Source: an uncultured Thermoplasmatales archaeon (GTDB taxonomy: Archaea; Thermoplasmatota; E2; DHVEG-1). From it: a stretch of 17,367 nt of DNA. Numbering within the stretch: the stretch's first letter is position 1; every line of letters begins with the position of its first letter. Position numbers and translations under genes: made by a program. The notes beneath the pieces are model-generated. The model worked only from the letters and a program-made list of their open reading frames with translations. It made no database searches and was not told the DNA's origin. Shown here piece after piece: positions 1 to 17,367 of the stretch. The stretch lies in contig CAZYFW010000016.1 of NCBI GenBank assembly GCA_964646685.1, positions 1 to 17,367 of the forward strand, given 5' to 3'.

Positions 1-477
1 CCTCTTAAATTTGACTAAAGATTTATTTGTGACAAATTCTTTTCAACTACTATTTTGTAATCTAATTAAATTCATATGTAATCTCAATTAATCTTTGGGT
101 ATAATATTTTTTAATTTTTAAGCAGCCCAGCAATTTAATAAATTGTTAATAATTAATCAAGTTATAAGTTTTATTAATGCAATTATTTAACCATTTTTTA
201 TTGGTTTATAAAATCTTATTCTTGACCTTTACCAATAAATCATAGAGATCATTATGCCAACATCGGCCTTGATAGATGCCTACATCTTTGAAGTATTGAT
301 CCCATGTGAAAATCATGATGACAAGATTTTATGTGCCAAAGCTAAAATTAAAACATATATTGCCCACCATATGTAAAATGGGATTTGGATTGGATTTGTG
401 TTCATTTCCCTCCCTCAAACAACAATCTCAAAACAAGTATTGGTTTATAAATCAATCTAAGGAACTAGAGGCGGTTA

Positions 478-699
478 TTAATTTCTATATTTTTTTAATG
501 CAGCTATTGTCGCATTTGTAAATAGAATCAATATGCCAACTATGCCTGCGTACATCACTATTGCTAAAAAAGAAAACCCTATCAGCACCGGAAAGCCTAT
601 CAGTGTTAAAACATAGGCAAAGAGAATTAAGCAAAGGGGCACTCCAAATATGTACCAATATAGCAATGCTGTTGTTTTTCTGATTTTTTCTTTCCCCAT
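478..699 (-). CDS. small hypothetical membrane protein (73 aa, two hydrophobic helices)
   Basis: ORF-track ORF ending in TAA. The sequence is dominated by two long hydrophobic stretches (LLYWYIFGVPLCLILFAYVLTLIGFPVLIGFSFLAIVMYAGIVGILILF) between basic ends. I recognise no family. Confidence 0.4.
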   Translation of the reverse strand: MGKEKIRKTTALLYWYIFGVPLCLILFAYVLTLIGFPVLIGFSFLAIVMYAGIVGILILFTNATIAALKKYRN

Positions 700-764
700 A
701 TCTTCACCCTCGCCCTATAATTTCAAAACAGCCATTCCTTTAAAAATCATATGCTTGACTTGAT

Positions 765-1508
765 TTAGTGAATGTCCTTTATTTTTCCTAGGGATGATCC
801 ATCTAGAAGATAAGTATGTGCATTTTCAACATCCATTATTTTACCAATTGGGCCATTAATACCTTGCGTGTTTGCTGCAACACCTCCGCAAAGAGGATTA
901 AATGCCGGCATCACAAGTATTTCAAAATCTGCAGCATCTGGGTATCTATCTTTCAGTTTATCGTTGATTGCATTCGTTTTAAGCCAACATGGTTCAAATG
1001 TCTTGTGTCCTAATCTATCCACAAGCATAATAACAGGGTGAGTGTGAGCAATAATTAACTGTTCACACTGCGTGAGTTTGCTACTGGGCCATCGATGTCC
1101 ATGGGTAAATCCGATATTCTCCGTAAAGTATCCTTGGGAAGGATGAATAATAACGTTTTCTGGTGATAACTTATGTATATTGCCGTCATGATTGCCAGGT
1201 AAAATATGAATGACGCCAAACGACTGTATCGTTCCAAGAAAATCTCTTACATCTTTTCTCTCTTCTATTGTTGAAGAAGGTATATTATGTTTAATATCTC
1301 CAAGTAATATGATTTCTTTCGGTTTGTATTTCTTGCAAAGAGAAACGACCTGATCTGTCATTGCTTTGGTCTGAGATGATGCGTTTATTCCATGTTCTCT
1401 CAATTCTTTTTCTATGCCAATATGTAAATCTGCAATTACAAGGATCTTTTTACTACTGATAAAAAGCGCCCTTTCGTTAGGAATCGGCTGTATTTCCAAA
1501 AGCTTCAT
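765..1508 (-). CDS. calcineurin-like metallophosphoesterase (archaeal MJ0037/TIGR00024-like)
   Basis: Ordered phosphoesterase motifs: VIADLHIG (DxH), LLGDIKH (GD), LPGNHDG (GNHD), FTHGH, AHTHP. Ends in TAA. Lies 25 nt downstream of nnr on the same strand. Confidence 0.85.
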   Translation of the reverse strand: MKLLEIQPIPNERALFISSKKILVIADLHIGIEKELREHGINASSQTKAMTDQVVSLCKKYKPKEIILLGDIKHNIPSSTIEERKDVRDFLGTIQSFGVIHILPGNHDGNIHKLSPENVIIHPSQGYFTENIGFTHGHRWPSSKLTQCEQLIIAHTHPVIMLVDRLGHKTFEPCWLKTNAINDKLKDRYPDAADFEILVMPAFNPLCGGVAANTQGINGPIGKIMDVENAHTYLLDGSSLGKIKDIH

Positions 1509-1533
1509 TTCTCACTCCAAGATAACTATAAAT

Positions 1534-3033
1534 TCATAAATACTTTTTCAGAACGTGCGGTATTTCCTCAATAAGGTCAGTAGCAATCAATCCATATGCT
1601 CGTTTATGAAACGCAGCATTTCCTGCAACTCCGTTGATAAATGCCCCCATCCTTGCGGCGTTAAATGGCTCCGCACCTTTTGATAATAAAGCACCAATAA
1701 TACCTGCGAGTACGTCTCCAGTTCCACCTACAGTCATTGCTTCATTGTGAATATCATTATATTTTGTTTCTTTTCCATTACTTATAACGTCAACATGCCC
1801 CTTCAATATAATTGTGGCACCAAGCTTTTCTGCCCATAATTCAACATTTTCTTTCCTTTCATCTAGATTATTGGATAGTTTGATACCTGTTAGCTCCTTG
1901 AATTCGCCCGTATGGGGTGTTAGCACTGCCTGTGAATTTTTAATTAAATGGGGGTTTTTTCCTATTACTTTTATCGCATCTGCATCTATTGTTATTGGTT
2001 TTTTATTTTTTACAAAAAGATTAACTATTTTTTCAACAGATTTTTTCACTTCGTCTTCTGACCCCAACCCCGGTCCAATCAACAAAGCATCAACCTTATC
2101 AATTAATTTTTCAATGATTTTGATATCATCACTTACAAGATGGTTTTCATCATTTAGTTCTTTAACAATAAGATTCGGTGAAAGCTTGGCGATATCCTTT
2201 GCAAGTCTAACCGGTTTAATAAGGGGAGAATAAGACGTAATTGCTCTTGCGACTTTTTTTGGAGTTGCAACAAACACCAGATCAACTCCTGTCCTCTGTG
2301 CAGCAAAACTTGAAAGCGCTGGTGCACCATAATATGGCCCACCACCAACAATTAAAAGCCTTCCATTTTCTCCCTTATGAGATTCTTTTTTAGGCTTTGG
2401 ATAATAAGTAGCTATCTCCCCAGGCCCAATGTAATCAATGGCCTTTTTTGGTATGCCAATATCAATGATCATTATATCGCCACTATTATTCTTATTCATT
2501 CCATCTTTTGTATCGTGGAAAGTAAGCGTAAACTTGGGTTTTATCGCAATTTTTGTTCCAAAACCTGTTGGTATATCAACAGCAATAACTGTTTTTTTTG
2601 TATCATTAATCTTCTGTACAATAGTGGCGTAAGGCTCCCTAAGATTTCCAGTCAATCCTATGCCTAACATTGCATCGATAATTATGTCATGTTTTGAGAG
2701 GAGACCATCTATTCTATTAAGATCAGACAGGTCATGGGTCTTAACCTTTAATTTCAAAAAATTCTCCTTCGAAATCTTTGTCTTTATCTCATTCTCTTTT
2801 CCAGTTAAGAATATGGTTGCCTTGTTACTCTTTGCCAGATAGCGTGCGGCTACAAATCCATCTCCACCATTATTCCCTGTTCCACAAAAGAGAAGGACGC
2901 TAATCTTAGAAGTGAAATGTTTCTTAATAAAATCGGCGACACCTTTTCCAGCGTTTTCCATTAATTGGCTAGCTGGAACGCCATAAAATTCTGAATTTTT
3001 GTCCAAAACCTTTATTTCTCTTCCTGAAATCAT
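1534..3033 (-). CDS. nnr: bifunctional NAD(P)H-hydrate repair enzyme (NAD(P)HX epimerase / ADP-dependent dehydratase)
   Basis: N-terminal YjeF_N signature (LLFCGTGNNGGDGFVAARYL). C-terminal carbohydrate-kinase domain (GENGRLLIVGGGPYYGAPALS, TPHTGEF, GGTGDVLAGIIGALL). 499 aa, ends in TGA. Confidence 0.9.
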   Translation of the reverse strand: MISGREIKVLDKNSEFYGVPASQLMENAGKGVADFIKKHFTSKISVLLFCGTGNNGGDGFVAARYLAKSNKATIFLTGKENEIKTKISKENFLKLKVKTHDLSDLNRIDGLLSKHDIIIDAMLGIGLTGNLREPYATIVQKINDTKKTVIAVDIPTGFGTKIAIKPKFTLTFHDTKDGMNKNNSGDIMIIDIGIPKKAIDYIGPGEIATYYPKPKKESHKGENGRLLIVGGGPYYGAPALSSFAAQRTGVDLVFVATPKKVARAITSYSPLIKPVRLAKDIAKLSPNLIVKELNDENHLVSDDIKIIEKLIDKVDALLIGPGLGSEDEVKKSVEKIVNLFVKNKKPITIDADAIKVIGKNPHLIKNSQAVLTPHTGEFKELTGIKLSNNLDERKENVELWAEKLGATIILKGHVDVISNGKETKYNDIHNEAMTVGGTGDVLAGIIGALLSKGAEPFNAARMGAFINGVAGNAAFHKRAYGLIATDLIEEIPHVLKKYL

Positions 3034-3102
3034 ACCAAAACGTATAACAACTTATAACCTATATATGCTTCGAAAGAACCGGACTATTGGAGGATATTGT
3101 TA

Positions 3103-3441
3103 ATGATGCCTGGTCGTATGAATCCAAAACAAATGAGTCAAATGATGAAGAGATTTGGCATTAATGTAAAAGAGATAGAAAACGTCGAAAAAGTCATTAT
3201 TCAGACTGATACCAAAGAATATGTGTTTGAAAATGCGGAAGTTACGATCATGGATGCCCAAGGACAAAAAACCTATCAGATTTCTGGAAAGCCACGCATT
3301 GTTGAACGAGAGGAAGAGATTCCACAATCAGATATTGATTTGGTTGTAGAACAAACCGGTAAAACGGCCGCTGAGGCAAAAAAGGCATTAGAAGAGACAA
3401 AAGGAGATATTGCTCAGGCAATCCTAAAACTCAGTGAGTAA
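3103..3441 (+). CDS. nac: nascent polypeptide-associated complex protein (archaeal NAC alpha, NAC + UBA domains)
   Basis: MMPGRMNPKQMSQMMKRFGI start and the NAC beta-barrel region are typical of archaeal NAC. The C-terminal UBA-like segment is TGKTAAEAKKALEETKGDIAQAILKL. GGAGGA at 3089..3094 lies 8 nt before ATG 3103; the ORF track opens at TTG 3097. Confidence 0.9.
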   Translation: MMPGRMNPKQMSQMMKRFGINVKEIENVEKVIIQTDTKEYVFENAEVTIMDAQGQKTYQISGKPRIVEREEEIPQSDIDLVVEQTGKTAAEAKKALEETKGDIAQAILKLSE

Positions 3442-3546
3442 TATTCTATATATTTTGGTAGAAATAGAGTTTTTAGAACTACTATCAATAGTAATACATT
3501 CCCCATTTCCATACATAAATCTTGAGAAATTTAATATTTTTAAGAA

Positions 3547-3571
3547 GAAAACATATGACATATATGTTTTC
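3547..3571. promoter_or_regulatory. perfect 10-bp inverted repeat GAAAACATAT-N5-ATATGTTTTC in the NAC / wHTH-gene intergenic region
   Basis: Read directly: arms at 3547..3556 and 3562..3571 are exact reverse complements. It lies about 130 nt upstream of ATG 3700 and is followed by TATA-like TTTTTATATCTATAAT. The function (operator or RNA hairpin) is not established. Confidence 0.3.
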
Positions 3572-3699
3572 ATATATATTTTTATATCTATAATGTGCCT
3601 TTTTATGTTATAATATGCAAAACGTCATTCCAATATCTATTTATATTATCTGCGACCATATTTGGAACATAAGAGAAAACAAAGATAGGTAAAATCGGT

Positions 3700-4917
3700 A
3701 TGAATATTCTTAGGCGAAGTATAAAAACATCCATATTTTCGTTAGTTGTGTTAATTGCAATTATGATGATGTTTTTTTTGGATTGTTCTTGTGTTGCAAC
3801 TTCTGATACAGATATTGCTTCAAATGAAAGCACTAGTCTAGATGATGTAGCAAAAAATTTGTCAACTTTTACTAATACAACCCAACGATTGTATCCTACA
3901 AATGATATTACAATAATCACTCCTGATGGGAGTACAATGACAGATCTTTCCACCACCTCTGTAAATGTTCAAGTGAACGATAAAACCAGAATAATATATT
4001 TTTCGAATACTACAGATGCTTTTTCAAATATCGACTTCCGTAAGTCTATAGATGGTTTAGACGACTTCAACTTATATATTGATTTTACTAATTATGATGC
4101 TGCGTCAGATCTCGATTTGATTATTGCAAACTATACCATCGATTGGGGAAATGGTGATATTTCTACTGGTAGGAATGTCCCTATATCAACGTTATCTTAT
4201 ACATACAAAAAAGAGGGAAAATATCCTGTGACTGTAAGATTGACTGATACTGATGGGATAACCTATGCCTTTCTAAATAATCAAAGTTTTAAGCTTACTA
4301 CCGGACAATTTGTAACACTTTGGGTGGATGAAAATAAGGAAACGGTCGCAATCAGTTCTGCTGCTGGAGCAGGCGGAGTTGCCATCCTTGGTTTTGCACT
4401 TACAGAAGCTGGAAAGTACAAACTATTGACTCTTCTCCCTTTGCTTATCCCGCTCTACACTCGTATTCAAAAGGAAGATGTACTTGACCAATTTGTCCGT
4501 GGGGAGATATATGGCTACATAAAAGCAAATCCAGGTGTACATTATAATCAGATTATTCGAGAACTTGATGTAAAAAACGGTACATTATCTTACCACCTCC
4601 ACATGTTGGAGAAGACGGGCATGGTCAAATCGAGGAAGGAAGGATTAAGATATCGAGTATTTTACCCAACTGGAATAAAGTTCCCGAAGGAAGAGAGATA
4701 TCGATTAACTGAACTCCAGATGAGTATTATCAAGATGATAAAGGAAAATGAAGGAATTAGTCAGAAAGAGATCGCTCGAGCTTTAAATGTGAAACATCAG
4801 ACAGTAAGCTATAATATGAAGGTGCTGCAACAAGCTGGTTTCATCCGTCTACGAAAAAAGGGGAGAACAACTAGTTGCTATATCATTGAAGATGGATATA
4901 GCGATCAGGCCGTTTAA
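3700..4917 (+). CDS. membrane-anchored transcriptional regulator: signal/anchor, extracytoplasmic PKD-like domain, TM helix, two cytoplasmic winged-helix HTH domains
   Basis: N-terminal hydrophobic anchor (IFSLVVLIAIMMMFFL). PKD signature (IDWGNGDIS...LSYTYKKEGKYPVTVRLTDTDG). Central TM (VAISSAAGAGGVAILGFAL). Two ArsR/MarR-like wHTH units (YGYIKANPGVHYNQIIRELDVKNGTLSYHLHMLEKTGMVKSRKEG; IIKMIKENEGISQKEIARALNVKHQTVSYNMKVLQQAGFIRLRKKG). Ends TAA then TGA. Confidence 0.75.
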   Translation: MNILRRSIKTSIFSLVVLIAIMMMFFLDCSCVATSDTDIASNESTSLDDVAKNLSTFTNTTQRLYPTNDITIITPDGSTMTDLSTTSVNVQVNDKTRIIYFSNTTDAFSNIDFRKSIDGLDDFNLYIDFTNYDAASDLDLIIANYTIDWGNGDISTGRNVPISTLSYTYKKEGKYPVTVRLTDTDGITYAFLNNQSFKLTTGQFVTLWVDENKETVAISSAAGAGGVAILGFALTEAGKYKLLTLLPLLIPLYTRIQKEDVLDQFVRGEIYGYIKANPGVHYNQIIRELDVKNGTLSYHLHMLEKTGMVKSRKEGLRYRVFYPTGIKFPKEERYRLTELQMSIIKMIKENEGISQKEIARALNVKHQTVSYNMKVLQQAGFIRLRKKGRTTSCYIIEDGYSDQAV

Positions 4918-4931
4918 TGAAGAATAATGGA

Positions 4932-4946
4932 TTTTTTTTTGTTTTT
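4932..4946 (+). terminator. oligo-T archaeal-type terminator after the wHTH gene
   Basis: T9-G-T5 run starting 15 nt after the stop codon. Oligo-T tracts are the known archaeal termination signal. Confidence 0.45.
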
Positions 4947-5167
4947 AGTTGTATCCTATCTCTTCCTACATGCAAAAGGATGTACCGTAATCTTTAAGTA
5001 ACAGGCAAAAAGACGCTCCAAAGGGAGTATATAAACTCCAGATCACAGTATTTTGTGTCCAAGAGTAAGAACTTGGATGGGAAGTTTGAAAATATGAAAA
5101 AGAAAATGTATCCTCATGCCACCGATGATGCTAAGTCACAGAAAGAACAGGTGGAGGAGGTGTGATA

Positions 5168-5743
5168 ATGAGAAAGGCAATAACAATATTGGCAGTTAGT
5201 ATATTGATGGGAACATTATTGATCGGTGCTGTGGTCGGCCAAAAAGATTCTAATATGTTCAATTCACAGGTACAAAAAGGGGTACAGTTAACATATCCCG
5301 ATATTGCCAGCAAGGCTCTTACCTACAGAGGAGAATTGGTAAAATTTAATTTGAATGTAGAAAACTTTGGAGGCTATGAGATCAAAGTTAATGTTGATAA
5401 AGAAGTTTCAGGAGATACTGGCTATTTCGTTACTTGGTTGGACAAAAAAGGATTTACAATTGACCCTTGGGAGAGCAGTAGTAAATTCAATCTATATGTT
5501 TTAGCCAGGTTTAAACCAGAACCAGGCAGGGTAGAAGAAATTGATATAACTGTTACTATTAGGAGCGGAATCTACTTTGACAGTATGACATTTCATGTAG
5601 AATTGGCAGATGACGATGTTGATGACGACTTGCATAATTCTTGTCCAAGTGGTGACTTATCACCGACTCCCGAACTTTGTTCAGCAGATTTTCATGTAAG
5701 CTCAAACGTTGCGACCGTATCTGCTCAAAAGGCATTTAGTTAA
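5168..5743 (+). CDS. secreted hypothetical protein (signal peptide, beta-rich Ig/CARDB-like body, acidic Cys-containing tail)
   Basis: Signal-like N-terminus MRKAITILAVSILMGTLLIGAVVG. GGAGGAGG at 5153..5160 lies 7 nt before ATG 5168; the ORF track opens at GTG 5162. Alternating beta-strand pattern (ELVKFNLNVENFGGYEIKVNV). Tail DDDVDDD...C...C. No family assigned with certainty. Confidence 0.6.
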   Translation: MRKAITILAVSILMGTLLIGAVVGQKDSNMFNSQVQKGVQLTYPDIASKALTYRGELVKFNLNVENFGGYEIKVNVDKEVSGDTGYFVTWLDKKGFTIDPWESSSKFNLYVLARFKPEPGRVEEIDITVTIRSGIYFDSMTFHVELADDDVDDDLHNSCPSGDLSPTPELCSADFHVSSNVATVSAQKAFS

Positions 5744-5767
5744 AATATGCGAATCTTTCATCTCCCC

Positions 5768-5782
5768 TCTTTTTTCTTTTTT
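5768..5782 (+). terminator. oligo-T terminator after the secreted-protein gene
   Basis: CTCTTTTTTCTTTTTT (two T6 runs) about 25 nt after stop codon 5741..5743. Confidence 0.4.
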
Positions 5783-5880
5783 AATTTCATACCTGGCAGG
5801 TTTTTTCATTCGGCTTTTTCCGAACGTTTTCCAGGCTTATAAATAGTAAGTTGAGTAATAATGTTCACTTAGTGATTTAA

Positions 5881-7149
5881 ATGAATAAACTAAAAACACT
5901 AGCAATACTACTCGCACTGGTCATTGTTTTCACCGGTGTCTACGCAGGTGCCAACTATAGCGGACTAACAAACCATGACCTAATTAAGGCTCAATCGACC
6001 CATAAGTTAAGTAATTGTTCCATCGCAGGATCAATATGCGAACTGTCATTTGAGCTTTATAAAGGACTGTTAAAAAATGGTGATGAAAACATTTTCTTTT
6101 CGCCCTATAGTATTTTCATAGCTCTTGCAATGACTTATGAAGGTGCAAGTGGGCAAACAGCTGAAGAAATGATGGAAGTATTAAATATTCCACAAAATAA
6201 TGAAACTGTTTTAGAATCGGTAAAGACGCTTCATGGTTATCTAAATAAGAACGATAAATTTACAATAAGTACAGCTAATGCTCTTTGGATAAGAGATAAT
6301 CTTGATCTCTTAATTAATTATTCAAACATCATTCAGGAATATTACGGAGGTCATGCTTCCAAAATCGATGTTTCTAAACCTGAAGAAACCGCACAGATGA
6401 TAAATGACTGGGTAGAGGAACAAACAAAGGGAAAAATTACTGACTAAATTAAAAAAGAAGATATCATTGGTTTAACTGCATTAATTCTTACTAATGCCAT
6501 TTACTTCAAAGCCGACTGGAAAGTTCAATTTAATCCAGATGAGACAAAGGAACAAGAGTTTGAATTGGAAAGTGGTGAGAAAATCATGGTTCCTACAATG
6601 TGTCTTGAAGGTTCTGAAGAATTGTTTTATTACACGGAAAATGAGGAATTACAGATACTTGAATTGCCTTATGCAGGTGAAGAGCTTTCTATGCTTGTTT
6701 TGCTTCCGAAGCAAAAAAGTATTGCAGAAATTGTAGAATCATTATCATTTGGGTCTTTGTCAGAGTTGAAAGAATCAATGTATGAGACAAACATTAACAT
6801 TCGCCTTCCTAAGTTTAAACTTGAAACAGAATATGAATTAAACGAACCATTGAAGCGGATGGGCATGCCAAGTGCGTTTACCCGATATGATTTCACTGGT
6901 ATGTGTTATTGGTCTGGCAATCCAGATGCAATAGATCCCCTTAAAATTGATAAAGTGATTCATAAAGCGTTTATCGAGGTAAATGAGGAAGGAACAGAAG
7001 CTGCTGCTGCAACAGCTGTAATCATGGTTGACTATTGTATGCATAGTTCTTCGGAGTTTTTTGCTGATCATCCATTCCTGTTTATAATTCAGCATATAGA
7101 AACAGGTACCGTTCTTTTCATGGGAAGCGTCGGTAACCCCTTATCTTAA
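5881..7149 (+). pseudogene. serpin (serine protease inhibitor) interrupted by a single in-frame TAA at 6445..6447
   Basis: ORFs 5881..6447 and 6565..7149 are in the same frame. The 117 nt between them are open and encode conserved serpin sequence ([24 protein letters not shown]). Other serpin hallmarks: FFSPYSIFIALAMTYEGASGQT, hinge/[26 protein letters not shown]-terminal hydrophobic anchor MNKLKTLAILLALVIVFTGVYAGA. Read through, it would be about 421 aa. Confidence 0.85.
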
Positions 7150-8367
7150 AATCTCTTTTTTTCTTTTTTGACACGATATCGTACATATTTCACAATCTTT
7201 GCCACAGGGTTCAAAGTGGATATCCACATCACAGGGGCCGTATTCTTTTTGAAGATTTGATTCTAATCTATGGCATAATTCATGTGAATCCTGTGTTGGC
7301 ATATCTTTATCCACAATAAGATGCATTTTTAAATCGTCATTTTCTATTCCGCGGATAATTTGGATTTTATGGAAAGATATGATTTCTTTTTGTTTATTCA
7401 AGATGGTTTCGATAATTCTTTTTCTTGTTTTCATATCTATATGCACCTCTTTTGGCTCTAGATGAATAATAGTAGAAAAACGTGTCTTTTCCTGAATTCT
7501 TTTCTCAAGTGCATCAGCAATAGCATGCGCTCTATCAAGGGTTAGATTACTGTCCACTTCAGCGTGGAGTGTAATAACTTTGGTTGTTCCATAATCATGT
7601 AAAGATATCTTGTGTATGCCTTTTACACCATCTGTTGATTTTGCCAAGATTTCGATTCTTTCTACTGTTTTTTTGTCAAGTGATTGTCCCATTAGGAAGT
7701 TAGATGAAGTTCTGATGAGAGTTATTCCCACATAAATGATTATTACAGAAACAACTATTCCAAAAATCGGATCTAAAATAGGAAACCCGTACCTTGAACC
7801 AATAATACTTATTGCCACTCCAATTGAAGAAATTGCATCGCTTCTATGGTGCCAGGCATCTGCACTTAATACATCACTCTTAATCCTTTTTGATATGATA
7901 AAGGAAAAACGTGCCATTATTTCTTTCACTACTGCAGACATGAGGACAATTACACTGATAACTAGTGCATATTCTTGGTGAGCAATTGTCTGCGGATCAA
8001 TGATTCTTCCTATGGATTGTTGAATAAAATTGAAGCCAGTCATAATTAGCAATACTGCAATGATCAATGTTGCGATGTGTTCAGCTCTGCCGTGTCCAAA
8101 AGGATGTTCTTCATCCGGTTGTTTTTTTGCTATCCGAAATCCTAAGATGACAACCCCTGAGGTGGAAACATCTGATAGTGAATGAAAACTGTCTGTAATC
8201 AGTGCGATGCTATTGATAAATAATCCCAAGAATAATTTTAAAAGAAATAGCGCAGTATTTCCAAGAATACTTACCGTGGCTTCCAGATATCCATATTTAG
8301 TTCGTACTACAGGGTCTTTAGTGTCTCCATAATCTGGGATAATAAATGATTGAGCTGCTTTTGCCAT
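7141..8367 (-). CDS. cation diffusion facilitator (CDF) family metal efflux transporter with an extra C-terminal domain and Cys4 tail
   Basis: CDF TM2/TM5 metal-site motifs ([10 protein letters not shown]; [10 protein letters not shown]) and the HPFGHGRAE loop. First cytoplasmic domain ([25 protein letters not shown]...IIHLEP). An additional similar unit follows ([24 protein letters not shown]...VDIHFEP), then [12 protein letters not shown]. Overlaps the serpin 3' end by 9 bp (convergent). Confidence 0.9.
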
Positions 8368-8454
8368 AATTAATGGTGGAAGCTGCTTTAAAGATATAGG
8401 TTTTTTGATTTAGTTGGGAGAATAACATGTTAGATTTTTTCTTATTAGGCTGTA

Positions 8455-8529
8455 TGCTCCCGACGGGATTCGAACCCGTGTAGCTAGCTCGAAAGGCTAG
8501 AATGATTGGCCGGACTACACCACGGGAGC
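8455..8529 (-). tRNA. tRNA-Glu (anticodon UUC)
   Basis: Reverse complement folds as GCTCCCG/CGGGAGC acceptor, anticodon arm CTAGC-CTTTCGA-GCTAG, T arm ACGGG-TTCGAAT-CCCGT, discriminator A. No encoded CCA. Confidence 0.9.
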
Positions 8530-8538
8530 AATTTTTAG

Positions 8539-8609
8539 CAGCCCTGAGCGGATTCGAACCGCTGACGCTAGCTCCAAAGGCTAGAATGTTGCCACTACAC
8601 CACAGGGCT
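8539..8609 (-). tRNA. tRNA-Gln (anticodon UUG), A1-U72, discriminator G73
   Basis: Reverse complement: AGCCCTG TG GTGT-AGTGGCA-ACAT T CTAGC-CTTTGGA-GCTAG CGTC AGCGG-TTCGAAT-CCGCT CAGGGCT G. Lies 9 nt upstream of tRNA-Glu on the same strand. Confidence 0.9.
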
Positions 8610-8720
8610 ATTTACTATAGTATGGCGCAGTGGATTGTAATTTTGATATTTATTATTTTGGTTATCTCAAAATGAGAAATCGATTAATACGCTTTCGCCG
8701 CTATAAATTGGATAAATTAG

Positions 8721-8792
8721 TAGCCCCGAGTGGATTCGAACCACTGTCGCTAACTCTAAGGTCAACATGATTGTCCACTACAATACGGGGCT
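8721..8792 (-). tRNA. aberrant Gln-type tRNA-like gene (6-nt anticodon loop CUUAGA; possible pseudogene or non-canonical decoder)
   Basis: Reverse complement: AGCCCCG TA TTGT-AGTGGACAA-TCAT G TTGAC-CTTAGA-GTTAG CGAC AGTGG-TTCGAAT-CCACT CGGGGCT A. The acceptor stem and positions 8-9 are identical to tRNA-Gln(CUG). The T arm is perfect. The loop between the best 5-bp anticodon stem (8750..8754 / 8761..8765) has only 6 nt (8755..8760). Confidence 0.55.
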
Positions 8793-8847
8793 ATTGTTAT
8801 ATTTACGTTTAATGGTGATAAATTGGTTATTTAATTGACCAATCAAA

Positions 8848-10536
8848 TTATTTCTTGTTTTGTTGCATCTGCTGAACTTTTGCCCAAGTGTCACGTAATA
8901 CTACAGTTCTGTTGATAATGAGATTCTTCTCAGTCTTATCTGGATCTATGCAGAAATATCCTTGTCGTTCGAACTGGAATCTATCAAATGGTTTTAATTT
9001 ACCAACAGTAGGTTCAACCTTGCATGATTTTAATATCCCGAGCGAATCAGGATTAAGAAAATCCTTAAAATCGGCATTTTTTTGCCCGGCAGGATTTTTT
9101 ACAGTAAATAATCTATCATAAAGTCTAATTTCTGCATCGATTGAATGAGCCGCTGAAACCCAATGAAGTGTTGATTTTACTTTCCGCCCATCAGCGGCAG
9201 TGCCTCCACTGGTTGCAGGATCAATTGTACATCTAAGCTCAACTACTTTGCCATTATTTTTAACTGCTTTTTGGCAGGTTACTAAATAAGCATACCTGAA
9301 TCTTACTTCTTGACCAGGTGTCAAACGATAGAATTTCTTTGGGGGATCCTCCATAAAATCCTCTTGTTCAATAAATAATACTTTTGAAAATGGAATTTTT
9401 CGAGTTCCAGCCTTTGGATCTTCAGGATTATTTATCGCCTCCATCTCTTCGACTTCATCTTCGGGATAATTTTCAATTACTACTCTAAGTGGATTAAGAA
9501 CGCCCATGAACCGTGGACAAGTTTTATTTAAATCATCTCTGACACAATGTTCAAGGAACTCAAAGTCAACCATGCTGTTTACTTTTGCAACACCAATTCG
9601 CTTGCAGAAATTTCTGATAGAATCAGGCGAGTAACCTCGTCTATGCATTCCACTGATAGTTGGTAATCTAGGATCATTCCATCCATTTACATATTTGCCT
9701 TCTACCAATTCTAAAAGCATACGTTTGCTCATTATTGTATATGTTAGATTCAGACGAGCGAATTCTATCTGTTGTGGATGATAGACCTCAATAGCATCAA
9801 GGAACCAATCATAGAGAGGGCGATGGTTCTCAAATTCAAGAGTACATATTGAATGAGTAATTCTTTCGATGGAGTCTTCCAGACCGTGTGCCCAGTCGTA
9901 CATGGGATAAATACACCATTTATCTCCGGTATTATGATGGGGGGCATGTAATACTCTATACAATACTGGATCACGCATATTGAGATTCGGATGGCTCATG
10001 TCAATCTTGGCCCGAAGTACCTTCCCACCGTCAACAAACTCACCTGCTTTCATCCGCTCAAAAAGATCGAGGTTTTCTTTCACCGAACGATCACGATAAG
10101 GGCTATTTTTGCCGGGTTTTGTTAGAGTGCCGCGTTGCTCGCTTATTTCTTTAGCACTTAAGTCATCGACATATGCTTTACCGGCTTTTATTAACTGAAC
10201 TGCATATTCGTACATCTGATCAAAATAATCTGAGGCAAAATAAAGCCGGTCTCCCCAGTCAAATCCGAGCCATTTTACATCTTCAATAATTGATTTGACA
10301 TATTCTTTCTCTTCTTTTGCAGGATTGGTATCGTCAAAACGAAGGTTACATAGGCCCTTGTATTCTTCAGCTATGCCAAAGTTGAGACATATGGACTTAG
10401 CATGACCGATATGTAAGTACCCATTTGGCTCGGGTGGAAATCTTGTGTGGACGCGACCATCATATTTATTTGTCTTCAAGTCCTCATCAATTATGTCTCG
10501 AATAAAATCCCTTTTTTCATCAATAGCTGAATCCAT
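8848..10536 (-). CDS. glnS: glutaminyl-tRNA synthetase, bacterial type
   Basis: Collinear by eye with E. coli GlnS: [36 protein letters not shown] (HIGH), [68 protein letters not shown] (KMSKS equivalent), LRDTWAKV C-terminus. 562 aa with no eukaryote-type N-terminal extension. Confidence 0.95.
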
Positions 10537-10573
10537 ATTGCCTCACCACATATATGTTTAAGAGATTTAAAGA

Positions 10574-10645
10574 CAGCCCCGCCCGGATTTGAACCGGGGC
10601 CTAGAGATCCAGAGTCTCTTATGTTAACCACTACACTACGGGGCT
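10574..10645 (-). tRNA. tRNA-Gln (anticodon CUG), A1-U72, discriminator G73
   Basis: Reverse complement: AGCCCCG TA GTGT-AGTGGTTA-ACAT A AGAGA-CTCTGGA-TCTCT AGGC CCCGG-TTCAAAT-CCGGG CGGGGCT G. Its 3' end lies 37 nt upstream of the glnS start codon on the same strand. Confidence 0.9.
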
Positions 10646-10721
10646 AAGGATATTATTTGTTGCAGATGATTAGAAATTCCCTATATAACCTTTAACATCA
10701 AATAAGTAAATCCTTTAAATA

Positions 10722-11237
10722 ATGAAACCCCTATTTCAAAAAGAGGTAAACTCTTTGATAGATAAAGAATTACTCGACAAAGTATCCAATCTCTTGAAAA
10801 AACAAAACCTAACAGTTGCTACAGCTGAATCATGTACGGGTGGGCTTATTGCACATACTCTTACTAACATCTCAGGTAGCTCCGATTATTTTGATAGAGG
10901 AATCGTATCTTATAGTAACAATGCCAAGATGGAGTTACTGGATGTTCCAGAAAATCTATTAAAAAAATATGGGGCGGTAAGCGAGCAAGTTGCAAAATCC
11001 ATGGCCGAGGGTGTACGAAAGATATCAAATGTAGATATAGGCATAGCAACTACAGGTATAGCAGGTCCCACAGGTGGCACCAAGGAAAAACCAGTTGGGC
11101 TTGTTTACATAGCCATCTCAACATCAGAAAATACAGTGGTTAAAAAGTTTCAATTTTCAGATAACAGACTACAAAATAAGGAAAGTACATGCAATGCTGC
11201 GCTTGAGATACTCTTTGAATATATTAGCAATAGATAA
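10722..11237 (+). CDS. pncC: CinA C-terminal domain protein / nicotinamide-nucleotide amidohydrolase (PncC-like)
   Basis: LTVATAESCTGGLIAHTLTNISGSSDYFDRGIVSYSNNAKMELLDV and GIATTGIAGPTGGTKEKPVGLVYIAI are characteristic CinA_C/PncC motifs. 171 aa, ends in TAA. Confidence 0.85.
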   Translation: MKPLFQKEVNSLIDKELLDKVSNLLKKQNLTVATAESCTGGLIAHTLTNISGSSDYFDRGIVSYSNNAKMELLDVPENLLKKYGAVSEQVAKSMAEGVRKISNVDIGIATTGIAGPTGGTKEKPVGLVYIAISTSENTVVKKFQFSDNRLQNKESTCNAALEILFEYISNR

Positions 11238-11270
11238 AACATATAAGCAAAAATTGTTTATTGCATTTTT

Positions 11271-12029
11271 ATGAAAATTGCACACATTTCTGACATTCAT
11301 TGTAATTATGGAACAGATTTTAACGAGAAGATATTCGATCGGGCAACAAAGATGGTAAACAAGCTTGACGCCGATGTTGTTTTCATCTCTGGTGATCTTA
11401 CTACAGATGGGCTGCTTTCTGAATACGAACTCGCTCAAAAAAAACTCAAGGAAATAACAGGTAAACTCATCATCGTCCCGGGTAATCATGATGAACGCAA
11501 TCTTGGGTTCAAACTGTTTCCGGAATTTTTTGGTGAAACAGATTTTATACATTCACTCAAAGATATTAACTTTGTTGGTCTTGCATCAAGCGAACCCGAT
11601 AAAGATGATGGGCGACTTGGGAGAGGGAGACATAAGCTCATTGAACAAGGAATTAAGAAAAATGATAAGATGACGATTATTGGTTTCCATCATCATGTCA
11701 TTCCAGTCCCTAATTCTGGTAGAGAGACTAATATCATCGAGGACGCTGGTGAAACCCTTGAGATTATTTTGAAAAATGAGGTCCCTCTTGTTCTTATGGG
11801 CCATAGACATGTTCCGTTTGCAGTGAAAATTCATAAGACGCTGCTTGTGAATGCAGGAACCTTTTCTTGTAATCGAACTAGGGCACATTTTGGCAATACC
11901 TTCAATATTGTGGACGTTGAGGACGATAGCATTTCTATAACTGTGGTTGATATTAGAAAGGAAAAACAGAAAAAAACAATCGATTACAACCTCTCGGATG
12001 GTTGCTGCGTAAATAGAAATTACGAGTAG
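11271..12029 (+). CDS. calcineurin-like metallophosphoesterase
   Basis: Motifs in order: HISDIH (DxH), FISGDLT (GD), VPGNHDERN (GNHD/E), GFHHHV, MGHRHVP (GHxH). 252 aa, ends in TAG. Confidence 0.85.
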   Translation: MKIAHISDIHCNYGTDFNEKIFDRATKMVNKLDADVVFISGDLTTDGLLSEYELAQKKLKEITGKLIIVPGNHDERNLGFKLFPEFFGETDFIHSLKDINFVGLASSEPDKDDGRLGRGRHKLIEQGIKKNDKMTIIGFHHHVIPVPNSGRETNIIEDAGETLEIILKNEVPLVLMGHRHVPFAVKIHKTLLVNAGTFSCNRTRAHFGNTFNIVDVEDDSISITVVDIRKEKQKKTIDYNLSDGCCVNRNYE

Positions 12030-12123
12030 GGAATTTTGCTTGCAAAGTTATTCTTTTCGTAACGTTTATCTATAGAAATTTTCATTCAGGTTCCAACGAC
12101 ATTGATTGGGACGGAGGCTTTCT

Positions 12124-13374
12124 TTGGATCCTACTTTGATATTGATCGGTGGCAGTACTGTTGCTATAGCTTTCTATGTTGCATGGAGTATTGGTGCTAA
12201 TGATGTAGCAAATTCTATGGGTACCTCGGTAGGTAGCAAAGCCATCTCTATTAGACAAGCTATTTTGATTGCCGGTATTTTTGAATTCGCTGGAGCTGTA
12301 TTGATAGGCGTTCACGTTACAAAAACAATTCAAAATGGAATCGTGGATCCAGTGTTATTTTCAGCTGATCCATCTATTTACGTTTACGGGATGCTTGCTG
12401 CGTTACTCGCTGCTGCTGTTTGGATTTCGATTTCGACATATTTTGCACTACCAATATCAACATCCCAATCTATAGTTGGAGCATTAATTGGTTTCGGTGT
12501 TGTTGCAGCGGGCATTTCAGCAGTGAGCTGGGGAAAAATAATTCAGATAGGGGAAAGCTGGATTTTATCCCCTCTTGCTGGCGCAGCACTTGCATTTTTC
12601 ATTTTCTTAGTTATAAAAAAAGTTATCTTTGATACAAGCAAACCCTTTGAATCTACTAAAAAAGCAATTCCGTTTTTCACTTTTGCTCTTGTTTCTGTTA
12701 TTTTATTTTCTATTTTTAAAAGTCTTGAATGCACAGATTTTCCCACTATTTGTTTTTCAACAGCTTTGGAGATAACACTAGTCGTTAGTATTATTTCTGC
12801 TGTTCTTAGTCATGTGCTTGTAAATCGTTATAAACCTGGTAAGCTGGAGACTGATCAAGAAGTTTACCGTTCTATCGAGCATGTTTTTATTTATCTTCAG
12901 ATAATGACTGCTTGTTTTGTTGCCTTTGCCCATGGTTCGAATGATGTAGCAAACGCTATTGGTCCTTTAGCTGCTGTTATAAACATTCTCGAATCTGGTT
13001 CTATTGAATCAGTAATTGGAGTTCCTCTATGGTTGGTTGTTCTTGGCGGTGTGGGTATCGTTGTTGGTCTTGCAACATGGGGGTATAAAGTCATTGGTAC
13101 CATTGGTAAAAAAATCACAGAGATCACCCCAACAAGGGGTTTTTCTGCAGAGTTTAGTACGGCACTAGTTGTTTTAGTATGTTCTCGTCTTGGTTTGCCC
13201 GTATCTACATCGCAGGTACTCGTAGGCTCTGTAATTGGTATCGGGTTTGCAAAAGGTATCGTTGCTGTAGATTTAAAAATAATAAAGAGAATCATGGCAT
13301 GTTGGATAATAACTGTTCCAGTTTCTGCTGCTACATCAGCAATAATCTTTATTTGTTTAAGAGCGTTATTATAA
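12124..13374 (+). CDS. inorganic phosphate transporter, PiT family (copy A)
   Basis: Both PiT half-repeat signatures are present (WSIGANDVANSMGTSVGS; FAHGSNDVANAIGPLA), with many TM segments. The ORF track opens at TTG 12106. GGAGG at 12113..12117 lies 6 nt before TTG 12124, and from there the N-terminus (M)DPTLIL matches the copy B start MDPITFL. Confidence 0.9.
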   Translation: MDPTLILIGGSTVAIAFYVAWSIGANDVANSMGTSVGSKAISIRQAILIAGIFEFAGAVLIGVHVTKTIQNGIVDPVLFSADPSIYVYGMLAALLAAAVWISISTYFALPISTSQSIVGALIGFGVVAAGISAVSWGKIIQIGESWILSPLAGAALAFFIFLVIKKVIFDTSKPFESTKKAIPFFTFALVSVILFSIFKSLECTDFPTICFSTALEITLVVSIISAVLSHVLVNRYKPGKLETDQEVYRSIEHVFIYLQIMTACFVAFAHGSNDVANAIGPLAAVINILESGSIESVIGVPLWLVVLGGVGIVVGLATWGYKVIGTIGKKITEITPTRGFSAEFSTALVVLVCSRLGLPVSTSQVLVGSVIGIGFAKGIVAVDLKIIKRIMACWIITVPVSAATSAIIFICLRALL

Positions 13375-13392
13375 TCTTAAGTGGGTAAAAAA

Positions 13393-14091
13393 ATGGACAA
13401 AGAAAAAGATCATTTCAGAGCGCCTGTTGCTGATACATTCAGAAGAAAATCACCATTTGACCAATTACTTGAACACATGGGGAAAGTCAGAGAATGTATC
13501 GATATTTTAGGAAGCGGGTTGGTTGATTATTATAAAGGAAATTACAAAAATTTTTCAGATTTGGCTAAGAAAGTATCTGAAATTGAACATGAAGCAGATC
13601 TTATTAAAAGTAATCTTAGAAACCATCTTCCAAATTCACTTTTTATGCCTGTTGATAAGGGAAAATTTATGTGGGCTCTCAGAGAACAAGATGCAATTCT
13701 TGATCATGCAGAAAATCTTGCAACAATGCTTGATATGAGGCATACAAAAATTCCAAAAGAACTACAGAAAGTTTTCATTGAACATTGTAAACTAGTTATG
13801 AAGACAGTAAAGGCCATGGAGGATGCAGTTGAAAACATTAGAGATTTAGTTGAAACAAGTTTTGTAAAACGAGAACGAGAACAAACAAAGCAGTTTATCT
13901 ATAAAGTTCATGAGTTCGAATGGAAAGCAGATAAAGCGAAATATGAAGCGACTAAAGGAATCTATAAATTTGAAAAGAAGCTAGATCCAATGGACGTATA
14001 TCATCTCCTTAAGATTGCAGATTGGGTTGATGACATCGCAGATCATGCAGAAAATGTGGCCGATTGGCTTAGAGCCATGATTGCAAAATAG
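13393..14091 (+). CDS. DUF47 / PhoU-like Pit accessory protein (TIGR00153 family), copy 1
   Basis: Helical PhoU-related pattern (EIEHEADLIKSNLRNHL, FMPVDKGKFMWALREQDAILDHAEN, IADWVDDIADHAEN). The canonical position immediately 3' of a PiT gene is a well-known pairing. ATG 13393 is preferred over the ORF-track GTG 13381. Confidence 0.85.
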   Translation: MDKEKDHFRAPVADTFRRKSPFDQLLEHMGKVRECIDILGSGLVDYYKGNYKNFSDLAKKVSEIEHEADLIKSNLRNHLPNSLFMPVDKGKFMWALREQDAILDHAENLATMLDMRHTKIPKELQKVFIEHCKLVMKTVKAMEDAVENIRDLVETSFVKREREQTKQFIYKVHEFEWKADKAKYEATKGIYKFEKKLDPMDVYHLLKIADWVDDIADHAENVADWLRAMIAK

Positions 14092-14238
14092 TTATTATTT
14101 ATTATCCGTGCCAACTAAATGATTGATAACATTTTCTGATATGTCCGCAGAATATTCTCCTATTCTTCTTATACTCTCTACGACATAACCTAGTGAAATC
14201 ACAAATTCACCTTTTTGTTTAAAGGCAAGCTTATTTAT
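13400..14238 (+). repeat. copy 1 of a perfect direct repeat of at least 839 bp (offset 3129 bp)
   Basis: Compared by eye with 16529..17367, with no mismatch found. The ORF-track proteins are identical from EKDHFRAP to MIAK. The nested ORFs 13523..13738 and 16652..16867 are identical. The 147 nt after the stop codon are identical up to the window edge. Confidence 0.9.
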
Positions 14239-15120
14239 TTCTTTACATTTTATTTCTAGTTTTTGAACCGATTCTATTGTTTCATTTGCTAATTTCACAT
14301 CCTTTCTTAGAAACGATGTAATACTTTTGTTAAAAATATCCAGAGATAAATTGCTTGCAAATTCAAGTTTTTCAATTATTATGCCATCAAATTTTTTATC
14401 TGTTATATTTATTGCATTTTTTGCAATTCTTATTACATGGTCGCCTATACGTTCTATGATCCTACTTACTAGAAAGGATGTCGTTGCCAATTCAATCGTT
14501 ATTCCCATCTTCTCAGCAAAGCTTACGTTTTGTAAAATTATGTTATGTTGTCGTGCAACCAACCAATGAAGCCTATCTATTTCATTGTCTCTTGAAAGTA
14601 CGTCTTCTGCTAGCATTTTATCATTTCTTTGTATGGCGTTCATTATATCTTCATTCATGCCTTTAACGATGATATGCATTCTTTTAATCGTCCTGTCAAA
14701 TGGCATCTCTGTAGGATTTAGTATATCTTTAGTTATAATATGAGTATCAGTCTCTTCGACAATCTCTTGCCCTATTGTCGTTTTAGTGAACTTTCTAACA
14801 GTCATTTTAACTGCTGGCGACATTCTAGTTGCTGATTTCACCTTTATAGAATCATATCCAGATATATAGGCGCCAATCAAATGCCTTAATAGAAAATCCT
14901 GGTTAGTAATATTACTTGCATCGAATTCTTTTATTCTCTGCGTGGTTTCTCTGTCGATTTTTGGAGTTATTAAAAGTGTCCCATCTGATTGCATTAAAAG
15001 TCCAACCGGATCGTTTTTTTGAATTTTTAAAGATTTTATCCATTCTTTAGGCAATGTTACAATATATGACGACCCGCCAGTCATTTGTACGCGTCTTATT
15101 TCCATTTTTCCGCCGTTCAT
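14095..15120 (-). CDS. phoU: phosphate uptake regulator, archaeal type (N-terminal SpoVT/AbrB DNA-binding domain + tandem PhoU domains)
   Basis: AbrB-like swapped-hairpin segment IRRVQMTGGSSYIVTLPKEWIKSLKIQKNDPVGLLMQSDGTLLITP. PhoU repeats with DNEIDRLHWLVARQ, IERIGDHVIRIAKN and IRRIGEYSADISENV. Convergent with the DUF47 gene (3-nt gap). The start may be ATG 15120 or ATG 15105 (MEIRRV). Confidence 0.85.
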   Translation of the reverse strand: MNGGKMEIRRVQMTGGSSYIVTLPKEWIKSLKIQKNDPVGLLMQSDGTLLITPKIDRETTQRIKEFDASNITNQDFLLRHLIGAYISGYDSIKVKSATRMSPAVKMTVRKFTKTTIGQEIVEETDTHIITKDILNPTEMPFDRTIKRMHIIVKGMNEDIMNAIQRNDKMLAEDVLSRDNEIDRLHWLVARQHNIILQNVSFAEKMGITIELATTSFLVSRIIERIGDHVIRIAKNAINITDKKFDGIIIEKLEFASNLSLDIFNKSITSFLRKDVKLANETIESVQKLEIKCKEINKLAFKQKGEFVISLGYVVESIRRIGEYSADISENVINHLVGTDNK

Positions 15121-15262
15121 AACAAATAGAATACATCATATATTTATAAATTTTTATATGGTCATATATATTTCTATTTACGTAATATAGTAAAATATAG
15201 TATATGTAGATAAAATATATATTTAAATTAAATCTCACTATGTTTGGTGATGTTCCAATAAG
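15121..15262. promoter_or_regulatory. AT-rich divergent promoter region between phoU (-) and PiT copy B (+)
   Basis: 142 nt with multiple TATA-like boxes (TTTATAAATTTTTATAT, AAAATATATATTTAAAT). Also an 8-bp palindrome TTACGTAA (15178..15185) and ATATAGTA repeated at a 10-bp period (15185..15192, 15195..15202). Assignment of individual elements is not possible from sequence alone. Confidence 0.4.
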
Positions 15263-16510
15263 ATGGATCCGATTACTTTTCTTTTAATAGCAGGTGGAGC
15301 AAGTGCTATCGCCTTTTACATGGCATGGAGCATTGGTGCAAATGATGTTGCAAACTCAATGGCAACGGCAGTCGGTGCAAAGGCAATTACTTTTAAACAA
15401 GCTGTAATAATAGCAGGAATTCTAAATCTCGTTGGTGCCGTTTTTGTTGGCGGCCATGTAACGGATACTGTTAGAAAAGGAATTGTAAGCACTACAGGTA
15501 TTGATAATCATGCTTTATTACTAGGATTTGTTGCTAGTCTTCTCGCAGCTGCAATTTGGGTCACTCTTGCAACATGGAAGGAAATGCCAGTGTCTACTAC
15601 TCATTCGATAATTGGAGCTTTAATGGGCTTTGGACTTATTGCTGGTGGAACATCCACTGTCATATGGAGTAAGGTTGGTTCTGTAGTTGCTAGCTGGCTT
15701 CTTTCCCCATTGATAGGTTGCATTCTTGCATTTTTTGTTTTCAAAATTATTGTAAAAACTATATTTTCTAAAGATAACCCTGTTGCTGCCGCTAAGATTG
15801 TTGGGCCAATGATTTTTGGTTTTACAGCATTTTTAATTGCATCATCGCTATTTTTAAAAACTCCGTTGAGTGAAAACTACGGTTTTACAGATTCTGACGG
15901 TCTTATTATTGCGACGTTTGTAGCTATAATTGTTGCATTAATTGGGATGTTTTTACTGAGAAAAGTAGAAGCAAAATCTGATGAAGATAATGCTGCATAT
16001 GGTGCTGTTGAAGGAATTTTTAGGAGACTACAGATTGGAACGTCGTGTTATGTTGCATTTGCGCATGGGGCAAATGATGTAGCAAATGCAATCGGCCCTG
16101 TTGCCTCAATAATCCCACTTGCACAAGGTATCGGGCTAGGTTCAGAAGTTGAAGTTCCTGTCTGGCTTTTAGCACTTGGTGGCGTTGGTATAGCTGTTGG
16201 ATGCATGACTTGGGGCCGTCGCGTTATGCGGACAGTTGGCAGCCGTATAACAAATCTCACAAACACAAGGGGTTTTAGCGTTGATTTCGGAGCTGCGACA
16301 ACTGTTCTTATTGCTTCAAAGCTTGGCATGCCTATATCTACTTCGCACACTGTAGTTGGTGCAGTAATCGGTGTAGGTCTTGCAAGAGGTCTTGAAGCTG
16401 TTAATTTAAACGTCATCAAGAAAATTATCGTTTCTTGGTTGCTGACTCTACCTGTTGCAGCAGGAACGAGTATAACAATATTTTTAATACTTAGAGGGTT
16501 ATTTGGATAA
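15263..16510 (+). CDS. inorganic phosphate transporter, PiT family (copy B)
   Basis: WSIGANDVANSMATAVGA and FAHGANDVANAIGPVA signatures. 415 aa, ends in TAA. Clearly a diverged paralogue of copy A, with many amino-acid and synonymous differences. Confidence 0.9.
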   Translation: MDPITFLLIAGGASAIAFYMAWSIGANDVANSMATAVGAKAITFKQAVIIAGILNLVGAVFVGGHVTDTVRKGIVSTTGIDNHALLLGFVASLLAAAIWVTLATWKEMPVSTTHSIIGALMGFGLIAGGTSTVIWSKVGSVVASWLLSPLIGCILAFFVFKIIVKTIFSKDNPVAAAKIVGPMIFGFTAFLIASSLFLKTPLSENYGFTDSDGLIIATFVAIIVALIGMFLLRKVEAKSDEDNAAYGAVEGIFRRLQIGTSCYVAFAHGANDVANAIGPVASIIPLAQGIGLGSEVEVPVWLLALGGVGIAVGCMTWGRRVMRTVGSRITNLTNTRGFSVDFGAATTVLIASKLGMPISTSHTVVGAVIGVGLARGLEAVNLNVIKKIIVSWLLTLPVAAGTSITIFLILRGLFG

Positions 16511-16524
16511 GGAGGTAAATGTTT

Positions 16525-17220
16525 ATGGAAGAAAAAGATCATTTCAGAGCGCCTGTTGCTGATACATTCAGAAGAAAATCACCATTTGACCAATTACTTG
16601 AACACATGGGGAAAGTCAGAGAATGTATCGATATTTTAGGAAGCGGGTTGGTTGATTATTATAAAGGAAATTACAAAAATTTTTCAGATTTGGCTAAGAA
16701 AGTATCTGAAATTGAACATGAAGCAGATCTTATTAAAAGTAATCTTAGAAACCATCTTCCAAATTCACTTTTTATGCCTGTTGATAAGGGAAAATTTATG
16801 TGGGCTCTCAGAGAACAAGATGCAATTCTTGATCATGCAGAAAATCTTGCAACAATGCTTGATATGAGGCATACAAAAATTCCAAAAGAACTACAGAAAG
16901 TTTTCATTGAACATTGTAAACTAGTTATGAAGACAGTAAAGGCCATGGAGGATGCAGTTGAAAACATTAGAGATTTAGTTGAAACAAGTTTTGTAAAACG
17001 AGAACGAGAACAAACAAAGCAGTTTATCTATAAAGTTCATGAGTTCGAATGGAAAGCAGATAAAGCGAAATATGAAGCGACTAAAGGAATCTATAAATTT
17101 GAAAAGAAGCTAGATCCAATGGACGTATATCATCTCCTTAAGATTGCAGATTGGGTTGATGACATCGCAGATCATGCAGAAAATGTGGCCGATTGGCTTA
17201 GAGCCATGATTGCAAAATAG
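16525..17220 (+). CDS. DUF47 / PhoU-like Pit accessory protein, copy 2 (identical to copy 1 after the first few codons)
   Basis: Same protein as 13393..14091 from EKDHF onward. GGAGGT at 16511..16516 lies 8 nt before ATG 16525; the ORF track opens at ATG 16519, only 2 nt after the SD. Confidence 0.85.
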   Translation: MEEKDHFRAPVADTFRRKSPFDQLLEHMGKVRECIDILGSGLVDYYKGNYKNFSDLAKKVSEIEHEADLIKSNLRNHLPNSLFMPVDKGKFMWALREQDAILDHAENLATMLDMRHTKIPKELQKVFIEHCKLVMKTVKAMEDAVENIRDLVETSFVKREREQTKQFIYKVHEFEWKADKAKYEATKGIYKFEKKLDPMDVYHLLKIADWVDDIADHAENVADWLRAMIAK

Positions 17221-17367
17221 TTATTATTTATTATCCGTGCCAACTAAATGATTGATAACATTTTCTGATATGTCCGCAGAATATTCTCCTATTCTTCTTA
17301 TACTCTCTACGACATAACCTAGTGAAATCACAAATTCACCTTTTTGTTTAAAGGCAAGCTTATTTAT
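16529..17367 (+). repeat. copy 2 of the perfect direct repeat (truncated by the window end)
   Basis: See copy 1. Identity runs to the last base of the window, so the true length is unknown. Confidence 0.9.
17224..17367 (-). CDS. phoU: 3' end (last 47 codons + stop) of a second AbrB-PhoU-type regulator gene, partial at window edge
   Basis: 17224..17367 is base-for-base identical to 14095..14238, the 3' end of the phoU-like gene. It would encode ...FKQKGEFVISLGYVVESIRRIGEYSADISENVINHLVGTDNK. Confidence 0.7.
   Translation of the reverse strand: MNKLAFKQKGEFVISLGYVVESIRRIGEYSADISENVINHLVGTDNK

Follow-up and report, generated by a model that had tools for sequence, protein, structure and literature searches.

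The DNA of an uncultured Thermoplasmatales archaeon analysed here, a stretch of 17,367 nucleotides referred to as the window, encodes a complete glutaminyl-tRNA synthetase (GlnRS) of the bacterial type in the midst of tRNA-Gln and tRNA-Glu genes. According to the preferred reading, to which a probability of about 80% can be assigned as a whole, an ancestor of sediment-dwelling Thermoplasmata would have acquired a bacterial GlnRS once, to be inherited vertically ever since. The gene would have settled in a conserved archaeal expression unit, made of a BRE/TATA box, tRNA-Gln(CUG), glnS preceded by a Shine-Dalgarno sequence and a tRNA-Gln(UUG) copy with A73, followed by a second promoter-like block that precedes tRNA-Gln(UUG) and tRNA-Glu. 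Its product most likely glutaminylates two tRNA-Gln species, both with G73 and G10, which would provide a direct route to Gln-tRNA(Gln), and the adaptation would have taken place mainly on the tRNA side, by the change of A73 to G73, the enzyme displaying three clade-specific fixed substitutions only. In the subclade of the window, the A73 tRNA-Gln(UUG) ortholog would have lost one base of its anticodon loop and, with it, normal decoding.

Reviews published from 2010 to 2022 consider GlnRS as absent from all archaea, and explain this absence by the peculiar archaeal tRNA-Gln (A1-U72, A73), which would bar the transfer of GlnRS (PMC2978374, PMC9499178, PMC8007984, PMC8762117). The earlier note on this DNA, made from the letters of the sequence, similarly stated that characterised archaea lack GlnRS, in agreement with these reviews (PMC2978374, PMC9499178, PMC8007984). 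A search of the literature for GlnRS in MGII/Poseidoniales, Thermoprofundales/MBG-D, Methanomassiliicoccales or under the genome accessions concerned retrieved nothing. The widespread lineage of sediment archaea to which the window belongs possesses a fixed bacterial GlnRS that is almost unchanged and adjoins tRNA-Gln genes with the bacterial discriminator; since the near-unchanged enzyme and the G73 tRNA-Gln occur side by side, the barrier hypothesis becomes directly testable with natural substrates.

A bacterial-type GlnRS in archaeal DNA

The glnS product is a complete GlnRS of the bacterial type which, as the earlier note had claimed, follows E. coli GlnS from end to end (residues 8-552, 707 bits, 57% identity over 550 aligned residues) and is devoid of the eukaryotic N-terminal extension, 41 residues preceding the HIGH motif. 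It matches the whole TIGR00440 (glnS) equivalog profile (1-524/524) with 743.2 bits, for a cut-off of 425.8, and contains the Pfam domains tRNA-synt_1c (PF00749), tRNA-synt_1c_C (PF03950) and tRNA-synt_1c_C2 (PF20974), the last two corresponding to both β-barrel anticodon-binding domains. The class I motifs are located at residues 42-45 (HIGH) and 269-272 (MSKR). In E. coli numbering, S269 and K270 are invariant in 120 archaeal and 75 bacterial sequences, and position 268, variable among the bacterial ones, is occupied by M in 120/120 archaeal sequences. The set of glutamine-pocket residues that separates GlnRS from GluRS (R30, Y211, Q255, C229, D66) is complete in the window protein, and the equivalents of the residues reading U35 and G36 (R341, R402, R410, R412, Q517, R520) are kept. 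Over the archaeal sequences, the equivalents of R30, D66, Y211, C229, Q255, R341, R402, R410, Q517 and R520 occur in 120/120, and that of L136 in 117/120. The archaeal GluRS models stay under their cut-offs (TIGR00463, 354 versus 402; NF003169, 300 versus 516). With respect to PDB entries, the bacterial GlnRS score from 614 to 726 bits (P. aeruginosa 726, E. coli 707), versus 489 for the human and 415 for the yeast enzyme, and 172 for archaeal GluRS.

The window enzyme thus shares with the bacterial GlnRS of known structure (E. coli GlnS, PDB codes 1GTR and 1QTQ; P. aeruginosa, PDB code 5BNZ) its length and domain order, consisting of a catalytic Rossmann fold and two β-barrel anticodon-binding domains, as well as the class I motifs HIGH and MSK, the residues that bind glutamine, the leucine L136 that unpairs 1-72 and the anticodon-reading arginines. 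It differs from its E. coli counterpart by its archaeal host, by N instead of D at position 235, by a putative promoter of archaeal type and by the location of glnS in a tRNA cluster. The enzyme in itself is ordinary. Its top NCBIfam model is the Deinococcus-type GlnRS/YqeY fusion (NF011291, 873 bits; PDB code 2HZ7; PMC1865053), yet the match is restricted to positions 11-565 of the 769 of the profile, the protein ends at residue 562 and has no YqeY/GatB-like C-terminal domain, and 2HZ7 scores 529 bits, less than the 707 bits of E. coli. The window protein accordingly falls outside the fusion subfamily, even though the archaeal glnS genes already annotated by NCBI in metagenome-assembled genomes (MAGs) bear this very name, given by PGAP; the gene is present in public annotations, unremarked and slightly misnamed.

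The archaeal nature of the surrounding DNA, which the earlier note had deduced from NAC, AbrB-PhoU and the A1-U72 pair of tRNA-Gln, is borne out by NAC at 3097-3441 (TIGR00264, 130 bits) and AbrB/MazE-PhoU at 14095-15120, to which an HVO_0163-type HTH protein (3700-4917) and an SbcD_rel_arch-like phosphoesterase can be added. The gene order CinA / tRNA-Gln(CUG) / glnS / tRNA-Gln(UUG) / tRNA-Glu is found again in no fewer than 12 independent assemblies, two of which are closed Thermoplasmata genomes of 1.9-2.3 Mb (CP070798.1, locus L001; CP070724.1, locus L083), besides contigs from JGI, ENA and Logan (L082, L084-L086, L088-L097). The risk of a chimeric contig raised in the earlier note, either a bacterial glnS fragment fused to archaeal DNA by assembly or binning or bacterial DNA wrongly assigned to an archaeon, could be argued from the 62-72% identity of the protein to many bacterial GlnRS and from the contig end, which falls within an 839-nt exact repeat and indicates that other parts of the contig confronted the assembler with repeats, but it is negligible and for practical purposes refuted by the identical junctions on either side of glnS in all these assemblies and closed genomes, by the archaeal type of the flanking tRNAs (A1-U72 and no encoded CCA, bacterial tRNA-Gln being U1-A72), by GC and GC3 that are even across the region (GC3 of 0.31 for glnS, within the 0.24-0.35 range of its neighbours) and by the distance of at least 2.8 kb between the repeat and the glnS region. 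At NCBI, the lineage is labelled 'Thermoplasmatales archaeon' or 'Thermoplasmata archaeon' only. The recognisable names of its samples suggest sediment metagenomes (Baltic Sea, Guaymas Basin), and an affiliation to Marine Group II, also considered, is unsupported, since these names indicate sediment.

Phylogeny and origin of the archaeal gene

The 120 sequences of the archaeal lineage form one clan in 100/100 neighbour-joining bootstraps, as opposed to 75 bacterial sequences plus E. coli. The tree was built by neighbour-joining only and covers sequences of this lineage and of bacteria alone, the bacterial sample being picked by peptide patterns from among the matches listed. This single clan comprises at least 120 protein clusters, whose identity is 77-91%, and at least 120 clusters are at least 80% identical to the GlnRS of the window. 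Identity within the clan amounts to at least 76.5%, compared to a maximum of 74.6% to any sampled bacterial sequence; for the window protein, the values towards sequences from bacterial MAGs range from 62 to 72% among the matches listed. The nearest sampled neighbours of the clan are L016, L013, L002, L003, L005 and L006, and the MAGs of its nearest sampled relatives bear the labels Planctomycetota, Hydrogenedentota and Sumerlaeota, which may point to the donor phylum. The genes flanking glnS in L002, a contig labelled 'Pirellulales', were uninformative.

The horizontal acquisition suggested in the earlier note is supported by this tree, in which the archaeal sequences are nested as one clan beside bacterial ones. 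Taken together, the single clan and the recurring gene order point to a single ancient transfer, after which the gene was passed on vertically. The presence of GlnRS in archaeal DNA was rightly recognised in the earlier note, but the novelty attached to the contig did not survive: owing to the common occurrence and vertical inheritance of GlnRS in the lineage (at least 120 clusters, the gene being already annotated by NCBI in MAGs), the contig itself is not exceptional. It is the lineage that is unusual, at odds with reviews up to 2022.

The tRNA array, its expression signals and the discriminator base

ARAGORN and Rfam identify four tRNAs around glnS, all features being located on the minus strand (Table 1). 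This one-strand Gln/Glu array corresponds to that described in the earlier note, down to the spacers of 37 nt (10537-10573), 55 nt (8793-8847) and 9 nt (8530-8538), read off the sequence, and to the A1-U72 pair in both good tRNA-Gln genes.

Table 1. Features of the glnS region of the window, listed from 5' to 3' along the minus strand.
Feature	Position	Strand	Characteristics
BRE/TATA-like box AAAGGTTATATA	10682-10693	-	36 nt upstream of tRNA-Gln(CUG)
tRNA-Gln(CUG)	10574-10645	-	ARAGORN; Rfam RF00005 67.5 bits; A1-U72, G2-C71, C3-G70, G10, discriminator G73
Shine-Dalgarno-like GGTGAGG	10541-10547	-	4 nt before glnS ATG
glnS	8848-10536	-	562 aa, bacterial-type glutaminyl-tRNA synthetase
Aberrant tRNA, tRNA-Gln(UUG)-derived	8721-8792	-	Rfam 41.3 bits; A73, U10, 6-nt anticodon loop CUUAGA
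Invariant 46-nt block with A/T-rich AAAATAATAAATAT promoter-like box	8616-8661	-	upstream of tRNA-Gln(UUG)
tRNA-Gln(UUG) 'b' type	8539-8609	-	ARAGORN; Rfam 62.9 bits; A1-U72, G10, G73
tRNA-Glu(UUC)	8455-8529	-	ARAGORN; Rfam 58.8 bits; G1-C72, A73

In L001, L082-L085, L088-L091, L094, L095 and L097, as in the window, the tRNA-Gln(CUG) gene precedes glnS by 36-40 nt, and the tandem tRNA-Gln(UUG)/tRNA-Glu(UUC) is also found in L082, L085, L086, L089, L092, L093, L095 and L097. An import of this linkage from bacteria was considered and rejected: tRNA-Gln occurs near glnS in 5/60 bacterial loci, always as the bacterial U1-A72 type.

Upstream of the array, a box AAAG[GA]TTA[TA]ATA stands at equal distance in every archaeal locus that reaches far enough upstream (L001, L083, L084, L085, L088-L091, L093) and, from the archaeal consensus, AAAGGTTATATA would correspond to a promoter. 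A purine run of the GGTGA/GAGG type precedes glnS in most archaeal loci compared, and is degraded in L001, L085 and L088/L089. The co-transcription of tRNA-Gln(CUG) and glnS is plausible, since the sequence between them is free of stretches of at least five T. The 46-nt block shows no difference among the window, L082, L084 and L085, the rest of the spacer being variable in the alignment, and a related version occurs in L088 and L089; the AAAATAATAAATAT box that it contains is a candidate promoter for the second part of the array.

The tRNA-Gln of E. coli possesses U1-A72, G3-C70, A37 and U38, in addition to G2-C71, G10, U35, G36 and G73. The latter five features are common to the tRNA-Gln species of the window, which differ by A1-U72 (or G1.U72, depending on the locus), C3-G70 and, in the anticodon arm, G37 and A38, as deduced from the sequence and the Rfam alignment.

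The discriminator G73 occurs in every tRNA-Gln(CUG) of the archaeal loci compared, and in the tRNA-Gln(UUG) 'b' of every archaeal locus having this gene. A73 is the discriminator of archaeal tRNA-Gln and G73 that of bacterial tRNA-Gln (PMC9499178), and the occurrence of G73 beside an archaeal glnS is a new observation. A73 is confined to the UUG-'a' paralog and to the aberrant tRNA, and A1-U72 is kept in most lineages. Both tRNA-Gln genes of L090/L091 exhibit G1.U72, which departs from the A1-U72 pair recognised by GatDE as a determinant (PMC2330236).

On the side of the enzyme, three clade-specific positions only (V319, F327 and L514) are fixed in the archaeal sequences and rare in the bacterial ones. 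None of them belongs to a known acceptor-binding element, and an adaptation of the enzyme in general was discarded on this account. Adaptation appears to be mainly a matter of the tRNA, with G73 in place of the archaeal A73. To regard G73 as an adaptation to GlnRS calls for some caution, since bacterial GlnRS is not always accompanied by G73: two Bacteroidales tRNA-Gln genes adjoining glnS (L049, L060) possess A73, and the enzyme may therefore not be what the discriminator change is adapted to. Position 235 of E. coli GlnRS reads the base pair 3-70, and D235N is a relaxed-specificity mutant of that enzyme, in line with the sequence of 1QRS. The N fixed at this position in the archaeal clade is not an adaptation to C3-G70; it also occurs in the Planctomycetota neighbours and was therefore inherited.

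The aberrant tRNA and the routes to Gln-tRNA(Gln)

The 'Gln-like' tRNA of the earlier note can be defined more precisely as an ortholog of the A73 tRNA-Gln(UUG) with a lesion in the anticodon loop. It scores 41.3 bits with RF00005, for a gathering score of 29, with one loop position deleted, and ARAGORN assigns to it a 2-base 'anticodon (ta)', which reflects the 6-nt loop CUUAGA in place of a seven-membered loop with a three-base anticodon. The same loop length in five other assemblies (L082, L084, L085, L086, L092) excludes an assembly error. Intact orthologs, recognised by position and sequence, occur directly 3' of glnS in sister lineages (L093, 3596-3670; L095, 11742-11814, 55.4 bits; also L097), and from one sublineage to another the A73 UUG-'a' copy may be intact, damaged or missing from the locus. 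Owing to the loss of one base from its anticodon loop, the aberrant tRNA would be unable to decode normally. The loop triplet differs in every species, which rules out both a suppressor and a tRNA dedicated to one particular codon: four close species display the loops CUUAGA, CUUAGG, CUUAUA and CUUGGA, respectively. A metagenome scan for further copies gave two matches, one of them already in the set.

In these four species, the body of the aberrant tRNA is variable at 1/66 columns, compared to 31/166 in the flanking spacers (p = 2e-4), 230/563 third codon positions of glnS and 3/6 columns of its own loop. The sole change in a stem is U.G to C-G. Together with a gene that still scores as a tRNA and with predicted folds of unusual stability (z from -3.0 to -4.6), this constraint makes it conceivable, at somewhat less than even odds, that the aberrant tRNA is a functional RNA rather than a decaying pseudogene. 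It could act as a tRNA-shaped processing signal, fixing the 3' terminus of the glnS mRNA along with the 5' terminus of the tRNA transcript that follows, or as a non-decoding tRNA with a role outside translation. However, four closely related species offer few independent changes, the minimum-free-energy fold is a rod, at -26.6 kcal/mol, compared to -22.3 kcal/mol for the cloverleaf, the gene is missing and unreplaced in several sister lineages, and the prediction is drawn from sequence and folding.

With respect to the charging of tRNA-Gln, the archaeal indirect pathway relies on a non-discriminating GluRS and GatDE, which act on tRNA-Gln with A1-U72 and A73 (PMC2330236, PMC2978374, PMC9499178). 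The locus described here shares with it the product, Gln-tRNA(Gln), the retention of A1-U72 and, in one UUG paralog, the retention of A73. It differs in encoding a direct, one-enzyme route and in the G73 of its main tRNA-Gln genes, and the two tRNA-Gln species of the window with G73 and G10 are expected to be aminoacylated by this GlnRS. Neither gatD nor gatE was found within 10 kb on either side of glnS in L001, L083, L095 and L096.

A complete switch would mean that GatDE was lost, that GluRS became discriminating and that GlnRS is now the sole, essential route, the A73 copy being a dispensable relic. This is quite possible, without reaching an even chance. GlnRS is fixed and highly conserved throughout the clade with all its functional residues intact, glnS is tightly linked to its tRNAs behind a conserved putative promoter, the A73 copy has been repeatedly lost from the locus or, in the subclade of the window, damaged, and L090/L091 carry G1.U72. 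Against it, most lineages retain A1-U72, and purifying selection still appears to act on the body of this damaged copy, as one would not expect of a mere relic.

A more tentative possibility is that both routes coexist, GlnRS serving the G73 tRNA-Gln species and the non-discriminating GluRS with GatDE serving the A73 UUG-'a' copy, in which case the subclade of the window would be losing the indirect branch. Such a coexistence refines the proposal of a single acquisition and direct charging, on the alternative between switch and redundancy left open in the earlier note, and does not contradict it. It would account for the two discriminator classes found together in L093 and L095/L097, for an A73 copy that is intact, damaged or gone by sublineage, and for the A1-U72 pair, the GatDE determinant (PMC2330236), in most lineages. 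It agrees less readily with the G1.U72 of L090/L091 and with the loci compared, in which an A73 tRNA-Gln(CUG) was not seen, and the two UUG classes could be mere redundant isodecoders, both charged by GlnRS.

All these elements can be combined into a joint reading, which is unlikely to hold in all its parts: the GluRS and GatDE route would have been replaced part-way, the proposed tRNA-Gln barrier being crossed by the change of A73 to G73 with an unchanged enzyme, the A73 paralog marking the old route and the damaged copy being still selected. With such selection on the damaged copy, an RNA in the shape of a tRNA would have taken on a novel function that does not involve decoding.

The locus offers natural material for biochemical work, consisting of one enzyme, tRNA-Gln paralogs with G73 and with A73 that lie together at one locus, and a copy with a natural lesion, and the sister lineages represent a natural series on the retention or loss of GatDE and non-discriminating GluRS after the arrival of GlnRS. 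Another archaeal GlnRS has been annotated in Heimdallarchaeia MAGs and mentioned in passing, without analysis of its origin or tRNAs (bioRxiv 10.1101/2024.07.04.601786). It similarly comes from uncultured archaeal genomes and contradicts the view that archaea possess no GlnRS, but it belongs to another phylum (Asgard), where the gene adjoins cox genes.

The glnS/tRNA array in the window and in related archaeal loci

The array of four tRNA genes that the earlier note described on one strand around glnS, the gene of glutaminyl-tRNA synthetase (GlnRS), was recovered in full by both ARAGORN and Rfam, and its spacers of 37, 55 and 9 nt, read from the sequence, are identical to those first reported. 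The archaeal markers of the same DNA, NAC and an AbrB-PhoU regulator, were equally found, together with other archaeal-type genes for an HVO_0163-type HTH protein and an SbcD_rel_arch-like phosphoesterase. The GC content is even throughout the window, and the GC3 of glnS (0.31) lies inside the range of its neighbours (0.24-0.35).

As a novelty of this contig, glnS does not hold, since at least 120 protein clusters in the protein database share 80-91% identity with the window GlnRS. Three of these clusters carry the NCBI names "Thermoplasmatales archaeon" or "Thermoplasmata archaeon", and for two the source genome is closed (1.92 and 2.32 Mb). Fifteen loci of the clade, from NCBI, ENA, JGI and Logan, were compared (L001, L082-L086 and L088-L097 denote clade loci from other assemblies). 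The core order CinA(-) / tRNA-Gln(CUG) / glnS / tRNA-Gln(UUG) is repeated across these loci, often with tRNA-Glu next, and RtcA, a metallophosphoesterase, Pit-DUF47, NAC and Nnr occur near glnS as in the window. A chimeric contig is ruled out by the same gene order in independent clade loci and two closed genomes. Where recognisable, the sample labels of the clade suggest sediment metagenomes.

A box, AAAGGTTATATA, conserved clade-wide, occurs 36 nt upstream of tRNA-Gln(CUG), no strong T-run was found between this tRNA gene and glnS, and in most loci compared the glnS ATG follows a Shine-Dalgarno sequence of the GGTGA type, which in a few loci is degraded. Taken together, the promoter-like box, the lack of a strong T-run and the Shine-Dalgarno sequence suggest that tRNA-Gln(CUG) and glnS may be co-transcribed. 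An invariant 46-nt block with an A/T-rich box lies upstream of tRNA-Gln(UUG)/tRNA-Glu. In L093, the AAAGGTTATATA box still occurs upstream of glnS, with about 130 nt of unrelated sequence in place of tRNA-Gln(CUG).

Coordinates of the features (L008, L015, L017, L049 and L060 are bacterial glnS loci)
Sequence	Feature	Coordinates	Strand	Called by
Window	tRNA-Gln(CUG)	10574-10645	minus	ARAGORN + Rfam
Window	glnS ORF, 562 residues	8848-10536	minus	TIGR00440 + three Pfam GlxRS domains
Window	aberrant tRNA	8721-8792	minus	ARAGORN + Rfam
Window	tRNA-Gln(UUG) 'b'	8539-8609	minus	ARAGORN + Rfam
Window	tRNA-Glu(UUC)	8455-8529	minus	ARAGORN + Rfam
Window	839-nt direct repeat	13400-14238; 16529-17367		
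Window	Pit (PHO4) genes	12106-13374; 15263-16510		
Window	serpin ORFs	5881-6447; 6565-7149	plus	Pfam Serpin
L008	tRNA-Gln(CUG)	4743-4816		
L015	tRNA-Gln(CUG)	7510-7583		
L017	tRNA-Gln(CUG)	5351-5423		
L049	tRNA-Gln(CUG)	4516-4590		
L060	tRNA-Gln(CUG)	4733-4806		
L093	region replacing tRNA-Gln(CUG), with box	1700-1866		
L088	region lacking 5' half of tRNA-Gln(UUG)	5704-5840		
L089	region corresponding to that of L088	5745-5817		
L085	tyrosine-integrase region	5373-6737		
L090	tyrosine-integrase region	7776-9801		
L091	tyrosine-integrase region	4056-6081		

A bacterial-type enzyme and its origin

The glnS product scores 743 bits against the equivalog TIGR00440 (cut-off 426) and aligns to residues 8-552 of E. 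coli GlnRS, in agreement with its earlier reading as a full-length bacterial-type enzyme devoid of an N-terminal extension. In all 120 archaeal sequences, the HIGH and MSK motifs and the equivalents of the glutamine-pocket residues R30, D66, Y211, C229 and Q255 (E. coli numbering) and of the anticodon-reading residues R341, R402, R410, R412, Q517 and R520 are identical, and the equivalent of L136, which unpairs base pair 1-72, is kept in 117 of them. The GlnRS of the archaeal clade thus looks fully functional and almost unmodified, as judged from its residues, with only three positions at which the archaeal clan has a fixed residue that few bacterial sequences share. In E. coli GlnRS, the residue at position 235 is an Asp that reads G3-C70, and D235N is a relaxed-specificity mutant, with which the sequence of 1QRS is consistent; in all archaeal sequences, this position is Asn. 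Asn235 also occurs in the Planctomycetota neighbours and was therefore inherited. The YqeY tail is absent, the window protein stopping at position 565 of the 769 of model NF011291. Three archaeal GlnRS proteins from NCBI (P0026, P0079, P0119) bear the PGAP name "glutamine--tRNA ligase/YqeY domain fusion protein", yet lack a YqeY domain.

Bacterial relatives from many phyla share 62-72% identity with the window GlnRS, as the best among the matches listed. In a neighbour-joining tree of 120 archaeal-lineage and 75 bacterial sequences plus E. coli, built from a biased, size-limited bacterial sample and without any eukaryotic or Asgard outgroup, the archaeal sequences form one clan (100/100 bootstraps) near the bacterial ones, in line with the proposed horizontal acquisition. 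Closest to the clan in this tree are sequences from Planctomycetota-labelled MAGs (L016, L013, L002, L003) and from others bearing the labels Hydrogenedentota and Sumerlaeota. Members of the clan share 76.5% identity or more, and the top identity to any bacterium among the matches listed is 74.6%. The tree and these identities fit one old transfer with vertical descent afterwards.

This GlnRS is of the standard bacterial type, and its gene is already in public annotation; it represents a known kind of enzyme in an unexpected host. Reviews to 2022 describe GlnRS as absent from archaea, or from "almost all" of them (including PMC2978374, PMC9499178), our literature search yielded no paper describing a GlnRS from Thermoplasmata, and the only archaeal mention found, made in passing, concerns Heimdallarchaeia MAGs (bioRxiv 10.1101/2024.07.04.601786).

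Identity elements of tRNA-Gln

According to reviews, archaeal tRNA-Gln possesses A1-U72 and the discriminator A73 and bacterial tRNA-Gln possesses G73, and such tRNA differences have been proposed to explain why GlnRS never entered archaea (PMC9499178, PMC2978374). In this respect, the tRNAs, more than the enzyme, appear to hold the informative changes: tRNA-Gln(CUG) and tRNA-Gln(UUG) 'b', the copy adjoining tRNA-Glu, exhibit G73 and G10 in every clade locus compared. The A1-U72 pair noticed earlier is retained in the window and the clade loci, except in L090/L091, where both tRNA-Gln genes have a G1.U72 pair instead, which departs from the pair recognised by the GatDE amidotransferase (PMC2330236). 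Both window tRNA-Gln have G12-C23 in the D-stem, the archaeal state being C12:G23 according to a review (PMC9499178).

Among 60 bacterial loci, five, from Anaerolineae, a "Deltaproteobacteria" MAG and Bacteroidales, have a tRNA-Gln(CUG) no further than about 3 kb from glnS; in four of them the distance is ~100-700 nt. These bacterial tRNAs are of the U1-A72 type, some with an encoded CCA, whereas those of the archaeal clade are mostly A1-U72, and a joint import of tRNAs and GlnRS is therefore excluded. Their discriminator is A73 in two Bacteroidales and G73 in the other three, so G73 is no universal requirement of bacterial GlnRS.

The aberrant tRNA and minor features

L093 and L095/L096/L097, with a GlnRS that shares 80-82% identity with the window protein, have an intact tRNA-Gln(UUG) 'a' about 50 nt after glnS, with the acceptor stem AGCCCCG, a weak D-stem, the discriminator A73 and 55 bits in Rfam; no such copy was found at the glnS locus in L001, L083, L088/L089 and L090/L091. 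By position and sequence, the aberrant tRNA, first read as Gln-like, is the ortholog of this copy. Throughout the window's subclade (window, L082/L086/L092, L084 and L085, with GlnRS of ~90% identity or more), it displays a six-base anticodon loop, which is CUUGGA in L085, i.e., the Gln loop CUUUGGA less one U, and CUUAGA, CUUAGG or CUUAUA in the remaining members. With such a loop, normal decoding would be impossible. Variable columns amount to 3/6 in the anticodon loop, 1/66 in the rest of the tRNA, 31/166 in the flanking spacers (Fisher p = 2e-4 versus the tRNA body) and 230/563 at the third codon positions of glnS; since its variation falls below the spacer rate, the body is apparently still constrained. 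The predicted minimum-energy fold is a rod (-26.6 kcal/mol; cloverleaf, -22.3 kcal/mol). This discriminator dimorphism among tRNA-Gln, together with a constrained, loop-damaged tRNA, represents a side finding, and the varied state of the A73 paralog and the G1.U72 variant hint indirectly that the constraints of the old pathway (non-discriminating GluRS plus GatDE) may be relaxing.

The contigs L088 and L089 are near-identical, but the 5' half of tRNA-Gln(UUG) is missing from L088, through either strain variation or a difference in assembly. The exact repeat of the window spans a DUF47/PhoU_div gene and its 3' flank, its second copy reaching the contig end, and reflects either duplication or gene conversion in the very recent past or an assembly join at the repeat; the adjoining Pit genes are far more diverged (~72% identity over an 88-nt stretch). 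A serpin gene is split in two ORFs covering Pfam profile positions 4-142 and 183-370, which reflects either gene disruption or an error in sequencing. Finally, tyrosine-integrase genes directly adjoin the tRNA-Gln/tRNA-Glu cluster downstream of glnS in L085, L090 and L091, with a resolvase also present in the latter two, which suggests that this cluster serves as an integration site for mobile elements.

Follow-up and report, generated by a model that had tools for sequence, protein, structure and literature searches.

Probable retuning of the tRNA-Gln isoacceptors of a Thermoplasmatota archaeon for an acquired bacterial glutaminyl-tRNA synthetase

How does an archaeon accommodate a bacterial glutaminyl-tRNA synthetase (GlnRS), and what becomes of its own tRNA-Gln? 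The question is raised by a stretch of 17,367 nt from an uncultured Thermoplasmatales archaeon, referred to here as the window, in which glnS is embedded between tRNA-Gln genes. Reviews up to 2022 place GlnRS in no archaeon (PMC9499178), and the indirect route is used by "almost all archaea" (PMC8762117). The explanation given in these reviews, which goes back to a proposal by Tumbula et al. (2000), is that the idiosyncratic archaeal tRNA-Gln, with A73 and A1-U72, cannot be read by GlnRS. The discriminator norm is A73 in archaea and G73 in bacteria (PMC9499178), E. coli GlnRS has its identity elements in the discriminator, acceptor stem and 10-25 pair of the tRNA (PMC9976931), and the features by which GatDE reportedly recognises its substrate are A1-U72 and a D-loop of smaller size than in tRNA-Glu (PMC2943598). 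A preliminary description of the window proposed that its two canonical tRNA-Gln genes have G73 and A1-U72 and had co-adapted to an acquired GlnRS. Our literature search found no paper describing a cassette of glnS and G73 tRNA-Gln in archaea.

The open reading frame at 8848-10536 (minus strand; 562 aa) is, by its sequence, an intact bacterial-type GlnRS with a predicted glutaminylation function. It matches the NCBIfam model TIGR00440 over its full length (743.2 bits; cut-off 425.8) and the E. coli GlnRS structure 1gtr (707 bits), and it scores 354 bits against the archaeal GluRS model, under that model's cut-off. These NCBIfam and PDB scores reject its assignment as an archaeal GluRS; the true GluRS is encoded on contig C4. 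The HIGH and MSK motifs are present, as are the residues of the glutamine pocket (R30, D66, Y211, C229 and Q255), those for the anticodon (R341, R402, R410 and Q517) and the further conserved K270, R520 and L136. Capture of glnS from bacteria, with a single origin among the archaeal GlnRS sampled, is the best-supported reading of the tree, in which all 42 archaeal sequences group together as a single clade within bacterial GlnRS. Its sister bacteria are RX1, Kapaibacterium, Pirellulales and Planctomycetota, with which the archaeal enzymes have N235 (D in E. coli) and L136 in common. D235N as an archaeal adaptation to the C3-G70 pair of the host tRNAs is unsupported, since N235 is already present in the sister bacteria.

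The boundaries and positions of the tRNAs were taken from Infernal alignments to Rfam RF00005, with which ARAGORN was concordant. The gene for tRNA-Gln(CUG) (10574-10645, minus strand; 67.5 bits, full length) lies 37 nt upstream of glnS, as it does in relatives, and that for tRNA-Gln(UUG) (8539-8609, minus strand; 62.9 bits, full length) likewise has orthologues there. The former is 72 nt long with an 8-nt D-loop and ends in CGGGGCU-G, and the latter is 71 nt long with a 7-nt D-loop and ends in CAGGGCU-G, so that the discriminators correspond to plus-strand C at 10574 and 8539, respectively. Both tRNAs begin with A1-G2-C3, A1 being paired with U72, and both have G10, a GUGU/ACAU D-arm and a canonical cloverleaf with CUG or UUG in a 7-nt anticodon loop, in which Rfam flags 0 non-canonical pairs; CCA is not encoded in the tRNA genes of the window. 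The G73 assignments of the preliminary description are thereby confirmed, and a mis-set 3' boundary as their source is ruled out by the full-length Infernal alignments, which pair 7 of 7 acceptor positions in both tRNAs.

The cassette, whose order in the family is tRNA-Gln(CUG) - glnS - tRNA-Gln(UUG) - tRNA-Glu, closes 9 nt past tRNA-Gln(UUG) with tRNA-Glu(UUC) (8455-8529, minus strand; 58.8 bits), a conserved final member with A73 and an old-type D-stem containing a U13.U22 mismatch. The anticodon stem-loops of these two neighbours differ only at nucleotide 36, as had been noted earlier; such identity occurs in just 4 of 19 neighbouring Gln/Glu pairs of relatives and is thus not a conserved feature. 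A further, aberrant Gln-like tRNA (8721-8792, minus strand; 41.3 bits; "tRNA-???" in ARAGORN) has A1-U72, an old-type D-arm and, owing to a deletion, a 6-nt anticodon loop (CUUAGA), because of which it does not qualify as a canonical elongator tRNA-Gln. Infernal places A73 in this copy and in tRNA-Glu, and the alignment gives the copy U10 (T in the DNA), both as previously described. Relative G028 has its orthologue in the corresponding place, an intact A73/U10 tRNA-Gln(UUG) (compared with L013:3158-3230).

Among the identity features of E. coli GlnRS, the window tRNA-Gln have G73, A1-U72 (U1-A72 in E. coli), G2-C71, G10.U25, U35 and G36. The ancestral A73 tRNA-Gln likewise have the weak 1-72 pair, G2-C71, G10, U35 and G36, and the earlier interpretation of G10 as an adaptation to GlnRS does not stand: G10 is found in all A73 tRNA-Gln of the relatives and is ancestral. 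The E. coli elements G3-C70, A37 and U38 are absent, their places being taken by C3-G70, G37 and A38, of which C3-G70 is the state in the sister bacteria Kapaibacterium and Pirellulales. The window tRNAs combine A1-U72 with a D-loop of smaller size than in tRNA-Glu, the features reported for the GatDE substrate of M. thermautotrophicus, and fall outside the canonical archaeal A73 class by their G73.

Among relatives, 22 of the 37 genomes that belong to the same family have glnS; none of the 24 from neighbouring families has it. Within 33 genomes of the family, G73 is found in all 60 tRNA-Gln genes that are linked to glnS or co-resident with it, save 6 retained old-type genes, i.e., glnS-positive family genomes hold 60 G73 against 6 A73 genes. 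In glnS-negative genomes, all 50 tRNA-Gln genes recovered (32 genomes) have A73, and relatives without GlnRS thus do not share the G73 state; the lone exception, G002, has a G73 tRNA-Gln(CUG) with no glnS found. We judged this case uninformative as a refutation, because the scaffold contains gaps of 100 N, and class Ic synthetases (GluRS included), tRNA-Glu(UUC), tRNA-Gln(UUG), GatD and GatE were not found in it either. Outside the family, 20 G73 genes occur, all in glnS-positive genomes (families f10, f12, f13, f40, f42, f43 and f48). This distribution is not due to chance. The co-occurrence of glnS and G73 does not count as independent evidence, however, because gene and tRNAs are physically linked, and the GluRS tree offers 3 independent contrasts on supported branches, all concordant, whose small number leaves the sign test at p = 0.25.

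The discriminator does not change alone. tRNA-Gln adjoining glnS have G73 and 71-72 nt, as against A73 and 73 nt in glnS-negative genomes, and the D-arm of the G73 type is rebuilt, with a U13-A22 pair and a loop shorter by 1-2 nt. This second fixed change (U22 to A22 and the shortened loop) was overlooked in the preliminary description. Both isoacceptors have fixed the same three changes, and each is closer in sequence to its A73 counterpart (86% and 82% identity) than to the other G73 tRNA (72%). The RNAalifold structure for model R1 lacks the D-stem, and R1 was used for searching alone.

The bacterial side provides the point of comparison. tRNA-Gln of the sister bacteria have G73, a GUGU/ACAC D-stem and an 8-nt loop, and the archaeal G73 tRNA-Gln converge on this substrate of the donor in discriminator and D-arm. 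From these sequence states, their distribution and their convergence, all directly observed, we infer which enzyme would read which base. G73 is favoured rather than obligatory for the carriage of glnS and would tune or insulate the tRNA; it is no prerequisite, because glnS coexists with A73 tRNA-Gln in other Thermoplasmatota families and Bacteroidales GlnRS natively serves A73 tRNA-Gln. Specifically, in family f24 the 14 genomes with glnS all have A73 tRNA-Gln only and keep GatE, and families f40, f22 and f12 have A73 isoacceptors although GatE was not found.

The fate of the indirect route follows the tRNA sets. In 15 glnS-positive family genomes no GatD or GatE was found, and their tRNA-Gln are of the G73 type only. 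The 6 retained A73 genes sit in G014, G018 and G028; no other glnS-positive genome of the family keeps normal GatDE, and these three thus have both sets in full, G73 tRNAs together with glnS and A73 tRNAs together with GatDE. Within the family, retention of the old A73 set is confined to genomes that retain normal GatDE. The A1-U72 pair, described at first as kept, is indeed kept in both window tRNAs but not throughout the family: A1 has become G1, giving G1.U72, in 7 of the 15 genomes without GatD or GatE found, as against 0 of 7 in those keeping GatDE. The host genome retains only a divergent GatDE paralogue on contig C3 (GatDE2), whose GatE is 33-35% identical to the normal GatE of the family, and combines it with a G73-only tRNA set, as do G015, G029, G032 and G143; since the host assembly is 92% complete (33 tRNAs found), an A73 set may have escaped assembly. 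The archaeal GluRS is still encoded in the host. A specificity switch in GluRS linked to GatDE loss was considered and rejected, as the alignment has no diagnostic column that tracks the loss, merely conservative partial shifts. The idea that GatDE2 is an Asp-tRNA-Asn amidotransferase, prompted by the lack of detected AsnRS or GatCAB in G000, was likewise discarded: 33 of 36 family genomes, the other GatDE2 holders among them, have AsnRS, and GatB was found nowhere. The missing AsnRS of G000 is probably an assembly gap.

We consider it probable, on sequence comparisons, that the host's own tRNA-Gln isoacceptors were retuned for the acquired bacterial GlnRS. A Thermoplasmatota ancestor would have acquired glnS once, and in the family the gene sits in a cassette between the host's tRNA-Gln isoacceptors. 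Retuning would comprise A73 to G73, U22 to A22, which closes the 13-22 pair, and shortening of the D-loop by 1-2 nt, reproducing the discriminator and D-arm of tRNA-Gln in the bacteria nearest the donor, and features that already fitted (the weak A1-U72, G2-C71, C3-G70, G10, U35 and G36) would have been retained. GlnRS would then charge the retuned tRNAs directly with glutamine, and the same changes may also lower their use by the old route of non-discriminating GluRS (ND-GluRS) and GatDE. This explanation is the best supported because the enzyme is bacterial-type, G73 occurs only with glnS, the isoacceptors changed in parallel and the changes converge on the donor side. The co-adaptation first suggested from the window alone therefore gains from distribution, parallel change and convergence, and is qualified by the ancestral state of G10, the G1.U72 of some relatives and the A73 tRNA-Gln that coexist with glnS elsewhere.

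A different emphasis, which we hold to be a real possibility though short of probable, is that G73 and the rebuilt D-arm serve above all as antideterminants against ND-GluRS and/or GatDE. Two mutually orthogonal routes would then run in one cell, later permitting the loss of GatDE without misincorporation of glutamate at glutamine codons. Such insulation is compatible with, and not exclusive of, retuning for GlnRS, and is suggested by the three genomes with both complete sets, by the old D-stem with U13.U22, which tRNA-Glu has in common with the A73 type and not with the G73 type, and by the coexistence of GlnRS with A73 tRNAs elsewhere, which indicates that G73 is unneeded for charging as such; moreover, if no residue of GluRS switches when GatDE is lost, discrimination would have to sit in the tRNA. 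There is also an archaeal precedent: as summarised in PMC9499178, Zhang et al. (2022) describe PylRS/tRNA-Pyl pairs in one archaeon that are orthogonal through G73 versus A73. A block to GatDE fits poorly, however, with the five genomes, the host among them, that keep a GatDE paralogue with G73-only sets.

Relaxed constraint, in which ND-GluRS/GatDE ceased to constrain position 73 and the D-arm and these drifted, G73 being neutral, is improbable. The persistence of A73 alongside GatE (family f24, as above, and f49) and the drift of A1 to G1 where GatDE is missing agree with it, but drift predicts a mixture of bases, and only G replaces A, in 80 genes, at least 8 families and both isoacceptors, accompanied by the same D-arm change and with both matching the donor-side bacterial tRNA-Gln. 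Least likely, with very little to be expected of it, is that the G73 tRNAs are bacterial genes that arrived with glnS and were later archaealised, or that such genes passed on their D-arm and 3' end through gene conversion. A tRNA-Gln(CUG) does lie directly downstream of glnS in bacterial loci L136, L145, L177, L188, L206 and L209, and the archaeal UUG-type D-arm GUGU-AGUGGCA-ACAU resembles the bacterial GUGU-AACUGGCA-ACAC. Nevertheless, the window tRNAs are 82-86% identical to the A73 isoacceptors of the family and 49-69% to bacterial tRNA-Gln, have A1-U72 rather than U1-A72, and have the acceptor, anticodon and T arms of the archaeal isoacceptors; in genes of 72 nt, a short conversion tract might still go unnoticed. 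A further reading we offer tentatively and with some doubt: GlnRS with G73/short-D-loop tRNAs and ND-GluRS with GatDE and A73 tRNAs might form a natural, mutually orthogonal pair in one cell, three tRNA changes apart, from which lineages sorted to either system. The indirect glutamine route might here have been replaced completely for the first time in Archaea, with the host GatDE2 as a variant that accepts G73 tRNAs and rescues the Glu-tRNA-Gln produced by a still non-discriminating GluRS.

The locus makes the old explanation for the absence of GlnRS from archaea testable. It amounts to a natural experiment, in which a large clade of archaea fixed a bacterial GlnRS, host tRNAs shifted toward those of the donor at exactly the discriminator and D-arm, and the amidotransferase route was then lost in many of these lineages. 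It also offers defined pairs of wild-type and retuned tRNAs for kinetics, living intermediates that hold both systems and, possibly, tRNA/synthetase pairs that are orthogonal by nature.

Among known systems, the E. coli-type GlnRS/tRNA-Gln pair (PDB 1GTR/1QTQ; TIGR00440) is the closest on the enzyme side: the fold is the same, the family model is passed, and the catalytic, glutamine-pocket and anticodon residues are conserved together with Leu136, which opens the first base pair. Its tRNA shares G73, a weak 1-72 pair, G2-C71, G10, U35 and G36 with the window tRNAs, which differ in being archaeal, with A1-U72 instead of U1-A72, C3-G70 instead of G3-C70, G37 and A38; the enzyme differs in its archaeal host, its N235 and the position of its gene between its own tRNA genes. 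The archaeal ND-GluRS and GatDE route (A1-U72, A73, small D-loop) is still represented in the host by an archaeal GluRS and a GatD/GatE pair, and the window tRNAs keep the two features that GatDE reportedly reads, A1-U72 and a D-loop of smaller size than in tRNA-Glu (PMC2943598). They depart from that route in a discriminator that is G, not A, and in a D-stem no longer like that of tRNA-Glu, while the host GatE is a divergent paralogue and most glnS-carrying relatives are without GatDE. Helicobacter pylori GluRS2/tRNA-Gln and other bacterial combinations of direct and indirect Gln/Asn routes (PMC2777447, PMC4206432) are similarly redundant or transitional, with the acceptor end deciding the enzyme, but have a single tRNA-Gln set and no duplicated, retuned one. 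The two PylRS/tRNA-Pyl pairs, to the extent that they are summarised in the review cited above, come closest to G014, G018 and G028 in having two tRNA classes per amino acid per cell, each with its own enzyme system and separated by G73 versus A73 and a few more substitutions. Orthogonality was shown biochemically there and is suggested here by sequence, and the two routes brought together in these archaea are of different kinds, direct charging on the one hand and transamidation on the other.

The four tRNA genes of the window, all on the minus strand and all recognized by both ARAGORN and Rfam/Infernal, are tRNA-Glu(UUC) (8455-8529), tRNA-Gln(UUG) (8539-8609), an aberrant Gln-like tRNA (8721-8792) and tRNA-Gln(CUG) (10574-10645). 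No encoded CCA is present at any of these genes. Infernal aligns each gene over its full length and with seven acceptor pairs, revealing no misassigned 3' boundary, and its alignments confirm to the base the G73 that the preliminary description reported for both canonical tRNA-Gln genes, as well as their A1-U72 pair and G10, the A73 of tRNA-Glu and of the aberrant copy, and the U10 of the latter. The aberrant copy has an intact orthologue, an A73/U10 tRNA-Gln(UUG) located between glnS, the GlnRS gene, and tRNA-Gln(UUG) in a related genome (G028, L013:3158-3230). Relative to this orthologue, its anticodon stem shows five substitutions, none of which breaks a pair and one of which is compensatory (A-U for G-C), and its anticodon loop has 6 nt (CUUAGA) in place of 7 (CUUUGGA); both the acceptor arm and the T arm are perfect. 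Judged from its sequence, it looks like a structure still under constraint more than a case of simple decay. An odd A73 tRNA-Gln-like gene directly 3' of glnS in a distant Thermoplasmatota family (G063 C5:71322-71394, L329; family f13), with C rather than U at position 33, recalls this copy.

Between the tRNA genes lies a 562-aa ORF (8848-10536, minus strand) that scores 743 bits against TIGR00440 (cut-off 426) and 707 bits against E. coli GlnRS structures, which identifies it as a bacterial-type GlnRS and rules out an archaeal GluRS. Numbered after the E. coli enzyme, the sequence retains both signature motifs (HIGH and MSK), the residues of the glutamine pocket, the arginines and the glutamine that read the anticodon, and Leu136, which opens the first base pair; position 235 carries Asn in place of Asp. 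The host genome, a 1.36-Mb MAG of 167 contigs and 92% completeness, is otherwise archaeal; a GluRS of archaeal type and a GatD/GatE pair are encoded in it as well. AsnRS, GatA and GatB were not found in it genome-wide; 33 of 36 relatives have AsnRS, and a short class IIb N-terminal fragment at a contig end (C7:20336-20482) suggests that the AsnRS gene was cut by an assembly gap.

A search of 61 related genomes detected glnS in 22 of the 37 belonging to the window's family and in none of the 24 from neighbouring families. Of the family copies, two are truncated by contig ends, another is divided between two contigs, and a fourth has lost an internal segment in frame. The deletion (G023 C88:2409-3710, L124) removes approximately residues 75-230, most of the acceptor-binding insertion, leaving the frame open (469 aa) and G73 tRNAs on the flanks; GatDE, the archaeal amidotransferase of the indirect route, was not found in that genome. 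The order tRNA-Gln(CUG)-glnS-tRNA-Gln(UUG)-tRNA-Glu is kept across genera. As gathered by BLAST, ARAGORN and a covariance model trained on 80 distinct genes, the tRNA-Gln genes adjoining glnS in the family are all G73 and 71-72 nt long, whereas those of glnS-negative genomes are A73 and 73 nt long, with a single apparent exception. In 33 glnS-positive genomes of the family, 60 genes are G73 and 6 are A73; in 32 glnS-negative genomes, 50 genes are A73. The exception, G002, has a G73 tRNA-Gln(CUG) and no detected glnS; its scaffold is joined by 100-N runs, and GluRS, tRNA-Glu(UUC), tRNA-Gln(UUG), GatD and GatE were likewise not found in it, so that it was set aside as speaking neither for nor against the association.

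Three differences are fixed between the A73 and G73 classes in both isoacceptors: A73 to G73; U22 to A22, which turns the U13.U22 mismatch that old tRNA-Gln has in common with tRNA-Glu into a U13-A22 pair; and loss or alteration of C20a, shortening the D-loop from 9 to 7-8 nt. G10, which had been proposed as an adaptation to GlnRS, occurs in both classes and is therefore ancestral. Each G73 tRNA has more in common with the A73 form of the same isoacceptor (86% and 82% identity) than with the second G73 tRNA (72%), and both lie far from bacterial tRNA-Gln (49-69%), which argues against import. Thus, they are the archaeon's own tRNAs, changed in parallel.

Because glnS and the G73 tRNAs are linked, their co-occurrence alone is weak evidence; the stronger signal is that A73 tRNAs and gat genes, which are not linked, were lost together. 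Neither GatD nor GatE was found genome-wide in 15 of the 22 glnS-positive family genomes, including a single-contig 2.3-Mb assembly, and all 15 have G73 tRNA-Gln only. Normal GatDE is kept in three (G014, G018 and G028), the only glnS-positive family genomes that also keep A73 tRNA genes, and these show no linkage to gat. On the GluRS tree, genomes with and without glnS are intermingled, at least three changes falling on well-supported branches, which implies repeated glnS losses or transfers inside the family; the three independent contrasts on supported branches are all concordant and too few for significance. No GluRS residue tracking GatDE loss appeared in the GluRS alignment. Additionally, among the 15 genomes without GatDE, 7 have G1 in place of A1 (a G.U pair) in their G73 tRNAs; among the 7 with a GatDE, the count is zero (one-sided Fisher p ~0.04, uncorrected). 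As GatDE reportedly reads A1-U72 and the D-loop (PMC2943598), this pattern is consistent with GatDE holding A1 in place where one remains, GlnRS needing only a weak first pair. In the neighbouring family f4, an A73 tRNA-Gln(UUG) directly adjoins gatD (e.g., G055 C31:16099-17437; G047 C84:10831-12161), mirroring the glnS cassette.

The remaining 4 of the 22 genomes, the window's included, have only a divergent, adjacent GatD/GatE pair (GatDE2). In the window's genome its genes are divergently transcribed (C3:2692-4569, minus, and C3:4920-6125, plus; L001 and L002), and each subunit scores above the cut-off of its equivalog model, GatD or GatE. The GatE of this pair shares only 33-35% identity with the normal GatE of the family and groups in a separate, well-supported clade of paralogues, alongside those of G015, G029 and G032, of glnS-negative G022 (its second copy), of an f43 genome, and of f24 and f49 (again second copies). 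Participation in making Asn-tRNA was weighed as a function and discarded; rescue of mischarged Glu-tRNA-Gln is a guess. In G029, a third G73-type tRNA-Gln(CUG) whose D-loop sequence is intermediate between the old and new types lies 46 nt 3' of the GatE2 gene (C198:3693-3764, L071).

Across 401 sampled genomes of the phylum, glnS occurs in 75, from at least 14 families, and outside the window's family the discriminator of glnS-positive genomes is variable. Family f24 has A73 only and keeps GatE (14/14 genomes), f49 and f46 have A73, f12 and f40, where GatE was not found, have one G73 and one A73 isoacceptor, and f43 and f48 have G73 in both isoacceptors with a GatE present. In f10 (L278-L313), which keeps GatE, tRNA-Gln(UUG) retains A73 and the old D-arm and tRNA-Gln(CUG) is mostly G73; CAG and CAA codons may thus be served by different routes. 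G73 never occurs without glnS in this sample, and glnS occurs alongside A73, in some cases apparently without GatDE. This coexistence argues that G73 would be a favoured retuning or insulation device and no precondition.

As of 2022, all known archaea were described as lacking GlnRS, an absence for which tRNA-Gln differences, A73 versus G73, were put forward as an explanation (PMC9499178); elsewhere the indirect route is assigned to "almost all archaea" (PMC8762117), and GlnRS in Heimdallarchaeia receives a brief mention in a 2024 preprint. Our literature search found no paper on an archaeal GlnRS with retuned tRNAs.

In the GlnRS tree, 18 family sequences form one clade (support 99), and adding 24 sequences of five further families leaves all 42 archaeal GlnRS in a single clade (support 92), nested in bacterial GlnRS beside Cloacimonadota, Kapaibacteria and an unclassified bacterium, with Bacteroidota, Ignavibacteriota and Chlorobiota next out. 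The simplest reading of this topology would be one bacteria-to-archaea transfer. The residue state N235/L136 is common to the archaeal enzymes and their bacterial sisters, so it is inherited and not a new archaeal adaptation. Bacteroidales GlnRS (V235, P136) serve A73 tRNA-Gln, indicating that the GlnRS family can live with A73. In several bacteria, tRNA-Gln(CUG) lies directly 3' of glnS (loci L136, L145, L177, L188, L206 and L209), which makes the linkage older than the transfer. Collectively, the proposal that the host tRNA-Gln set co-adapted to an acquired GlnRS is supported in its core, by G73 beside glnS, parallel change and a donor-like D-arm, with the corrections that G10 drops out and G73 is not obligatory. 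The tRNA-Gln of the sister bacteria has U1-A72, G73, C3-G70 or U3-A70, and a D-arm of GUGU, an 8-nt loop and ACAC. The archaeal tRNA already matched its G2-C71 and C3-G70 before retuning, and the new type resembles it in G73 and in the D-arm (GUGU, a 7/8-nt loop and ACAU), so that the retuned archaeal D-arm and G73 converge on the tRNA that the acquired enzyme natively serves.

What the first reader, a model, noticed from the sequence alone, without database searches (positions are those of the whole stretch)
8721..8792. Gln-type tRNA paralogue with a 6-nt anticodon loop directly downstream of glnS
This 71-nt element has a perfect acceptor stem identical to tRNA-Gln(CUG) (AGCCCCG/CGGGGCT, plus TA at positions 8-9). 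It also has G18G19 and a flawless T arm. Its best anticodon arm is TTGAC-CUUAGA-GTTAG, a 6-nt loop. The stem is extendable to 6 bp (G-C), leaving a 3-nt variable loop; alternatively it can be drawn as a 5-bp stem with an 8-nt loop. Relative to the tRNA-Gln loop CUUUGGA, the sequence is one T short of CUUUAGA. That loop would carry anticodon UUA, an ochre-reading Gln tRNA. Read strictly with U33, the anticodon would be UAG (Leu codons). It is therefore either a decaying relic of an older tRNA-Gln (A73, T10) or a non-canonical decoder. Only 55 nt without an oligo-T tract separate it from the glnS stop, so it may be co-transcribed with glnS.
Basis: seen in the sequence. Interest (0 to 1): 0.65.

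Follow-up and report, generated by a model that had tools for sequence, protein, structure and literature searches.

The report
Anticodon-dead relic of archaeal tRNA-Gln
This is a real tRNA-shaped gene: an old archaeal-type glutamine tRNA that lost one base of its anticodon loop after its host acquired a bacterial glutaminyl-tRNA synthetase with matching tRNAs, so it is a non-decoding leftover rather than a stop-codon reader, although the rest of the molecule is still conserved.

Summary
On the minus strand, 8792→8721 encodes a 72-nt cloverleaf with a 6-nt anticodon loop, CUUAGA (ARAGORN "tRNA-???"; Rfam tRNA 41.3 bits).

It belongs to a conserved paralogue family (U10, A73) lying between glnS and the canonical tRNA-Gln(UUG). 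The host is a Thermoplasmata-related archaeal clade carrying a bacterial-type GlnRS. Most relatives have a normal 7-nt loop, CUUUGGA (anticodon UUG).

The window's subclade (seven assemblies from different samples) shares a one-U deletion, and the loop then varies: CUUGGA, CUUAGA, CUUAGG, CUUAUA. A sequencing miscall is therefore excluded.

An ochre or other non-canonical decoder is not supported:
- The "anticodon" differs between sister lineages.
- TAA ends 11 of 15 genes.
- The one in-frame TAA, in a serpin gene, sits at a Leu-conserved position.

Elsewhere in the clade the paralogue is decayed or deleted, so it is dispensable. All canonical tRNA-Gln copies next to glnS have G10 and G73 (GlnRS identity elements). 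All paralogues have U10 and A73, the archaeal type.

One result remains unexplained. Within the 6-nt subclade the tRNA body is as conserved as the working tRNAs (1/66 variable sites against 32/167 in spacers). It is therefore not a freely drifting pseudogene.

The parts
8721..8792 (-). tRNA-Gln-derived paralogue (U10, U13·U22, A73) with a 6-nt anticodon loop. This is the feature under study.
   Evidence: ARAGORN tRNA-???. Rfam tRNA 41.3 bits. Member of a covarying family of 16 distinct sequences.
8755..8760 (-). The 6-nt anticodon loop CUUAGA. The ancestral loop was CUUUGGA: one U was deleted, then G36 changed to A.
   Evidence: Relatives have CUUUGGA (7 nt). Subclade members have CUUGGA, CUUAGG or CUUAUA. 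3 of 6 loop sites vary, against 1 of 66 in the body.
8817..8822 (-). TATA-like box TTTATC at -30 to -25 from the mature 5' end. This is a candidate own promoter; the role is inferred, not tested.
   Evidence: Invariant in the four complete subclade lineages while neighbouring spacer bases vary. One base shorter in L176. Similar TTTAWA-type boxes sit at the same distance in other family members.
8848..10536 (-). glnS, a bacterial-type glutaminyl-tRNA synthetase (562 aa) in an archaeal genome.
   Evidence: Pfam domains tRNA-synt_1c, _C and _C2. E = 1e-211 to E. coli GlnRS structures. 62-72% identity to many bacterial GlnRS. 80-91% identity to proteins of 'Thermoplasmatales archaeon' MAGs.
10574..10645 (-). 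Canonical tRNA-Gln(CUG) with G10 and G73, upstream of glnS.
   Evidence: ARAGORN. Rfam 67.5 bits. G10/G73 in every relative examined.
8539..8609 (-). Canonical tRNA-Gln(UUG) with G10 and G73. It makes the paralogue's decoding role redundant.
   Evidence: ARAGORN. Rfam 62.9 bits. G10/G73 in every relative examined.
8455..8529 (-). tRNA-Glu(UUC), the last member of the conserved tRNA-Gln(CUG) / glnS / paralogue / tRNA-Gln(UUG) / tRNA-Glu cluster.
   Evidence: ARAGORN. Rfam 58.8 bits.

Best explanation
The element descends from the archaeal-type tRNA-Gln(UUG), which has A1-U72 and A73 and in this clade also U10 and U13·U22.

An ancestor of this Thermoplasmata-related clade acquired a bacterial-type GlnRS. 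The tRNA-Gln genes flanking glnS carry G10 and G73, two of the nucleotides that bacterial GlnRS uses for tRNA identity. The A73/U10 copy stayed between glnS and tRNA-Gln(UUG). This origin and order of events is inferred.

The paralogue is dispensable in this clade. In different lineages it is intact, mutated in stems and the T loop, shortened in the anticodon loop, or deleted.

In the window's subclade one U of the loop was lost (CUUUGGA to CUUGGA), giving a 6-nt loop. The 3' half of the loop then drifted, to CUUAGA in this window. With no U33-NNN-R37 geometry, no conserved anticodon and no GlnRS identity nucleotides, it most likely no longer decodes and is probably not charged by GlnRS. Archaeal GluRS also recognises the anticodon, so charging by that enzyme is doubtful too. 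These last points are inferred.

The gene keeps a promoter-like box and a body as conserved as its working neighbours. So it is probably still transcribed, folded and processed as a tRNA-like RNA. Whatever selection remains acts on the tRNA body and not on the anticodon. What that residual role is remains unknown.
For: - Same gene, same position, 7-nt CUUUGGA loop in more distant relatives (GlnRS 78-82% identical).
- The subclade with 6-nt loops is monophyletic on glnS. It contains the pure deletion form CUUGGA in L130 and L176.
- The family is a genuine tRNA. All 6 anticodon-stem pairs and 4 of 5 T-stem pairs show double (compensatory) changes, 88.6% of cells are paired, and 0 of 500 shuffles reach the observed value.
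- Dispensability: deleted in L175 and L177/L178; stem or T-loop lesions in L083, L098, L105 and L179; loop 2 nt short in L103/L124.
- All 22 distinct canonical tRNA-Gln sequences have G10+G73. All 17 distinct paralogue sequences have U10+A73.
- G73, G10, U35 and G36 belong to the E. coli GlnRS identity set (PMC1865053). A73 is the archaeal tRNA-Gln discriminator (PMC9499178).
- GlnRS and archaeal ND-GluRS both read the anticodon (PMC2978374).
- Rfam scores: 41-44 bits for loop-shortened copies, 53-61 for intact paralogues.
- Constraint on the body: 1/66 variable sites against 32/167 in flanking spacers (Fisher p = 1.3e-4) and 33/99 at glnS third codon positions. The neighbouring tRNAs show 1/71 and 2/75.
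Against: - No expression, CCA-addition or charging data exist.
- Body conservation argues against simple loss of function. It means something still selects for the molecule, and I cannot name it.
- The selection test rests on only 4-5 lineages and on counts of variable sites, not on a tree-based rate model.
- That the U10/A73 form is ancestral, rather than a derived duplicate, is inferred from A73 being the archaeal norm and from one archaeal contig family (L092/L107) where it lies away from any glnS.
- Whether these genomes still encode GatDE and a non-discriminating GluRS could not be checked.
Confidence: 0.62

Rival explanations
1. Plain neutral pseudogene. The loop deletion killed the gene, nothing selects on it any more, and the conserved body reflects chance or too little divergence time.
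For: The paralogue is decayed or deleted in several sister lineages. The loop is hypervariable. In L176 the TATA-like box has lost a base, TTTATC to TTTTC.
Against: At the spacer rate (19% variable sites) about 12-13 of 66 body sites should vary, but only 1 does (Fisher p = 1.3e-4). That one change is U27-G43 to C27-G43, which keeps the pair. Copies that are truly decaying (L083, L179) do accumulate stem-breaking changes. All five 6-nt lineages share the deletion, so it predates their divergence.
Confidence: 0.2
2. Processing or punctuation element. A tRNA-shaped structure is kept because RNase P and tRNase Z cleavage at it defines the 3' end of glnS mRNA, which has no oligo-T terminator, or helps mature the downstream tRNA-Gln/tRNA-Glu precursor. 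This is a special case of the retained, non-decoding reading.
For: There are only 55 nt and no T5 tract between the glnS stop and the tRNA. Selection acts on the body but not on the anticodon loop, which is what a processing substrate would need.
Against: A TATA-like box immediately upstream suggests independent transcription. The downstream tRNA-Gln(UUG) has its own strongly conserved upstream region. Lineages L175 and L177/L178 deleted the element cleanly while keeping glnS and the downstream tRNA cluster present. The D arm and anticodon stem are also invariant, more than RNase P or Z should require.
Confidence: 0.1
3. Non-canonical decoder: an ochre (UUA) suppressor inserting Gln, a UAG-anticodon Leu reader, or a frameshifting tRNA that uses the 6-nt loop (or an 8-nt loop if C31-G39 opens).
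For: CUUA is shared by three of the five subclade lineages. The window holds one in-frame TAA in an otherwise intact serpin gene. The body is under selection.
Against: Loops differ among sister lineages (UUGG, UUAG, UUAU), so no codon specificity is conserved. TAA is the stop of 11 of 15 genes. The serpin TAA aligns with Leu in 9 of 10 homologues (Ile in one), whereas the tRNA has Gln-type ancestry and lacks the long variable arm typical of Leu tRNAs. It lacks the G73, G10 and G36 that GlnRS needs. Genes on related contigs have normal lengths.
Confidence: 0.04
4. Sequencing or assembly artefact: a homopolymer miscall of TTT as TT in a normal tRNA-Gln(UUG).
For: The deleted base lies in a run of U.
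Against: Seven independent assemblies from ENA and JGI samples all have 6-nt loops, with further substitutions that a miscall cannot produce.
Confidence: 0.01

Closest known systems
Archaeal tRNA-Gln, the substrate of non-discriminating GluRS plus GatDE (transamidation route)
   Same: A1-U72 first pair, A73 discriminator and an archaeal-type body. Relatives of the element carry the UUG anticodon in a CUUUGGA loop (PMC9499178).
   Different: The window copy has a 6-nt loop without a UUG anticodon. The whole family has U10 and U·U mismatches at 10:25 and 13:22. It coexists with a GlnRS and G73 tRNA-Gln genes, a situation the 2022 review says is unknown in archaea.
Bacterial tRNA-Gln / GlnRS identity system (E. 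coli set: G73, U1-A72, G2-C71, G3-C70, G10, U35, G36 and others)
   Same: The neighbouring canonical tRNA-Gln genes carry G73, G10, G2-C71, U35 and G36, and sit next to a bacterial-type GlnRS (PMC1865053).
   Different: The element itself has A73, U10 and no G36, so it fails the identity set. All the tRNAs here are archaeal in origin (A1-U72, C3-G70) and were not co-transferred from bacteria.
Pseudo-tRNAs and non-proteinogenic tRNAs kept for non-decoding roles, for example Bacillus cereus tRNA-Other and the Staphylococcus cell-wall tRNA-Gly species (from my own knowledge, not checked here)
   Same: A tRNA-shaped gene with a crippled decoding apparatus that is nevertheless conserved.
   Different: No function, expression or charging is known for this element. 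Those examples keep a 7-nt anticodon loop.
Frameshift-suppressor tRNAs with altered anticodon-loop size, for example 8-nt-loop sufD and sufG (a tRNA-Gln) (from my own knowledge)
   Same: The anticodon-loop length was changed by a single-nucleotide indel in a tRNA.
   Different: Those carry insertions with a defined extended anticodon and a decoding phenotype. Here there is a deletion, and the loop sequence is not conserved between sister lineages.
Ordinary tRNA pseudogenes
   Same: An inactivating lesion in an essential element, a reduced covariance-model score, and loss or decay of the orthologue in sister lineages.
   Different: The body shows no relaxation of constraint (1/66 against 32/167), and a promoter-like box is retained.

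Membership tests
tRNA (Rfam RF00005) | Cloverleaf scoring above the family's gathering threshold | tested here: met
   41.3 bits against a gathering score of 29, E = 6.9e-6, full-length model match. Family-wide compensatory changes in the anticodon and T stems.
tRNA (Rfam RF00005) | 7-nt anticodon loop with U33 and purine 37 | tested here: not met
   The loop is 6 nt, CUUAGA. cmscan shows one deleted loop position and ARAGORN reports a 2-nt anticodon. The same holds in seven related assemblies.
tRNA (Rfam RF00005) | G18G19 and a T loop UUCGAAU closed by a G53-C61 stem | tested here: met
   Read directly from the sequence. Invariant across the family.
Archaeal-type tRNA-Gln | A1-U72 and discriminator A73 | tested here: met
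   Sequence. All 17 distinct paralogue sequences end in A73. Archaeal norm as stated in PMC9499178.
Archaeal-type tRNA-Gln | Anticodon YUG | tested here: not met
   The window loop CUUAGA contains no UUG. Orthologues outside the subclade have CUUUGGA.
Substrate of bacterial-type GlnRS | G73, G10, U35 and G36 (E. coli identity set) | tested here: not met
   A73, U10 and no G36. Identity set taken from PMC1865053. Actual charging is not testable here.
Ochre suppressor tRNA | UUA anticodon presented in a 7-nt loop, with in-frame TAA codons tolerated in genes | tested here: not met
   The loop is 6 nt, and loops differ between sister lineages. TAA ends 11 of 15 genes. There is a single in-frame TAA, at a Leu-conserved column.
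Neutral tRNA pseudogene | Relaxed constraint over the whole gene | tested here: not met
   Body 1/66 variable sites against spacers 32/167, p = 1.3e-4. Only the loop is free, at 3/6.
tRNA-Pyl-like | 6-bp or longer anticodon stem, 3-nt variable loop, small D loop, CUA anticodon, G73 | tested here: not met
   A 6-bp stem (G26-C44) and a 3-nt variable loop can be drawn. But there is no CUA anticodon, the discriminator is A73, and the G18G19 and T loop are canonical. Features taken from PMC9499178.
Expressed, processed tRNA | Transcript with mature ends, CCA added, aminoacylated | not testable with these tools
   No RNA data. Only a conserved TATA-like box at -30 to -25.

The most novel reading that the evidence does not exclude
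The element is a tRNA-shaped RNA kept by selection for a role that needs the tRNA body but not an anticodon. It would be a by-product of a natural switch, in an archaeal lineage, from the transamidation route (ND-GluRS plus GatDE acting on A73 tRNA-Gln) to direct charging by a horizontally acquired bacterial GlnRS acting on G10/G73 tRNA-Gln. The gene cluster would then preserve both identity sets of that switch side by side.
Probability: 0.3. Interest if true: 0.7.

Novelty: new variant of a known kind. Interest (0 to 1): 0.5.

Why it matters
Taken alone, a tRNA with a broken anticodon loop is a small curiosity. Its value lies in the context.

A 2022 review (PMC9499178) states that no archaeon is known to encode GlnRS. 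It attributes this to archaeal tRNA-Gln identity: A73, against G73 in bacteria. This locus shows an archaeal clade that does carry a bacterial-type GlnRS. The enzyme is flanked by archaeal-derived tRNA-Gln genes with G10/G73, and the A73 tRNA-Gln sits beside them in every stage from intact to deleted.

That makes the idea of tRNA identity as a barrier to synthetase transfer directly testable, using sequences that exist in nature. The 6-nt-loop copy adds a second question: why is a tRNA body conserved when its anticodon is not?

Tried and rejected
- **Ochre or Leu decoder.** Rejected. Loops differ between sister lineages, TAA is the main stop codon, and the serpin in-frame TAA sits at a Leu-conserved column.
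- **Homopolymer miscall.** Rejected by seven concordant assemblies.
- **tRNA-Pyl-like reading** (6-bp anticodon stem, 3-nt variable loop, alternative 5-nt D loop from UUGU/ACAA). Rejected: no CUA anticodon, A73, canonical T loop. D-arm column 19 varies without covariation.
It did show that the enzyme is of bacterial type.
- **Exact-protein look-up of the window's GlnRS** found nothing.
- **MFE folding of the single sequence** gives a non-cloverleaf structure. It was not informative.
- **Literature searches** for an archaeal GlnRS, for GlnRS in Thermoplasmatota or Thermoprofundales, and for 6-nt anticodon loops returned nothing relevant.
- **GatDE and ND-GluRS in the related complete genomes** could not be checked. 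No query sequence or genome-wide access was available.
- **Diversifying selection on the loop** is not established: 3/6 against 32/167 variable sites, p = 0.098.

Full report
**1. What is there**

On the minus strand, 8792→8721 reads AGCCCCGUAUUGUAGUGGACAAUCAUGUUGACCUUAGAGUUAGCGACAGUGGUUCGAAUCCACUCGGGGCUA. ARAGORN reports a tRNA of unknown type with a 2-nt anticodon. Rfam's tRNA model matches end to end at 41.3 bits (gathering score 29, E = 6.9e-6), with one anticodon-loop position deleted and two U·U mismatches in the D stem. The three neighbouring tRNAs score 58.8-67.5 bits.

**2. Context**

The gene order on the minus strand is tRNA-Gln(CUG) 10645-10574, glnS 10536-8848, the odd tRNA, tRNA-Gln(UUG) 8609-8539, tRNA-Glu(UUC) 8529-8455.

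The window is archaeal:
- It has a NAC-domain protein and an HVO_0163-type HTH regulator.
- The tRNA-Gln genes have an A1-U72 first pair.
- The closest GlnRS homologues (80-91% identical) include proteins that NCBI assigns to Thermoplasmatales or Thermoplasmata MAGs.

The GlnRS itself is of bacterial type:
- E about 1e-211 to E. coli GlnRS structures.
- 62-72% identity to GlnRS of many bacterial phyla.
- 562 aa, with no extra domain.

A 2022 review states that no archaeon is known to encode GlnRS. It links this to A73 in archaeal tRNA-Gln against G73 in bacterial tRNA-Gln (PMC9499178). My literature searches found no description of an archaeal GlnRS.

**3. Relatives of the element**

I collected 30 archaeal loci in two ways. 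One was a scan of metagenome contigs with the D-arm signature GTNTTGTAGNGGNCAATCAT. The other was look-ups of contigs encoding close GlnRS homologues. The cluster tRNA-Gln(CUG) / glnS / paralogue / tRNA-Gln(UUG) / tRNA-Glu is conserved.

| State of the paralogue | Loci | GlnRS identity to window |
|---|---|---|
| Normal tRNA-Gln(UUG), 7-nt loop CUUUGGA | L097, L142, L144, L146, L154, L155, L164, L165, L169 (also L160, only a partial glnS on the contig) | 78-82% (L165: no glnS on the contig) |
| 6-nt loop CUUAGA | window | 100% |
| 6-nt loop CUUAGG | L081, L095, L172, L173 | 90% |
| 6-nt loop CUUAUA | L082 | 91% |
| 6-nt loop CUUGGA (pure one-U deletion) | L130, L176 | 89-90% |
| Deleted | L175, L177/L178 | 83-84% |
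| Stem mismatches or A58C in the T loop | L083, L098, L179 | 71-84% |
| Loop AUUUUUU plus T-stem mismatches | L105 | 67% (partial match) |
| Loop 2 nt short | L103/L124 | 80% |

Intact copies score 53-61 bits with Rfam. The 6-nt subclade is monophyletic on glnS. Its members come from different ENA and JGI samples, which excludes a miscall. Rfam scores of the shortened-loop copies are 41-44 bits. The range of states outside the subclade shows that the paralogue is dispensable in this clade.

**4. The family is a real tRNA with its own identity marks**

On an alignment of 16 distinct sequences, all 6 anticodon-stem pairs (including 26:44) and 4 of 5 T-stem pairs show changes on both sides. Of all cells, 88.6% are paired, and 0 of 500 shuffles reach the observed values. 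U10·U25 and U13·U22 are invariant mismatches.

The split between the two kinds of tRNA-Gln is absolute in the data. All 22 distinct canonical tRNA-Gln sequences beside glnS have G10 and G73. All 17 distinct paralogue sequences have U10 and A73. G73, G10, U35 and G36 belong to the E. coli GlnRS identity set (PMC1865053).

Inference: the G10/G73 genes are the GlnRS substrates. The U10/A73 gene is the older archaeal-type tRNA-Gln, presumably once served by ND-GluRS and GatDE. Two further observations fit this:
- On the archaeal contigs L092/L107 (tRNA-splicing endonuclease, DUF2070, HisRS) the U10/A73 tRNA-Gln lies with no glnS nearby.
- L118 carries a CUG-anticodon version of the U10/A73 type.

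**5. Is it a decoder?**

This is unlikely, for four reasons:
- The loop differs between sister lineages. On the glnS tree, loop position 4 changed at least twice.
- TAA ends 11 of the 15 genes in the window, so an efficient ochre suppressor would be harmful.
- The window has one in-frame TAA, in a serpin gene at 6445-6447 (GKITD*IKK). In ten homologues, three of them 78-81% identical, that column is Leu nine times and Ile once. This fits a single-base change from a Leu codon such as TTA (a mutation or an error), not Gln insertion.
- Both GlnRS and archaeal ND-GluRS read anticodon bases (PMC2978374), so charging of the 6-nt form is doubtful. This last point is inferred.

**6. Is it a plain pseudogene?**

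Not quite. I counted variable sites among window, L081, L082, L130 and L173 (for tRNA-Glu without L082, whose contig ends before that gene):

| Segment | Variable sites |
|---|---|
| tRNA body | 1/66 (U27-G43 to C27-G43, pair kept) |
| Anticodon loop | 3/6 |
| The two flanking spacers | 32/167 |
| glnS third codon positions (last 300 nt) | 33/99 |
| Neighbouring tRNA-Gln(UUG) | 1/71 |
| Neighbouring tRNA-Glu | 2/75 |

Fisher tests give p = 1.3e-4 for body against spacers, 1.3e-3 for loop against body, and 0.098 for loop against spacers.

All subclade members share the deletion. The body has therefore stayed constrained after decoding was presumably lost, while the loop evolves at least as fast as spacer DNA.

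A TATA-like TTTATC box at -30 to -25 (window 8817-8822) is invariant in the four complete lineages. It is one base shorter in L176. Comparable boxes occur at the same distance upstream of other family members.

Limits of this test: few lineages, site counts rather than a rate model, and no RNA data.

**7. Verdict**

The element is a genuine member of the archaeal-type (A73/U10) tRNA-Gln paralogue family whose anticodon loop is dead. It was made redundant by the horizontally acquired GlnRS and its G10/G73 tRNAs.

- The 'decoder' alternative and the 'miscall' caveat are not supported.
- The conserved body and promoter-like box suggest it is still made as a tRNA-like RNA under some residual, anticodon-independent constraint. 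A role as a processing signal for glnS or the tRNA cluster is one possibility, and it is weakened by clean deletions in sister lineages.

The wider locus is probably the more valuable lead: an archaeal clade with a bacterial GlnRS and two tRNA-Gln identity classes side by side.

Noticed in passing
window 8848-10536 with 10574-10645 and 8539-8609: An archaeal genome carries a bacterial-type GlnRS (62-72% identical to diverse bacterial GlnRS, E about 1e-211 to E. coli structures). It is flanked by archaeal-derived tRNA-Gln genes that all have G10 and G73, two GlnRS identity nucleotides. A 2022 review says no archaeal GlnRS is known, and I found no paper describing one.
   Followed up: partly
window 5881-7149 (+), stop codon at 6445-6447: A serpin gene is interrupted by a single in-frame TAA (GKITD*IKK) and is otherwise intact and in frame. 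The column is Leu in 9 of 10 homologues and Ile in the other, so a single-base change from a Leu codon such as TTA is the likeliest origin (mutation, very recent pseudogene, or read error). It is unrelated to the odd tRNA as far as the evidence goes.
   Followed up: yes
window 13400-14238 and 16529-17367: An exact 839-nt direct repeat covers a PhoU-like / DUF47-type gene downstream of each of two PitA (PHO4) paralogues. The second copy runs to the very end of the window, which looks like an assembly break inside a duplicated region.
   Followed up: partly
L144 2063-2173 and L165 488-598: At the position where other loci have tRNA-Glu, Rfam finds a 111-nt tRNA match (45.4 bits). This is probably an intron-containing tRNA. 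ARAGORN did not call it.
   Followed up: no
L177 4776-4822 compared with L178 4775-4847: Two contigs encode the identical GlnRS but differ downstream. L177 has an internally deleted tRNA-Gln(UUG), AGCCC joined directly to GAGCTAGCG, while L178 has the intact gene. This is either strain variation or an assembly artefact.
   Followed up: no
L175 890-963 and 2790-2862; L179 4464-4537: In these lineages the canonical tRNA-Gln genes start with G1 (a G1·U72 wobble pair) instead of A1-U72, a further change at the first base pair that GatDE and GlnRS both inspect. L175 has deleted the paralogue and L179 carries a decayed copy.
   Followed up: no
window 8610-8720 (minus strand), spacer upstream of tRNA-Gln(UUG): The 50 nt upstream of tRNA-Gln(UUG), GATAACCAAAATAATAAATATCAAAATTACAATCCACTGCGCCATACTATA, are almost invariant across the subclade and recognisable even in L175. 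This is far more conserved than the rest of the spacer and is presumably the promoter and leader of the tRNA-Gln/tRNA-Glu unit.
   Followed up: no
window 5162-5743 (+): A 193-aa predicted secreted or membrane-anchored protein with no Pfam match lies just upstream of the serpin.
   Followed up: no

Follow-up and report, generated by a model that had tools for sequence, protein, structure and literature searches.

The locus described here raises the question of how two tandem phosphate modules, whose transporter genes are strongly diverged, came to share a long stretch of identical DNA. The window, that is, the whole stretch of DNA analysed, is 17,367 nt in length and represents an entire deposited contig (NCBI, 17,368 nt); the contig, or its population, is referred to as W, and the related loci of the comparison set carry L-numbers. 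A computed comparison at an offset of 3129 found 0 mismatches over 839 nt between positions 13400-14238 and 16529-17367, so that the base-for-base identity read by eye in the first-pass annotation was borne out and no mismatch had been overlooked. The first copy (13400..14238) runs through a DUF47 gene from codon 3 onward, then 3 nt of spacer, and then the final 48 codons of a convergent PhoU gene. The second copy (16529..17367) terminates at the contig end; its last base is the last base of the window and, because the window is the whole contig, the "window edge" at which the identity had been seen to stop is the contig end. An exact repeat of 839 nt cannot have arisen by chance. Upstream of the repeat the identity at offset 3129 is about 27%, which is background, and this confirms the knife-sharp boundary between unrelated flanks and the repeat. 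In the first copy (ATG at 13393) the boundary coincides with base 2 of DUF47 codon 3; in the second it lies in codon 4 or 2 (ATG at 16519 or 16525, respectively). As it falls just inside DUF47, the two copies have retained separate start codons and ribosome-binding regions.

Both transporter genes are located on the plus strand, PiT1 at 12124..13374 (TTG start; 416 aa; Pfam PHO4, E=1.5e-117) and PiT2 at 15263..16510 (415 aa; E=2.9e-115), and their products match the PHO4 profile (PF01384) over positions 1-350 of 350, scoring 393 and 385 bits (cut-off 33.7). The two proteins are 46.4% identical, and the identity across the genes is at most 41% at every offset from 3120 to 3144, in line with the strong divergence reported before. 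PiT1 belongs to a deep paralog lineage of inorganic phosphate transporters; it clusters with the first PiT of L044 and with L059, outside the PiT2 clade, and its orthologs in metagenomes show 86-96% amino acid identity. PiT2 belongs to a lineage common in the clade and shows 84-88% amino acid identity to GTDB Thermoplasmatota genomes, 93% to the sibling L141 and 90.6% to L058. By their clustering, PiT1 and PiT2 are deep paralogs. A recent tandem duplication of the whole module is rejected, because the two transporters are only 46% identical and fall into different deep clades.

The order MPE–PiT1–DUF47–AbrB-PhoU(-)–PiT2–DUF47 was found in six or more related populations of Thermoplasmatota, and its part from PiT1 to the second DUF47 recurs in L044, L109, L123, L127, L141 (together with L142 and L147) and L072. 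The synteny comparison proposed earlier therefore yielded a tandem order conserved in relatives, and this recurrence indicates that the two-copy layout is not an assembler invention; judged by gene order, the tandem arrangement is genuine. All 50 of the 50 loci with sequence downstream of a PiT gene have DUF47 next to it, and among the relatives such pairs are found in many different gene neighbourhoods.

The PiT1-linked gene, DUF47a (13393..14091, plus strand), encodes a PhoU_div protein, a PitR/PhoU2-like accessory (PF01865, E=1.7e-43; 149 bits against a cut-off of 24.4 over the full-length profile), and the PiT2-linked gene, DUF47b, occupies 16525..17220 on the same strand (start ATG at 16525; 231 aa). 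The exact 232-aa product of DUF47a is on record from this contig only. The exact product of DUF47b is also present on L057, an independent JGI contig from sample 3300031699 that matches window positions 16330-17354 at 100%, spans PiT2–DUF47b–PhoU-3' and contains 42 codons of the same PhoU 3' fragment. The PiT1–DUF47 junction is kept in L059, L070, L072 and L142. Within relatives, DUF47a and DUF47b are 75% (L044), 76.6% (bin54) and 90-92% (Ga0315547) identical at the nucleotide level. The last of these, a sibling about 90-93% identical to W, has copies differing at about 8-10% of sites, about 14 of them within the first 100 nt; in L044, the DUF47 proteins are 77% identical versus 48% for the PiTs. 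The two copies of W are more alike than orthologous copy pairs in close relatives. The DUF47 genes of W, L070 (PiT1-linked) and L058 (PiT2-linked) are 87-89% identical to one another, and no a/b split is apparent among the closest sequences. Moreover, three JGI assemblies (L123, L127 and L141) have k=127 loop overlaps, identical 127-nt stretches inside DUF47. Since the copies of relatives are 75-92% identical and three assemblies loop inside the gene, DUF47 homogenisation looks recurrent in these sequences of the clade, and the earlier description of the two loci as "otherwise diverged" does not apply to the DUF47 genes.

The convergent gene behind DUF47a (14095..15120, minus strand) encodes a putative AbrB/SpoVT–PhoU regulator of 341 aa if translation starts at ATG 15120, or 336 aa with the start annotated in the source, ATG 15105, with matches to PF04014 (MazE/AbrB, 43.6 bits) and, in two stretches, to PF01895 (PhoU, 86.8 bits). 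The 3' end of a second PhoU-type gene (48 codons; 17224..17367, minus strand), identical to 14095-14238, is cut by the contig end. The first-pass annotation had described two PiT–DUF47–PhoU modules; the first is seen in full, the second only as far as these 48 codons of its PhoU. Relatives have two PhoU lineages, which we told apart by context alone: U_A adjoins pstS and U_B adjoins PiT2. All of the nearest homologs of the W gene with a known neighbour (20/20; 72-93% amino acid identity) have pstS as neighbour, and the PhoU genes upstream of PiT2 in relatives (15/15) are at most 65% identical to it. On this comparison, the PhoU of W groups with the pstS-linked U_A lineage and not with the U_B genes found upstream of PiT2.

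The identity profile to the closest siblings, which are about 90-95% identical to W in nucleotides, delimits the unusual segment. On both sides of it, W and L072/L141/L142 are mostly 84-97% identical per 100-nt bin, with a median of about 91%. The identity is 56-73% across 14100-15099 and 52-58% across 15100-15199, and is back to 91% from about 15200. The segment of foreign lineage thus comprises about 14092..15202, namely PhoU and the PhoU-proximal part of the divergent spacer (15121..15262) between PhoU(-) and PiT2(+), which is of U_A type on its left and of sibling type on its right. Alignments with 11-12 relatives revealed a conserved AT-rich block at about 15186-15230, and the switch in lineage occurs at 15203-15225, a conserved 23-nt putative promoter block which matches the sibling L141 exactly and with which L058 (U_A type) agrees as far as 15220. 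What is new here, as far as the alignments tell, is that the PhoU and left spacer of W are foreign to their position when compared with its closest siblings. The event was probably larger or more complex than first described, as the whole PhoU and the left spacer differ in lineage from the PhoU that all relatives have at this position.

One way to obtain such an arrangement is unequal crossing-over or cassette exchange between MPE–[PiT]–DUF47–U_A–pstS alleles, giving MPE–PiT1–DUF47–U_A–PiT2–DUF47–U_A–pstS, in which the two DUF47–U_A copies would have been near-identical from the start. The same slot does hold PiT1 in L103 (MPE–PiT1–DUF47–PhoU(75%)–pstS) and PiT2 in L102, L095 and L107 (MPE–PiT2–DUF47–PhoU–pstS), and the many contexts of PiT–DUF47 pairs are compatible with such exchange. 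However, a sibling with the U_B tandem layout is 91-97% identical to W in PiT2 and in the part of the spacer next to it (from about 15203), including exact runs at 15203-15225, 15231-15250 and 15253-15269, which suggests that the PhoU–PiT2 junction was inherited rather than newly formed, and module 1 carries U_B in distant relatives too. We therefore consider this route improbable.

The reading that we favour, with moderate confidence and from comparative data, is a recent in vivo gene conversion or segmental replacement in which DUF47–PhoU would have been copied from module 2 into module 1, the tract measuring between 839 nt and about 1.8 kb. The genome would contain two tandem phosphate modules, MPE–PiT1–DUF47a–PhoU(-)<spacer>PiT2–DUF47b–PhoU'(-)…, and non-reciprocal recombination would have overwritten the segment behind PiT1 with the native segment behind PiT2, which consists of DUF47b followed by a U_A-type AbrB–PhoU. 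The left end of the tract would be the first homologous base between the modules, in DUF47 codon 3, and the right end either 14238, where the contig stops 144 nt inside PhoU, or the 23-nt promoter block at 15203-15225, the latter giving the tract of about 1.8 kb. Both the length and the direction from module 2 to module 1 are inferred; the latter is consistent with L058, a relative with about 88% nucleotide identity in which a full PhoU_A lies behind PiT2–DUF47, indicating that PiT2–DUF47–U_A is the native linkage. Three features expected of gene conversion were found, namely an identical tract between diverged flanks in one genome (839 nt at 100%; flanks about 27%), orthologous copies in close relatives that are less alike than the two copies of W, and phylogenetic discordance of the converted segment, the PhoU being placed with U_A and not U_B. 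Hence, of the conversion between old paralogous loci proposed in the first-pass annotation, the core is supported by the deep PiT paralogs, the conserved tandem order, the 90-92% identity of sibling DUF47 copies, both flanks entering the repeat and the L057 junction; its extent was probably underestimated, and the DUF47 genes appear to be homogenised time and again rather than otherwise diverged. Certain observations speak against conversion: a U_A–PiT2 adjacency occurs in W alone among about 150 related loci, L070 (about 90% nucleotide identity) has an ARMT1-like gene(-) instead of PhoU behind PiT1–DUF47, and no independent contig of the same population linking PiT1–DUF47–U_A or U_A–spacer–PiT2 was found.

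The main rival to conversion is an artefact of the assembly graph, to which we give a lesser but appreciable chance. The true layout would then be PiT1–DUF47a–U_B(-)–PiT2–DUF47b–U_A(-)–pstS; similar or partly identical DUF47 copies would have been collapsed, their edges walked twice and the exit to U_A taken after DUF47a, so that the identity and the U_A of module 1 would exist wholly or partly in silico. A repeat reaching the contig end is what is expected of an assembler that walks a collapsed edge twice and then stops, and graph collapse would likewise make the identity start with the very first homologous base. Sibling assemblies break or loop precisely in DUF47, and in JGI and Logan assemblies most of the U_B-type PhoU genes are on orphan contigs some 1.1-1.3 kb long, the expectation for a repeat-bounded segment. 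The occurrence of U_A upstream of PiT2 in W alone also fits the artefact, and bubble-popping could have removed a few true differences between the copies. Against it, DUF47a would have to equal DUF47b from the first homologous base, where sibling copies differ every 5-10 nt; because PiT1- and PiT2-specific flanks both enter identical DUF47 where sibling copies differ, the identity at the 5' edge of the repeat must be in the reads. That the identity as a whole is present in the DNA and not merely in the graph is inferred. A second chimeric join would be required inside the conserved 18-23 nt block, which is shorter than the usual final k; a join at the 23-nt block needs a k no larger than about 23, and this, from the way de Bruijn assemblers work, is unlikely for final graphs at k of at least 55. 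As in collapsed-repeat loops of de Bruijn-graph metagenome assemblies, internal sequence is repeated at the contig terminus, and the contigs of the siblings L127 and L141 overlap at their ends by k=127 within DUF47; unlike in such loops, the terminal repeat of W is 839 nt and not equal to k (the JGI loop contigs have 127-nt overlaps), and both entry junctions have distinct flanks, that of copy 2 being independently confirmed by L057. No U_B-type protein with at least 90% identity was found from an NCBI source, the population of W being barely represented in collections. A U_B-type PhoU with a U_A-like 3' end would put the fork of the repeat at 14238; in the sibling U_B cluster, to which this comparison is confined, each of the 11 members has a U_B C-terminus. 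A fork at 14238 arising from k-mers common to U_A and sibling U_B was rejected, as there are no exact runs of at least 14 nt near this position. Extension past the contig by exact look-ups of W proteins returned only the contig itself and three short foreign contigs, with no match for P0005, and an exact or wobble-tolerant DNA pattern of the last 41 nt of the repeat gave 0 matches in JGI metagenomes.

The sites that separate DUF47a from DUF47b in the sibling were also used to examine the polarity of conversion. W, L070, L072, L058 and L073 are all mosaic at these sites, so no direction can be read from them. Mosaic sites among co-occurring populations would also fit a strain chimera, in which a PiT1–DUF47–U_A… strain was joined to a …PiT2–DUF47–U_A strain via identical sequence, and several close populations do co-occur in one sample series (Ga0315535, Ga0315547 and Ga0315555). 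We regard a chimera as very improbable, for some genome must still hold U_A–spacer–PiT2, meaning that U_A or its 3' end was duplicated there, and the identity to siblings is uniform (about 90-93%) on either side of the segment, with no further breakpoints.

Gene conversion and concerted evolution of tandem paralogs are general phenomena in prokaryotes. As in such cases, the copies in one genome are more alike than the flanking genes, with sharp boundaries at the limits of homology, mosaic sites and recurrence across related lineages. The present case differs from the usual ones in that the accessory and regulator genes alone are homogenised while the accompanying transporters are 46% identical, that the junction between two convergent genes lies within the tract, and that a PhoU diverged to 56-73% may have been replaced via one long and one very short arm. 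If conversion is the true explanation, it provides a clean, datable example in an uncultured archaeon, in which both PiT paralogs would now be paired with the same DUF47 accessory protein. PiT2 would be divergently transcribed from a U_A-type putative regulator gene, a change of AbrB–PhoU regulator at its promoter (rewiring). It would also bear on the pairing of DUF47 (PitR-like) with PiT, as well as on how long recombination tracts are in Thermoplasmatota and how much homology they require. If the repeat is an artefact, it is a warning that about 1 kb of sequence can be misplaced in MAG contigs that end in an internal repeat. Either way, the phenomenon is local and mechanistically ordinary and not a new kind of system. 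More speculatively, DUF47, with or without AbrB–PhoU, may be repeatedly homogenised between PiT modules in this clade and move between pstS-linked and PiT-linked positions via the short promoter block, one DUF47/PhoU species serving both transporters; this would amount to natural regulator swapping by micro-homology-bounded conversion in archaea.

The composition of the modules has known counterparts. In the pit operon of S. aureus (pitA–phoU2/pitR), a bacterial operon with a DUF47 partner (PMC7326077), a PiT (PHO4) gene is likewise adjacent to a DUF47/PhoU_div gene; the modules described here differ in that PiT precedes DUF47, that they form a tandem pair, that the host is an archaeon and that a convergent AbrB–PhoU gene accompanies them. 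For the archaeal SpoVT/AbrB–PhoU regulators, represented by TK2245 of T. kodakarensis, which is listed as chromatin-associated (PMC7325993), no experimental link to phosphate regulation was found in the literature for the present clade. As in these regulators, the W protein has an AbrB/MazE N-terminal domain followed by two PhoU domains, and its gene is divergent from a phosphate transporter operon.

A computed self-comparison at offset 3129 showed that 13400-14238 and 16529-17367 are identical at 839 of 839 positions and that the sequences directly upstream are unrelated, both as claimed in the first-pass annotation. Each copy comprises a DUF47 gene from its third codon, a 3-nt gap and the last 48 codons of a convergent AbrB–PhoU gene, and the gene calls around the repeat were confirmed by Pfam. 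The two DUF47 copies (DUF47a behind PiT1, DUF47b behind PiT2) differ in start codon (ATG at 13393 versus ATG at 16519/16525) and in upstream sequence. Exact-sequence look-ups revealed that the window is the complete NCBI contig (17,368 nt); therefore, the repeat runs into the contig end and not into an arbitrary window edge.

PiT1 (12124..13374, plus strand) and PiT2 (15263..16510, plus strand) are 46.4% identical and fall into separate deep clades. PiT1 has its own orthologs in metagenomes (86-96% aa), and the nearest PiT2 relatives are in uncultured Thermoplasmatota MAGs (up to 88% aa). On the left side, the synteny GlnRS–CinA–MPE (metallophosphoesterase)–PiT is kept in Thermoplasmatota relatives. 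The tandem order PiT1–DUF47–PhoU(-)–PiT2–DUF47 was found in the related loci L044, L109, L123, L127 and L072, and also in a sibling population (~90-93% nt) of JGI sample Ga0315547 as a chain of three contigs: L142 with GlnRS…PiT1–DUF47 5', L141 with DUF47 3'–PhoU–PiT2–DUF47 5', and L147 with DUF47 3'–ARMT1-like. We concluded that the two phosphate modules are old and their tandem layout is genuine.

Elsewhere in relatives the layout is permuted or reduced (MPE–PiT–DUF47–PhoU(-)–pstSCAB; MPE–PhoU(-)–PiT–DUF47; MPE–PiT–PiT–DUF47–PhoU). The slot MPE–[PiT]–DUF47–PhoU–pstS is filled by a PiT1-type gene in L103 and a PiT2-type gene in L102, L095 and L107, and PiT1–DUF47 pairs also occur in unrelated contexts (L069, L071); PiT resembles an exchangeable cassette whose flanks are conserved. 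In type-A relatives (L064) the pst operon has an ARMT1-like gene at its far end. The same gene directly follows DUF47 in L070 (3207-3569), L147 (431-1303) and L073 (706-1578), which implies deletion of the PhoU–pstSCAB–phoU block in these populations.

Compared with its closest siblings (L072, L141 and L142), the contig is mostly 84-97% identical per 100-nt bin (median ~91%) across GlnRS…PiT1–DUF47 and PiT2–DUF47. Sliding identity falls to 56-73% over 14100-15099 and 52-58% over 15100-15199, and is back to 91% from ~15200. The low stretch holds the PhoU gene between the modules (14095..15120, minus strand), which was compared with ~70 PhoU genes with known neighbours. Homologs 72-93% identical to it adjoin pstS in 20 of 20 cases where the gene to the right is known (lineage U_A), whereas all 15 PhoU genes upstream of PiT2 in relatives (lineage U_B) are just 56-65% identical to it. 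For its position, this PhoU thus belongs to the 'wrong' lineage, a new observation. In L058, a relative of ~88% nt identity, PiT2–DUF47–U_A(full)–spacer lies in one colinear piece. The divergent spacer of the present contig is U_A-type on the left and sibling-type on the right, and the switch falls within an AT-rich block that is conserved: 23 nt (15203-15225) match the sibling exactly, and the U_A-type match extends to 15220. Taken together, these data suggest that, in the segment from 13400 to ~15203, an ancestral DUF47a–U_B–left spacer was overwritten by a copy of the sequence native to the position behind PiT2 (DUF47b–U_A–left spacer).

The AT-rich block (15150-15235, core ~15186-15230, …ATATAGTATATGTAGATAAAATATATATTTAAAT…) carries repeated TATAT(A/G) motifs upstream of AbrB–PhoU and recurs in spacers of both types, PhoU–pstS and PhoU–PiT2, across more than 10 relatives. 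The block is a candidate for an operator or TATA region, and recombination apparently switched there.

Two readings of the distal boundary remain. By graph logic, a contig that stops exactly after passing an edge for the second time would point to copies that become substantially different immediately beyond 14238/17367, and so to a tract of 839 nt. In the comparative reading the foreign segment reaches 15203-15225, giving a tract of ~1.8 kb and a second full U_A beside pstS. A scan of JGI metagenomes gave no match to the last 41 nt of the repeat, and none of 11 sibling U_B sequences has a U_A-like C-terminus. The sibling U_B-type PhoU (cluster P0248) is represented by 11 nearly identical variants, most of them on contigs of ~1.1-1.3 kb (JGI, Logan, ENA); such short contigs are consistent with a segment that has repeats on either side (DUF47, promoter block).

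The identity could also have been made in silico from a collapsed repeat, which we consider less likely than a real event. The contig does stop within the repeat, and entry–repeat–loop–repeat–stop is the exact output of a path-extension assembler on a collapsed repeat; most U_B genes are found on orphan contigs (~1.1-1.3 kb), no same-population contig supports PiT1–DUF47–U_A or U_A–PiT2, and the ARMT1-like gene behind PiT1–DUF47 in L070 speaks against a real event. However, the sibling shows a difference every 5-10 nt between the 5' ends of its DUF47 copies, and in the present contig the PiT1-specific and PiT2-specific flanks both lead straight into identical sequence, so that junction-spanning reads must contain the identity. 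The independent JGI contig L057 matches 16330-17354 at 100% identity. For an assembler to place U_A beside PiT2, a chimeric join in an 18-23-nt block would be required, presumably below the usual final k, and the phenomenon recurs in relatives. We therefore lean towards real conversion or replacement, by an ordinary mechanism (gene conversion between paralogs in tandem); a chimera of strains and unequal crossing-over are both improbable. The recent conversion or segmental replacement proposed in the first-pass annotation is thus upheld as to the identity and the old paralogous modules, favoured as to conversion, and possibly extends to PhoU and the left spacer.

DUF47 copies in this clade appear to have been homogenised repeatedly. 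Within-genome identity of DUF47a and DUF47b is 100% here, 90-92% nt in the sibling, ~76% nt in Hel238.bin54 (two loci on separate contigs) and 75% nt (77% aa) in L044, where the two PiTs share 48% identity. No split between PiT1-linked and PiT2-linked DUF47 was seen among the closest sequences: pairwise identity among the present DUF47 and those of L070 (PiT1-linked) and L058 (PiT2-linked) is 87-89% nt. At sites separating the sibling's two copies, the present sequence and four others are mosaics. The JGI contigs L127 (1-127 = 3155-3281) and L141 (1-127 = 3108-3234) each carry one 127-nt stretch of DUF47 at both ends, and L123, also from JGI, starts with 127 nt (1-127 = 3098-3224) matching its internal DUF47 3' end. 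The overlaps are loop signatures at k=127. They show that, in three further populations, DUF47 copies have stretches of 127 or more identical nt in common and that the same tandem locus tangles assembly graphs there.

Judged by family, PiT is a phosphate permease. DUF47/PhoU_div is a PitR/PhoU2-type partner in pit operons (PMC7326077). AbrB–PhoU is putatively a regulator that binds DNA, as annotated for TK2245 (PMC7325993), and its gene here and a transporter operon are divergently transcribed. If the event is true, family knowledge suggests that one DUF47 partner would be common to both PiT paralogs and the PiT2 promoter region would be shared with a U_A-type regulator gene.

A full class-I GlnRS gene (8848-10536, minus strand; within 8454-10646) is flanked by tRNA-Gln(CTG), tRNA-Gln(TTG), tRNA-Glu(TTC) and an ARAGORN 'tRNA-???' (8720-8792), with synteny kept in relatives (75-90% aa). 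To our knowledge most archaea are without GlnRS, so its presence on an archaeal contig is unusual. A serpin gene (5881-7149, plus strand; 423 codons) has one in-frame TAA at 6445-6447 (…GKITD*IKKED…) in an otherwise intact frame, which may reflect pseudogene status, a sequencing error or a polymorphism. A 405-aa protein (3700-4917, plus strand) with an N-terminal signal/TM, a PKD-like domain, another TM region and two C-terminal winged-helix domains (HTH_20/MarR-like, HVO_0163-type) may be a transcription regulator anchored in the membrane.
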